Below, in pieces: positions 1 to 64,000 of a DNA stretch of 64,000 nt. The first letter of the stretch is position 1. Each line of letters starts with the position of its first letter. This DNA is from Okamejei kenojei. Its lineage: Eukaryota. The translations under genes and the position numbers were made by a program. The notes under the pieces are model-generated. The model was not told the origin of the DNA. It ran no database searches and saw only the letters and a program-made list of their open reading frames with translations. The DNA lies in assembly GCA_035221665.1 (NCBI GenBank), contig CM069142.1, positions 56,482,001 through 56,546,000 of the forward strand, read 5' to 3'.

Positions 1-172
1 TGACCAAGGAAAGGTGGGGACCACAATGGTCCATTGTTGGTAATAATGAAGGGATATATAGATGCAAACAGTGCAAGTGGCAGAATTAGCAATGCAACTT
101 TAGAATGTACCCGAGCCTCCCTTCATGCCTAGGGTCTTTACTGACAGCGGCGCTGGCAGTGCTGCCACTCAC

Positions 173-209
173 TTGTCCTTTGAAACGCAGGAAAACAAAG
201 TAAGACCAT
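173..209 (-). CDS. Candidate first coding exon (MVLLCFPAFQRT + 1 nt) of the neighbouring gene, possibly a class II cytokine receptor
   Basis: Strong Kozak (ACAATGG), hydrophobic start, consensus donor AA|GTGAGT at 172-167 (phase 1), CpG-rich surroundings and a TATA-like run at 343-358. Identity is inferred from synteny only. Confidence 0.4.
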
Positions 210-651
210 TGTCTTCAATTTAACGAGGTTATTTCACACGCAAAGAAGAGTTTCAAAATACCGGGAGGTAATAAGAAACATCTTCCACGTACGCCGGCCA
301 TTGGAGGATCCATGTAGAGACATGTTAATCAACTGTCCTCGCTTATATAAATATATATTGATTAATATCAACTCAGAATATGCACATTGTCTTCACCTCG
401 CCGACCATTCGCTTGAGAACGGTACGCGTTGAAATTTAGCATTGTAGGAAATATTACCGTGAAATAAATACCTAATTTTTTTTGTGCGACTTAAAGACCA
501 AGAGAAACTCTCGATAAACGTTTTTTGTAAGCTTAAAGGCAGGTGGCATAACTCAAAAAGCAAATGCCGCGGATGCAGGAGAATCTGAAACAGTGCAGGA
601 AAATGCTGGAAACTCAGGTGGCCTCTCTGGAGAGTGAAACTGAGTTAATTG

Positions 652-815
652 TAGAAACAAGGAACTGCAGATACTGGTTTACCAAGGAAAATACACTTTG
701 CTGGAGTGACTCAGCGGGTCTGGTAGCATCTCCGGAGAACATGAATGTGTGACTCGAAACGTCACCTGATCCATGTTCTCCAGGAAAGCTGCCTGACCCA
801 CTGAGTTACTCCAGC
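652..815. mobile_element. Palindromic Penelope-terminus-derived element
   Basis: Arms TGCTGGAGTGACTCAGCGGGTC... and ...GACCCACTGAGTTACTCCAGCA are inverted. The same sequence forms the 3' terminus of the Penelope copy at 45228-45324. Confidence 0.85.
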
Positions 816-861
816 AATTAGCAATTGTGTATTTCCTTAATTGAATGATTGAAAGATGCAT

Positions 862-1110
862 CATTGAAACAGGCCATTCGGCCCACCGAGTCCAAGTCGA
901 CCATCGATCAGCCTAGTTCTATGCTATCCCACTTCCGCATGCACTCCCTACATATTAGGGGCGATTTACAGAGGCCAATTAACCTACAGACACGCACGTC
1001 TTTGGGATGTGAGAGGAAACCGGTGCACCCGAAGGAAACCCACGCGAACTTGCAAACTTCAAACAGACAGAACCGGAGGTCAGGATTGAACTTGGGTCTC
1101 TGGCGATGTG
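862..1110 (-). mobile_element. HE1-type V-SINE
   Basis: Reverse complement of the SINE at 1755-2020 (B-box GGTTCAATCC, V-domain TTTCCTC.CACATCCCAAAGAC, tail GGGCCGAATGGCCTGTTTC). Confidence 0.88.
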
Positions 1111-1754
1111 AGACATGTTTGAAATCAATAACCTTTCAGTAGAATTAGTCATTGCACCGAGGATTATTATGAAACTATCCTTGCAATTTTCAGTTATAGC
1201 AAATATAGAAAGAAGATCTAAAAAATACATAATAATGATCGAACAACCATATTCGTTTTTTTTGCAGAGATGACGGCTCCCCTCCCCACACGCATCCCCA
1301 CCCCAAGTGCCAACACAAAGCGACAGACCTTATTAAGCAGACTCACAATTCGCTCAACACATTCACTCACCGCCAAGTTCCCTGGACGTGCTGGAAAAAC
1401 TAAACACACACATACACACGCTGAAATGAATCAACGTAATGCTTCTAGGTGGTAGTTTTGTAGATCCGAACAAAGAAAATATCTATTGTCAATATAGACG
1501 CTATAACTTTTTAAATAGACACGCTTCCTTCGATTAGTTGTTTGTACCAGTGCAGGTTGTTTGAAAAATGATGTGCGAGGAAAAATCATGCTGCCTTTAC
1601 ATTTGAGTGTCCTTCACACCCACGGTACATGTTTGGTTAATGATTTTATGAGCAATGTGTTGGTATTTTAATCGCATTTGGGACCAGCATCCGCAACATA
1701 ACAGGTTAACTTGTGGAGAGAGCTCTGCATTAAGTCCAGAGCCGGTCATGCTTC

Positions 1755-2020
1755 TCAGGCGCTGGAGACCCGGGTTCATTCCTGACGACAGGGTGTTTGT
1801 ACGTTCCCCCGTGACTAGCGTGGGGTTTCTCCGGAATCTCCGGTTTCCTCCCATACTCCAAAGACGGACAGGTTTGTAAGTTAATTGGTTTGGTATAATT
1901 GTAAATTGTCCCTAGTGTGTGTCGGATAATGTTAGTGTGCTGGGATCGCTGGTCGGCGCGGACTCGATGGGCCGAAGGGCCTGATTCCGCGCTGTATCTC
2001 TGAACGAAAACCAAACTAAA
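1755..2020 (+). mobile_element. HE1-type V-SINE
   Basis: tRNA-like B-box (GGGTTCATTCC), V-domain CTCCGGTTTCCTCCCATACTCCAAAGAC, CR1-like tail GGGCCGAAGGGCCTG and (CTAAA)-type end. Confidence 0.9.
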
Positions 2021-3565
2021 CGTACAGTCAGTCACCTTGCGACTTGCTGGTAGGTTAAAATATAATTATCCAATGCATAACGGGAAAAGATTCACACTGG
2101 TCAGTGTGAAAAGACATCGAAATCATAATGGATCTCGCTACGACAGAACAGGGCAACTCGTTTTGCGCGGCAGAGTGAGTCTAGATCGCCTGTAGACGAT
2201 TGTAATTTAAAACATTGGACCTAGATTATGCCAGGTTGAATGACCAGTTGTCAACTTTTGTCAGACACAGGGAACCTATATTTAAAACGCGCTGTTAACC
2301 CAAGTGATATTCCATTTTATATAAAACACAGCGTGCTTCAAAAAACTGGAGCGACCTGCTACAAATGAAGCATTTCATTTAAGTCTGGTTAATTTATAAC
2401 ATTCAGAGGAAACGGGACAACTGGCAGGCGAAGGGAACGTTTCACTCAGTTTGAAAAGATTCCTGTTTTCTCATTTTGAGAGAAGCCGTCTCCAATGTTG
2501 GGTGCATTTAACCTGAAAACAAGCCTTTGAAAGGCACAGAAGAGCGAGTGTACTGAGGGATGCAAAGGAAAACAAAGGTGCCAGTGAAGTCACTTCCCTG
2601 CATTGGGTCCAGCCATCCGCTTTCTCCATGGTCCCATTGAATGGACAGAATGCCGCAGGAAGATGGAGAATTAAAGGGAACAAACCATCAATGCACAGTC
2701 AAAGGAGAAGAGGCGGCAGCACATGAGCGGATATCTGCTTCACTTTCACTCCCCGTCTGGCTCACAAAGGGGGCTTCTGATGAATTATGGAATATTCCTG
2801 GCGTCAATGAAAATGGTCTCGGAAGATGCTAAAAGGGGGGAGAAAATAGACTACTATTATTATCACTTGAGGAAATATAAAAGGGAGCTTTTGGGAAGGA
2901 AAACTGCAAGAAAACAAGAAAAACAACAATGTCTACAAATAAACAAATAATATAGATAAAGAAGGACGTGAAGTGCTGGAGCAACTCAGTGGGTCAGGCA
3001 GCATCTCTGGAGAACGCGAATAGGTGATCCTTCTGGTCGGGACCCTTCTTTCGACTGTGCCTTGTTTTGTAAACCAACATTAGTAGTTTTTTGTTTCTAA
3101 ATAATATAGATAATGTCCCTGTGGGCCATAGATTCACAGACATAGCGCTGAAACAGGCCCAACTGATTGATGCCCACCAAGATGCCCCGTCTGGATGGAA
3201 ATCATTATTTCAATTCATTTTCAGGTGTTTCAACAAGCAAACAATATCTATCCTAAATGTAGACATAATTGAATTTATAAATAAATTACTTCTGTTGAAT
3301 GCCTCCATTGCTGCATCAGAACATTGGGAAACACATTTTGTGATGTTTAACGTGAGTACAGTATTTAAACAGAACACATGTCAAGCGCTGACCATGAATA
3401 GAGATTGTGCCATCATTTTCAACCAGACACCTTGCAGAGATGTTTGTTTATCTCTCATTTAACCAATAGTGGGTTGATGGATTGGAAACTCAGTTGCCCC
3501 TCTGGGCTTGTGCGTGGCTTTTGCTTGGCCTATCCTTGTGGCTGGAGTGGTGCAATGTTACTGCG

Positions 3566-3663
3566 AAGATAGACACAACAAGTTGGAGTAACTCAGCGGG
3601 ACAGGCAGCATCTCTGGAGAGAAGGAATGGGTGACGTTTCGGGTTGAGACCCTTCTTCAGACC
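3566..3663 (-). mobile_element. Penelope terminal-repeat fragment with hammerhead core
   Basis: Minus strand reads CTGAAGAAGGGTCTCAACCCGAAACGTCACCCATTCC... Confidence 0.85.
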
Positions 3664-4419
3664 TGGTTTGCACTTAGCAAGGAGGGCCCTCTTAATGATC
3701 ACTTTTCATGCATCTGATACAGTTGTTGGCAATTAAGCTTAATGTTTGGATTTTTGGCATTTATTGACTGAATGATGATGACACAGGAGCAGTTCTTTCC
3801 AAACATACATTCTAACAAAACCCAAGCAGGAGAAATTGCTAATTAACATTTATATTATTCCTAAGACGGCTTGAAGGGTTGAATTGTAAAATGTTTAGAA
3901 TTTCAAAGAAATCCCTGGAATCATGAATTGGATACTCTAGTAATTGGTTATTGTCTTTCACTCTCTCATTGCCTGCATCGGTGTTCTCAAAACATTTAAT
4001 TTCTACTGTATGACTATCACAGTTGGATTCAGAAGGCCGACAGTGCATCATTTGGCTCAGCATAGGCGATGCCACGAAAAAAGCCACCAGTCCTCATTAA
4101 AATGCCAAACACCTTCACCCATTCATTTGAAACAGTTTATGCCTTTCTGCTTATAATGCTTTTTCCACTCTGCCATGGACTGCAGAGCCATCAATTAAGG
4201 GGCCATCAATTAAAGTTACATGACAGGAATTCTCAAGTGAGCGATGAAAGCTTTGCTTTGCAGACAGAATAAATTGGATGGCACTTTGTTATTTATTTTC
4301 CATTGGTGCAGTAGTGGAAATAGTGAAATTTAAAAAAATCATATTTTCTGGATATCAGTTTTATGTCATGCCATGATATGTCTTCTCCTTCTTAGACAGT
4401 TCCTCAGGTCAGGTATAGT

Positions 4420-5350
4420 TTCTTTCCACTCAACTTCTCTGGGTTCTGAGATGGCTGATTTGGTGAATGCAACGGATGGGACAACAAGCACTTCACGAGG
4501 CAGTGTGAGGGACCAGTGGGAGGAGATCTACAATTTATGAGGTCTGCTCTTTTTGTTTTAACTTCCATGTAGTCTTGATGGAGAGATTCAATACTCTCAT
4601 TGCATCCTACACATTCTGCTTCCATTTGAATGGTTATAAGCCAGGGAGTCTTATAAGTTAGTGTGGCTGTTACATTATTTCAAGGAGACTTTGAGAAGCT
4701 CCTTTATAACATTATCTAAGCCCTCCTGGATATCTCTTGCTGTGCTAGAACATAGAGGAGATGTGAGCTTGATTTTGTATCTAGTACTGGACATGTACAA
4801 TGATGTTGCCCATCCATGGGAGTGGATTGCTACTATTGGAGTCCCAGTGCTGGGATGTTGGTCTGGGAGAGAATGCTGATATTGGTTCATCAATGATTTG
4901 TAATAATTTGTGATGGTATCTCTCAATTGCTTCAAGGTGTCTGCTGTAGATAGATTGTAACATCAAAAAAGTTCAGGTGAATTTGGATCACTGCTGTCTG
5001 TAGATTATGAGCTTTGTACTAGTTGAAGGTTCTTGATATATGAACACACTTGTCCTCAGATAGCCAAAGATTGTGCTGGTGCTCTGGATGCCATGATTAA
5101 TGTCATCGTGAATGTCAGCATTTGCCAAGGAATGGCTCATGAGATATATAAAGTGAACCATGTTTTCAGGCTCTTTTCATTGACCTATATTGTTGGTGTG
5201 TGATGTTACGTAGCATTGGTACATTGGCAGTGGACTTTTAACTTTCAATTATTTAATAAATGGATCACAATGGCTTGGGCTCCAAACATGCTCAGATACA
5301 ATCATCAGCCCTGCACTGCAGCTTGATGACTGAGGTTGAAGTGACCTTAA
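4420..5350 (-). mobile_element. Decayed RTE-clade LINE, 3' part of ORF
   Basis: Frameshifted remnants YSRHL...YHHKLLQII, LPWMGNI and KELLKVSLK resemble the post-RT region of RTE elements (LRWxGHV...YKDxLKxSLK). Confidence 0.7.
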
Positions 5351-6514
5351 TTCTGGAGTGAAGGCAAACACTGTTGAACAACTTACTATTTATCCTACAT
5401 ACTAGTACCACTTCTGTGGTAAGTTTGTTGAGGGATGAGGTGCAATATTGTGGAGAAAAATATGAAAACAAAAACAAAACGTCAGAGTCTTGCTTAATTC
5501 TAGTCTGATTAATCCATTGTCTTACATTCCACCATGTGGCAGATGGAAAATGGTGACACATGTATGTGTAAAGTGAAATTGGAGAATGACACACCCCAAT
5601 TCCTCTCAATGGACAAAGTCAATGTATTTTGTAAGATCAAAAGAGCTATGAATATATTATATGGAAATATTTTAAAATATAATAAAATCTTATTTGAAAT
5701 TTGAAACAAATAAAATGGCCACTGTTAGTCACCCGTGCATCTTAGTTCTTTTACTTATCTAGTGAACACACACACGACCAGTAAAACACTATCTTTTTGG
5801 GTGATATCCATTAAGAAGGCCCTTCCACATTCATCTGGGAACTTAAACCTCTGTATTTACTGGGAATGATGTACACCTTCAGCCTCTTTTTCAATTCTCT
5901 CATATTCTGAGAATTGTCTCATATGACAACTATTATTATTTTATTAAAATCAGTATGTAAGAAAATTTCTCAATTGGTGCATGGGATTGAAAAAGCTGGT
6001 GATGCATAGGTTATAGAAATATGAGAGGATCTTGGTCAACAAATCTAGTAATAAAAATGAATTGCGGATGCTGATTTATACTCAAGATAGACACAAAATG
6101 CTGGAGTAACTCAGCAGGTCAGACAGCATCTCTGGAGAACATGGATGGGTGACACTTCAGTTGGAACCATTTGCCTTGTCTTCATTATTATGATCAGCAT
6201 TCTTATTATTATTATTATCTTCCTCTCCTATATCATCCAGCAAAAAGAAAATCACTTGTTCATCTTTAATATCAATCTCCCATTCCTCATTATCCTCTGA
6301 TCACCATTTTTGTGAAGGGGCTGAGGAGAGAGTAAGTAAAAGGGACACATACTGTAAATGAATGGAAGCTAATCTGCTGTTTTACAATTATGGTTTTTAA
6401 CCATGATTAGAGCAGAATGCTTTTATGTAGCTCTGTGGTCTGCTCTGCATGGTGAGCAACTCAATCAAGCCTGGAATGGTCTTTCCAGTCCATTAGTCTT
6501 TGCTTGCTGGTAGT

Positions 6515-6875
6515 TATAGGGTCATAGAGTCATAGAGTGATACAGTGTGGAAACAGGCCCTTCGACCCAACTTACCCACACCAGCCAACATGTCCCTGCT
6601 ACACTAGTCCCACCTGCCTGCGATTGGTCCATATCCTTCCAAACCTGTACCTTTCTAACTGTTTCTTAAACATTGGGATAGTCCTAGCCTCAACTACCTG
6701 CTCTGGCAGCTTGTTCCATACACCCACCACCCTTTGTGTGAAAAGGTTACAGCTCAGATTCTATTAAATCTTTTCCCCTTCACCTTGAACCTATGTCCTC
6801 TGGTCTTCGATTCCCCTGCTCTGGGCAAGAGACTCTGTGCATCTACCTGACCTATTCCTCTCATGATTTTATACA
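6515..6875 (-). mobile_element. CR1 LINE 3' end
   Basis: Encodes a R.F.Q.VV..WN.LP-type terminus on the minus strand and has a (CTCTATGA)n tail. Confidence 0.85.
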
Positions 6876-7150
6876 ATCAAAAGAGGAGAATCATTAAAGG
6901 ATATCTCCCTGGTGGCATTAGGGGGCTGATCTGAACGATTTGCTTGTTTCTGTCTAATGTGTTTAACCAAGAAGCACAAGGAAACACCTGCATTGTCCCT
7001 TCCAAGCTGCACAACTCTCTGAATGGAAAATTTAGTACCATTCCTCCATTGCTACTTGTTCCAAATCCTGGTATTCCTCACTCAACATGACCATGGACGT
7101 ATCTTCACTGGATGGGATATTACAGTTCAGGAACATGGCACCATCTTCAT

Positions 7151-7204
7151 GGGATGGAAGATTGCAACCTTCACGAGGTCCGCCCTGTTTTGACAAATGT
7201 AATC
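7151..7204 (+). ncRNA. HDV/CPEB3-like ribozyme fold, copy 1
   Basis: P1 GGGAUGG/CCGCCCU (one A-C mismatch), P2 GAUUGCA/UGUAAUC, P3 ACC/GGU, L3 UUCACGA, J4/2 CAAA (candidate catalytic C at 7194). Confidence 0.75.
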
Positions 7205-7288
7205 AACCCTGCATGCAAAATCAAATAAGATCAAATAGAACAAGTTGTCCTGCAACATTAGGCTGTGCACGCCATATGCAAGAAGAAG
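7151..7288 (+). mobile_element. ~140-bp ribozyme-headed short retroposon, copy 1
   Basis: Homologous to 13660-13799 with the same 5' end. (GAA)n tail. TSD ACCATCTTCAT (7140-7150) / ACCATCTTTAT (7289-7299). Confidence 0.9.
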
Positions 7289-8679
7289 ACCATCTTTATA
7301 ACGACAATCGAGTACAGGCTCTCAATGCTATCCTTGACCAAAGAAGAATAAATAAAACAAAAAGTTGGTTTGTTTATTTAGTTATTGCAGTAGATGAACA
7401 GCTCACTGATGACCATAATGCCCCAGGAAGAAAGAGGATGGCAGTCATTTTATTACCCTTGCGTTTTCCCTTCAAGTTATTGCATGTTTACTCACAGGTC
7501 TGAGATTACAAATGTCAGTCATTCCTGCACATATTGATCAAATCAGTTTCCTGAGATTTCATCCTTGAGTACTCTTCAGGTTTTCTCCCCATTTCTGCTC
7601 TGGATCCAAGAGTTTCTGAAGGTTGACAATGAAAATGTTTAGTTCTTCTTTTCTATACCTTTACAACTTTCATGTTCCTTCTTTGGGTACATCTGGCAAG
7701 TTCTGCCAGTTACAAAATTGATGCATGATTCATTCTTAAATGTGACTTACAATTCTGCAAAATATTCAGTCAACTTGCTGTATTTTCAAATTATTGTGGA
7801 ATCTTTATAATCTGCTTCCCTCTCCAAGAACACCCCATGAGTGAAAACAGAATACATTTTTTGACATTTCTGCCACTTTTTATTTGTCACTCTTGTGGAA
7901 AATGTAGTGCCAAGGAGCAAATGAATTGGGTCCTGGTTCAATAACAATATACACCAGGTCCACATTGACGTTTCTAGATGCTGGTTGCACTTTATGGAGT
8001 AATAAGGAAGTCAATTTCTGATAATTGCTCACTATATGCTGTGTTGGAACAATTTTTTTGACTCTTTGTCAACATGAATTTGCATTTATCTTTGTCACGG
8101 TGAACCATGTTATGGTTCAGACAAACTCAATGATATAAAGGAAATGACGTTGCAGGCTCAGCTCTTGGACAAATACCTCAGAAAGGTTGCAAACTGACTT
8201 ATTTAATCCCAAGGAAAGGGATATTAATTGTTGGGAAAATAGGTTGTATCAGTGCCTCATTATACTTCGCTGATTTAATTCAAGATTGAAATCAATACCA
8301 GATTTCTATCTCTCCCCTCCCTTCCCTCTCCCTACAATCAGCCTGAAGAAGGGCCTTGACCCAAAATATCACCTATCCATGTTCTGCCTGATCCGCTGAG
8401 TTACTCCAACACTTTGGTCTCAAATGTAACTGTTGGAGTTCAAACCTAGAGACACAACCCCATCTGCAGAAAGTACAAGCAGTTCCTTGGGGTTCAACTG
8501 TCTGTCAGTTGAGGGTTCTTTGCCTTCCCTTTCTCTTCTTGACTTTGAGGACAGTGTGCATTTAGCTAAAGTAGGCCATTGGCTCACGGAAGGTATGATG
8601 CCATTTGAGCTGACCAACATGTTATACTTCTCACAACTTGTGATGCCTGAGCTTGAGTCTTCTTGTGTCTTCAGCTTGA

Positions 8680-8812
8680 GTCTGAAGAAGGGTCTCGACC
8701 CGAAACATCACTTATTCCTTTCCTCCAGAGAAGTTGCCTGACCCGCTGAGTTACCACATCATTTTGTGTCTATCTTTGGTGTAAACCTGCATCTGCAGTT
8801 GCTTCCTACACA
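8680..8812 (+). mobile_element. Penelope terminal-repeat fragment (another at 8338-8420)
   Basis: GTCTGAAGAAGGGTCTCGACCCGAAACATC...CATCTGCAGTTGCTTCCTACACA. Confidence 0.85.
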
Positions 8813-11800
8813 TTGTGATATCTATATCTGTTTCAGTGAGATATATTTTCAGAATGTCTTTCTAGAATTATTCAAGAGTCAAGATGAGAGTGTTTTATTA
8901 TCATATGTACAGAAACAGAACAACGGAATTCTTATTTATGTTGATCAGCACTGGCTCTCAAAGGTTTAATGGTACTTTATTATCACTTGTCCTGGGATAC
9001 AGTTAAATAGTTATTTGGGCACAGTTCAGTACAGGTATTGCTATACATAAGCACATCTTAGATGCAGTACAAATGTATAGAAATAGTACACTGAGACAGC
9101 AGACAAGAGTCGTCAGGTTTGGGCACCATTTTCAAGTCCCACTTGTTGTAAGTGCAGAATTCTTAACCTGACCATGAAGACCTGTTGCTCTGGCAATGTT
9201 GCAGGGTTGGCCTGGCCAAGCATAGCCGTAGGTGACCTCCACCGCTCCTTGAAGCTGGAGGTTGCATCTGGTCTGCGTGCTTGGCCTCTTGGAGCGGCGC
9301 CCGATCCAGCCTCCAGTGGCCCGTGCTACCGCCGAGGTGAACTGCATTGCCTCCTGCAGCTGGTCTGCTTACCGGCCCTCTATTTCACATGTCCGCCACC
9401 ATCACTGACATTTTCTCACCTCTCCGGGCCTTGAGGACGAGCAGGGAAGTGATCGATGGCATGTCTCTTGGGGACGGTCTGTTACACGGCACCGTGGTTG
9501 CCTCTCTGACCATTGGTGACATGAGAGAAATGGACTCATGGGGAAATTAATTGTGGCATTCACACACAATATCTGACCCATGGATGTTATGTAAGACCAT
9601 TAACTCAAAGCTGGTAATATTGGCTTTGGTGAAATTACTGCCAGTAGTGCACCAATCCTCCCACTTGGTGCATTAGCACTTCTGGAATATTTCTCTCTTC
9701 TCCATTTATAGTTCTAAAACCAGTGGAATTGTTAAATATTTGGGAATGGTTTGTTTCCTTTGCATAATTGGATGACTACTGTGGAAACAAGGTTGGAGCT
9801 GAGTTATATTCCCTGATTTATGTATTTCCCAAATTTAGTTATGTATATTTCCATTCCCATTGGAGTTATTATTCCCATTCCCATTGGGTTTGTGTCTCTG
9901 GGTTTGAACTCCAACAGTTAAATCTGGGACACGTAGTGCTGGAGTAACTTTTAGTTATGATTTGTAAATAAATGAGAAATGTTCAGCTTAATTGCCAAAA
10001 TAACAATTTTAATTTGAACCATCTTACCTTAAAAATACTGATTATCATATCAACATTTTGTTCTGATCCCAAAAGTAATTCAGTGAAGCAAAATTACTGG
10101 AGATTTAAAGCATATGGTTTTGATTTACTTACTTTGCAAATCATCATCATGCCTGCAACAAACATTGCCTAGAAGTTTGTATTGATTAAAAGACAAATAA
10201 AAGGAATTTGGCATCAGTTCCCCGAGCCAAATTATGGTTGTTTTGTTTCTGGCTTTTGTTTGGTTGCTGAGCCTTTAACTACTTATTCTTTACAATATTG
10301 AAAAGGCATTATATATTTCTGATCCAGCTCTCCAGGGTTTTAATGTTTGGTTGGGAAAGACAGGTGCAGGCAATGGGAAAGTAGATAACTGCCTGCACCT
10401 CAATATCCCAAAGGAGATAATGAGAAGTTTACAAGCTGCTAATAGAGTGGAACCAATGCTGGAAGAATGCTCCTTATAGAACGCATGCAGTCAGGGGGCT
10501 GCAGGTCTTTGGGAGAACCTCCATTTGGCCCGTTATCGTGACAATGCTTAAAATGGAGATTGAGACAATAAAGCTGTCACCCTGCCAGAGACTGTCTGAT
10601 TATTACCATGTTACCATTCTGTTTGTCTCACAGATGTCCCCATATATTACTACTAATTATATTATCATAATGTTCTTATTAATGTCAGAGTTCCTATTGT
10701 GACGCCAAAGGCAATTGCAAAACATGGTGATTTGCTTCTGTTCATGTTGACCCCGGTAACTTAAAGCAGAGTGTACCTCTGTTACTTGGCTCATTCAAAA
10801 AATAAGTTGGTCCTATTCAATGCGGTAGTATTGTGGTTAGTTTTGGTTTGTTTGGAAGTCTGTATTCAGTTTTTGTAAGTTGAAAACAGTGTCAGCACAC
10901 ATGCTGGAAGATGAATGGGCCCCCACTGTGCGGCAATTCCTATGATTCAGAAGAGAAGGGGAAGGGTGAAAACATTGGTGGTGCAAATAAAACCTTTCAG
11001 CATAAATTACATTCAACATGAACCAATAGATGGGAATGAATGTACAAGTCTGCCATCTCATTAAATGGTTAAAAACCTCAATTAGTTAATATATTTCACC
11101 TGTTCAAATCTTCTATTGGAGAGGCGTGGAGTTGCTTGCAGATGTCACATTTTGCAAATTAAGCAGACTCTCAAAATCCATATGGAATATTATGCAATGT
11201 TAGATCATTAAGAAGATTCTCAAAAATGTATATGAAATAGTATGCAACATGTGACAACTGCAAGCAACCCCATATCTCTCCAGTAGAACCTTAGAACAGT
11301 TGAAAATAAAACAGTTAGCCCAATTATAATTCTTACTATTTTTGAATAATTCTGAACAACTTATTACCATCCCACAATAAAATAAAGCATGATTTTCTTT
11401 TAGGAATATGGTTATCAGGGCCTTTCTTGAGAATCATTTACAGAAGGCATGATAATTCTATATGTAACTCATTGATTTATTGCCATTGACTTAAAAAAAA
11501 GAATATATGTTTCTTTCTTTCTTTAACAATAACTATTTGCCTTTCACTCTAATGTTTGAACGTACCACTTGTTTTTGCCTTGTACATTTTCTGTCTTATA
11601 TGTTTACTTGTTGTCATGTTAATGGTAGCATGAATGGAAAACATTCAGATAGCTGCACTTTATACATAACTCTTTTCTGATATCCATATTCCTTAAATAG
11701 TGCTGAAAGATTGTGACTCATTCATTTCCAAAATGTTTACCAATTAAAATATGGATAATTTCAAATATCATTAACCAGAAGAAACCAATAACTCAAACAC

Positions 11801-11857
11801 AACTTCCATTTAAATTTAATTCACTTGAAAAAATTAACAGGATAAATATAATCTTGA

Positions 11858-12166
11858 GTGGCACAGCTGGCGGAGCCACTGCCTCACAACCCCAGAGACC
11901 TGGGTTCAGTTCTGATCTTGGGGGCTGTCTGTGTGGAATTTGTATATTATCTCTGAGGCCACATGAATCTTCTCCGGGGCTCTGGTTTCCTCCCAAAGAT
12001 ATGCAGGTTTCTAAGTTAATTAGCCTCTGTAAGTTGCCTCTTGTGTGTAGGGAGTGAATCAGAAAGTGAGATAACATAGTACTTGCATGAATGTGTGATC
12101 GATAGTTGATGTGGACTCTCTTGGCCAAAGGGCCTGTTTTAATGCTGTTTGTATAAACTAAATTAA
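11858..12166 (+). mobile_element. HE1-type V-SINE, diverged
   Basis: GGCACAG head, GGGTTC B-box, V-domain and GGCCAAAGGGCCTGTTT tail. Confidence 0.85.
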
Positions 12167-12387
12167 CTAGACATGTATTTAAACTGATTTGAAGAAAAAA
12201 GAGCTGAAACAAATGTTGTTCGCTCGCCAAATGCCCAAGTGGAGTTCTATGCATATTATGACGGTGCTGGAGTAACTCCTCAGCAGGTCAGGCAGCATTC
12301 ATGGAGGGAATTAATATTATGACAGTCAGAACTGACTAAAGTAAAGATTTGAAAATTTGATCATTTTCGGTCAAAACAAACAACGTT

Positions 12388-13460
12388 TCTAGTTTAGTTT
12401 AGTTTATTGTCACGTGTACTGAGGTACGGTCAAAAGCTTTCTTGTTGTGTGCTGTGCGGTTAGCGTAAAGACTATACATGATTACAATCAAGCCGCCCAC
12501 AGTGTACAGATACATGATAAAGGGAATAACGTTTAGTGCAAGATAAAGCCCAATAGAGTTTGACTAAAGATAATCCGAAAATCTCCAATCAGGTAGATGG
12601 TAAGTCAGGACTGCTCTATGGTTGGTGATAGGATAGCTCAGTTGCCTGATAAGAGCTGCGAAGAAACTATCTCTGAATCTGGAGGTGTGCATCTTATAAC
12701 TTCTGAACTTCTTGCCTGATGGGAGAGGCGAGAAGGAGGAGTGTCTGAGGTGAGACCCGTCCTTGATTATGCTGGGTGGCCTTGCTGAAGCAGCGTGAAG
12801 TAAAGATGGAGTCAATGGAAGGGAGGTTAGTTTGCTTGATGGTCTGGACTGTGTCTATAATTCTCTGCAATTTCTTGCGGTCTTGGATGGGGCTATTAGC
12901 AAACCATGCTGTGACGCATCCCGACAAAATGCTTTCTGTAGAAGTTGGTGAGAGTTGGTGGGGACATGTTGAACTTCCTTAGCCTTCCAAAGAAGTAGAA
13001 GTATTGGTGTGCTTTCTTGGCTATTGCTTTGATATGGCTGGTCCAGTTGCTGCTGATCATTACCCTTGGGAACTTGAAGCTTTCAACTGTCTCTTCTTCG
13101 ACACCGTCAATGTATTCTGGGGTATGCGTATTGGTTTGCTTCCTAAGTCAATCACAATCTCCTTTGCCCTGCTGACATTGAGGGAAATGCTGTTATCTTG
13201 GCACCAGGTTACGCCAAGCGCGCGGCCAGGGACTCCATCAGGGCCAGTTGCTTTTCATGGGTTTACCCTCAGGATGTAACTTCTGCAACACTTACCCTGA
13301 GAAAAAGCACCCTTGTGTCGGATAGGACAGATTTCACATGCTCAAAGCGAGCATAGAATGCATTAAGTTCATCAGGTAGGGCTGCACTATCAACAGTGAT
13401 GTTGCTTGACTTCGCTTTAAAGCCATTATAGTATTCAGTCCTTACCACAATCTGCAGGTA
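12388..13460 (-). mobile_element. Rex1/Babar-clade LINE, truncated and internally deleted
   Basis: SGCVTAWFAN...DRKKLQRII...LPSIDSIFTSRC and PLPSGKKFRS...TSRFRDSFF match the Rex1 C-terminus. A GPDGVPGR motif lies near 13225-13250. (CTAAA)n tail. Confidence 0.85.
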
Positions 13461-13659
13461 AGAGAGAAAATGTTCTCAAATAGAGAAAGTACATATTGCA
13501 ATGTTGTGATTGCAGAAGTGCAAAACCAGGATGAGAAGTTTACTAGTTGCATTCAACATTATTCAATAAGAGTTGCCTAAAATTAGGAGACGCTTGAAAA
13601 CATATGAGTATTGATTAGCTGATCCTCTTGTTGTATGGCATTACTCCAGCACAGGTCTT

Positions 13660-13713
13660 GGGGTGGAAGATTGCAACCTTCACGCGGTCTGCCCTGTTTC
13701 CACTAATGCAATC
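13660..13713 (+). ncRNA. HDV/CPEB3-like ribozyme fold, copy 2
   Basis: P1 GGGGUGG/CUGCCCU with G1.U wobble, P2 GAUUGCA/UGCAAUC, P3 ACC/GGU, L3 UUCACGC, J4/2 CUAA (candidate catalytic C at 13703). Confidence 0.8.
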
Positions 13714-13799
13714 AACTCGACGTGCACAAACGGAAGATCAAATAGAACAAGTTGTCCAACAACTTTAGGCCGTGCACGCCACACGAAAGAAGAAGAAGA
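13660..13799 (+). mobile_element. ~140-bp ribozyme-headed short retroposon, copy 2
   Basis: Homologous to 7151-7288. (GAA)n tail. TSD AGCACAGGTCTT (13648-13659) / AGCACGGGTCTT (13800-13811). Confidence 0.9.
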
Positions 13800-14093
13800 A
13801 GCACGGGTCTTGCAGAACAATATGAAAAATAACTTGGAACTTGATAGAAAACAAAAGCAGAACATGCTGGCAACACAAGCAGTCAGTTGGTATCTGCATT
13901 AAAAATAAATTAATGATTTGGGTTGAAGAGCCACCATCAGAACTAAAAAAGTGTGAAAACAAGTTATTTTTAAGTTGACAAGATGGTGGAAGAGGAATGG
14001 ATTAGACAAAGGGAAACCTCTGGTAGGGTGTGCCAAGGTTCCCATGGTGATACAATGTTTACAAAGCAGTCTGGTTAATAGTTAATACAAAGC

Positions 14094-14224
14094 AGTCTGA
14101 AGAAGGGTTTCGACCCGAAACGTTGCCTATCTCCTTCGCTCCTTAGATGCTGCTGCACCCGCTGAGTTTCTCCAGCCTTTTGTGTACCCTCGATTTTCCA
14201 GCATCTGCAGTTCCTTCTTTAACA
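14094..14224 (+). mobile_element. Penelope terminal-repeat fragment, subfamily 2 (near-identical copies at 20965-21057, 22700-22790, 30421-30502)
   Basis: Shared diagnostic GCCTATCTCCTTCGCTCCTTAGATGCTGCTGCACCCGCTGAGTTTCTCCAGC after the hammerhead core. Confidence 0.85.
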
Positions 14225-17200
14225 CTGGTTAATAGATTAATGGGAAAAGTTGGAAAAGAAAATAAAACAAACAAAAGGGCATGTCAACGCTGTGAAATGC
14301 AGAATGGCTGGATCTGTGGCAAGATCTCTCTCTGTGCCAGGGATTCCCACCTTGCTACTCTCATGTGGATGGTATTAACCTAGAGACTGGTTTAGGCTTA
14401 GGCTTATTATTGTCACATGTACTGAGGTACAGTAAAATGTTTTATTTTGCATGCTATCCAAACAGATCAGATTTATAATACAGAAATACAATCGTCAAAC
14501 TGAAGTACAGTACCATAGAGAGATCAAAGGGGAAGATACAGAGTTCAGAACATAATTCTCAACATTGTAGCACATCAGTTCAGTAGACAAAGTCCAATGT
14601 CCACAAAGGGGTATAGGTGAATCCTACCGTACCAAATGAGATCAAGGATAGAACGAGTGGACCCTGTTTTAAAGGGAGACTGAGTTATCAACAAATATCT
14701 TGGTTTAATTAGTACCATATCTCCCCATGATTCATCATACTCCACTTAGACTGTGGTGATTTCCACATGTACAATGGACCATATAGGACACACGGGAAGA
14801 TAACTTAGGAATAATAATGTGATGCAAGGCAGCTTTTCTTTGGGAAATATCTAATAAAATTCCAATATTAATTCAAGTCAAAATAAACAAATGTAATTTA
14901 TTTTAGATGCTGCCTGACTTGCTGAGTTACTCCACCACATTGAATCCTTCTTTGTAAATCTTATGCCATATATTCACGCTGAATAAATTACAGTCACAAA
15001 CTAACCGGCTAGCACACATTTAGAAGGTGGAACAAAATCAAGGCACATAATGGAACTTGCATGGTTTCAGGAAGAATATGCAAATTCCACACTGATAATT
15101 CCTGAGGTCGGGATTGAACCCTGAATCTATGAGGCAGCAGCGTTAACTGACACAGTGCAGTAAGAGAAACGTAAAGAAAATAAAGAGAAAAAAATGTTTA
15201 CAACTTTGTTTTAAATATTAAATAGTACCTTCTTGAAGTTGATTTTGACTGTACTGATCTCCAATGCAGTAACAGCAGAAATCAGATCTGCATTATTTAA
15301 CTTTTGTATTCATGACAATTTTTGTCATTCCTATAATTTCACTATCCCTAATTTTGTCATTAGAACAAAAAGAGTAAACAAGATAAACTATGGAGCAACT
15401 CCAGCTAGTGGTATTTATACATTTGGATGCCAATTATTGAATAAATACAAAACAGTCATTGCATGCTGAAGGTTCGGATGGATCGTTGGAAGGAAAACAA
15501 GAATATTTCACAATCAGTGGCTTGATTGTAATTGTATTGCCCTAACTGAGTACGATAATGAATAAGTTCTCATGTTTTGCCAGTTAAATGTTTTAACAAC
15601 CAGGAAAGAAAGCACAAATGGGGTTGGGGTGGCATGCTTAAATAAAAAGCCAAATGTTGGCAAGATTCAGTCACTGGGCAGCTGCATGTGTTACAAAGAA
15701 TGAAATGAAGAATGGAATGAAACTTGCCTTTTATAACTTTCAGAAAGTAGCACAGTCTAGGCCCACTCCACATGTCCATCCTCAAGAAGACTACAGGAAT
15801 CTTAATTAATCAAATGGCCCAAAGTCAGCTGGCAGGTGTTTGTTAAACAACAGTTGTTTTGTTTGTCAGCTATATAGTAAAAGATAGCACGATGAAACAA
15901 ACACATTTAAATGCTCCAACTCATGCTTTCTACATAATTCATAGCTGAAGGTTTTTGGTTCACTCCACTCATTTGGCTGAAGGGGTTGTCAGGTGGTCCT
16001 TTGGTTTAGTTCATATGTACAAATATCAAAGACATACACTGACCAATTTCGGACTAAAATATGAACAGGTATTGAAAGTGGTATTGGAAATACAATCCGG
16101 CCCCTGTTTGTGAAAGATCACGTTGCAAAAAAAGGTTATCACAATGAACTGTGTGCTTAAGGTATTCTGAGCCTCGTCAGGCTGATCGATTGGTATTGAT
16201 GGTATTTGATAACAATGTCTGCCAATGTTGTCCATTAAAGAAGCAAGATTGTTTTTTGTTGTTATTTTTGTTATTGGACATTTTTGTCTTTGGTTAAGTC
16301 ATTGGGAATGGACCTCCACATAAATAAGGTAAAAGCTGTTACGCAAGGTGTATTTCTGACGTGATAAACATGCATAATTATGTGCAAGTGTGGAGGAGAT
16401 CACCAAATCCCAACCAGCTACTCAGCTAATCCTATTTAAAATAACATATAAACATAAAATTTGTTTTAGGAGGTTAAGACCTCTTCAGGTCTTATTGTCT
16501 TCTCTGGAACGTCAAAGGTTGAGGGGAGACAATAAAAGTATATAAAATTAAGAGAGGCATAGATAGAGTAGACAGTCAGAACCTTTGGGCCGAAGGGCAT
16601 TTTCCTGTTCTATGTTTTATGTACACAAACACTTAGCATTACAGGTAGAAGCATTAAATAGCACCTGAGACTCACCATATTATATATACGTTCATAGGGC
16701 AAAACCTGTAACAGACTACTAGGTTACAGTATTACTGTTTGATGTTCCATTCCATTGTACATGTGGAACTGATTATAGTCTGTGAAATGTGATGTATTGT
16801 GTGGAGATACTGTATAAATTAAAACAAGGTATCTGTAGATAATTCAGTCAAGCAGACCCACTCATGCCTTCCTTGATCTGGTTTGGCATATCAGCATCAT
16901 GATTTACACCATCTCCATGAGGTAGCAAGATGGGGACTCTTGGCACACAGAGTCTCTGCACATCCAAATGGAACTGAATGAGCATCATCCAAGAATGGAC
17001 TTCATCCAAGCATAAATATTTCAATTTATCAGGAAGTGTTTTTTTTTTTTTTCAATTCTTTAAGAATAGTCAAGCAGAAATTTGAATTTCTTTCAAATCG
17101 TCTCCAAAAATTATTGGATAAAATCATTACAAATAAAATCTAAGTGGTGTCCTTATTATCACATCTTGTGGCTCTTGCCAAGTAGATTAGATCCAAATCT

Positions 17201-18106
17201 GCAATGAACTAAAACGTGTTGATTTACCTCCCATGCCAGTGTCATTTAAAATGCAGCTTGACATTATAATCCAGACAATCACACACACCTACACGTTTTG
17301 AAACAAATTATAGAAATAACAGTTTTACTGTAATGCATCAAATGTCAAATTTCTATCACAACAGATTTATTTCGGAACAGTACCAAGTCTACTTAAATAT
17401 AATTGTGCAGTTTCAAAATGTAATTCATATCAATGCTGTCAATTAGAGGACTTCGGGGTGTAGTTAATTATTCAGGAAAAGGAAGTTTTTGTTTCGATAA
17501 AGCTGACCAAATGTCAGTAAAATATTTATTTGTGACATTAAGCACGAGTGATGGAATAAGTAGCAAGGTGTCAATGATGGAGAGATGCAGACATCATCAA
17601 TACACTCCCTCCAGCCCTCAAACACGATTCAGAATCTTGAACAGGCAAATGGGAAGGGAATGTCTTCTAGACTCCCTTTGACTCTATCATATCTTCGGAC
17701 TGTTAGCTTCATCGGGGTTCTAAAAGCGACGATCTCTGCCCGCACTGCGATTAGTAATATCTCGCCTCGCATGTAAAACGAGATTGAACCACATTCTGTG
17801 CAACTTCTTGTGGGCTTTGATCTAACACATAAAGATGGACAAAATGCCACACAATTCGGTCATCGTGGTTGACAGTTTTTTTTTTAAACTAAAAGCAAAA
17901 CTTTTTTTTTCCTTTAACATGCTAAACGCCGCCCGTCTTCGATTTTGGGGGGAATTTATCTGAAACTGATTGAGATGTCACAGGTAGTAAATTAACTCAA
18001 CTCGCTTCAACCAAACTCCGTCTGCCTGATCTGTTTTTTCATCCTCGTGAGCAGCTTCATTTGAACATAGCTTCTGCTGTATGAAACTATGGTTCTATCA
18101 TAGTTT

Positions 18107-18243
18107 TGATTAGTGCGGGTGTCAGGGGTTATGGCGAGAAGGCAGGAGAGTGGGGTTGAGAGGGAACGATAGATCCGCCATGGTTGAATGGCGGAATAGA
18201 CTTGATGGGCCGAATGCCTAATTCTGTTCCTATCACTTTTGAA
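18107..18243 (+). mobile_element. CR1 3'-end insertion with TSD
   Basis: GGTGTCAGGGGTTATGG...GGGCCGAATG tail flanked by CATAGTTT on both sides. A similar copy lies at 52408-52530. Confidence 0.8.
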
Positions 18244-18309
18244 CATAGTTTCTACAGACTTTTGTATCTGAAAGCGATTCCCTTGAATTAAAGAGATGTA
18301 TGTCTTCCT

Positions 18310-18490
18310 GTGTAGGAAGGAACTGCAAGATGCTGGTTTAAACCGAAGTTAGACATAAAAAGCTGGCGGAACTTAGCGGGACAGGCAGCATCTCTGGAGA
18401 GGAGGAATGGGTGCAGATAAAATATCACTCATTTCTCTTCAGAGATGCTGCCTGTCCCGCTGAGTTACTCCAGCTTTTTGCGTCTATCTT
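18310..18490. mobile_element. Palindromic Penelope-terminus-derived element
   Basis: Inverted arms AGCGGGACAGGCAGCATCTCTG / CAGAGATGCTGCCTGTCCCGCT. Confidence 0.85.
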
Positions 18491-20139
18491 GTATTTCTTT
18501 CTGTAAAGCTTCAGAATTTCTACTGAGCAAGTGAAGATAACTTAAGAAGGGCGTGCTGCTATAAGAATAAAGGAGCTAGTTATATGAGCGGGCTACGATC
18601 TAGTGCAATCATCTATCTATCCCGACGGCGCTGTTGGAGTGTGTTTTTATACAAGAAAGAGCAGTCTTGAACCAGATGCTGCCTATCCCGCTGAGTTACA
18701 CCAGCATTTTGTGCCTCCCTTCGATTTAAACCAGCATCTGCAGTTCTTTCTTACCCATAAAATTATTGTTTCCCTGACCTGGAATCTCAAAATAGTGTGA
18801 CAACAGTGTACAGAGAATGACAATCACGTTATAGCTCTTCAAAATAAAGTATGTATTATTTATGGTGTAATTGTCAAACTTTCGTGGGTAAAACCGCGTT
18901 TATGTAAAAAGTGGGTCAACATAAAGAATCTGACAAGGTGTAGGAACTGACAGATGAACAAACAAACTTATATTGAAAGTATTCCTTTCACTTCTTCAAT
19001 ACAAAATCACAAAACAGCTCAAAGACGGTGGTCAGTTTGTCTTCTGACTGTGTGTGTGTTTTTATAAATCTGACATTGATGGATTTACTTCTTCCAAAGT
19101 ACAAGCTACGGAATATTCAAAGCAAGGGACACACTTCTGGTTGAAGAGGAAGAGCCACACATTCAGCCCTACACAATTGTATTGACTTTGGCAGGACTAG
19201 AAAATGATGGATGGTGTGACAGACTTCAGATTTGGCAAACAGCAGAGTTTAATCCCCCCTTAGGCTAGCCATGTGCATGCCACCGAGTCCCCTGGTGCGA
19301 CGGGACACTAGAACAAAGTGTCAGGGTGGCCCAGATAATAATCGCATGATGCATTGAGGATTAAACTCTAAGGCTGACCCAATATTCATGAGTCGGGGCT
19401 AATGCTGATGTGAAAATGATTCTGAGGAGTTTGTCAAGACATCTCCAACAAGTGAAGACAAATGACGGAAAGAAAAATCTAAAGTTAAACATTAGAATGG
19501 GTATGAATGGGCAGGTCCAGAGATCAGCTTGACTTTGTTGACATCCATCGTGGTGGCCTCCTTGCATCTTGGGTCCATTTCACTACTATTCCCTGCAAAA
19601 CTCTTGAAATAAAAACATATCATGTTATTTTCTATTATAATCTCAACAATGACAATACGGTAACGAAATAAACCTAATCAATCTCTGTTACCTTCGATCG
19701 GTAGAAATTCTGAAGTTGTACGGGACGGAATAGGTCTCTTTAATTCAAGGGACTCGTTTTAAGATGCAAAAGACTATAGAAACTAGTTCATGTGATTTAT
19801 GTTCAATAATGCATCATACATGCTCATCGCAGGCCAGTTCTCGCACGATTGTCACATAATCGAGAATTTCATGATAATAAAACAAAAATAGCATTAAAAA
19901 ACAAACATTAAACAAGCCTTTTTAGTTCTACACTCTTTGATGCATTGTAATTGACTTAATATGAAATATTTGCTGGTGTAGACAAATATTGAAAATTGCA
20001 TAGCAGCATAACTACCAAGACTGCAGATTAAAATGTCTGTGTCTGGGCCACACTTTATTTGTTTATAAATGGCCCACTAAAGCTCTAACCCTCTTATCGT
20101 GAAGTAAGGTACTTGCACCTTCCATTCCCCAGCCCGGTT

Positions 20140-20410
20140 CATAGAGCTTTAGAATCAATGAAATATTTTAAAGTGTATTCACCCTTTGAACATAAGAAAT
20201 ATAGTAGCCATTTCTCGCGATAATGAGCAGATAATATGTTTTTGCGAGGCTGTTTGAGGGATAAACACTAGTCAGGAGATCAGGGAGAATACTCCTACTC
20301 GTCTCTGAAATAATGCCAGCGGCTCTTCTACGTCCCAGCGAGAGAGCAGATGGAGCTTTGGTTTACCCGTTCATTTGAAAGCCAGAACCTCAAAGATTGC
20401 AGCTTACTTA
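20140..20410 (-). mobile_element. Ancient Deu-domain SINE (SacSINE1/AmnSINE-like) remnant
   Basis: TTGAGGGATAAACACTAGTCAGGAGATCAGGGAGAATACTCC...GAAATAATGCC...GCAGATGGAGCTTTGGTTTA resembles the reverse complement of the Deu domain as recalled. Confidence 0.7.
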
Positions 20411-20729
20411 ATAGATAACACCAGTAATACAAAAAAAACAGCGTGAATTTCCATCCTCTCGTTCTGGCAGGGAAGCTTACCTGCGGACAGTGTATAGGAA
20501 ATTCAGGCACGTGCCACACTTGATTAATTTTGCTCATTTAGCGGATGATTAGACATATGTTTCCAATCTTCAACCCCCACAGGTGAGGTTAGCTCACGGA
20601 ATGGTGTGTGAGTACAAGTATGTGAGCCGGAAAGAACGGCTCACATAATCTTCCAATCGGCGACTGAAAGTAACGAAAATCCAAATTGCAGTGAGTGATT
20701 GAACGTTGCTCGTTGCAGATTAAGCCAAT

Positions 20730-20897
20730 GTGTAGAAAGGAACCTCAGATGCTGGTATATACCGAAGATAGACACAAAATGCTGGAGTCACCCAGCGGGT
20801 CAGGCTGGTGAAGGGTCCCGACCCGAAACGTCACCCATCCCTTTTCTCCAGAGATGCTGCCTGGCCCGCCGAGTTGCTCCAGCACTTTGTGTCTGTA
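20730..20897. mobile_element. Palindromic Penelope-terminus-derived element
   Basis: Inverted arms around GAAGGGTCCCGACCCGAAACGTC. Confidence 0.85.
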
Positions 20898-22399
20898 GCC
20901 AATTGAACGTTGTGTTGGCCGAAGGACGGACGCAAAGGCAGTAATAAAAGAAAATATATTGAACATCTGAAGGGTCTCGACCCGAAACGTCGCCTATCTC
21001 CTTCTCTCCTTAGATGCTGCTGCACCCGCTGAGTTTCTCCAGCCTTTTGTGTACCTTGGAATCAATGGCTGGGTTTAGTTGAGTTGTGTTTTGTTTATGT
21101 GAAACTCTCTTGGAATCTAATAAAAACCTAAATGCAGCAATTCACATTTTCTGAGAGGGAAAAAAATGACATTAGGTCATTGGTAATGGGAAAGATAATA
21201 CCTTAAAAACCTAGATTTAATTATTGTAAATTAGCAAATACATTAATCTGTTTTCAATCTTTGCGGTAATACTGAGATTTAAGGCCAAGATCCGTGTCTA
21301 AAGTTTAAATTGCAGTAAGACAAAAATCCTCAATTATATCAACAATAAAATCCAACAATGGCCGGAATCAGGAATTCGAAGGTAAAATACAGAAGGCTTC
21401 GCATTTCAGACAGCCTATGTGGAGTAACAAATAAGACATCATCCGAAGAAGGGTCTCGACCCGAAACATCGCCTACCCATGTTCTCCGGAGATGCTGCTG
21501 GTCTCGCTGAGTTACTCCAGCACTTTTGTGTCCTTTAGTGTATTGACAAGCGTCTGCAGTTCCTCATTTCTGCAGCCGACATTTCATGCCGGCGATCTGT
21601 CAACAAAAGTCGACCACATTGCTCGGCTCCAATCTGATTGGAATTTTAACCCCAGATCACTTAATGATCGGCCGGTGCTACATTTTCCTGTAACAGTAAA
21701 ACTATTAGGTTTCGCCATCATTATTCGCTAAAACTAACGCCAATTGTTTTGGATGTAAACTGGTGTAGACTGGCCCCACTCCCCAATCTTTGCACATCCC
21801 CAATCCCGGACTTTCCACTCGTCACTTTAATTTCGTGTATCTTGTTGTGTGTTATGACTGTTGCTAGACCAATTTCCCGCCTGGGATAAATAGCGCTATC
21901 GTATTGTATCCATGCACGCTCGTAATCCAAATTGCTGTTGGTGGCGGTTCAATGCCCTTCCAACAGCATTTCCGCCACCGTTATGGAAATGTTATACGGA
22001 TTACCCTGAAGTTTGGTTAGTAATCCCATTAAATAAAAAAGTTATACGTCTTGTGGCGGTACGTCGGCGAGTTTTCAAAAAACAAATTCTTGTTTAGAGC
22101 TAGATGGGGCTCTTAAAGATAGCGGAGTCAGGGGATATGTGGAGAAGGCAGGAACAGGGTATTGATTGGGGATGAATGGAATTGCCTAGGGGATGAATGG
22201 CCTACTCCTGCACCTATTGTCTATTGTCTAAATTAAGAAATAATTACTGCTTAAACCTTTCAGGCTCTTCAAAAACGTTTATTTCAAAAACGTTATAGTA
22301 AGTACTTCACTTAAGTACATTAAAATGGAAAGTTATTTAAACTATCAGATTTAGAAAATAAGGCAATTTACTTTAGTTTATAAGCATTGAATCATTGAA

Positions 22400-22638
22400 T
22401 TCAGCATTGAATCAGGCCCTTCGGCCCACTGAGTCCATGCCGACCATCGATAACTGTGTTATCATACTTCCTACATAATGAAGACAATTTACAGAGGCAA
22501 ATTAACCTACTAACCCACACGTCTTTGGGATTTGGGATGAAACTGGAGCACCCGGAGGACACCCATGCGGAAAACGTGTGGAACCCATCGAAGCACAGGT
22601 CTCTGGCGCTGTGAGGCAGCAGCTCTACCAACTGCGCC
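22400..22638 (-). mobile_element. HE1-type V-SINE
   Basis: Reverse complement carries GGGCGCAGTTGGTAGAGCTGCTGCCTCACAGCGCCAGAGACC head, V-domain and tail. Confidence 0.88.
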
Positions 22639-23329
22639 CTTTATATAGTTCCACTGCTACATGAACCAAACTCTTCTGTTCCATTCGCAACTTCGCCTCA
22701 CTGAAGAAGGGTCTCGACCCGAAACGTCGCCTATCTCCTTCGCTCCTTAGATGCTGCTGCACCCGCTGAGTTTCTCCAGCTTTTTGTGTAACCCCCCCTG
22801 AGAATTCTTATCTTGTTTGGCCTCTCAATTGGCTTAGAGATTTCACCTTTGAACCGAAGGAGGGAAATCCTAGTCTCAAAAGACTAAAAGACTAACACGG
22901 AACCACCAACAACAGATTTTATTTTTGTGGAGAGCTACGCTGTAATTTGAAAATGCTGGAAACACTCAGCAGGTCAGAAAACATCTGCGATGAAGGAAGA
23001 GTTAACATGGCAGATCGACACAAAAAGCTGGAGTAACTCAGTGAGTCGGACAGCATTTCTGGAGACCCTTCTCGATCCAAAACGTCACCTATTCCTTTTC
23101 TCCAGAGATGCTGTCTGAACCGCTGAGTTAATCCAGCATTTTGTGTCTATCTTCGGTTTAAACCAGCATCTGCTGTTCCTTCCTACAGTTAACATTGCAG
23201 GTTCGGGACCCCAGGTCACTGTCGTAACGTTTTCTTTCCTCGTGCTGACGAAGCGTCTCTGACCCACAACGTGAATTGATTCTTCCTCCACATATACTGC
23301 TTCGACTTTCTTAGAAGTTTAAAGAGAAT

Positions 23330-23840
23330 CAACGTAAGGAATATTCTAACAACCTTCCACAGATGCACGATATAAAGTACCCTGACTGGTTGCATCGTGG
23401 CTGGCGTGATAATTCCAAGGTAAAGGAATGCAAGACACTGCAGAAAGTGTAGACTCACCTCAGCCCATCACGAGAACTAGAGCACAGGGGTTTAAGGTGA
23501 GGGGGGAAAGATTTAATAGGAACATGAGGGGCACACAAAGGGTGGTGGGTGTATTGAACAAGCTGATGGAAGAGGTAGTTGAGGCAGGTACTATCGCAAG
23601 TTCTAAACACAATTGGACAGGTACATATATAGGACAGGTTTCGAGGAATATGGGCCAAATGCAGGCAAGTGGGACTGGTGATGGGACATGCTGGTCCATG
23701 TGGGCAGGTTGGGCTGAAGGGCCTATTACCACACTGCATGACTATGACTCAAATATAACTCCTCCATCAAAAGCATCTACATGCGACACAACCTCAAGAA
23801 GGTGGCATCTATCATTAAGGATCCGCACCATTTGGGCAAT
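23330..23840 (+). mobile_element. Rex1 fragment interrupted by a CR1 3' end (23475-23750)
   Basis: CTGACTGGTTGCATCGTGGCTGG (LTGCI.AW) matches 24718-24745. Rex1 sequence resumes at about 23760 after a CR1 piece encoding GFKVRGERF...QRVVGVLNKL. Confidence 0.75.
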
Positions 23841-24674
23841 CCCCACAGATGCTGCTTGATCTGCTGACTATTTCCGACATTTTCTGTTTTTGTTTCAGAT
23901 ATACACAATCTGCAGGTGTGTGATTTCTTTTTTTTTAGCTTTGAGATCAATTGTGCGTGCTCTTGATTCTTAGAAACAACAGGAAAAAAAGCGAAAATGG
24001 CCCATCGGTCACTTAAAAGGCTTAGCCTTGCAGCTCTTAATATCTTGGCGGGCAAATATAGAAAACTTCACACTTGGAGTTATCTTTCAAAATTGGTGAT
24101 TAATTTATCCTCAATTGCAGTTTGTGTACAAGTTCAACATTTTTATTCTCCCTACCATGTAGTATAGTTTCTCAATATCACTATTTCAAATTCAAGAGTC
24201 CAATTTAAAGCTATGCCTCCTTATTCAAGGTTTACAAACCAACAGAACTTTTTCTTGGCATCTACTCTCAGTTCTCCTTAATCTCTAAGCTCCATTCAAG
24301 TTACCCCTTTATCTTTTAAATTAATAGAGAATACAACTCGTGTTTCTATCATCCCTTCTTATAATTTAATCATTGGTGTCAATGGTAAATTTATTTTGCA
24401 TTTCCTCAAATACCAATATGTCCTCCAAAAACATGGTAAAGGAACGGTTAGCTGTACTCCGAGTTTACTTGGAGTTTGTAGAACAATGGCATAATATTTA
24501 ACCTTTTCTACTCTAGCCCTCCTAATATTTCAACAGCGTCAAATTTCCATAGCTTCAAAATCCTGTGTTAACATCTCAAATGACCTGTACTGGGCCCAGC
24601 GTAGATATAATCATGAAGGAGGTTCATCAATGCTTCTGCATCCATAGACTATACATCACATGAACATGTCGCTG

Positions 24675-25215
24675 AATATTCTAACAGTCTTCAACAGAAA
24701 CACTGTGTAAAGTACCCTGACTGGTTGCATCATGGCCTGGTGTGACAATTCCAATGTACAGGAATGCAATATACAGAGTGGTAGATTCATCCCAAACAGA
24801 GCCATCTCCACCATTAAAGGTATCTACATGAGGTGCTGCTTCAAGAAGGTGACAGCTATTATCGAGTATCCCCACCACTTGGCCCATGTCCTCTTCTCGC
24901 TAACAACATCATGCAGGAGGTACAGACGTCTGATGTCCCACACCACAAGGTTCAAGAGCAGCTTCTTTCCTACAACCATCAAGTTCTTGAATCAGCCTGC
25001 AAAGCCCTAACCCTAGCTCAGCAAAAGGACAATGTGGACCACCACTTGCACTACTGACTTGTTTTCTAATTAGTATTTTTGCACTACTGTCTTATATTTT
25101 GTTCAGACCTATTCTTTTCACTGTCTTGTATAATGTATGAGTAATTTATGTATAATTTATATTTTTGTGTGTTGTCTGTACCTTAGTGCCTGTGATGCCA
25201 CTGCAAACACGATTT
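24675..25215 (+). mobile_element. Rex1/Babar LINE 3' end
   Basis: TIKGIYMRCC.KK...II..PHHLAH.LFSL...RRYR.L..HTTRFKSSFFP motif followed by 3' UTR. Confidence 0.85.
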
Positions 25216-26364
25216 ACTTCCCAAAAAGGCAACATTTCATACTTATCTCAATTAACTTCTATTTGCCATTCCTTGGCTCACTTACCCAACTGATCAAGTT
25301 CCTGTTATAATTCTTGTCAACCTTCTTCACGGTCTATTTTGTGTCAACTGCAAACTTAATAATCATGCTGTGTAATTCTCATCCAAATCGTTGATACTGA
25401 TGAAATACAACAATGGGCCCAGCATGGACCCTGAGGCACATCACCAGACTTGGTCCTGTAAGTCCTTTAAGAAGAAGTCAGACTGCTGTCAGGTTACAAA
25501 CAGGATTAAATATCACAGAAGAAGTACACGTAGGTTTACTGATATAAGAGACTAGTGGGGCATTTTAAATGTACTAGAAGCACCTTTTGATATAATGGAC
25601 AGAGTAATGTTGCCACAGATGTCATAATGTAATATCAGCACAATGATTTCTACTTGGCAGTATTTTTCAGTTATCGGAGATAAACGTTAAGCAATCCAAG
25701 TTTAATAAAATAAAGTTGCCGGTAAATAATTAAATTAATTGTGTTTCATTACCTTTCGTGAAGAAATTCCAGAGCGTTATCTTTTGCGGAAATGTAATTC
25801 ACTTCCCTCTGAAACAGCTTATTACAAGGTGCAATAAGGCTGCAATAAAAAAGTAGAGCTAATAATATGGAAAACCCTTTTTTTTAACACAGTTTTCAAT
25901 TAGGAATTCCATCCATTTTGTATTTCCATTGGAAGTTCATCCATTCATTTTGTGATGTTCAGTCGAGGTGTATTGTAAAGGCACAACATGGGGGTCAATA
26001 AATGAAAGTCACTAAAACTCTACTCATAATCAGAAGGAAAAACAGAAAATGTTGGGGACAGTCATCAGGCCATGCATCATCTGTGGAAAGAGATACAAAG
26101 TTTGAAGTCCAAAACCATTTCCTGTTTTTATTTTAGGTTTTGTGCTGAGAACTGAATGATTCAATTCTGCTTATAAACAGATGAGGCATGAGTTAATTTG
26201 GCATTGTAGATAGAGGGTGTGGTTTGAGGGGGAGAAGAGGAACCATCTGTAGAATTATTTAATTACTGCTTAGCATCTGTTTATTGTCACTGATGATTAC
26301 AATCATGGTTTAATATATATATTTAAGAAAGCTACAAATTATACAATTATAGAGTGTTAATCAT

Positions 26365-26540
26365 GGCACCAGGTCATTTCTAAAGCACATTATAGCTAAT
26401 GAAACTGTCTTAAAGTGTATTCACTGCAGTAATGTATGACGAGAGGAGCCAATTTTCATCCACAATAAGCCATATGATAATAATTAGATATTAATCATCT
26501 GTTTGTGTGATTCTGGGTGAAGAATAAATATTAGCCAGGT
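26365..26540 (-). mobile_element. Deu-domain SINE remnant
   Basis: Aligns by eye with 20140-20275 (TTAAAGTGTATTCAC...ATAAATATTAGCCAGG). Confidence 0.55.
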
Positions 26541-26554
26541 CTGCAGGGATAACT

Positions 26555-26900
26555 AGCAGAGCTGCCAGTACCACACCACCAGTAATCTGGGTTCAAATGT
26601 GAGCTCAGATGCTCCCTGCCTGGACTTGCCACATTCTCTCTGTGACTGTGTGATTTCCTCCAGATGCTCCAGTTTGCTTTCACATCCCAAAGAAAGAAAC
26701 TGCAAATGCTGGTATATACCAAATACAGACACAAAGCGTTGAAGCAATTCAGCGGATCAGGCAGCATCTCTGGAGAAAAAGGATGGGTGAGGTTTTGGGT
26801 CATGATCCTTCTGAAGAAGGATCACTCAGACAGAGAAACTGCCTGACCTGCTGAGTTACTCAGCACTTTGTCTATCTTGGGTTATTTGGTTAATTGGCCC
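26555..26900 (+). mobile_element. Old V-SINE interrupted by a Penelope-derived palindrome (26695-26878)
   Basis: SINE runs to CACATCCCAAAGA, the palindrome follows, and SINE sequence (GGTTAATTGGCC) resumes after it. Confidence 0.7.
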
Positions 26901-28459
26901 CTACTGCACATACATAATGGAAAGTGAGGGGAGGTGATGGAAACATGGGAAGAAAAGATTACAGAAAAATATATCAAAAGAAAATATGGAAAATACCCTC
27001 CTTCTGAGAAGGAAGGCAGGTGATCAGTTTAGCATTTCATCCAGAAGACACCACAACTGACCAGTTGTATCCAGGAAATCTAATCAACATCATACCAAAA
27101 TGTCAGTTTGAATTTTTGTACATGATTTTTGAATTCCACAGTCTGAAGAAGGGTCCTCACCCAAAATGTCGCCTATCCATGTTCTCCAAAGATGCTTCCT
27201 GACTCGCTGAGTTACTCCAGCACTTTGTATCATCGTATTGAATCGTGATTTACAATGCAAACAAAGACATGTCTGATTATTTAACATGTTATTGATAACC
27301 CTCCGCAGTTAAGAAACTAGATATTAGTCATGATTGAATTCAAAGTTTCTGACTGTGAATGAAATGATGTTTATAACTGCATCTCTTCCTCCAGAACCTG
27401 TTGAGTTTCAGTTACGGCTTAAAAATACTTATTACTGATAACATTAAATAAATTATTGAATCTTTTAAAGCAATCTGTTAATCAGATACATAAACTACCA
27501 CGGGAAGTACAAAATAGCTTTTTTATTTACACACATGATTTAATTTGTTGATCACAAAAGATTCTTGAAGATTTTAGATCCAGTTTTTCCTTTTGCCGAT
27601 TGTGGGGATTCAGTTAAGATAAAGAGCTGAATACTCAGACGTATTTAACCATCTCACCTTAAGCAAAAAATAAACTCAATAGTAGACGGAAATGTAATAG
27701 TATAGTCTTGCATAATCATGAATGTAAATATCACCATTAAAACCATTGGTTTACAAAAGCAACAACGTCTACCCTTGGACCTCTTCCAGCTGGCATTGGA
27801 TACCTGGTATTAAATGTGGCAAATTCAGATCACTTCAATCCAGATCACTTTCACGGATTATATCATTGCACATCGAGAATTAGATGATACCACCGGAATA
27901 ATTTTAATTATTTTTGCCGTCGACGCCAGATGGGGAGTAAGCGACTGACTTTAATACGTTAAATGTAGTGGTTACACTGCCCCTCGGAATATGTAGAGAT
28001 ATGCCCCAAAACAAAACCAAAGCCATCCCCTTGTGAAATCAATCGTGTTTCAATGCTACTTCTGAATAGACATTCTACACGTGCAACCAACATGTTTTTA
28101 TAGGTGTAACACCTGTAAGCGCGGAAGAATATTTTGCATGTGACTGACTGCACTTTGCTTTGTAATCCTTCATGTCGATAGTCATCTGCCGTCACGATAT
28201 TTTATAAACCTCTATTTAAGCTCCTCCCGTGAGGGTTTTTAAATGTGCCCTAAGTACCTTCGTAAGAGGATTTCCTCGCCATCGTTTATTTCCTGTGGTG
28301 TACAAATGTTGATGGATTTTAGTTTTGTTTCCGACCCTAAAGCGATAGCAGAGTGAACATCACTAAAGTAGAAGGTGGAATGACAATAGGTAATGTTTCC
28401 CCCTCCCGCCGTCTGCCTTGGTTTTTTAAAAAATCAGATTAGGCTCAAGTCATTTTTAA

Positions 28460-28684
28460 GTGTGGGAAGGAATTGCAGAATTGGTTTAAACCGAATATAC
28501 CGTAGGCACAAAAAACTGGAGTGACTCAGCGGGACAGGCAGCATCTCTGGAGAGAAGGAATGGGTGACGTTTCGGGTCGAGACCCTTCTTCAGACAGATT
28601 CTCGACCCGAAACGTCGCCCATTCCTTCTCTCCAGAGATGCTGCCTGTCCCGCTGAGTTACTCCAGCTTTTTGTGTCTATCTTC
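28460..28684. mobile_element. Palindromic Penelope-terminus-derived element (further fragments at 28748-28873 and 29035-29155)
   Basis: Long inverted arms, with an intact hammerhead core on the minus strand at about 28566-28593. Confidence 0.88.
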
Positions 28685-31600
28685 AGAGCGAGTCGCGATT
28701 AAAACAAAACATCATCAGCTTACTTCTTATAAAAAATAATAACATTTAGTCTGAGGAATGGTCTTGACCCGAAACGTCGCTTAGCCATGTTCTCCAGAGA
28801 TGCTGCCCGACCCGCCGAGTTACTCCAGCACTGTGTTTCTTTGTGATAAAGGAGCATCTGCATTTCCTTGTGTGATAACATTTAGGACTCGATTATAATT
28901 TGCCAAAGTAAGGTAGCATTGTGGTAATAATTGATAAATCTCTTTATTTTGCTAAAAATAATTCAACACTACCAAGGGCCTATTTCTGCGCTCCGTTTCT
29001 CTGTAACTCTATGACCTACAATGATATCTGTGGTGTTAGGAAGGAACTGCAGATACTGCTTTACACCGAAGGTAGACACAAAATGCTGGAGTAACTCAGC
29101 GGGTCAGGCAGCATCTTCTGAAGAAAAGCGATAGGTGACATTTCGGATCGGGCTGGCTAACATCGATATACAGAGTATGAGGCTGACAAAAACAATGTTG
29201 CTTTAGGTCAGAACACAATCATATCACGACTGATCACAAAATGCATTTAAGATTGACCCCAGTGATGGTGCAGTAATGTGTAAGATGTAAGTCAGGCGTG
29301 TTCTTTCTGCTGAAAGGTGTAGATATCCCTTCGCCACCCAAACTCTTCGGGACTGAGAATTTACACACAGTTGATCAAATCAAAATGCATCACAATTTAC
29401 ATTGAAACTTTTTTTGGGGTCAAAAATATAATCAGTGATCTCTTTTAAAAGCCGGTCTTTCTTTGTGAACGTTCAATATGAAGAATTGGCCGAGCGGAAA
29501 GTTTCAAATCCACCCACCCACCCATCCAAGTGTGCAGAAAAATCACGACCCGAAACGTTGCCTATCCATTTCATTCACAGTCGCTACCTGGTCCGTGTTT
29601 TATTCCAGACTTTGTGTTTTGCTCTAGATTCCAACATCTGTAGTAAGTTGTGTTTTCTTTAAAATCCGTCTTGATTTCTCCATCTTAAGTAACATTTTAA
29701 TATCAAGGGTTTGAAATATGACCATATTTATGTTCGCGTATGTCCGAATAGTTGTTTGTAATGGGTATTTCTAATCCCGTAGTAAAACAACTAATTAGAC
29801 ACATTTGTTCATTGAGAAATTATTTTTCTTTTAATTTTCATGAGTCTTGAATAAGCTTATATTGTGGGATTTTTCTTTAACAGCCCATCAGATGTTACAT
29901 TTGCAAACAAGTATTCCCTCGTCAGGTTGTATGTAAACGCAATTTTGGTGTTAATGTTTTCAATGAAAAAAGGTAAACACATTCTATCCAACATCCGACC
30001 ACGAGATCAGAGGGCGTCGTAAAAAGAAGGAACCTCTACAATTTGTATTCAAACATGTTGAAATCCAAATGCAGGAGGGTTGTTTTAGATTATATGTTAT
30101 TTCACCTACGATCAACGTCGGGTACGACAGGAGGATAACGTGACAGGGTGGTTTGGATTGTTCTTCCTTTCTGTTTGGTTCCACTATTAAGATGATCGGT
30201 TTAGATTATAAACGGAAATCCAGATCAGCAATGATTTCGTTTGTAAAAGCAATCACGCGATAAATAGCAAAATTTAGGCGTGTAATTCTTTTCAATTATG
30301 CATAACACCAAGAGTACTAAAAAAAGTCGAGCTAATCCTATTAATATTGCATATTATGACGATCTCTTTTACCTCTTTTGCCTTTCTCGCTATATTTATA
30401 CACTGCTCTGATTCAAAATACCTCGACCCGAAACGTCGCCTATTCCATCGCTCCATAGATGCTGACTCACCCGCTGAATTTCTCCAGCTTTTTTGTCTAC
30501 CTATGTGAAATCAAAGTGTTTACTGTAGATCATTTGGGAGAAAACAATTAACTGACTCCAATTTAATCAACATTTCTTAAAATGGGAATCATTGACAGTT
30601 TCCTTTTCGGTTACCAAATATGTTTAATATCTTTTATCAATGAGAAAAAATGCCCCTTTGCAATGTTTTCACAAACTATAAACAACTGTTTGTGTTAACA
30701 TCTAGTCATACATTAAATGAGTTCGGATATCCGGGGTTTCCTGATCATTTCAATATTAGACACAGTTCCCCCTCAAAAAAGAGAATTTTCCAATGTCTGT
30801 GGCAATATTTTACCCATTTGAATTGCAAAATATTTTTCATTTTCCTTCAATTAGGAGAATTGCAATCGATATGTGTTGAGAAAGAAGAAAATATAGGCCC
30901 TTAATTGCAGGTTTTTCAGCTGAATTGTTTTTATGAACATTAATGACACAAAAAATAAGGCCAATACAAATTTAAAGAAACTTTCAGGTTTTGGATTTTA
31001 TGATGTACAAAACCTTCTTATTTCTTTAACAGATCGCAATCCATGAATTGAATGTTGTTTGGTATTTATAACCAGTTTAAACAGGACAATTGCTGCCCTG
31101 GCATCATGTAAAATTAAACTTAAATGCAATTAAGAGGGTGATCTCCTTTATTTTTGCACTAACATTATACTGGTTATTATAGTGAATACATAACATGCAT
31201 ATTCATTTTGCTTTCTGTGGTTTATCTTTATCCAAGTACATAGAGAATAGAAATAGAAAACATATCCTCTAATCGTCTCCTGACGTTTCATCAATGTGAC
31301 TCTTTGTTTATTGAGCGAGAAATCAGCATTCTGCCAAAAAATGTCCTTCCTCCCTGGAGATCAGTCTAAATAGTGGTCACATCTGTCACTTACTGCTCAT
31401 GCAGAATCACACTTTCATCTTGCAGGCTGTAAGAATAATCTTCACTAACTTATACAGTGCCACCATTTGTGCTACAGATACCATCAATCATCTGCAGATG
31501 GGTAACACTTTTGCAGCATCTAGAACAAAAAGATTAGAACATTCATGTTATAGGCACATTTATAGAATTCCAATATTTATTAAAATACATTTATTATATC

Positions 31601-32904
31601 TAAAATGCTCTAAACCTCTTGTTCAGTGTTGATATAATCATTGGTCTTCCTGCTGTTCTGGAAAATTACCTAATTAAAAGAGATTAATACTTAATGTTAA
31701 TTAATTCTATATTTAATCCTTTAGTACTGTGTAATAACCATTAATTCTTAAAGATTAACTAGCATTTTTCATGAAATGAAGTAACTTGGACAAGTTTATT
31801 TGACAAAGTGACCTAAAGACCACAGACAGGTTAAACCCATAGATTCTTTTTGGTAAGACAAACCAATTAACGCATGTCTGTGATAAAATCCAAGTAATAT
31901 ATAATATGTAACTTACATTATCTCTGGCTAAAAACTGACTTGAAGGATAGAGGCAGATTAATTTGCAAACATATTAAAAAATAAAAACAAACCTTAATTA
32001 ATTTGCCATTAATCATAGAATGAGTTTTGTTTGCAACCTTTGGACTTCTACAGCAAACATATCATTTATTCCATAAATTAATTAATGCTTACTGGTCATA
32101 ACACTGGCATCCTCTGAGCAGTAAATGAAATTATGTGTCCGCATATCGTATTTTATCAGGTATTTGTGGTGGGAAGTGAAGGAACACCATCACTTCACAA
32201 GCCGTTGAACACCAGCCTTCCATCGAACCATGCTTTCTGAAGATACCGAAACAAATGTTAAACAACTTTGTTGTCATTCCTCATTGTTCTAAATAACTCA
32301 TAGATTTTGCATTGAATAGTCCATCCATAGTTCTCCGAACATATCTAACTCCTGAATAATATTTTAAAATATAATAAACACCAAATGCTACAAATATTAA
32401 ATGGAAAATATAATGCTGTACTAATCCAAATAATCAGTTTCTCATAAAAATAAAAATAAGTAGCATCTCATATGCACACATAACATTTAATAAAATTGTT
32501 AGTCAGTTGCTTAATTTGAGACTGTTCAACAAATTATTTTCTCTAATAGATGAATGAATTTTCCGAGTTTTTTTCTTACCTAATTTAGATCTAATCTTTC
32601 TATTATTTTCAGGTGTAACTTTGCATTCTGGACATGGATCTGTTAAAGTTGGCCCTTACATTTGAAATGGAAAAATAAATCTATTGTTATGGTACATAAT
32701 AAGCATATTGCACAGTTCTTCAATCTTTCTGACACATGCAAGATAATGAAGTTAAATTAATTTATGGACTTAAATGGAGAGCCAGTGGAGCAAGTATGAC
32801 TGCAGAGCCCAAAACAAGCATGGATATAAAGCATATTTTTAAAAACATTACGCAAAAGTCATATTTGCTTCCACCATCTCCCCAAGTTGCATGTTCCAGG
32901 CACC

Positions 32905-33400
32905 ACATTCAGAGTAAAATCTTGGCTTGTAAATATCCTTTAAACTTATCCTCTCATTGTAAAGCAATGCATTCTAGTATTTTGACAGTATCTGTCCTAT
33001 CTATGTCTCCTGTAATTTTATAAACTTCCATCAGGTTTCTCCTCAACCTTTGACTTTCCAGAGAAAACAATCCAAGGATATCTGAAGAAGGGTCTCGACC
33101 TGCAACGTCACCCATTCCTCCTCTCCAGAGATGCTGCTTGCCCCGCTGAGTTACTCCAGCATTTTGTGCCTGCCCAAGTTTGTCCAACCTCTCATCATAG
33201 GTAATATTCGTTAATGATGACAACAGCCTGATGAACCTCTTCTGCAAGCTCTCCAAAGCCTCCACATACATCTGCAAATCGTTGACCAGAATATAACCTG
33301 CAACATGAATTATTTTGCACTCAATTCCCTGACCAATGATGACAAGTATGACATATGTCTTTTTAACCACCCCATCCACCCGTATTGCCAACATCAGGAC
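32905..33400 (-). mobile_element. CR1 fragment with nested Penelope terminus (33081-33170)
   Basis: LESLQKRFIRLL...YDERLDKLG[insert]LGLFSLESQRLRRNLMEVYKI, with CCAAG duplicated around the insert. Confidence 0.85.
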
Positions 33401-34869
33401 TTGAGCTTAAGCTAAGGACTTGAGGCCCAATCTCTCAGTACATTAATTCGTCTAAGTGCCCTGCCTTTGTCAAACATCCAATGATTAATGTTTTATGCGT
33501 CACTGTATGTCATATTGTCACTTGCGGGCAGAGCACCAAGGCAAATTCCTTGCATGTTAATACTTGGCCAATAAATGTATTCATTCATAAATAGGATTTT
33601 TTAATATCAATATATCAATAACAATAATCTATGCTGAAATCCGTTTAAAATAACTGAGTAAGTTCTGCATAAATATTGTGGTGCCATTTTGGGTTGGAAC
33701 CCGTCTTCATACCGATGATCAGGCTGAAGAAGCGTCCCATCCCAAAACGGCATCCACAGTTCCTTGGGTTTTCTCTAACTAAATTTGGCATACCTTTGAC
33801 TTCACCCTTTAATAAACAAATTGCCTCCTGATCTTTTTCATGCATATCGTGAAAGATATTTTCCTATACATTATCCATATGGAAACAAGAATAGACACAT
33901 TCCCCAAGGTTTGAAAGAAGAGCAAAATAGTTCAATTCCACGATATTCAAGTAAAAATAGGATGCACCACATAAAATGAAATAATTTACATGATCATTTG
34001 TATTTGAACAATTTCGTTTAATGGAATTTATTATAGATCCAGAAGACATTGTAACACTCCCTTTGTATGCGTTCACCTTTGAGATGCTGACATCAGTTGT
34101 TAATGAGTCCTAAATGTGTAGGAAGGAAGATGCTGATTACATTGAAGATAGACACAAAATGTTGCTGTAACTCAGCGGGACAGGCAGCATTCTCTGGAGA
34201 GAAGGAATGGGTGACATTTCTTTAATTCCTAAGTTGGTTTATCTATTAAATTCAATGAGTGAATTGGGAGACAATGTTATTGCTTCATCAATGAGTTACT
34301 GAAGCTGAGATGAATGTTGACTCAGACCAGAACAAAAATAGAAATAAAAGAGAAATTGTTGAATTTTACATAGAAATAAATGTGACTCTGCTATCTGTTG
34401 GCCATCCAATGATTTGGAAGATTTAGATTGTCGTGTAAACTACATATTTTATTTTAAATAACAAAAGTAAGATTTTTTAAAAATCTATCAATAATGACTT
34501 GCGCGACTTTTTCGGCAACTGTCGGCACCCGTCATAGGTTGTTGCAGGTCGCCAAAAATTTTCAACATGTTGAAAACCCAGCGGTGAACAACTGCTTCTG
34601 CATGTACAATGCAACCTGATGTACATTTTCACAAGCAAGATGTCAAACAAAATTTGTCATGGAAGCAATGCAGAAAACAGATCAAATAATCATAAGCTTG
34701 GTCAAAGAGGTAGAATTTTAGAGGTAGAGGGAGTTCCTTGAAATTGCAAACAAATTCAAGCAGGGAAGTACACAATGGTTTTGTAGCTGACGGCATTGCC
34801 ACTTGTACTACAGTGGAATTACTATATTTGATGTTGAGAGAACATTACAATTCTATGAATGCAATGGCT

Positions 34870-35150
34870 AAGGGGAAGTCATTTAAGACTGAGGTGAGAA
34901 AAAACTTTTTCACCCAGAGGGTTGTGAATTTATGGAATTCCCTGCCACAGGGGGCAGTGGAGGCCAAATCACTGGATGGATTTAAGAGAGAGTTAGATAG
35001 AGCTCTAGGGGCTAGTGGAGTCAAGGGGTATGGGGAGAAGGCAGGCACCGGTTATTGACAGGGGATGATCAGCCATGATCACAATGAATAGCGGTGCTGG
35101 CTCGAAGGGCTGAATGGTCTCCTCCTGCACCTATTTTCTATGTTTCTGTG
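34870..35150 (+). mobile_element. CR1 (HER1-like) LINE 3' end
   Basis: FKTEVRKNFFTQRVVNLWNSLPQGAVEA...GYGEKAGTGY* followed by 3' UTR and (TTTCTATG)-type tail. Confidence 0.92.
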
Positions 35151-35644
35151 TTACTAGATGAGTATTCAAAGCTTGGAACCATTAATTTGGACATGCAAGT
35201 TTAAAATCAAATCAAATTGAAGAATGTAAATTGAAGCATGCAACATGGAATAATAAACTAGTGTTTGTACTAATAATCATGAAGCTCCTGGCTTGTTTTA
35301 AAAATGCATCAAAAATGAGGCGAAAATTTATCTTTCTTACCAGATTTGGGCAAAATGTGATTCCAGAACTAAATTATGTTGACTCTTACTGTAGCTGTCC
35401 TGCATCTCAGCAGTAATAAATTCTGCGGCAATAAATTCTGAGTTTATCTGGTGTGTTCTATATCTTATGCAAAAATAAATTTAAAAGATTTGAAGGAAAA
35501 AATAAGTTGGTATGGAGGAAGCCTACAGAATTACTTGAAAATAATTATGAAAATTTTAAAATTGCTTAAAGGGAAACCAGTGTAGATCTGCAATCAGTGT
35601 GGTGATGGTTGAAAGCATTTTAATATGTAAAGAATAACAGTGTT

Positions 35645-35915
35645 GTTTAGTCTAGTTTAAATTTAGTTTAGTTTAATTTAGAGATGCAATGCATAATCAA
35701 GGCCTTTGGCCAACTGATTCCATGCCAACCAATGATCACCTGTACACTAGTTGTATCCTTACACACAAGGGACAATTTACAGAAGCCAATTAAACTACAA
35801 ACTTGCATGTTTTTGGAATGTGAGAGGAAACTCTGTACAGGATCGAACCCGGGTTCCTGGGTCAGGATCATACCCGGGTCTCTGTAAGACAGCAACTCTA
35901 CCACTGTGCTGCCCT
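35645..35915 (-). mobile_element. HE1-type V-SINE
   Basis: Head GGGCAGCACAGTGGTAGAGTTGCTG on the minus strand, partial V-domain, (CTAAA)n tail. Confidence 0.85.
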
Positions 35916-36231
35916 GTTGTCTTAGTACAATTGAAATTAGGGAGCAAAACAGGTCAAGAGTGCATTGAATTTATCTAACAGGAAGTAGCAACGGCATGGA
36001 TAATTATTTAAGGAGAACTTGAGATGAAGCAGTGACAGATCTAATAAAGCAACAGAGAAGGAAATGTGCCAGGGGAAGATAGGGTTTTCATTATGGTGCA
36101 GATATATGGTCCAAAATGTATCTCAGGATCTAATGCAAGATTGATTAGTAGGACTGGATGTTACAACCCCTAATATTTTTTCATTACAATTGACATACTT
36201 GGGTATGACCACCAGGTGAATTTGCTAACAA

Positions 36232-37038
36232 TCAGACACATCTTCAGTTGTGTACCTCAACGTCACTGGGTGTTTCGGCCTTTTATCACAAGACACCCTC
36301 AGTCGAGGCAGGCCCACCGCAGGTTGATCAGACCTGGGTGTGTGTCTTATTGCTAGCCTCTAGATGGTCACGCGGCAGCCCAGACAGCATCTTTCCTCTT
36401 CAGCCACAGCCAGTGACTGCTCCGTTCGGCGGCATTGGCAAGTTCTTTTATTGCCCTCCTTTGTGCCTGCCCTATGACTCCTATTTCCCTCAGGAATCTT
36501 GCAGTAGAACTGGCTACAAAGCCCCTGCACCCCTCCTCCACTGGACACACCCTTACACTAAAACCTCTCTCCTCTGTCTCTGCCTCTGCTGTAAGGTTTG
36601 AATATCAAAGCTTTTTTCTTTCATAAGCCTCATACACAGCCTCCTCCCAGGGGACCGTCAGCTCAATGATGAAAACACGCCGACAGGAGTTGGACCAGAG
36701 AACGAGGTCTGGTCACAGGTTGGTAACTGCGATTTCAACTGGGAATGAAAGCCTCTGGCCTAGGTCAAAACGCATTTCCCAGTCCCTGGCTGCGTTTAGT
36801 GGACATGAGTTGAGAGGCAAGGGGTTAGTCCTCCGCTTCTCTCCTTCCCGGATGAAGGATGGTATTTGCAGGAATGTTACCTGGGCATTGATCGGCATGG
36901 CGTTGGTGGTAACTCTCTTGCACTCGAGTTCAGCTGCCAAACACCTGGTTGTGTCGCCAGGTGTATCTGCCTTTTGCTAGGCTGGTCTTACAACCGACCA
37001 GGATGTGCTTGAGGTTTGCTGGAACTGCACACAGGGGA
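36232..37038 (-). mobile_element. Hero-type (R2 superfamily) non-LTR retrotransposon 3' end with restriction-like endonuclease
   Basis: Zinc knuckle remnant LCAVPANLKHILVGC, then RYTWRHNQV, PDLVLW...FIIELTVPWEE...ERKK, PVEEGCRGFVASS and AAERSSHWLWLKR. Disrupted by stops and frameshifts. Confidence 0.88.
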
Positions 37039-37873
37039 TCAAGGTTAATAAGATCGAGGTTATAATAATCTGGTTCATCGTTAAATAAATGGTAGCAAGA
37101 GTTGCTATTGAAGGAAAGGAATTTATGGAAAGTACCGAGTCAATGATTTGTCTTCCCAATATTTAGTTGGATCACTCACATAAGCTTTGGAAAAAAATAG
37201 ATGGACAACTTAAATTCAGTGAAGGTGGTGGCAGAATAATTCTGCTGGTCATTCTCATTATGTAGGTGAAAACTGCCAATTGGCAATCATGTTTATGATC
37301 TTGGTTTCTGGAGCTAAAGATAGATCATTGGGACACACCAGAGCTAATGCTGCAGACACACAGAGACAGAAGACATTGAAATACATTTTTCTGGCTATGT
37401 CTAAATAGATAGGAATGGACCTGGGCATATATGATCTCACTCAAGTTAACAATGAGAGAGAGCCCTTAAAAGCTGAGGTTTCCTGCCAAATATCGGAGTA
37501 TTGGCAAGTGACTTTATTTTGTATTATGCGTGAAAATTCCAGCTCTCTTTGGCAGCTTCCATAAGGGAGTTACATGGTGGTCAATCATCACTGCTGTGGA
37601 CATGTTTGAGCCAATTATTCAATTCCCAGCTTTACCACAAATGACCACAACTCTTTCATGTCCTCCCACAACAGCCAGAGTGCTGACATCTGATCCTTTC
37701 TGCATTCTGCCTGGATCTAATGATCTTTCAGGATGGTTAAAGGTGGAGGGAATATTAAATGAATCATTTAACAGTGAAAGGAGAATTATTATTGTTATTG
37801 GCATTGATCTTCAGAATCAAGTAGCTGACTAATGTGGATCTGCTCACTGCCTTCTTTTTATTTTAGAAGACTA

Positions 37874-38148
37874 GGCCACACAGTGGAGCAACGGTAGAGT
37901 TGGCGCTTTGCAGCGCCAGTGACCTGGGTTTGACCCTGAGTACAGTTGCTGTCTGTACAAAGTTTGCATGTTCTCCCTGTGACCGCGTGGGTTTTCTCTG
38001 GATGGTCCGATTTCCTCACACACTCCAAAGACGTACAGGTTTGTAGGTAAAATTGTGAATTGTACCATATGTGCAGGATAGTGTGAGTGTACCGGACGAT
38101 TGCTGCTCAGCGCGGACTAGGTGGGTCAAAGGGCCTGTTTCCACGTTG
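37874..38148 (+). mobile_element. HE1-type V-SINE, full length
   Basis: GGCCACACAGTGGAGCAACGGTAGAG A-box head, B-box, V-domain and tail. Confidence 0.9.
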
Positions 38149-38493
38149 ATCACTTATGCCTATTTATTGGATTCATTGTATTTTTAAAGCTTATTTAATG
38201 GAGTATCTTTTTTTGTAAATCATGAAGATATAATAATTCGATAAATAGTGTAACTTTGGACATTTTTTCCCACCATTTCCAATTGAAACATATGTCAGCA
38301 CATGTGAGGTGTTTGGCAATTAGCTGTGTACTATGCCAAACTATCTATTGCATAATGTTCATTTAAAGCTGTGGCAACTAAACTCCAGCCATGTTTCCCT
38401 GATGTAGTGAAATTCCTTGTCACTCACGGGTGACCATTGCCCTCCATTGACTGAAGCTGCATTATTTAGTGTTACTCAGCCATTTAACACTAA

Positions 38494-39125
38494 AGGGCCT
38501 GCCCACTTGGCCGTCATTCGCGCGCCATTTACGCGACCTGCTAGCACGTGGGTAGCGCATGGGTAACGCAGGATGGGCGCATGGAGTGGTGTGGAGGAGT
38601 GGGGAGTGGCGTATTTTCGTGCACCACCAGCCTGTCGCGTAACTGACGGCCAAAGTGGGACAGGCCCAAGACCCTGGCGCGGCGCAACGTCTCACCTCCA
38701 AGAGCAGCAGAAGCAGGCAAACGATCGCCGAGCTCGGCCTGGGGCTCACGGCCGTTGCGGATCCGGATCCGACCCCACTCCTACTCCCAGAGCAGGGACA
38801 AGACGATTGGAGATAGACACAAAATGCTGCAGTAACTCAGCGGGACCAGCAGCATCTCTGGAGAGAAGCAATGGGTGACATTTCGGGTCGAGACCCTTCT
38901 TCAGACTGAAGAAGAGTCTCGACCCGAAACATCATCCATTCCTTCTCTCCAGAGAGGCTGCTGGTCCCGCTGAGTTACTCCAGCATTTTGTGTCTATCTT
39001 CAAATGACGTCACGCGCTGCAGAGGCTGTGCGGACGCATGATGACGCGCGCGACCGTCGCGCGACCGTTGCGTGTCAGTCACTACCGGCCTGACGCGTAA
39101 ATGACGGTCAAGTGGGACAGGCCCT
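38494..39125. mobile_element. PIF/Harbinger-type non-autonomous DNA transposon (MITE)
   Basis: TIRs AGGGCCTGCCCACTTGGCCGTCATT / AATGACGGTCAAGTGGGACAGGCCCT, flanked by TAA (38491-38493) and TAA (39126-39128). CpG-rich. Confidence 0.88.
38806..39004. mobile_element. Near-perfect ~200-bp Penelope-derived palindrome nested in the MITE
   Basis: Centre CTTCAG-A-CTGAAG at 38905, with arms of about 100 bp and few mismatches. Confidence 0.92.
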
Positions 39126-42100
39126 TAAGGAGACAGATCATGGATTCAGAGGTTGCTGCAAACTTTTCTACATTTTTTGGTGCTGTGTGCAGTCATCTCT
39201 TTGCATTAAAACTTCGTAAAATGTATTCCTATCGTGAACTTGTCAGACCCGGCTGAGCAAGAGTTACAGGTATCAGAGGCAGGCCACGTGCTTACATATC
39301 CTTCCCTCCAATTATCACGTTCTTGTGCTTACATGTCCTTCCCTCCAATGGTCATATTGCTGGCGTCAGCTATCGGAAGAGCAAAATACTTGGAGCTAAC
39401 ATTTGCTAGATCAGTGTTGCCATAAAACTATGACCTTGAGCAAGCAGAGCTACCCTTGTATTTGGACCCTTGTAGCCTATAAATGTCAAAGTCACTGTCA
39501 CTCTGAACCCTCAATTCTCTGGATCATTTTAAGCAACAACGGTTGTGTTTTCCAGTTGCTGCGATCATTATTGGTACATTTGGCTTTTTTCCTCTCGAGA
39601 ATAAATCATTAAACGTAGTGGACACATGGAATTGCAAAGATTGTAAAATCCCAATGATCAGGATATGATAAATAAATGACTCCACGAGTTACGTTTCAAA
39701 ACTTGGCATTACACATGAAGCACGGGTACTGCTTTCAGAAAGTACAACTCTTCAAAACAACAAGAAAAAAAATAATTCCATTACTATAAAATCAGTAAAT
39801 GCTAGTTTATTTTTTTGAACCTTCAGATATCATGCATTGCTTACCATGTTTGACCTATTGCACTACTGGCAGGGGAGTGTGTGTAATAAAAGTCATTCCC
39901 TATTTTCTTAGGTTCTGATTCTGGTCCAGCTTCCTACTTGTGTAAAATGAATGGCACAGGATACTAGACTGGGTGAAGAATGCCTTCAAAGTCCACAAGG
40001 TATGGTTCTAGTGTCTATGGTGAATACTGCAGTAATTTTAAGAAAGTTGGATAGTCATCCTCATTTACATCTTACAAAATTTTGCCATTAAGAGAGCTTG
40101 GTCTTTATGTGAGATTCTACGACAGGAGAAGGAAATGAACACAGAGGCTGAGAGGTTAAGCAGCAACTGGATTAGTAACTGGCACAACAAATGATAGGCA
40201 GGAGGATCTCTGCAGAAAGCAGTGAAGGGAAACCTTCTCTCAATATGGAATCAGCACCCAACTTGATTGTCCAGAGATTCTCTTGAGGCTTTCACTTCAA
40301 TGATACACTGAGGTAACATAGAGAAATGATGACCAATTATCCACCGCTGAAAATGGAAATTGTTGATTTACTGGGGGTTTGGGTTACTGTCTATCTCACA
40401 TGAAATAATTCAACACATTAATTCAACATATTAATGTTAATAACTTGCAAAGTGACTGGAGACATCTACAGTCACTTCGCAAAGCATTAACATTTATCCA
40501 CAGTGAAAACTACACAAAGTTGACTACGACAGATGATCAGCTTCCATCAAGAGATAAAGTATAATCAGACATCCATGCAGCAGGGCTTTCTTAACTTATA
40601 CAATTATTCACTGACTGAATTGGCTAATTAGTCCTAATGATTCTGAGTTACTGCAAGGCATCGCAGACATGGCTTCATCACCGGCAGCTCTGCTCACGAA
40701 AATCTTCCAGCATACCCAGAGGAATCATTCAGTATAATCAAGTACTTTCATTTATGATCCTTACAGAGGAGAGCAGTGCTGAAATCCTCCACATCTATTA
40801 TGGGGATGTCATCCATGCAATAACCTTTCCCAATGTCTTATTGCATTACTATTTATTCATTCTTATTAGTGGTCATAATTTGGAAATGCAATGCTTTCAT
40901 GCGCAAATAAGAGTTTAATCGAAAAAATTGCAGTGCAGTGCAAATGTAAAAATTAATTGTAAATATTATTTTTCTTCCCCTCATTCCCCCCTTCAATCCA
41001 ACTAATGCAATGAAAATATTATCTCTCCCTTGGTTGAAACAATTGTGTGCATGAAATTAGTTCCAACAGTTAATATTGGGTATTTACACATCTATTGCAA
41101 ATTCAGCATTAGCAAAATTTAAACTATGTGTATCAGTCAAAACGGAATAGTTTGATAGAGATTTTTTTTTAATCAGTGATACTATCCAGCGCCTGTTTTA
41201 TAGGAGAAATGGTACACGTTGAGGATCTAAAGGTGGAGAAGAAAATAATGGATGCAGTGTATCTTACAACATTAAGACGCTTTGTTGGACAAATGTGCTG
41301 TGCCTTGGGTGGAAGACAAACACTTGCAACATCCAAATAACAATTACATTATCTAGTTGTTTTACCATGGAATGGTTTCTAAACATAATTAAGTCTGGAA
41401 AAACACAGCAGAGGTCTCTAAAATATACAGTAAAAGGAAAGGATGCCCTGGGTAACACAAAATAAATTAAAAAAAACAAAAATTATGGCTTTGCATATGC
41501 TCTAGTATTTTTGAATATGTTCCCAATCATTTATTCAAATAAATGGCTAATTATCAACTCTATTGGAGAAACAGAATCTGCTATTTGGATCATGTGGGAA
41601 TAAGTTAACACCTACTAATGATCATAACATTATGTTACTAAGGTTCTTCTCAAAGCCTGCAGCACCTCATACTTGGCATTAGACAGCCAAGCAGTTTATA
41701 CTTATCTACAAAAACAATTGCTGGTGTACATAGAAGTATTTTTCAGATAAGAAGCAATGTAATTGTATCCTACAGAAGCACTTGGTCATTGGATATGTAG
41801 AGGAGGCATTATATATATTCCCTTCAGTCATTAATTCAAGTTAGTGTCCTAAACTTTGAATAATACATTGGAAATGTCTGCACAATTCATCAGATATTTA
41901 TTTTGGAGATACTGGCCAACTGAGCAAATAAAAATTATCTTTAGTTAACCATACAAAAAAAAATCTGAGTTTCTGCTTCCTTGTGAGAAAATAGACACAA
42001 AATCAGACTTTATTAAAAATCTTACCATATGCTGAGTCAGGACCCTGAGAAACAAACAAACTCCGTCAGTGATCCTCATTGCATTATCTCAACACTCATG

Positions 42101-42789
42101 CACAGGATGTGAAGTATTAGAAATCATCGCACAATCTGTGATGCATGACCCTTTTGTCTGTCATTTGCACCTGTCACGATGTAATGTTGCAGCAGACACA
42201 TATGCTATGTGTAGGTAATAGGTGATTAGTATATTTGTTTGGGCTAGTGTTTCATTTGAATAATGGTGCATATGTTCCCAAGTCTGTCACTGACTGGCCA
42301 CAAAGACTCCAGAATTAATTTCCCTCATTTCTCTACTTCTTAAGGAAAATTATTTTTGAGGATACTGTTCAAAACAAAAAGCAATGCAAGAAAGAACGAC
42401 ATGAAGGAAACAGGAAAAGATAGAAATTGTGTTCAACTACAATAGGAAGAACCATCAGTGTCTTGGCATCGTGAAACTGATCCAGATCCAAATGAGGATA
42501 AACAGCAAAAGCTCAACAAAATAAAAAAATAGATAATGCCCTGTAACTCCAGTCACATCTGTGGAAAGATAAAAAGATCAAAGACTTCTCAACAAAACAG
42601 AGAAAAATGAGGAACAACACAGGTTTAAGATGCAGATAAAGGGGACGAAGAGCTGAGAACAAAAGAAAGAAATATGCGCTCTCAAAGGCGAAATAAATTC
42701 AATGACCCAAAAGACAATAACAAATGCTCAGAGTAGGATAGATCAATTTCTGAAATTGCCAAATGAATTGGGAAGAAATCCGGAATAAG

Positions 42790-43060
42790 AAAGCTAGAAT
42801 GATGGTAGTTGTTGGCATCTGACATCGTTGAAGTTGGTGTTGAGTGCAGAAAGTTGCAGTGTCCCCACTCAGAAGATGACGTGCTGCTCCTTGAGCTCTT
42901 TTGGAATATTATAGCAGGGCAGAGGACAGGGAGGTCAGGGGGAGGACTTAGATAAAGAATTAAAGTGACAAGTAACTTGAAACTTGGACATGTGCTTATA
43001 GACTGAACTGAGTTGTTCTACAAGGAAATCGCCAATCTGCAGTTTTGTAAAGCTGCATTA
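42790..43060 (-). mobile_element. Highly decayed Penelope GIY-YIG region
   Basis: Resembles the reverse complement of 44860-45110 (GAGCAGCACGTCATCTTCTGAGTGGGGACACTGCAAC). Confidence 0.55.
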
Positions 43061-43719
43061 TGTGCCAGGTTCTCTGGAGTGGGGCTTGGGTCTTCTCATC
43101 GTGAGGCAAGAGGATTAACACTGGGTCAAGGCTAAAATATGGGTTAAGTCATAAAAATAGAGATCCTGTTTAGACTGAGAATGAATACCAGTAGATATAA
43201 ATGATAAACTGTTAATTACATTTGAAACGATCAATCTACTGCTGTGTCCAGCAGTCTTGGAAGCATCTCTATGATTACAAGAGCAAGCACCAGCAAGTGA
43301 GCAATTGCTGGGGAAGAGACATGGGGAATTGGTGAGGAAGAGACAACTGCATGAGTAACAGGTGGTAAAGAGATCTTGCAATTGCTTCTCTAATCTTAGA
43401 TGTTTGGGATCTTATGTAAGTGGTGCTGGCTCGAAGGGCCAAATGGCCTACTCCTGCACTTAATGTCTATTGTCTATTGTCTAAACGATCCCAGGAAACC
43501 ACTTCAAGGTTAAACAAGAGAAGTTATGCCCAAAGTCCTGCCGAAGATTTATCCATCAGTCATTCTTAATAAGATTAGATTAACTGGTCATTGTCACATT
43601 GCAGTTACAGAAGTGCATTTATTTTGCACTTTTTTTGTCCAACAGCAAATGCACTTCAAGAGTACTTAGTTGTGAAGTTCTTTGGGGCATCCCAAATCAT
43701 TACACTGGCAAGTGTATAG

Positions 43720-44460
43720 ATTTTGTCAAGCCAAAATCTCAAACCATCGTAAGGTTCTGTCCATCCTGTGCAAGGTACCATGATGCTATTTGTTAGCAAC
43801 CGGGAGATCTATCTGAGAGATCCAGCCTGCTGGATTCCCCAGTTGCTAACCATTTTTACTCAGTTTCCCATTGCCATACCAAATTGTCTGTCCTTCGCCT
43901 CCTCCATTGCCAGAGTGAGGCCACATGCAAACTGGAGGAACAGCACTTCTTATTCCGTTTGAGTAACTTACAACCCAATATTATGAACATCGAATTCACC
44001 AATTTTAGGTTACAAACGAACCCCTCCGCTCCCATCCCCCCCCCCCTAGTCCCTATCCCTCAGCTGGATGCGCACCCATTTCTTCTACTATCCCGCTCCC
44101 CGTTTCCCCTTCAAACCACCCCCTACCACATATATTCCTTCCTCTAGCTTCACATTTCAGTCCTCTTTTCTCTTTTGGCTGCGTCCCATTTCAGGCCTTT
44201 GTTCACCCATCTACCAACGTCCCCTCCCCCACACTTGTATCCGCCTAGCACTTGCCAGTGATCTGCCTAACACTTTGCTCTGCAACCCCCCCCCCCCTCT
44301 CTTTTCCAACTTTCTCCCCCCAACTGCAATTCGCCTGAAGATTATTCCTGACTGGATACATCACCCAACCATGTCTTTCTGAGATCCTGCCTGACCAGCT
44401 GAGTAACTCCAACACTTTGTGTGTTTTGTTTTATAAACCAGCAACTGCAGTTCCTTGTGT
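43720..44460 (+). mobile_element. Penelope-like element 3' end, decayed
   Basis: LSVLRLLHCQSEATCKLEEQHFLFRLSNLQPNIMNIEFTNFR, followed by a pyrimidine-rich UTR and terminal repeat. Confidence 0.85.
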
Positions 44461-44554
44461 TCATACATTGAAACAATCTCCCCATCTCCTCTATTATTCC
44501 TTCTACTTTCAAACGTATTCTCAACGTATGTTAATGGTACAGTGAATACCTGCC

Positions 44555-45324
44555 CTCCTACATTTTCGCCACCTCCAACAGGATCCAACTACTAGCCACC
44601 TCTTCCCATCTCCACCCCTTTCCGCTTTCCTCAGAGACCATTCCCTCCGCACCTCCCTGGTCAACTCGTCCCTTCCCACCCTTCCCACCCCTTCCCCAGG
44701 TACTTTCCCCTGCAACCGCAGGAGATGCCACACCTGTCCCTATACCTCTCCTCTCGACTCCATCCAAGGACCCCGACAGTCTCTTCAGGTGAGGCAGAGG
44801 TTCATTTGCACCTCCTCCAACCCCATCTACTGTATCCCCTGTTCCAGGTGTGGACTTCTGTATGTCGGCAAGACCAAGCGCAGGCTCGGCGATCATTTCG
44901 CTGGACACCTCTGCTCAGTCTGCCTAAAGCTACTGGATGTCCTCGCTGCTCAACACTTTAACTCCCCCTCCCATTCCCACACTGACCTTTCTGTCCTGGG
45001 CCTCCTCCATTGTCAGAGTGAGGCCCAGCGCAAATTGGAGGAACAGCACCTCATATTTCACTTGGGTAGCTTATACCCCAGTGGTATGAAGAGTGACCTC
45101 TCTATCTTCAAGTAGCCCTTGCTTTCCATCCCTCTCCATTCTCTCCCCCTTCCCAGTTCTCCGACCAGTCTTACCGCCTACGACTACATTTCATTTTATC
45201 CCTGTACTGCCCCCCTCCACTGACATCAGTCTGAAGAAGGGTCTCAACCCGAAACATCACCCATTCCTCCTCTCCAAAGATGCTGCCTGTCCCGCTGAGT
45301 TACTCCAGCATTTTGTGTCTATCT
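44555..45324 (+). mobile_element. Neptune-type Penelope-like element 3' end: Cys linker, GIY-YIG endonuclease and terminal repeat
   Basis: Frame is open from 44546 to 45115: PCNRRRCHTCPY (Neptune zinc-finger-like linker), NPIYCIPCSRCGLLYVGKTKRRLGDHFAGH (GIY-YIG), EEQHLIFHLGSLYPSGM. Hammerhead-type terminus from 45228. Confidence 0.93.
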
Positions 45325-45337
45325 CAAATTTCTTAAT

Positions 45338-45590
45338 CTATTTAGTTTTGAGACAACGAGTGTTCGCCGACCAACGATCACCGGGACACTAGGTCTATCC
45401 TACACACAAGGGACAATTTTACAGAAGCCAATCAACCCACACACCTGCAAATCTTTGGAATGAGCACCCGGAGAAAACCCACGCGGTCACAGGGAGAACA
45501 TGCAAACTCTGCACAGACAGCACCCGTAGTCAGGATGGAACCCGGGTCCTTGACGCTGTAAGACAGCAACTCCGCCAACTGCGCCGCCCT
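45338..45590 (-). mobile_element. HE1-type V-SINE
   Basis: Minus strand GGGCGGCGCAGTTGGCGGAGTTGCTG head, B-box GGGTTCCATCC and V-domain. Confidence 0.88.
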
Positions 45591-46119
45591 TAATGTGGTA
45601 TTCTGCACACACTCACTACGAAAGATTCAGTAAATGAAAAACATAACTACGTTCTCGTTCCTGTATGTGAACTGCACGGATGTACTCGGAATTGCGTTGG
45701 TGACAGTATGGGGTGCAGAAGAGGTGGCCTGGAGGAGGCGAGATAAGTAGTTTTCAGTTCAGCGAGCTTCGGTGAAACATCCCCCCTGCAAACCCTTTCA
45801 GTTTCCTCACCCTCCCACATTCCCTTGGTAATTTCCTAATCAGCCCGAGGCTGCCGTGTTATTCCATTGTGAAGCCTCCTGTTCGGTGGCTGGAGGCATC
45901 TGTCAGCGACCTTCATCGCCGTCTCGAGTAGCAGTCGAAGCCATTCACCGGGTCGCGCCCCCCCCCCCCCCCTCGCCCGGCTCTGTAACGATGTTACTGG
46001 CCTAATTGGTAAAAATGTTTTGCTTGTTTCACCCACGCAGATGCATGGAAAGGAACGGAATACTTCAACTCGCGACCCATTCGTTTGTGATCGGAACCAC
46101 ACGGATGAAGACGCAACCT

Positions 46120-46265
46120 CGGACGCTGGTTTACACAAAAGGGCGCAAAGTGGCGGAGTAACTCAGCGGGCCAGGCAGCATCTCTGGAGAACATGGATGG
46201 GTGACGTTCATGTTCTCCATAATGCAGCCTGACCCGCTGAGTTACTCCAGCACTGTGTGTCCTTA
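46120..46265. mobile_element. Palindromic Penelope-terminus-derived element
   Basis: Arms GGAGTAACTCAGCGGG / CCCGCTGAGTTACTCC. Confidence 0.85.
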
Positions 46266-46750
46266 CAGGAATTGAAGGGTAGATATGATTTCCATCTTGA
46301 GCTAGCATTATACACGATCTAACAAAATGTGTTTATCAACATGCACCATTCAATCGGAGACCCAACCCCCTTTGGTTATCTGAAAAGCTTCGGCAGGTAA
46401 GCTTTATCTCGCCAGTGTGATGTTTCAGGATGAAATCTCTCGATGCTGTGGTTTAAACTAATTATTTTTGTGTATTCACTGTATCAAATCTTTGGTCAAG
46501 CTTCAAAATCAAAGGTCAGGCGTATCCTAAATTTCATGGTTAATCGATTAGAGCTAACATGCCGGGACTATTGTGTTGAGTTACTCCAGCGGTTTGTGTA
46601 TATCTTCGCTATAAACCAGCATCTGTAGTTTCCTTACCTTCCAAATATCTCCTGTGATTTGGCTAAAATGCAGGGATATTGAGCATTTATCGTTTTACCT
46701 TAGTTCTCATGTCAGGGCAAAAATTCTGATTTCCAAAGGTCTCAAAGAGC

Positions 46751-46763
46751 TAGTTTAGTTTAG

Positions 46764-46792
<29 letters not shown>
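46751..46792. repeat. (TTTAG)n microsatellite, tail of a minus-strand Rex1-type stub
   Basis: About 8 units followed by TTATTGTCATGTGTA..AGGTACAGTGAA, as at 12390-12435. Confidence 0.85.
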
Positions 46793-46795
<3 letters not shown>

Positions 46796-47179
46796 TCATG
46801 TGTATCAAGGTACAGTGAATAGCGTTTTTTCAGCTCAGTGAAGAGCTAACTCCCCTTCCTCAATCCTCATCCCAATGGAACAGTTTTACACTCTTGTCTT
46901 CACTTGCACTGAAGATTAACCAACTCTTTCCCCTGACTCTAGTCTGAAGAAGAGTCTCAACACGAAAGGCCACCCATTACTTCTCTCCATAGATGCTGCT
47001 TGTCCCACTGAGTTACTACAGCATTGTGTGTCTATTTTAGGCTTAAACCAGCATCTGCAGTTCCTTCCAACACATTCAGCAGAATATCATGCCCAGCCAC
47101 AACTCTGTACATTAGTGTCGCCCATACTATTGTGTGAGTCTGATCATTTCCAACAAACTCCTCAGTGCAAATGGCATGG

Positions 47180-48040
47180 GACACAAGAAACTGCAGATGC
47201 AGCTGGAATGTTGAACAAAAGACACAGAGATGGAGGACCTCTGTTGGTCAGACAACATCTATGCAGGGAATGTATGGGAATGTATCATCTACGGAGATGA
47301 TATTTTGAGTCGGGATCCTTGTTCAGATTGACTGGGGTTAGCGAGCGAAAGCTTAAAAAGAGAGGTGGAGGTGGGGAAAGCCTGACAAAGGGGGAAGTGG
47401 GCTGATTAGCAGATGGGTGGATAAGTGACAAAGGCTAGCTATGCAAAGGTGAGCCAAATGGTGTCAGATAAACACAGAAGAGAATTGAAGGAAATATCAA
47501 GCCAGAGAGATGCAAATGGGTGCAAGAGGACAGATGGGAGGGGAAAGAGGAGGATTGAAAGTGAAATGTGGGATTTTGTGATGGGAGATGAGTGCAGGAA
47601 AGAGGGGAAAGGATCAGGGTGACTGGGTGGTGGGGCATGGTGGGAGAAATGGGTGTGGATAGGGGAGGGGAGGGGGGGAGGGAAGGATGTGATAGGGAGG
47701 GGAATGGCATGGTATTACTTGAAAGTGGAGAATTCAGTGTTCATACCATTGGGTTGTAAGCTACACAAACAGAATATGATCTGTCATTCTTCTATTTTGT
47801 GTGTAGCCTCACTGTGGCAACAGAGGAGGCCGAGGGCAGTAAGGTCACAATGGGAATGGAAAAGGGAGTTAAAATGTTTAACAACCGTGGAGCTCCAGCA
47901 GTCCTTTGCAGACAGAACGCAAGTATTTGGCAAAATGGTTGTCCAGTCTACGCTTAGTCTCACCAATACGAAGCACCAAACGCACTAGATGAGCTTGGAA
48001 GGGGTTTACATGAACCCTAATCACATCTGGAAGAGCTGAG
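47180..48040 (-). mobile_element. Penelope-like element 3' end, decayed
   Basis: HFNSLFHSHCDLTALGLLCCHSEATHKIEE parallels the 44950-45050 region. Terminal repeat at 47180-47330. Confidence 0.85.
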
Positions 48041-49049
48041 AAGCTTTTCCTCAGCTTGCTTCATTGTAAGGAACGGGGTAAGACTGGCCCAAATATGTAA
48101 TCTTCTATTTTCTTATCATCTGGCGTGTAAGAAAAGTACTTAATTATTTGAAATGTTTATGGTTGGGGATATTGCCAGCAAGGTTAGCACTTATTGCCTT
48201 GTAAAAACATTTAGCAGGCAACCACGCTGGTGGGTCTCTAATCCCACCCAGGTGGGAGCGATGGCACATTTCACTTTCACAGAGAGAGAACTCCCCTGAA
48301 AACAGATGTTTACAGCAATCCATTATGGTTAGTATTATTGGTACTATTCTTTTATTCTAGAATTATTTAATTCTTTGAACTTGCATAGCCAGCATTGATT
48401 TCAATTTGTACCTTTGAGTCAATAGTTCAGGCCTATGGAATGTGGTCTTGTGATCACCAAGCTCCTGTATCCCCTGAACGTATATAGACGTTACGTGATC
48501 ATTGGAAAGCAAAAATCTACTGACGTTGGAATTCTGAGAGAAAAATCAATATGCAGGAGACCCTTAGCAGGGTTAGTAGCAATTGTCAAGAGATAAAGGA
48601 AGTTAGCATTTCAGTTCATTTCCACAAGTGCTGTCTAGATTTGCTGAGTATTGCCAGGATCTTCTGCGTTTCTTTTCAAATTCCTTGTATGTTTACATAC
48701 TTGGCTAATAAATTAATTAATTACAATTACAATTACAATTACAATTTGTACGGTGCAGGTGGGCCCAAATTTACAAGATGTATGGTGCACATCAGTTGCA
48801 CCAATTAACTCATGTTGTGGTTGGCTGCATATATGAAACATTCCTGGGTCAGCTCCTTTACACATTCATGTAAGTGCCGTTGGTATATGCCCATCTAAAA
48901 TTGATATAGACTTTTACTCTGTATGGAGTACAATGAAAATGTACATTTGGATAAATCAAATAAACAACTGTGGTTCTTTAGTTGACTTCATGAAATATGT
49001 TTGAAGCATTTTCCAAAAACAATGCATTGTACATTAATCAAAGGAAGAC

Positions 49050-49180
49050 ATAACTTTAAACAGGTTATTTGTAACAAGAAAGGATTAGTTAGTAATCTCA
49101 CAATCAAGGATCCTCCCAGAAAGAGTGATCATAATGAGATCACATTTAACATTCAGTTTGATAGTCTGAAATTAGAATCT
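49050..49180 (+). mobile_element. Old CR1 AP-endonuclease remnant
   Basis: GLVSNLTIKDPPRKSDHNEITFNI matches the ...LGxSDHxxIxF motif. Confidence 0.65.
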
Positions 49181-50039
49181 TAAATTTACATACAGCATAT
49201 ATTATAGGAAAGGTTTTGTTGGCTAAAGAAGATTTGGAAAATAGATGAAAAGATAAATTACAGGTAAGCTATGGCACCTGCGTAAAAGTATTTTATAATT
49301 TTTAATGAATTTTGGTTACATATCAAATTAAAATTTGATAAGACTGCGAGAATTTTAGAAATCAGTAAAAGATTGCCGAAAATAAGTCGGAAGCAATATA
49401 TACAGTGAGGTCTCACATGAGTAAATATAAAAACAGAGCATGTGCAAACATATAAAGAGAAAGAGAGTGGCAAAATATAGGTCCATTGAAGGCAGAGAAA
49501 TAACAAAGAAGATAACAAACATCAGATTAGCTAAATAAACATTTTGCAATTACTTTTACACCAGAATACTCTTTAAATATTTTATCAAATGTAGTAGATA
49601 ATATGAGTAAATAGTAGTAAGAAATTAGGAACAGAAGACTGACATTGTGGAGATGGAGACATAAAGAACTGCAGATGCTGGAATGTTAAGCAAAATGTAA
49701 AGCGCTGGAGGAACTAAATGGGACAGGCAGCCCCTGTGGAGGGAAATGGGTAGGTGGGTCGGGAACCTTCTTCAAACCGATGGAGTAAGGGGGAGAAAGC
49801 TGGAAAACAATTGGAGGTGGGGGAAATACTGGCAAGTGATAGGTGGATACAGCTTTGCCTCTTTTTCATCTCTAGCCTTTGTCACTTACTCCACCTTTAT
49901 GCCAATAAACCCCCCTCACCTGTATCCACCTATCACTTGCCGGGGTCTACTTGACGAGCCGTGACAAAGCAATTCCTTTGATTTTTTTTTAAATTAATAA
50001 ATAAATAAACAAGTAACTAAAAATAAACATAGAACAGCA

Positions 50040-50372
50040 TAGATACTTATGTCCTTCATTTCAATAACTCTCCAAAATCTCTATATTGGGAATTTCCTCA
50101 ATGCTATGCTCTTCACCACACTTGTCTTCACCCTTCCCTTTGTGACAGCTCTAAACGTAGGTATGCTTTCTCCAACCTTCCCACTCTCTGTCTCTCTCAT
50201 CTATTGTCAGTTCCTAAAATTGCATCTTTGACCAGGTTTTACATTACCCAACCTAATATATTTTTATTTGACTTGTTTGTCAGCCTTTGTTCGTGACTTT
50301 CTTGTAAAGCATCATGGGAGGTTTTGATTTTGAAAGACATTGCATAAAGTACATATTGTTGTTGCTGTTATT
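50040..50372 (+). mobile_element. Old L2-like 3' end
   Basis: GGGAATTTCCTC...CATCTTTGACCAGGTTT...TGTAAAGCATC...ATAAAGT...(TGT)n resembles an L2 terminus. Confidence 0.5.
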
Positions 50373-53300
50373 GTTTAGACAGATGAGAGAATTTTGCATA
50401 TTTTATAGCTGTTGCCAAATCTGATCGGTAAACTGTTGAGCACATTTTATTTGTACGAATGCAAAGCTACATAATGAGAGTAAACCCCGCTTTTATACAG
50501 TTCTATTATGTTCCAGTCGGGAAAATTATCTGTGGTGTTTTCATGTCTTGACTTCTCAAGTTGAATTTTCCTATAGTGATCAGTTGGTCTATTTTCAACA
50601 ATACAATTGACCTCTGCTTTGGTCGTCCAAGAAATACAAGAGAAAGAAAAGAATGACAGACTGTTAAAAACATCGCAAAGGAAGCAATTGTGGAATTATG
50701 TATACAAATGTTGGCTGTTGCTTTATTTCTTTGATGCAATTTGTCATCCATGTATATAGTAAGCCCTTATAAAGCAGGTCATAGCCAAACAAATTACCAT
50801 TTCAGAAAACTGAAAGGATATGGCACAACTCCTGGCATCTTTTGAATCCAAGTCTCGTCCACTGTACACAGAAGTCACGACAAGCTCGCAGCTGGCATTT
50901 TGTTTTCTTGGACGACCAAGGCGAAGGTCAATGTATTGTAGAAAATAGACCAATTGATTACTTGAGGAAAATTCAACTCGAGACAACGAGACATAAGGAC
51001 TCTACAGATAATTTTGCGGCTGGAACATATTAGAACTGTTTAAAAGAGGAGTTTATTCAAATTATATACCTTTGCATTCGAACAAAAAAATGTGTTGAAC
51101 AGTTTTCTGCAAATAAACTTTAAAATGCTGGCCTAATCATGCAATGTTTGCAATACCACAATGATAACAAGCCTAGAAGTAATACAGAAAAAAATCCAGT
51201 TGTCAGAAATGCAAAATTATAATAATATCTATATAATCAAAACTTGGTTCAGTAGAAATGCTGCAGTTTTATAAGAAATTCAGTCTGTTCTTGGACAGAA
51301 GGATCATTTAACATATAGATTCTCCAATAGTAGTTACTTTTTTAATTATGTTTTAATGGCCTTTGTTTTCACAAATATGTTGTTTTTATAATTTGGAAAG
51401 ATTGGTGAAAAATCAAAGCATATCGGAAAATTAATTCTGTGTTTTAAAAAGATTTTGATATAATCAGCTCTCCATCTGTTTATTCCCTTCTCTGGGAGAT
51501 TTTTTTTCTCTTCTCTACCTTAAGGGATTTTCTCCCATCTTCCACAGCAAACTCGTCATTTCTAAAATCTTTTCATTTATCTTGCTGCAGCAATACCTTT
51601 CAGGATAAGAATAAGGGACTGATATAGATAGGTGCCTGATGGTTGGCTTACATGTTGTGTCCTGAATGGCCACTTACAGTGCTGTTTGTCTATATGACCT
51701 TGACTCTCAACTCTATCCATTTAAATTCCTTGCCAACATCAGTGCTTAGATAAATCATATTTAGGGTTTGTTCATTGGACATGGATATGCTTATATATTC
51801 AGATATTGTTCAGTAGTGTTGTGGATTGCATTGTAGTGTTTCTGAATGATAGGAATGTTGTTCATGTCAAATTAGTAAGGACATTTTTCATTTTCGTTGA
51901 TTTTTTTTTAATAGTATATTTGTTTTGCTTAAATAGGATATTTTATATAATTTCATTATGAATAAATGTTGATGGAATGCAATGGGAAGAATATTGAAAT
52001 CCATGAGAATGGTTTACATAATATAATTCCTATTCTACGTGAAATAGAAAATAATCAATTGGACAGAAGGAGGTATACTGATGAAGCAAATTAATGGAAG
52101 AGACAATTAATTTAATAAATAAGATGAAGAAATAAAAACAGAGAAAGGCTAGAGGTACTCAACAGGTCAAGTGTAATAAAAGTTCATTGGCCTAAACATT
52201 TTTTTCTTTCTCTCTCAGCATATGCTGCCTGAACTGTTGAGTATCTCCTGTGTTTTCTGGTTTTATTTCAGATATGCAACATCTGCATTATTTTGCTGAA
52301 TGAGAAAAGAAAATTAACATGAGACATAATAAAAATTACAGGCAGGATGCAAATAACAGAGACAATCTGTGGATAAAGAAAGGAATTTTAATGCAATTTA
52401 ATTTCTTGATTAGTACGGGTGTCAGAGGTTATGGGGAGAAGACAGGAAAATGGGGTTAGGAAGGAGAGATAGATCAGCCATGGTTGAATGGCAGAGCAGA
52501 CCTGATTCTACTCCTATCACATGATCTTATGAATTTAATTCAAGCACTAATTGGTTAATTGCATGCTATGTTTTATATGTTGGAGATGGTAGTGGCATTA
52601 CCACGTATGTTTAAAGTTGCCATCAAGTAAAAATGCTGCTCTATTGCTCCAAATCTCTACCATAAGATGACATACATTTGTAAGGTAGAATGACCAGAGC
52701 AAAAGGGAAATGTATGATAATAGAAAAATGTCTGTCCTTCACCATCATGCATGAGAAATGAAATATCTACAAGAAAGACTAATTGGATGACCTTTTACAT
52801 TATTACTTATTACCTATTGGTTGATTATCTCCTATGTCAGTTACAGTTAATCTGAAAATCTGATATTAATTATTATGCCGGTAATGTATTTTACTTATAA
52901 TTGCATCTGAAGTGCACCAATGTGGAGATGTTGCAGGAAAACAGAACAGGCAGAAAACCCTTGTTGAAGAACCTGCTTGTGCTCACTCTACAAACTCGAG
53001 TGATAAATTTGAACTAAGCACCATTGCTGCTTTTGAAATTATATGATACCAATAGTTAAATACCTTTATAAAGAAAAAGTAGAAAGATCGAGAAATATTT
53101 CAAAAGAGGTTAGAACTAAGTGGTTTCATTACAAAAGGAATGAAATGGATGTGTATAAATATATATTTAAATGACATTTTGAAATTGACAACATTTTTCT
53201 TATTTTTCTCATTCTTAAGCTGTAGTTGATACATTTCTAAGAAACTACCAATGATTCTTCCAAACAAGTTATATTGAGCTCTAAACCTTAATGTAATTAT

Positions 53301-53464
53301 GATCTTACCTCAGTTTCTAACACTCCTGTCACCAAATTACCTTAGTTCCCAACAATGCTGCCTCTAAAGAGGAAAGTCATGGTTTCAGCTACACTCGAGA
53401 AGCAGCCAAATATTCATAGCCAACCCCTCAGCTACACTAGTGGTATTGTTAGTCCTTCAAGCTC

Positions 53465-53960
53465 TCATCTCTTTAATAGTAGGTCACAGGTTCAAGCCCC
53501 ACGTCAGAATTTGACCAAATAATCAAGAGTAATAGTTTGCTGCAGAGCCGTGGGAGGTTCACATTGTTAAAGGTTCCATATTTCAATCAAATGTCCTAGA
53601 GAGGCTTTATTGCATGGCCAGTTATGTGTATAAGATGCTTATAATACATCTGCCATCTGACATGATAATGACTACATTCTGAAAGCAATTAGTCAGTGAG
53701 TGATTTCTGGTAACTGAAGAATATTAAAGCTAGCATGTACATTTATAATGCATATGTTTTTTTTGTGGTAAATCCATGTAATGGTTCTGATAATTATTTA
53801 TAATCCAATGGACCAGTTCGAAGAAGAGTAGAGGTCTCACAGCATTCTGACCAATATTTTCCTTTACTCAGTCCGGGAACTCTTAGATCACTTGAGATCA
53901 CAGACACAAAACAGCAAAGTTCCAGTGGGGAAATGAATGTGACTGTACTAAGTATCAAGA
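53465..53960 (+). mobile_element. Deu-domain SINE remnant with tRNA-like head
   Basis: GGTTCAAGCCCCAC B-box followed by Deu-like sequence. TTCGAAGAAGAGTAGAGG...CTGACCAATATTT at about 53817-53860. Confidence 0.6.
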
Positions 53961-54477
53961 CCACAGTTGGCTGAGTACACCTTCAAGTAACCCTCGTGGG
54001 ATTTTGATCAATGAGAATCATTGGGAATACTATTCATTGATTGTCATACCTTGCATAGCAATAAGTGACCATGGATAGCCGAGATCAATCTTTTCATTGG
54101 TGACAAAATGTGTAGGAAGGAGCTGCAGATCCTGTTTATACTGAAAATAGACACAAACTGCTGGAGTAACTCAGCAGGTCAAGCAGCATCTCTAGAGGAA
54201 AAGAATAGGTGATATTTTGGGTTACCCTTCCTCATACGGAAATAAAATGGAGGTGATAAAAAGCAAGAACTAATCAGGGGCGGCAACAGATGACATTGCT
54301 GAATTACCCCAAAATAGTTTAGCCTTTAGACACTCTCCTGAGAAAAACCTCCATTGGCGTTTGAAACATTCATGCGGAAGATTCTCAGGACAGTATTCAT
54401 AACTTAATCATTTTCATGCGCTTTGTTAATCAATTTCTTCTATCATAAGGTCAGAAATGGGAATGCTTGCTGATGAT

Positions 54478-54625
54478 AAAAAACATAGAAAACATAGAAA
54501 TTAGGTGCAGGAGCAGGCCATTCGGCCCTTCGAGCCTGCACCGCCATTCAATGTGATCATGGCTGATCATCCAACTCAGTATCCTGTACCTGCCTTCTCC
54601 CCATACCCCCATTCCCCATGATACC
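54478..54625 (-). mobile_element. CR1 (HER1-like) extreme 3' end
   Basis: Near-identical to 54835-54945 and to the reverse complement of 35030-35150. (AACATAGA) tail units. Confidence 0.9.
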
Positions 54626-54825
54626 GCTCCATTCATTTCATTTTCTATTCCACAAACAAAATAATACACTCTATGCCTTCATGCAATAAACCATAGAACA
54701 TAGAAAAATACAGGGCAGAACAGGCCCTTTGGTTCATAATATATGTGCTGAACATGGTACCAAGCTAAAATGACCCCAAGATAAACACAAATACGGGAGT
54801 AACTCAGCATGTCAGGCAGCATCTC

Positions 54826-55512
54826 AATACAGACAATAGGTGCAGGAGTAGGCCATTCGGCCCTGTGAGCCAGCACCGCCATTCAATGTGATCATGGCTG
54901 ATCATCCCCAATCTGTACCCCGTTCCTGCCTTCTCCCCATATCCCCTGACTCCACTACCTTTAAGAACCCTATCTAGCTCGCTCTTGAAAGTATCCAGAG
55001 AACTGACCTCCACCGCCCTCTGAGGCAGAGAATTCCACAGACTCACAACTCTCTGTGAGAAAAAGTGTTTCCTCATCTCCGTTCTAAATGGTATTACCCT
55101 TATTCTCAAACTGTGGCCCCTGGTTCTGGACTTCCCCAACATCGGGAACATGTTTCCTGCCTCCAGCATGTCCAAACCCTTAATAATCTTACATGTTTCA
55201 ATAAGATCCCCTCTCATCCTTCTAATCTCCAGAGTGTACAAGCCCAGACGCTCCATTCTCTCAGCATATGACAGACCCGCCATCCCGGGAATTAACCTTG
55301 TAAACCTACGCTGCACAACTTCAATAGCAAGAATGTCCTTCCTCAAATTAGGGGACCAAAACTGCACACAATACTCCAGGTGTGGTCTCACTAGGGCCCT
55401 ATACAACTGCAGAAGGACCTCTTTGCTCCTATACTCGACTCCTCTTGTTATAAAGGCCAACATGCCATTCGCTTTCTTCACTGCCCACTCCACCTGCATG
55501 CTTACTTTCATT
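54826..55512 (-). mobile_element. Young CR1 (HER1-like) LINE, 5'-truncated ORF2 C-terminus
   Basis: AVKKANGMLAFITRG...LYRALVRPHLEYCVQFWSP...RGDLIET.KI...RGHS...FFSQRVVSLWNSLP with no stops over about 680 bp. Confidence 0.95.
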
Positions 55513-58500
55513 GGAGATAAGGAATGGGTGATAACCCCATCTGCTTGCACATGAACCATTCCCCCCCAATCCTGCAAAGACATTTAAACATGTTGATCAA
55601 TGGGAAACAACATTCACACCACACATTTGCTAGGAGGGGGTCAAACCTCTTCGTTTTAACATTAAATGACATTATTATCATCATTTTCAACAACGTCAAC
55701 ATCTAAAAGGCAACCATTGACTAGACTTTAAAATGCACTATTCTTGTAAATTGTCTGGCCAGAAGAGAAGGCTAATTCAAGAAGGTAATATACCACTAAC
55801 TTCTGAAATGCAGTTATGGATGGATCATAATTGTAGCCTCGAATGTGAATTTGAAAATAGAATTTGGTGCCATTATTATTGGTGAGACAATGGTGTTGCC
55901 AAGATTGGCCAGCGTAACGGTGAGATGAATGTAACCTCGATTCAGCAAAGTCTTATCAAGCAATCATACTTTAATCCCCTTTGTGGGCGAAGGTAGAAAT
56001 CCCTTGCAACGTTACATTCCATGTTTCGGTAGCTTATATCTGCACACGTTGCTCGCCGCTGCTTTCCTCCACAAATTGCTACGTGTGCGTTTATAACGGA
56101 ACTGCCCGTGGTATCGCCGTGGTGTTTCCAATTATTCGTTCCAGGCGGCGAAAGCCGAGCAGTGCCGCCACTGGCAGCAAATGCAATTACCCTTTGATAA
56201 GTTTAAATAAGCAACCTCAATTGTAAATACCGGCACCGCAGCCTTTAATGAGGATATGAAAATAAAGAGAGAATATATATATTTCAAAATCGGAGACAAA
56301 ATTCCAACTGCAAAAACTGGATGAGTATGCCCTGATCACTAATCCAACTTCAGGCGGCGGAGTGCTGGAAGTCTGCTAGCAACAGAGATTGTAATTAGCA
56401 TGCAACGAAAAAGACAAGCTCTTTATATTTTCTTTATGTAAAATTATCCCTTGAGATCTTGTCGAGATAACTAAAGCGCATACTTTGTGATGCAAGTCGT
56501 TAAGTTTGTCCACATGCTTTGTGGTGATTTTAAACCACAAGTGATTTAAAGAAATCCCGTCCTCACATTTCTTCTTGTTGACAGCTCCGCGTATCGCTAA
56601 ATGTTTTTTCCTGCCCCATCAGAAGTGTTAATTAAATGCACTAATGGGCAGACCGGGACAAATAAATTAAGTATTTCTCGACAAAGCACTGCAACATATT
56701 TCAACTGAAACATAGTCGCCCTACCTTGCAGTCAATAAATAGTAATGGGTTGATTGTTTTTGGTGCCATAATATCAATAGTCACAACTGAAGATATCGCG
56801 GCTTAGCTACATGCAGTGCCAACGAACAACTAGTATCATCGTAAAAGTAGGACACACAGTGCCGTGTCTTTTAATAGATAACAAAATAATTTCGCCTAAT
56901 GTGGCAGTATCCTCTGTGGCCCAATTAAAATATTATTTTACAATTAAAATTATATATTTCAGGGACAGAACTATATTGAAGTCCAGATGAAGGTCATTGG
57001 ATCGGTTTGACATTGCCTTGCCTACTCATTTTCTGCTTTATGTTATTTTCTATATATCCGGACTATTTTGGGGTTTGGACTATACAAACGTAAATTCGCA
57101 CTTCTTCAGATGTCGGTGAACATTTGGTTACAATAATGATCACATCTTATAATATCGGTATCATTTGTCGATCTTACTCAGGCCTGAGTTTAAGTTTTGG
57201 TTTATTGCAGTCACTTTTACCAAAGTAAACGGAAAGGCTTTGTTTTGTAGGCTATACAAACTGATCAGATATACTATACATAAATACTACCAAGTCAAAC
57301 TCGAGTACGCTAGAAAACAAACGGGGAGAAGGTTAGGGGTGCAGAATATTGATCTCCGCATTGTCTGCTTTCTCACGCCTTGTGGCTGCTATCACCTAAC
57401 AGAAAGTAGGGGAGCATCAGATGTTATCAGACGCAGAAATATAACCAAAAGCATGTGCTGTTATTTGCAATCTCAATGGCGTAAATGGGGAGAATAGGTT
57501 TGGTGATTTTTTTCTAAACACTCTGAGCCCATTCTGAAGCCCGGGCACTGTATTTAAATGTGAGCCTTGGCGTCCAGTTATTCAAGAAAAAAAAGATTTA
57601 TGTTAATTGTTAATTATACAAATCTACATTTGCGAGCGATCTGCATTAGACAGTGATCGTTCATTATACTACCATAAGATTACATTCGCGTTCACGCGAA
57701 GCAAGACAGTAGTTCCTGTATCCCCCCCCCCCCCCCCCCCTTTGTATACGACCGCTGTGCAAATGTGACCAACCTTTTTGCGATTAAGCCAGCAATATGG
57801 ATCTATTGAAGTTCAGTCAATCACGCCATACACTTTAAAAATAATCACAAAGTGGCGATCTAGTGAGTGTGTATTGATCAAATAGAGCAATTTATCAACA
57901 ATTGAACGGAGCACACACTCCACTGCAAGATCGTTGGTTCCGTGTAGACAATCTTTGTTTGTCAGCTCTGTATAGAGGCTCGTTGTTTTTTAAAACACCC
58001 CCCTCCACCCACACGTATTTCTTTCATTCATCCGAGTAAAATAACCAAATAAACATAGTAACTGCCTACACGCTGTGTCTCATTGCTCTCCCGAACCTAT
58101 CTCGCTCGATTTTGTTTACACTCGATACTAAGGTTTCAAATTAAAACCTCCAAACTAAAAATCGAAAAGCTGCTGCCAGTTATCCACTTGGCTAAAAGAC
58201 GCCTTTCTACCCCGCGGTGACACTTTTGTCAGAGTGACACTAAGTTGTGTAAACAGGCTTTCCCGACGGGGCCATCCAGTCTTTTACTTGACAGTTCGAT
58301 CACCGCTTATTCACTTGGAGCTTCTGAGGGGCGTTCGCTTTATAATTAAAAACAACCGAAATATTTCAGCGAAACGTTTCGCCCCATTAATCCATTTCAA
58401 TAAAACTGTGTGTTTTACGTGCCTCGGTGAATACTATTTAGCAGGATTGTGTATTACGCTCTGACTGTAGTTGCGCTGCGAATTTGCACAGCGACGGAAA

Positions 58501-60323
58501 TTAACAAAACAAAATTGCAGACATTACGTTTATTCATTAAAAAAAAACTAATGTTATTGATTGATCCGGAACGTTGATGACATGAGGAAATCAACATAAC
58601 TGATAGACCATTCCAAGAAGTGCCTTTATTATATTCGCAGTGGGCTGCAGTCTCTAGACCGTCCCGCCCCCTCCTCGCCGCACTTGCAACACGGAGAGCG
58701 TTGCTTTATAATGATTCAAAATGTAAAGTTAGTCGGTGGAAAATTGGGTCTGGACAGCTGCGAGATGTAGTTCCTATAGATTCCGATCTCATCGAGCGAG
58801 CGGGTGCGAATCTTTGATCCTTTTTGTCGTTGCAAGTTGTGGCCCAATACTCTGGGCGGTAACGGTCGATGGACGATGCCCGCGGTCGTTCCCCCCCCCC
58901 CTTCCTTTAAATGTCCCTTTCCAGAGCGAACAGAGTGAGCCGGTGATAAGCGAGTCTATGCACATTAACTGAGAAGAAAGCTGAACATATGATTTGGATT
59001 TAAAAAAATCTTTCTCGCCCTTTTAGCCCTAACCCGTTGTCTACTTTTGCTTAATACTTCCATTTTCGCTGTAGTGTAAAAACGGTGCGTTCGAAGCAAC
59101 CGGTTGCAAAGTAAAGTGTCTTTAAAGATCTCTGTTGTTCTTTACTTTACAATCAATCGTTATGCGGGCCGCTAGTTGCCGTTTAAAACTGCAACTATTG
59201 TGGAAAGAATTGCAAGAAGCAATGTCGTTCATGTAAATAAAGATTTATTTTCTCCGTAACCATGTGTCTTGTTTTTTATTCATTAGATTGCAATTAGGCA
59301 GCCTAGGTGAAGACAGATTTTATGGTGTAGGCAGAATCTAGTAGTTAAGATTTAGAAATCTGAGATTCTTCGGCGCTCATTTTTGTATTAGGGCAATGTA
59401 CGAAGATGTAACGGTTCTGCAAATCAATAATTAAAACAACACAAGTAAATGCAGTTAACATGAAGCTGAAAACGGAAACGATCAGCAGGCCAGGCAGCAT
59501 CTGTTGAAGGAGGAACGGTGTTAACGCGTCAGATTGAAGATCTTTCTTGAGAACAGGAGCGAAAGTTGCGATTCTCGTGCCGATGGGCAAGGCGCAAGAA
59601 TACTGCATAAGCGTACAATATTGACAAGCACGCGTAATGATTTATGTTTTAATAATTTTTAAATATCGATATTTAAAATCCGTTATTGAAAAATGATCAA
59701 ATTGAATTCCACCGGCAGCGGTGAGTCCCAGGTTATCGTTTCTGAAGCATTTAGGCGGTTGGGTCTCAGCCCCCCCCCCCCCCCCCCCCCCCCCCCAACC
59801 CCCCCACAATCCCTTGAAGTGTCTTGTGCAGATATTTGCAAGGGGGATACTGTCGTGACATTCGAGATTTCTTGTGCGGGCTTTTTCGCACTGGCCTCGA
59901 ATTTGATTGCAAGTGATTTATTCGATTACAGATTTTTTTTGTTTTATTTTGGAATTTGAAGTGGGGGCAAGTTCTATCACGTCGTTGATAGAACCGTTTC
60001 TTCCGGAGGGGGGGTGGACATGTAAGGCGTATATGTGTGCACATGTAGTCAAAGGATTGAAACAGCGAAGGTATATTTGTAAGTTCCTCTTTGCCGTTAA
60101 ATTATACTCATTTCGCTTCCCCGCGTTCTTCTCTTTGATATATCCTACAAACTATGAGGTCGGGTCTAGCTGAGCAAGACAGGGTATCCTACAAACCGAG
60201 ATATGAAATGCAAGAAATGGCTTTTGCGTCGTCTTTGGGTGTGTTTTTTTTGGTTGCAATTTCCCGAGCATGCAGTTAAAAAATAATGTTTTTCTCCAGA
60301 CTTTAAATTAAAAGCACACAAGA

Positions 60324-60468
60324 TTTATTTGCTTTTTTAATTAATTTTAAAATCTCGACAGTTAATCCACCAGTCACTTTTTTCTCCAAACGAAATAAGT
60401 AATAAATATTATTTAGCACATATTTTTTTACAAAAATAAAAAGATGAAGAGCATGTTTTGCCTTTATT
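60324..60468 (-). terminator. olig2: Candidate olig2 polyadenylation signals
   Basis: AATAAA on the minus strand at 60463-60468 and 60324-60329 in AU-rich sequence, 1.25-1.4 kb past the stop codon. Confidence 0.5.
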
Positions 60469-61717
60469 TTCTTCCTTCATTTTCTCTCGCGAATGGGAAA
60501 CAAAAAGTGTTATGGTAAGAAGTTACAGGTGGTTCTTAGCAAACAACCCACTTAAGATAGGGGTTGGGGGTGGGGGGGGGGGGGTGTTAAGTGCGGGACA
60601 ACCGTTGATGCGAAATAAAATGGGTTAAATAGCCATCGAGACACCGAATCTGCAACGGAGACAGCGCAGAAATTGTGTAGATGGGGTCACTCCAAGAACA
60701 AATGAAACAACAACAGAATTCTAAACTCACAGAATAGCTCAGGGGTGGGGAGGCCAGCGTAGTGGGATTTGATAATTCGTAAAGGATTCTCGAAGTCGCA
60801 ATAGATATCGCTTACCCATATTTCATAAAATGTAACAATTACTTTCAGGAAAGGTGTACAGCCTTTGTCTTTGCAAATTCAGGGTCGGGGTAAATATTCC
60901 AGGCGCATTGTGATTCTACCTCAAACGCAGGAATGACAGTTCCCAGGACTTGACAACTACACAAGTCACACCGCGAAGTCTTTCGCATAAATTCCCTTCT
61001 CATTGTTCCAGGGATTTAGTCAGTCGACATTTCAGCTGCAGAAATCGACTTGATTATTCTTCCTCGTGATCTTCTGGTCTCTTTATCTTCAATCCGTGGT
61101 CGTTTCATTGTTGAACATGAAGACCTGTGACCCTCGTACGTTTGGTTTAAGAATCATTCAGTGTAACGCTATCACGGGACGGAGCAATATTGCATAAGTA
61201 ATTTCCAGATGTAATTTTTACAGTTGAAAACTATAACCACTTTTCATTGCTGGTGGGTCACTTTACAGAGAGATTCACGTTAAATGAAGCTGCAGTAATC
61301 CCGCTTCCAATGTTTGATTTGACCTCGTTGCAATATGGAAAACAATAGTCCAATTTTCTCCAGAGAGAGAGGGGGAGAGAGGGGAGTGGGGGTGTTTACA
61401 TCTAAATTGAGATGTTTCAAAATACTAGTTATATACCTTCCACCTCCTTGTCCGTTCTCGATTTACACCATCGTTGTAATGAACGGGAACTGAGGCATTG
61501 ATTCAGAAAGGGGTTACTGCAACTTCCTTACAGGTACATTAAAAAAAAAAATTACACCTCACCACAAAGATAACGACTTAACCCGGTGTAAGATTACCTC
61601 GGTGCGCGGATAGGAATAACAAGAAATGACCTGATCTTATAACCTGTCTGAGTTCAAGTGTTCAACTTTTCTAGAGGCGATTGGACGAGTCTCTGCGCGA
61701 GTGGCGATGCAGTTCGT

Positions 61718-62500
61718 TTACTTGCTGTCAGAGGATAATCGAGACATCCCGGCCGTGGTCATGCTGGCGACATGGTGAGGCGGGGGCACCTGACACATGG
61801 TACACGGGCAGGGCATGCCTCCCCAGTGCTGAAAACCGCTGCCCAGCGGGCCGGAGGCCGCCGATGCCGATTTGAGAAGACCATGAGGAGGTCTGATACT
61901 GTTCACGGTTGGGATGCTGCCCCCGGACAGAGAGGCTGAGGTGACTGTCGGGGCCATGATGGGATGGTGAACCTGGTGAGCGGCGTGAGATGCGAGGTGG
62001 CCCGGCAGAGGCGCCCCGCCGTGGCTCAGGGTCCCGCAAGCGGCCGATGGGTGGAAACTGCTGTGGTGGCCACCATAGATCTCACTCACCAGCCTCTTCA
62101 TCTCCTCCAGCGAGTTGGTGAGCATGAGGATGTAGTTTCTGGCCAGGAGCAAGGTGGCGATTTTGGACAGCTTTCTCACAGAAGGTCCGTGGGCGTAAGG
62201 CATGACTTCCCGTAGCCCGTCCATGGCGATGTTCAGATCGTGCATCCGTTTGCGTTCGCGACTGTTGATCTTCAGCCTGAGCTGCTGAAGCTCGGGCTCG
62301 CTCATCTGCTTCTTGTCTTTCAACCTGATGTCCTTGTCTCTCAGCTGCCCGCCCCGCTCGCCGCAGTACTGAGCTCCGCAGTCGCTCTGCGTGGATGACA
62401 CGGTGCTAGTGAAACCCGAGGTCGGTTCGTCCGACAGAAAAATGCTGTCCCCCTCCGGAGAAGACGGCTGGCTCGATATCAAGCTGGCATCGGAATCCAT
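61718..62500 (-). CDS. olig2: Oligodendrocyte transcription factor 2 (bHLH), 260 aa, single coding exon
   Basis: N-terminus [16 protein letters not shown] (triple-serine motif), b[57 protein letters not shown], and C-terminal [21 protein letters not shown]...SDSK are all diagnostic of Olig2 rather than Olig1/3. Confidence 0.98.
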
Positions 62501-62510
62501 TCGGCGGGCT

Positions 62511-62540
62511 CTAGGAAGGGTGGGGAGAGGAGTTTAAACT
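62511..62540 (-). other. olig2: Splice acceptor of a 5'-UTR intron of olig2
   Basis: Minus strand reads TTTAAACTCCTCTCCCCACCCTTCCTAG|AGCCCGCCGA-ATG: branch-like motif, polypyrimidine tract and AG 10 nt before the start codon. Olig2 genes have a non-coding first exon. Confidence 0.75.
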
Positions 62541-62580
62541 TGCTCTGGGCGCCGCAGACGCTCATACAGAAGAGTGGCTC

Positions 62581-62790
62581 GTCCTACCTCCAGCCTCCCC
62601 CCACCCCCCACCCCCAGGTAAAGCAGAAACGTTATCCGTGTTTGCGGAGCCGCCGTTGGGCTTCTCCTGCGTTTTATAAGCGGGTCGGAGATGATTCGGA
62701 GAGTGTCTGCTATTGTTTCTGGCACCGGACTATCCAATGGTGACAAAGTAACCAAGTACTGAATGGCCGTCTCCTCCAATGCCGGGAGAT
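62581..62790 (-). promoter_or_regulatory. olig2: Candidate olig2 core promoter / short non-coding exon 1
   Basis: TATAAAA on the minus strand at 62672-62678, CCAAT motifs near 62734 and 62776, possible donor GAG|GTAGGA at 62588/62587. The true exon 1 could lie further upstream. Confidence 0.35.
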
Positions 62791-63777
62791 GTGGGAGGCG
62801 CTACCTCCGTTTACAACTAAACAGGAGAAGTGGGAGAGAAGGGGGAAGGAGAAGGGGGGGGGGGGGGGTTCAAAACAATAGCCCGCGTCCGTGGCTGGGA
62901 CATCTGCTAAAATCAGAGTGCGGACAATATGCCCTACTTCAAAAAACAATAATACTTCAAAGCAGTACGGCCTTCATACCCCACACCACTACATCCGCAC
63001 ACGCACACACACACTTAGTTCCAAGCTTTCGTGTCTTCTGCCTAGTTTTTATTCCGTCAACAAAACGGATTGAGAACTAACCGCGCTAGAAGCTTGCATC
63101 AAAACTAGATAACGACAGCTGTAATACTACAAATTCAACCACATTCAAATCTCAATCATGTACTCCGTGGCTACGAAAAGTAAAGCAATATTTCCACCGG
63201 CCCTTGAAAGCATTGCGGCAATTTTAGCAATTCCTTCCTTTCCCTGTGTCCGGGGCAGTTTCTCAGTTTCTCTCAGCTCTCAGCTTTTCACGTCGTTGCA
63301 AAAACCGTGCGCGGTGTTATTCGGTGTGATTTTAAGAATGAGTGGGGGAAAAAAAGCCAAAATATTTTTGATTTTGCACTCCACCATGGAACTAAATTGC
63401 ACGCTCACTCGCAACTTCTAATCTCGAATATGCGCAACACCTGCGGTATGAACTCGAGCGAAATCTGCATGTAATCCCCGAAACGCCTCGATCCTCGGGA
63501 ATGGGGTGGTGGGTCGGCACACGGCCTGGCCTGGAGTGGAGTGGAGGCGGCTTTGGAATTGCAAGAACCGCATCTGCTTCAGCAGAGCCGGCTAGAGAGA
63601 GTTCTTTGCAAACCTTCGAATTCGATTGCAAGACTTGAGGGGGAACGTTGACTCGCAAAAGGAAATAATATCATTTCTTTCTAAGAAAGGACAATACTTT
63701 GAAGACATTTTTGGCCCGCATTAATTGATCCAGCGGGTCGCGATTCATTAGTTACGACATCCAAGCGACGATTAAGC

Positions 63778-63885
63778 GTTTAGGAAGGAACTGCAGATGC
63801 TGGTTTCAACCGAAGATAGACGCAAAGTGCTGGAGTAACTCAGCGGGACAGGCAGCATCTCTGGAGAGAAGGAATGAGTGACATC
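63778..63885 (-). mobile_element. Penelope terminal-repeat fragment
   Basis: TAGGAAGGAACTGCAGATGCTGG...GGAGTAACTCAGCGGGACAGGCAGCATCTCTGG. Confidence 0.85.
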
Positions 63886-64000
63886 ATGGGTGATGATGAG
63901 ATAATAATGATAATGTGATGATGATATAAAACAAATGGATGAAAGATATGCAAAAAAAGTAGCATTGATCTTCCATCCATTTGTTCTATATCTCCCTACA

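Follow-up and report, generated by a model that had tools for sequence, protein, structure and literature searches.

The locus

The window (the whole 64-kb stretch of DNA analyzed here, on contig C12 of the 2.76-Gb genome that was searched) holds two copies of a short non-autonomous retroelement, the parts of which are set out in Table 1. The copy under study begins at a G (G1, position 7151), ends in an (AAG)3 tail, and is flanked by 11-bp target-site duplications that agree at 10 of 11 positions. The second copy likewise begins at G1 (13660), so a sequence-only reading of this DNA, which had described both the duplication and the common start, was right on these points. That reading also held the two copies to be of equal length; instead, the second has a 2-nt deletion, belongs to a different subfamily, and is 82.5% identical to the first. 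Compared with the family majority, the 7151-7288 copy differs at 12 of 138 positions. One pair of its predicted P1 helix is broken (A4-C33, the mismatch that had been pointed out), and it also carries U26A, C41U, and G45A. It is an old insertion with mild decay and is unlikely to be a source copy.

Elsewhere in the window, about 54 kb from the element, there is a single-exon bHLH gene (61721-62533, minus strand; Pfam HLH, E = 1.8e-14), which resembles OLIG2. Another abundant repeat is present window-wide in dozens of copies and in both orientations, some of them as adjacent inverted pairs (examples are 8679-8814, 28503-28682, and 38806-39003); its copies account for weak miRNA-like Rfam matches in the window.

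Table 1. Coordinates of the element, its parts, and its surroundings in the window
Feature	Position	Strand	Remarks
Decayed old dispersed repeat hosting the insertion	6968..7150	+	continues weakly to ~7330
Left target-site duplication	7140..7150	+	11 bp, ACCATCTTCAT
Whole non-autonomous element	7151..7288	+	138 nt
HDV-like ribozyme fold without P4 (predicted)	7151..7204	+	predicted cut 5' of 7151
P1	7151-7157/7180-7186	+
P2	7160-7166/7198-7204	+
P3	7167-7169/7177-7179	+
L3	7170-7176	+
P1.1	C7172-G7187	+
6-nt loop	7188-7193	+
J4/2	7194-7197	+	putative catalytic C7194
Segment derived from the autonomous LINE's 5' end	7151..7227	+	family positions 1-77, ~80 in the LINE-like subfamily
Linker	7228..7244	+	8-nt duplication of preceding LINE sequence plus a few bases creating a 7-bp hairpin arm
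Segment from the LINE 3' end	7245..7288	+	last codons, stop, short 3' UTR, tail
Stop codon TAG	7259-7261	+
(AAG)3 tail	7280-7288	+
Right target-site duplication	7289..7299	+	ACCATCTTTAT, one mismatch
Second copy, other subfamily	13660..13799	+
Duplications of the second copy	13648-13659 and 13800-13811	+	12 bp, 11/12 identical

The insertion had been placed within an older, putatively CR1-like repeat, and the left flank does belong to an old dispersed repeat: it matches a profile of other repeat copies built without the flank at E = 4e-11, with seeds that were chosen by similarity to the flank. A fast genome search with the left flank matched only itself, and a search with locus L129 matched a neighboring younger repeat and returned no informative long copies. 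Extending the old repeat past the insertion scores 48.4 versus 44.4 in the control, a gain of only 4 bits. A 5-nt gap in the flank alignment is the site of 5 extra bases in four related organisms. In contigs of these four organisms, clusters of unrelated loose ends are seen at 7149-7151 and at 7286-7289, and single contigs run from each flank 20 to 29 nt into the element, below the 31-letter bar for bridging. This suggests that the same insertion is common to the four organisms. The sequence-only reading had looked to related species for empty orthologous sites; no empty-site joint was listed for the four organisms, whose contigs can show presence, not absence. Among the sequencing runs, none of RNA was listed as carrying the sequence, which counts neither for nor against transcription.

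A large family with a sharp 5' boundary

A 22-nt head motif has 9,563 exact matches in the genome and a 23-nt tail motif has 3,954, with reversed controls at 0 for both. The exact head motif is present at 32 of 90 tail-motif loci, and a rough capture-recapture estimate from the two motifs places the family at roughly 27,000 copies, which is probably an underestimate because young copies carry both motifs. The high abundance anticipated from the sequence is thus borne out.

To plot 5' ends, as had been proposed, we used 90 loci picked by the 3' motif alone (the first 90 of 100 tail matches listed, all on contig C1 and in position order); the first genome search was left out of this distribution because full-length matches ranked first there. 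Sixty-one loci start at G1 and 16 at positions 2 to 4, placing 77 of 90 within 4 nt of G1, and the remainder comprise 12 that are further truncated or interrupted and a single LINE 3' end. This sharp boundary agrees with the earlier claim of a defined full-length unit rather than random 5' truncation; most copies do not extend 5' into coding sequence (1/90). Target duplications, mostly 11 to 12 bp long, flank 51 of the 61 copies that start at G1; among mismatched flank pairs, which served as the control, the count is 4 of 305. The mean divergence of the copies is 3.7% at non-variable sites.

The base preceding G1 is T in 40 of the 61 copies (background, 29%), and at 8 of 51 junctions this T lies outside the duplication and is not templated by the target. 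Could it reflect a preference of the endonuclease, the addition of a non-templated base, or an RNA that begins at -1? T is also enriched at -14 (27/61).

The autonomous partner LINE

The sequence-only reading predicted a LINE ending in the same 3' sequence, and such a LINE exists in the same genome. It is about 3.05 kb long, with a single ORF encoding an apurinic endonuclease-like (APE) domain, a reverse transcriptase (RT), and a CCHC motif, and without RNase H. We searched for it with a 3'-anchored pattern that excluded the middle of the short element (406 matches, 30 read), and 22 of the 30 loci read are LINE 3' ends with variable 5' truncation. The ORF ends in the CCHC motif, and its stop codon falls inside the tail shared with the short element. 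Walking upstream from the LINE 3' ends yielded 131 candidates at the RT region and 41 at the APE region. One copy (L152) is full length, spanning 3,043 nt from G1 between 8-bp duplications; another (L151) is full length minus 9 nt of the head. In 12 loci chosen for showing 5' UTR sequence, the LINE starts at positions 1, 1, 2, 3, 8, 9, 10, 10, 13, 65, 67, and 94. A head-anchored exclusion pattern did not find the LINE among the 30 loci read of 482, which were instead short copies with indels, interruptions, or rearrangements.

The ORF is broken in all genomic LINE copies read. Pfam detects the RT (E = 9e-29), the APE domain (E = 1e-8), and, weakly, a zinc finger; no RNase H was found at E ≤ 0.1 in three fragments of genomic LINE copies or in the closest protein (P0001), which is intact, 1,019 aa long, and 75% identical to the LINE. 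The other relatives among the proteins listed are mostly about 50% identical, APE-RT proteins of about 1,000 aa on contigs of about 3.2 kb. Besides the unnamed P0001, the named nearest relatives are mostly from arthropods (about 40 to 54%), which is compatible with a patchy distribution or horizontal transfer.

The short element and the LINE agree at both ends: positions 1 to 77 are identical at 71 of 77 sites (L010 versus L167), and positions 100 to 138 are identical at 37 of 39 (L010 versus L102). The 8-nt duplication in the linker is clear in the LINE-like subfamily (5 of 77 copies). The sequence-only reading missed that the head is the LINE's own 5' end. Because it is, the unit belongs to a known kind, LINE derivatives with an internal deletion. 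An RT tree of 35 rows (none dropped, two long rows unsure, no named Vingi reference) puts the LINE in a clade with 98/99 support that comprises 27 of the 35 rows and includes the metagenome element L289; the head of L289 is a near match to that of Vingi-2_Gav, given in the accessible part of the supplement of PMC5786205. The architecture of the LINE and this indirect tree link support a Vingi-like assignment without proving the name.

The short element and its parent also meet at individual loci. One short element interrupts the 5' end of a copy of its parent LINE (L157:1342-1477), and another lies directly upstream of a truncated LINE (L131). At L081, C3:111206943, C4:24758271, C4:37358030, and C4:85434342, the first bases of the head recur behind it in reverse complement, and inverted heads adjoin LINE copies L143, L146, L153, L162, and L173; these arrangements are consistent with twin priming.

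The head as a candidate ribozyme

As the sequence-only reading proposed, nucleotides 1 to 54 fit the nested double pseudoknot of an HDV-like ribozyme. The predicted fold comprises P1 (1-7/30-36, with a G1·U36 wobble at the 5' boundary of the element), P2 (10-16/48-54), P3 (17-19/27-29), a 7-nt L3, a single P1.1 pair (C22-G37), a loop of 6 nt instead of P4, and J4/2 from C44. The details given for the 7151-7288 copy also hold: P2 stays paired through G14·U50, P3 is intact (ACC/GGU), and J4/2 reads CAAA with C44 at its head.

An Rfam scan of the 64-kb window returned no ribozyme, and RF00622 gave no match for the window element; the sole match of a cleaner copy, correctly placed, was to RF02682 (14.4 bits, E = 2.1), so that the gathering score (RF02682, RF00622) was not reached (best 14.4 bits versus 44). 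Single-strand folding gives z = +1.5, which is uninformative because pseudoknots are not modeled.

Comparison with relatives says more. From 75 metagenome loci of the LINE protein family, we scanned the 24 in which the match reached the N-terminal part. A strict structure descriptor matched upstream of the ORF in 7 of 24 (two of them, L288 and L289, represent one element) and in none of the 24 reversed or the 24 ORF-internal controls; a relaxed descriptor added 2 of 14 (control, 0/14), and heads in three more relatives are visible by eye. Neither descriptor nor eye found a head in 12 of the 24, several of which look 5' truncated, fall outside the clade, or show an expanded fold. In one relative missed by both descriptors (L247:424-560), a long insertion seems to interrupt the fold of the head. 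In an alignment of 14 heads, 93% of cells are paired and double changes occur in 13 of 18 pairs; none of 500 shuffles attains the observed value, and slid controls give 39 to 45%. Because 10 of these heads were chosen for fitting the fold, the covariation count is partly circular and speaks for consistency, not proof.

Frequent variants within the family spare the core of the fold. C44 is kept in 71 of 77 near-full copies and in all 14 aligned heads, and the only common variants between positions 5 and 54 of the near-full copies are at 8, 32, 41, 42, and 45, which are a linker base, a U·G/U-A pair, loop positions, and a variable J4/2 base. The LINE has U5-A32, and most short copies have U5·G32. 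The core is perfect in 17 of the 61 G1 copies and has one broken pair in 18, including the 7151-7288 copy. Each of the ten aligned relatives carries a longer insert where P4 would lie; the short-element family does not. Most likely, a minimal HDV-like ribozyme defines the 5' end of the element.

The 3' half

In an intact copy, the 3' half is predicted to form a 10-bp stem (60-69/114-123; probability 0.87 to 1.0; -23.3 kcal/mol) enclosing a 7-bp hairpin at 92-108; 3 of the 10 long-range pairs are broken in the 7151-7288 copy and 2 in the second copy. The sequence-only reading described a shared stem-loop just before the tail and proposed it as the RT recognition signal. The stem-loop is present, but it has only 3 bp and a predicted -2.1 kcal/mol, which rules it out as a stable structure. 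The proposed role in recognition is not supported: the hairpin is marginal, and intact copies are predicted to pair the same bases in the 10-bp stem. Two LINE 3' ends (L097 and L109) have two different predicted folds. Judging from what the sequences share, the recognition signal should lie within the ~40 nt common to element and LINE. By eye, a similar short motif precedes the tandem tail of several distant relatives, and a sequence signal is therefore as plausible as a hairpin.

A GTGCAC-containing segment (L167:1381-1390) is present in the LINE 5' UTR and near the LINE 3' end. The two occurrences are largely complementary, so the ends of the parent RNA could pair; the short element is predicted to improve this pairing to a 10-bp stem.

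A proposed mechanism and its alternatives

The element consists of the first ~80 nt of the LINE, a linker, and the last ~40 nt, which makes it a bipartite non-autonomous LINE and not a separate SINE. We propose the following mechanism. Internal deletion of the ~3.05-kb LINE left a short element that keeps the two cis-acting ends, as the alignments show. Copies would probably be transcribed either by read-through from host promoters or from a promoter within the head. The 54-nt HDV-like ribozyme would then cut 5' of G1 to release a unit-length RNA, as the fold, the boundary, and the tested L1Tc/NARTc case lead us to expect. The LINE protein would bind the shared last ~40 nt and nick the target; the shared ends lead us to infer mobilization in trans. 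Target-primed reverse transcription from the AAG tail would follow, leaving the 11- to 12-bp duplications observed. Owing to the shortness of the RNA (138 nt), most copies extend fully to G1, whereas the 3-kb parent is mostly 5' truncated. We consider an internally deleted Vingi-like LINE derivative with a ribozyme-set 5' end the best overall explanation, and a probable one.

The alternative that survives best keeps the same origin and mobilization but attributes the G1 boundary to an internal RNA polymerase II start in the head, with the P4-less fold being slow, vestigial, or otherwise used (in protein binding or in translation of the parent LINE). According to the available part of PMC3383444, the first 77 nt of L1Tc/NARTc are also an internal promoter starting at +1. 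The unexplained T excess at -1 (40/61), from which the RNA could begin one base before G1, and the missing P4 point the same way. Against this, distant relatives have the fold and its catalytic C where they would be expected. A capped RNA is expected to leave an extra G before the start, as in L1; such a G directly precedes G1 at only 2 of 51 junctions, where it is hard to see against a G-run. On balance, we regard a promoter-set boundary as unlikely.

A classical SINE, with an independent small-RNA head and a borrowed LINE tail, would fit the size and copy number, and the accessible text of PMC5786205 reports Vingi 5' pieces inside tRNA-headed SINEs. The match of positions 1 to 77 to the LINE's own 5' end refutes this origin, which we hold to be very improbable; no tRNA-, 5S-, or 7SL-derived head was found, there being no tRNA in the window and no A or B (Pol III) box in the element. 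Random 5' truncation products of the LINE, or a chance repeat, are likewise refuted and more improbable still: genuine truncated ends of the LINE do carry this tail, but here 5' and 3' ends are joined across ~2.9 kb of skipped sequence and 77 of 90 loci start within 4 nt of G1.

Implications

If the ribozyme of the internally deleted LINE derivative is active, structure-function work would gain a P4-less HDV-like ribozyme that occurs naturally in a vertebrate and has thousands of natural variants. The element would also offer a natural minimal map of the cis-acting ends of a Vingi-type LINE (about 80 plus 40 nt), and the Vingi clade has been used for RNA-templated gene insertion (PMC13708176, as far as its available text goes). 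The class itself, ribozyme-headed and internally deleted LINE derivatives, is already known.

A testable lead concerns the CPEB3 ribozyme. The head of one metagenome relative (L289:2188-2271; the same element in L288:3117) scores 55.6 bits against RF00622 (cut-off, 35; E = 1.9e-12). It heads a LINE of the partner's clade, and named Vingi heads in the accessible part of the PMC5786205 supplement are near-identical to it. Sequence similarity thus suggests that the mammalian CPEB3 ribozyme may be an exapted Vingi 5' end. A literature search, including a term search in PMC8233481, found no statement deriving the CPEB3 ribozyme from Vingi; Kojima 2011, Webb 2009, and Ruminski 2011 may hold one.

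We speculate further that the head is an active 54-nt P4-less ribozyme present in tens of thousands of vertebrate copies, thousands of them with an intact core; that sense intronic copies could cut host pre-mRNAs; that ribozyme heads are general in Vingi; and that one of them was the CPEB3 source. This combined proposal is tentative, and we would not yet favor it over its denial.

Relation to known systems

We are highly confident that the element is a bipartite, internally deleted, non-autonomous Vingi-like element of a known kind (NARTc/RIME/Vingi-N). Both LINE ends are shared, the ORF is deleted, the head does not come from a small RNA, and the copies have individual target duplications. 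Bipartite non-autonomous LINEs have been reported from RTE, Ingi, Vingi, and R2 (Kojima 2018, PMC5786205); the portion of that paper available notes that they usually keep the parent's 5' end, for which a ribozyme may be the reason, and describes the Vingi-1_EE family and bipartite LINEs as likewise internally deleted with both ends kept. The partner LINE resembles Vingi as characterized in the available text of PMC13708176, namely a compact element with one ORF, of the APE type and without RNase H, in having a compact single ORF with APE and then RT and no RNase H. Our literature search, with Repbase and Dfam outside its scope, found no report of the short-element family; Kojima 2011, Webb 2009, and Ruminski 2011 may list one.

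The closest parallels are trypanosome NARTc (from L1Tc) and RIME (from ingi), which, in the excerpts available, have the same bipartite plan and an HDV-like ribozyme head. NARTc has its first 77 and last 30 nt in common with L1Tc (PMC3383444), compared with the first ~77 to 80 and last ~40 nt here, and its head, like that of L1Tc, both cuts itself before +1 and has promoter activity (PMC3383444, PMC4035085). According to these excerpts, NARTc is 263 nt long with a poly(A) tail, its parent has RNase H, and its ribozyme has P4 and tested activity; the skate element is 138 nt long with an (AAG)n tail, its parent has no RNase H, and its ribozyme fold is predicted and has no P4.

The CPEB3 ribozyme (Rfam RF00622) resembles the head in topology, in its one-pair P1.1, and in L3, where UUCACGU agrees with the Rfam consensus line; unlike the element, it has P4, a long J1/2, and a single intronic locus. 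More broadly, a review (PMC6765202, in its accessible part) records HDV-like ribozymes in metazoan LINEs and SINEs and hundreds of dispersed copies in which the downstream sequence is conserved and the upstream sequence differs. Minimal P4-less HDV-like ribozymes (drz-Mtgn-1, theta) share with the head the missing P4, a short J1/2, and a catalytic C first in J4/2 (PMC10879173). In the part of that survey available, about 99% are in gut phages, often beside tRNAs, and the only eukaryotes are human, mouse, and protists. Unlike theta ribozymes, the head described here belongs to a vertebrate retroelement and not to a phage, and the window contains no tRNA. The predicted P4-less HDV-like head in a vertebrate is thus an unusual detail of an otherwise known kind of element.
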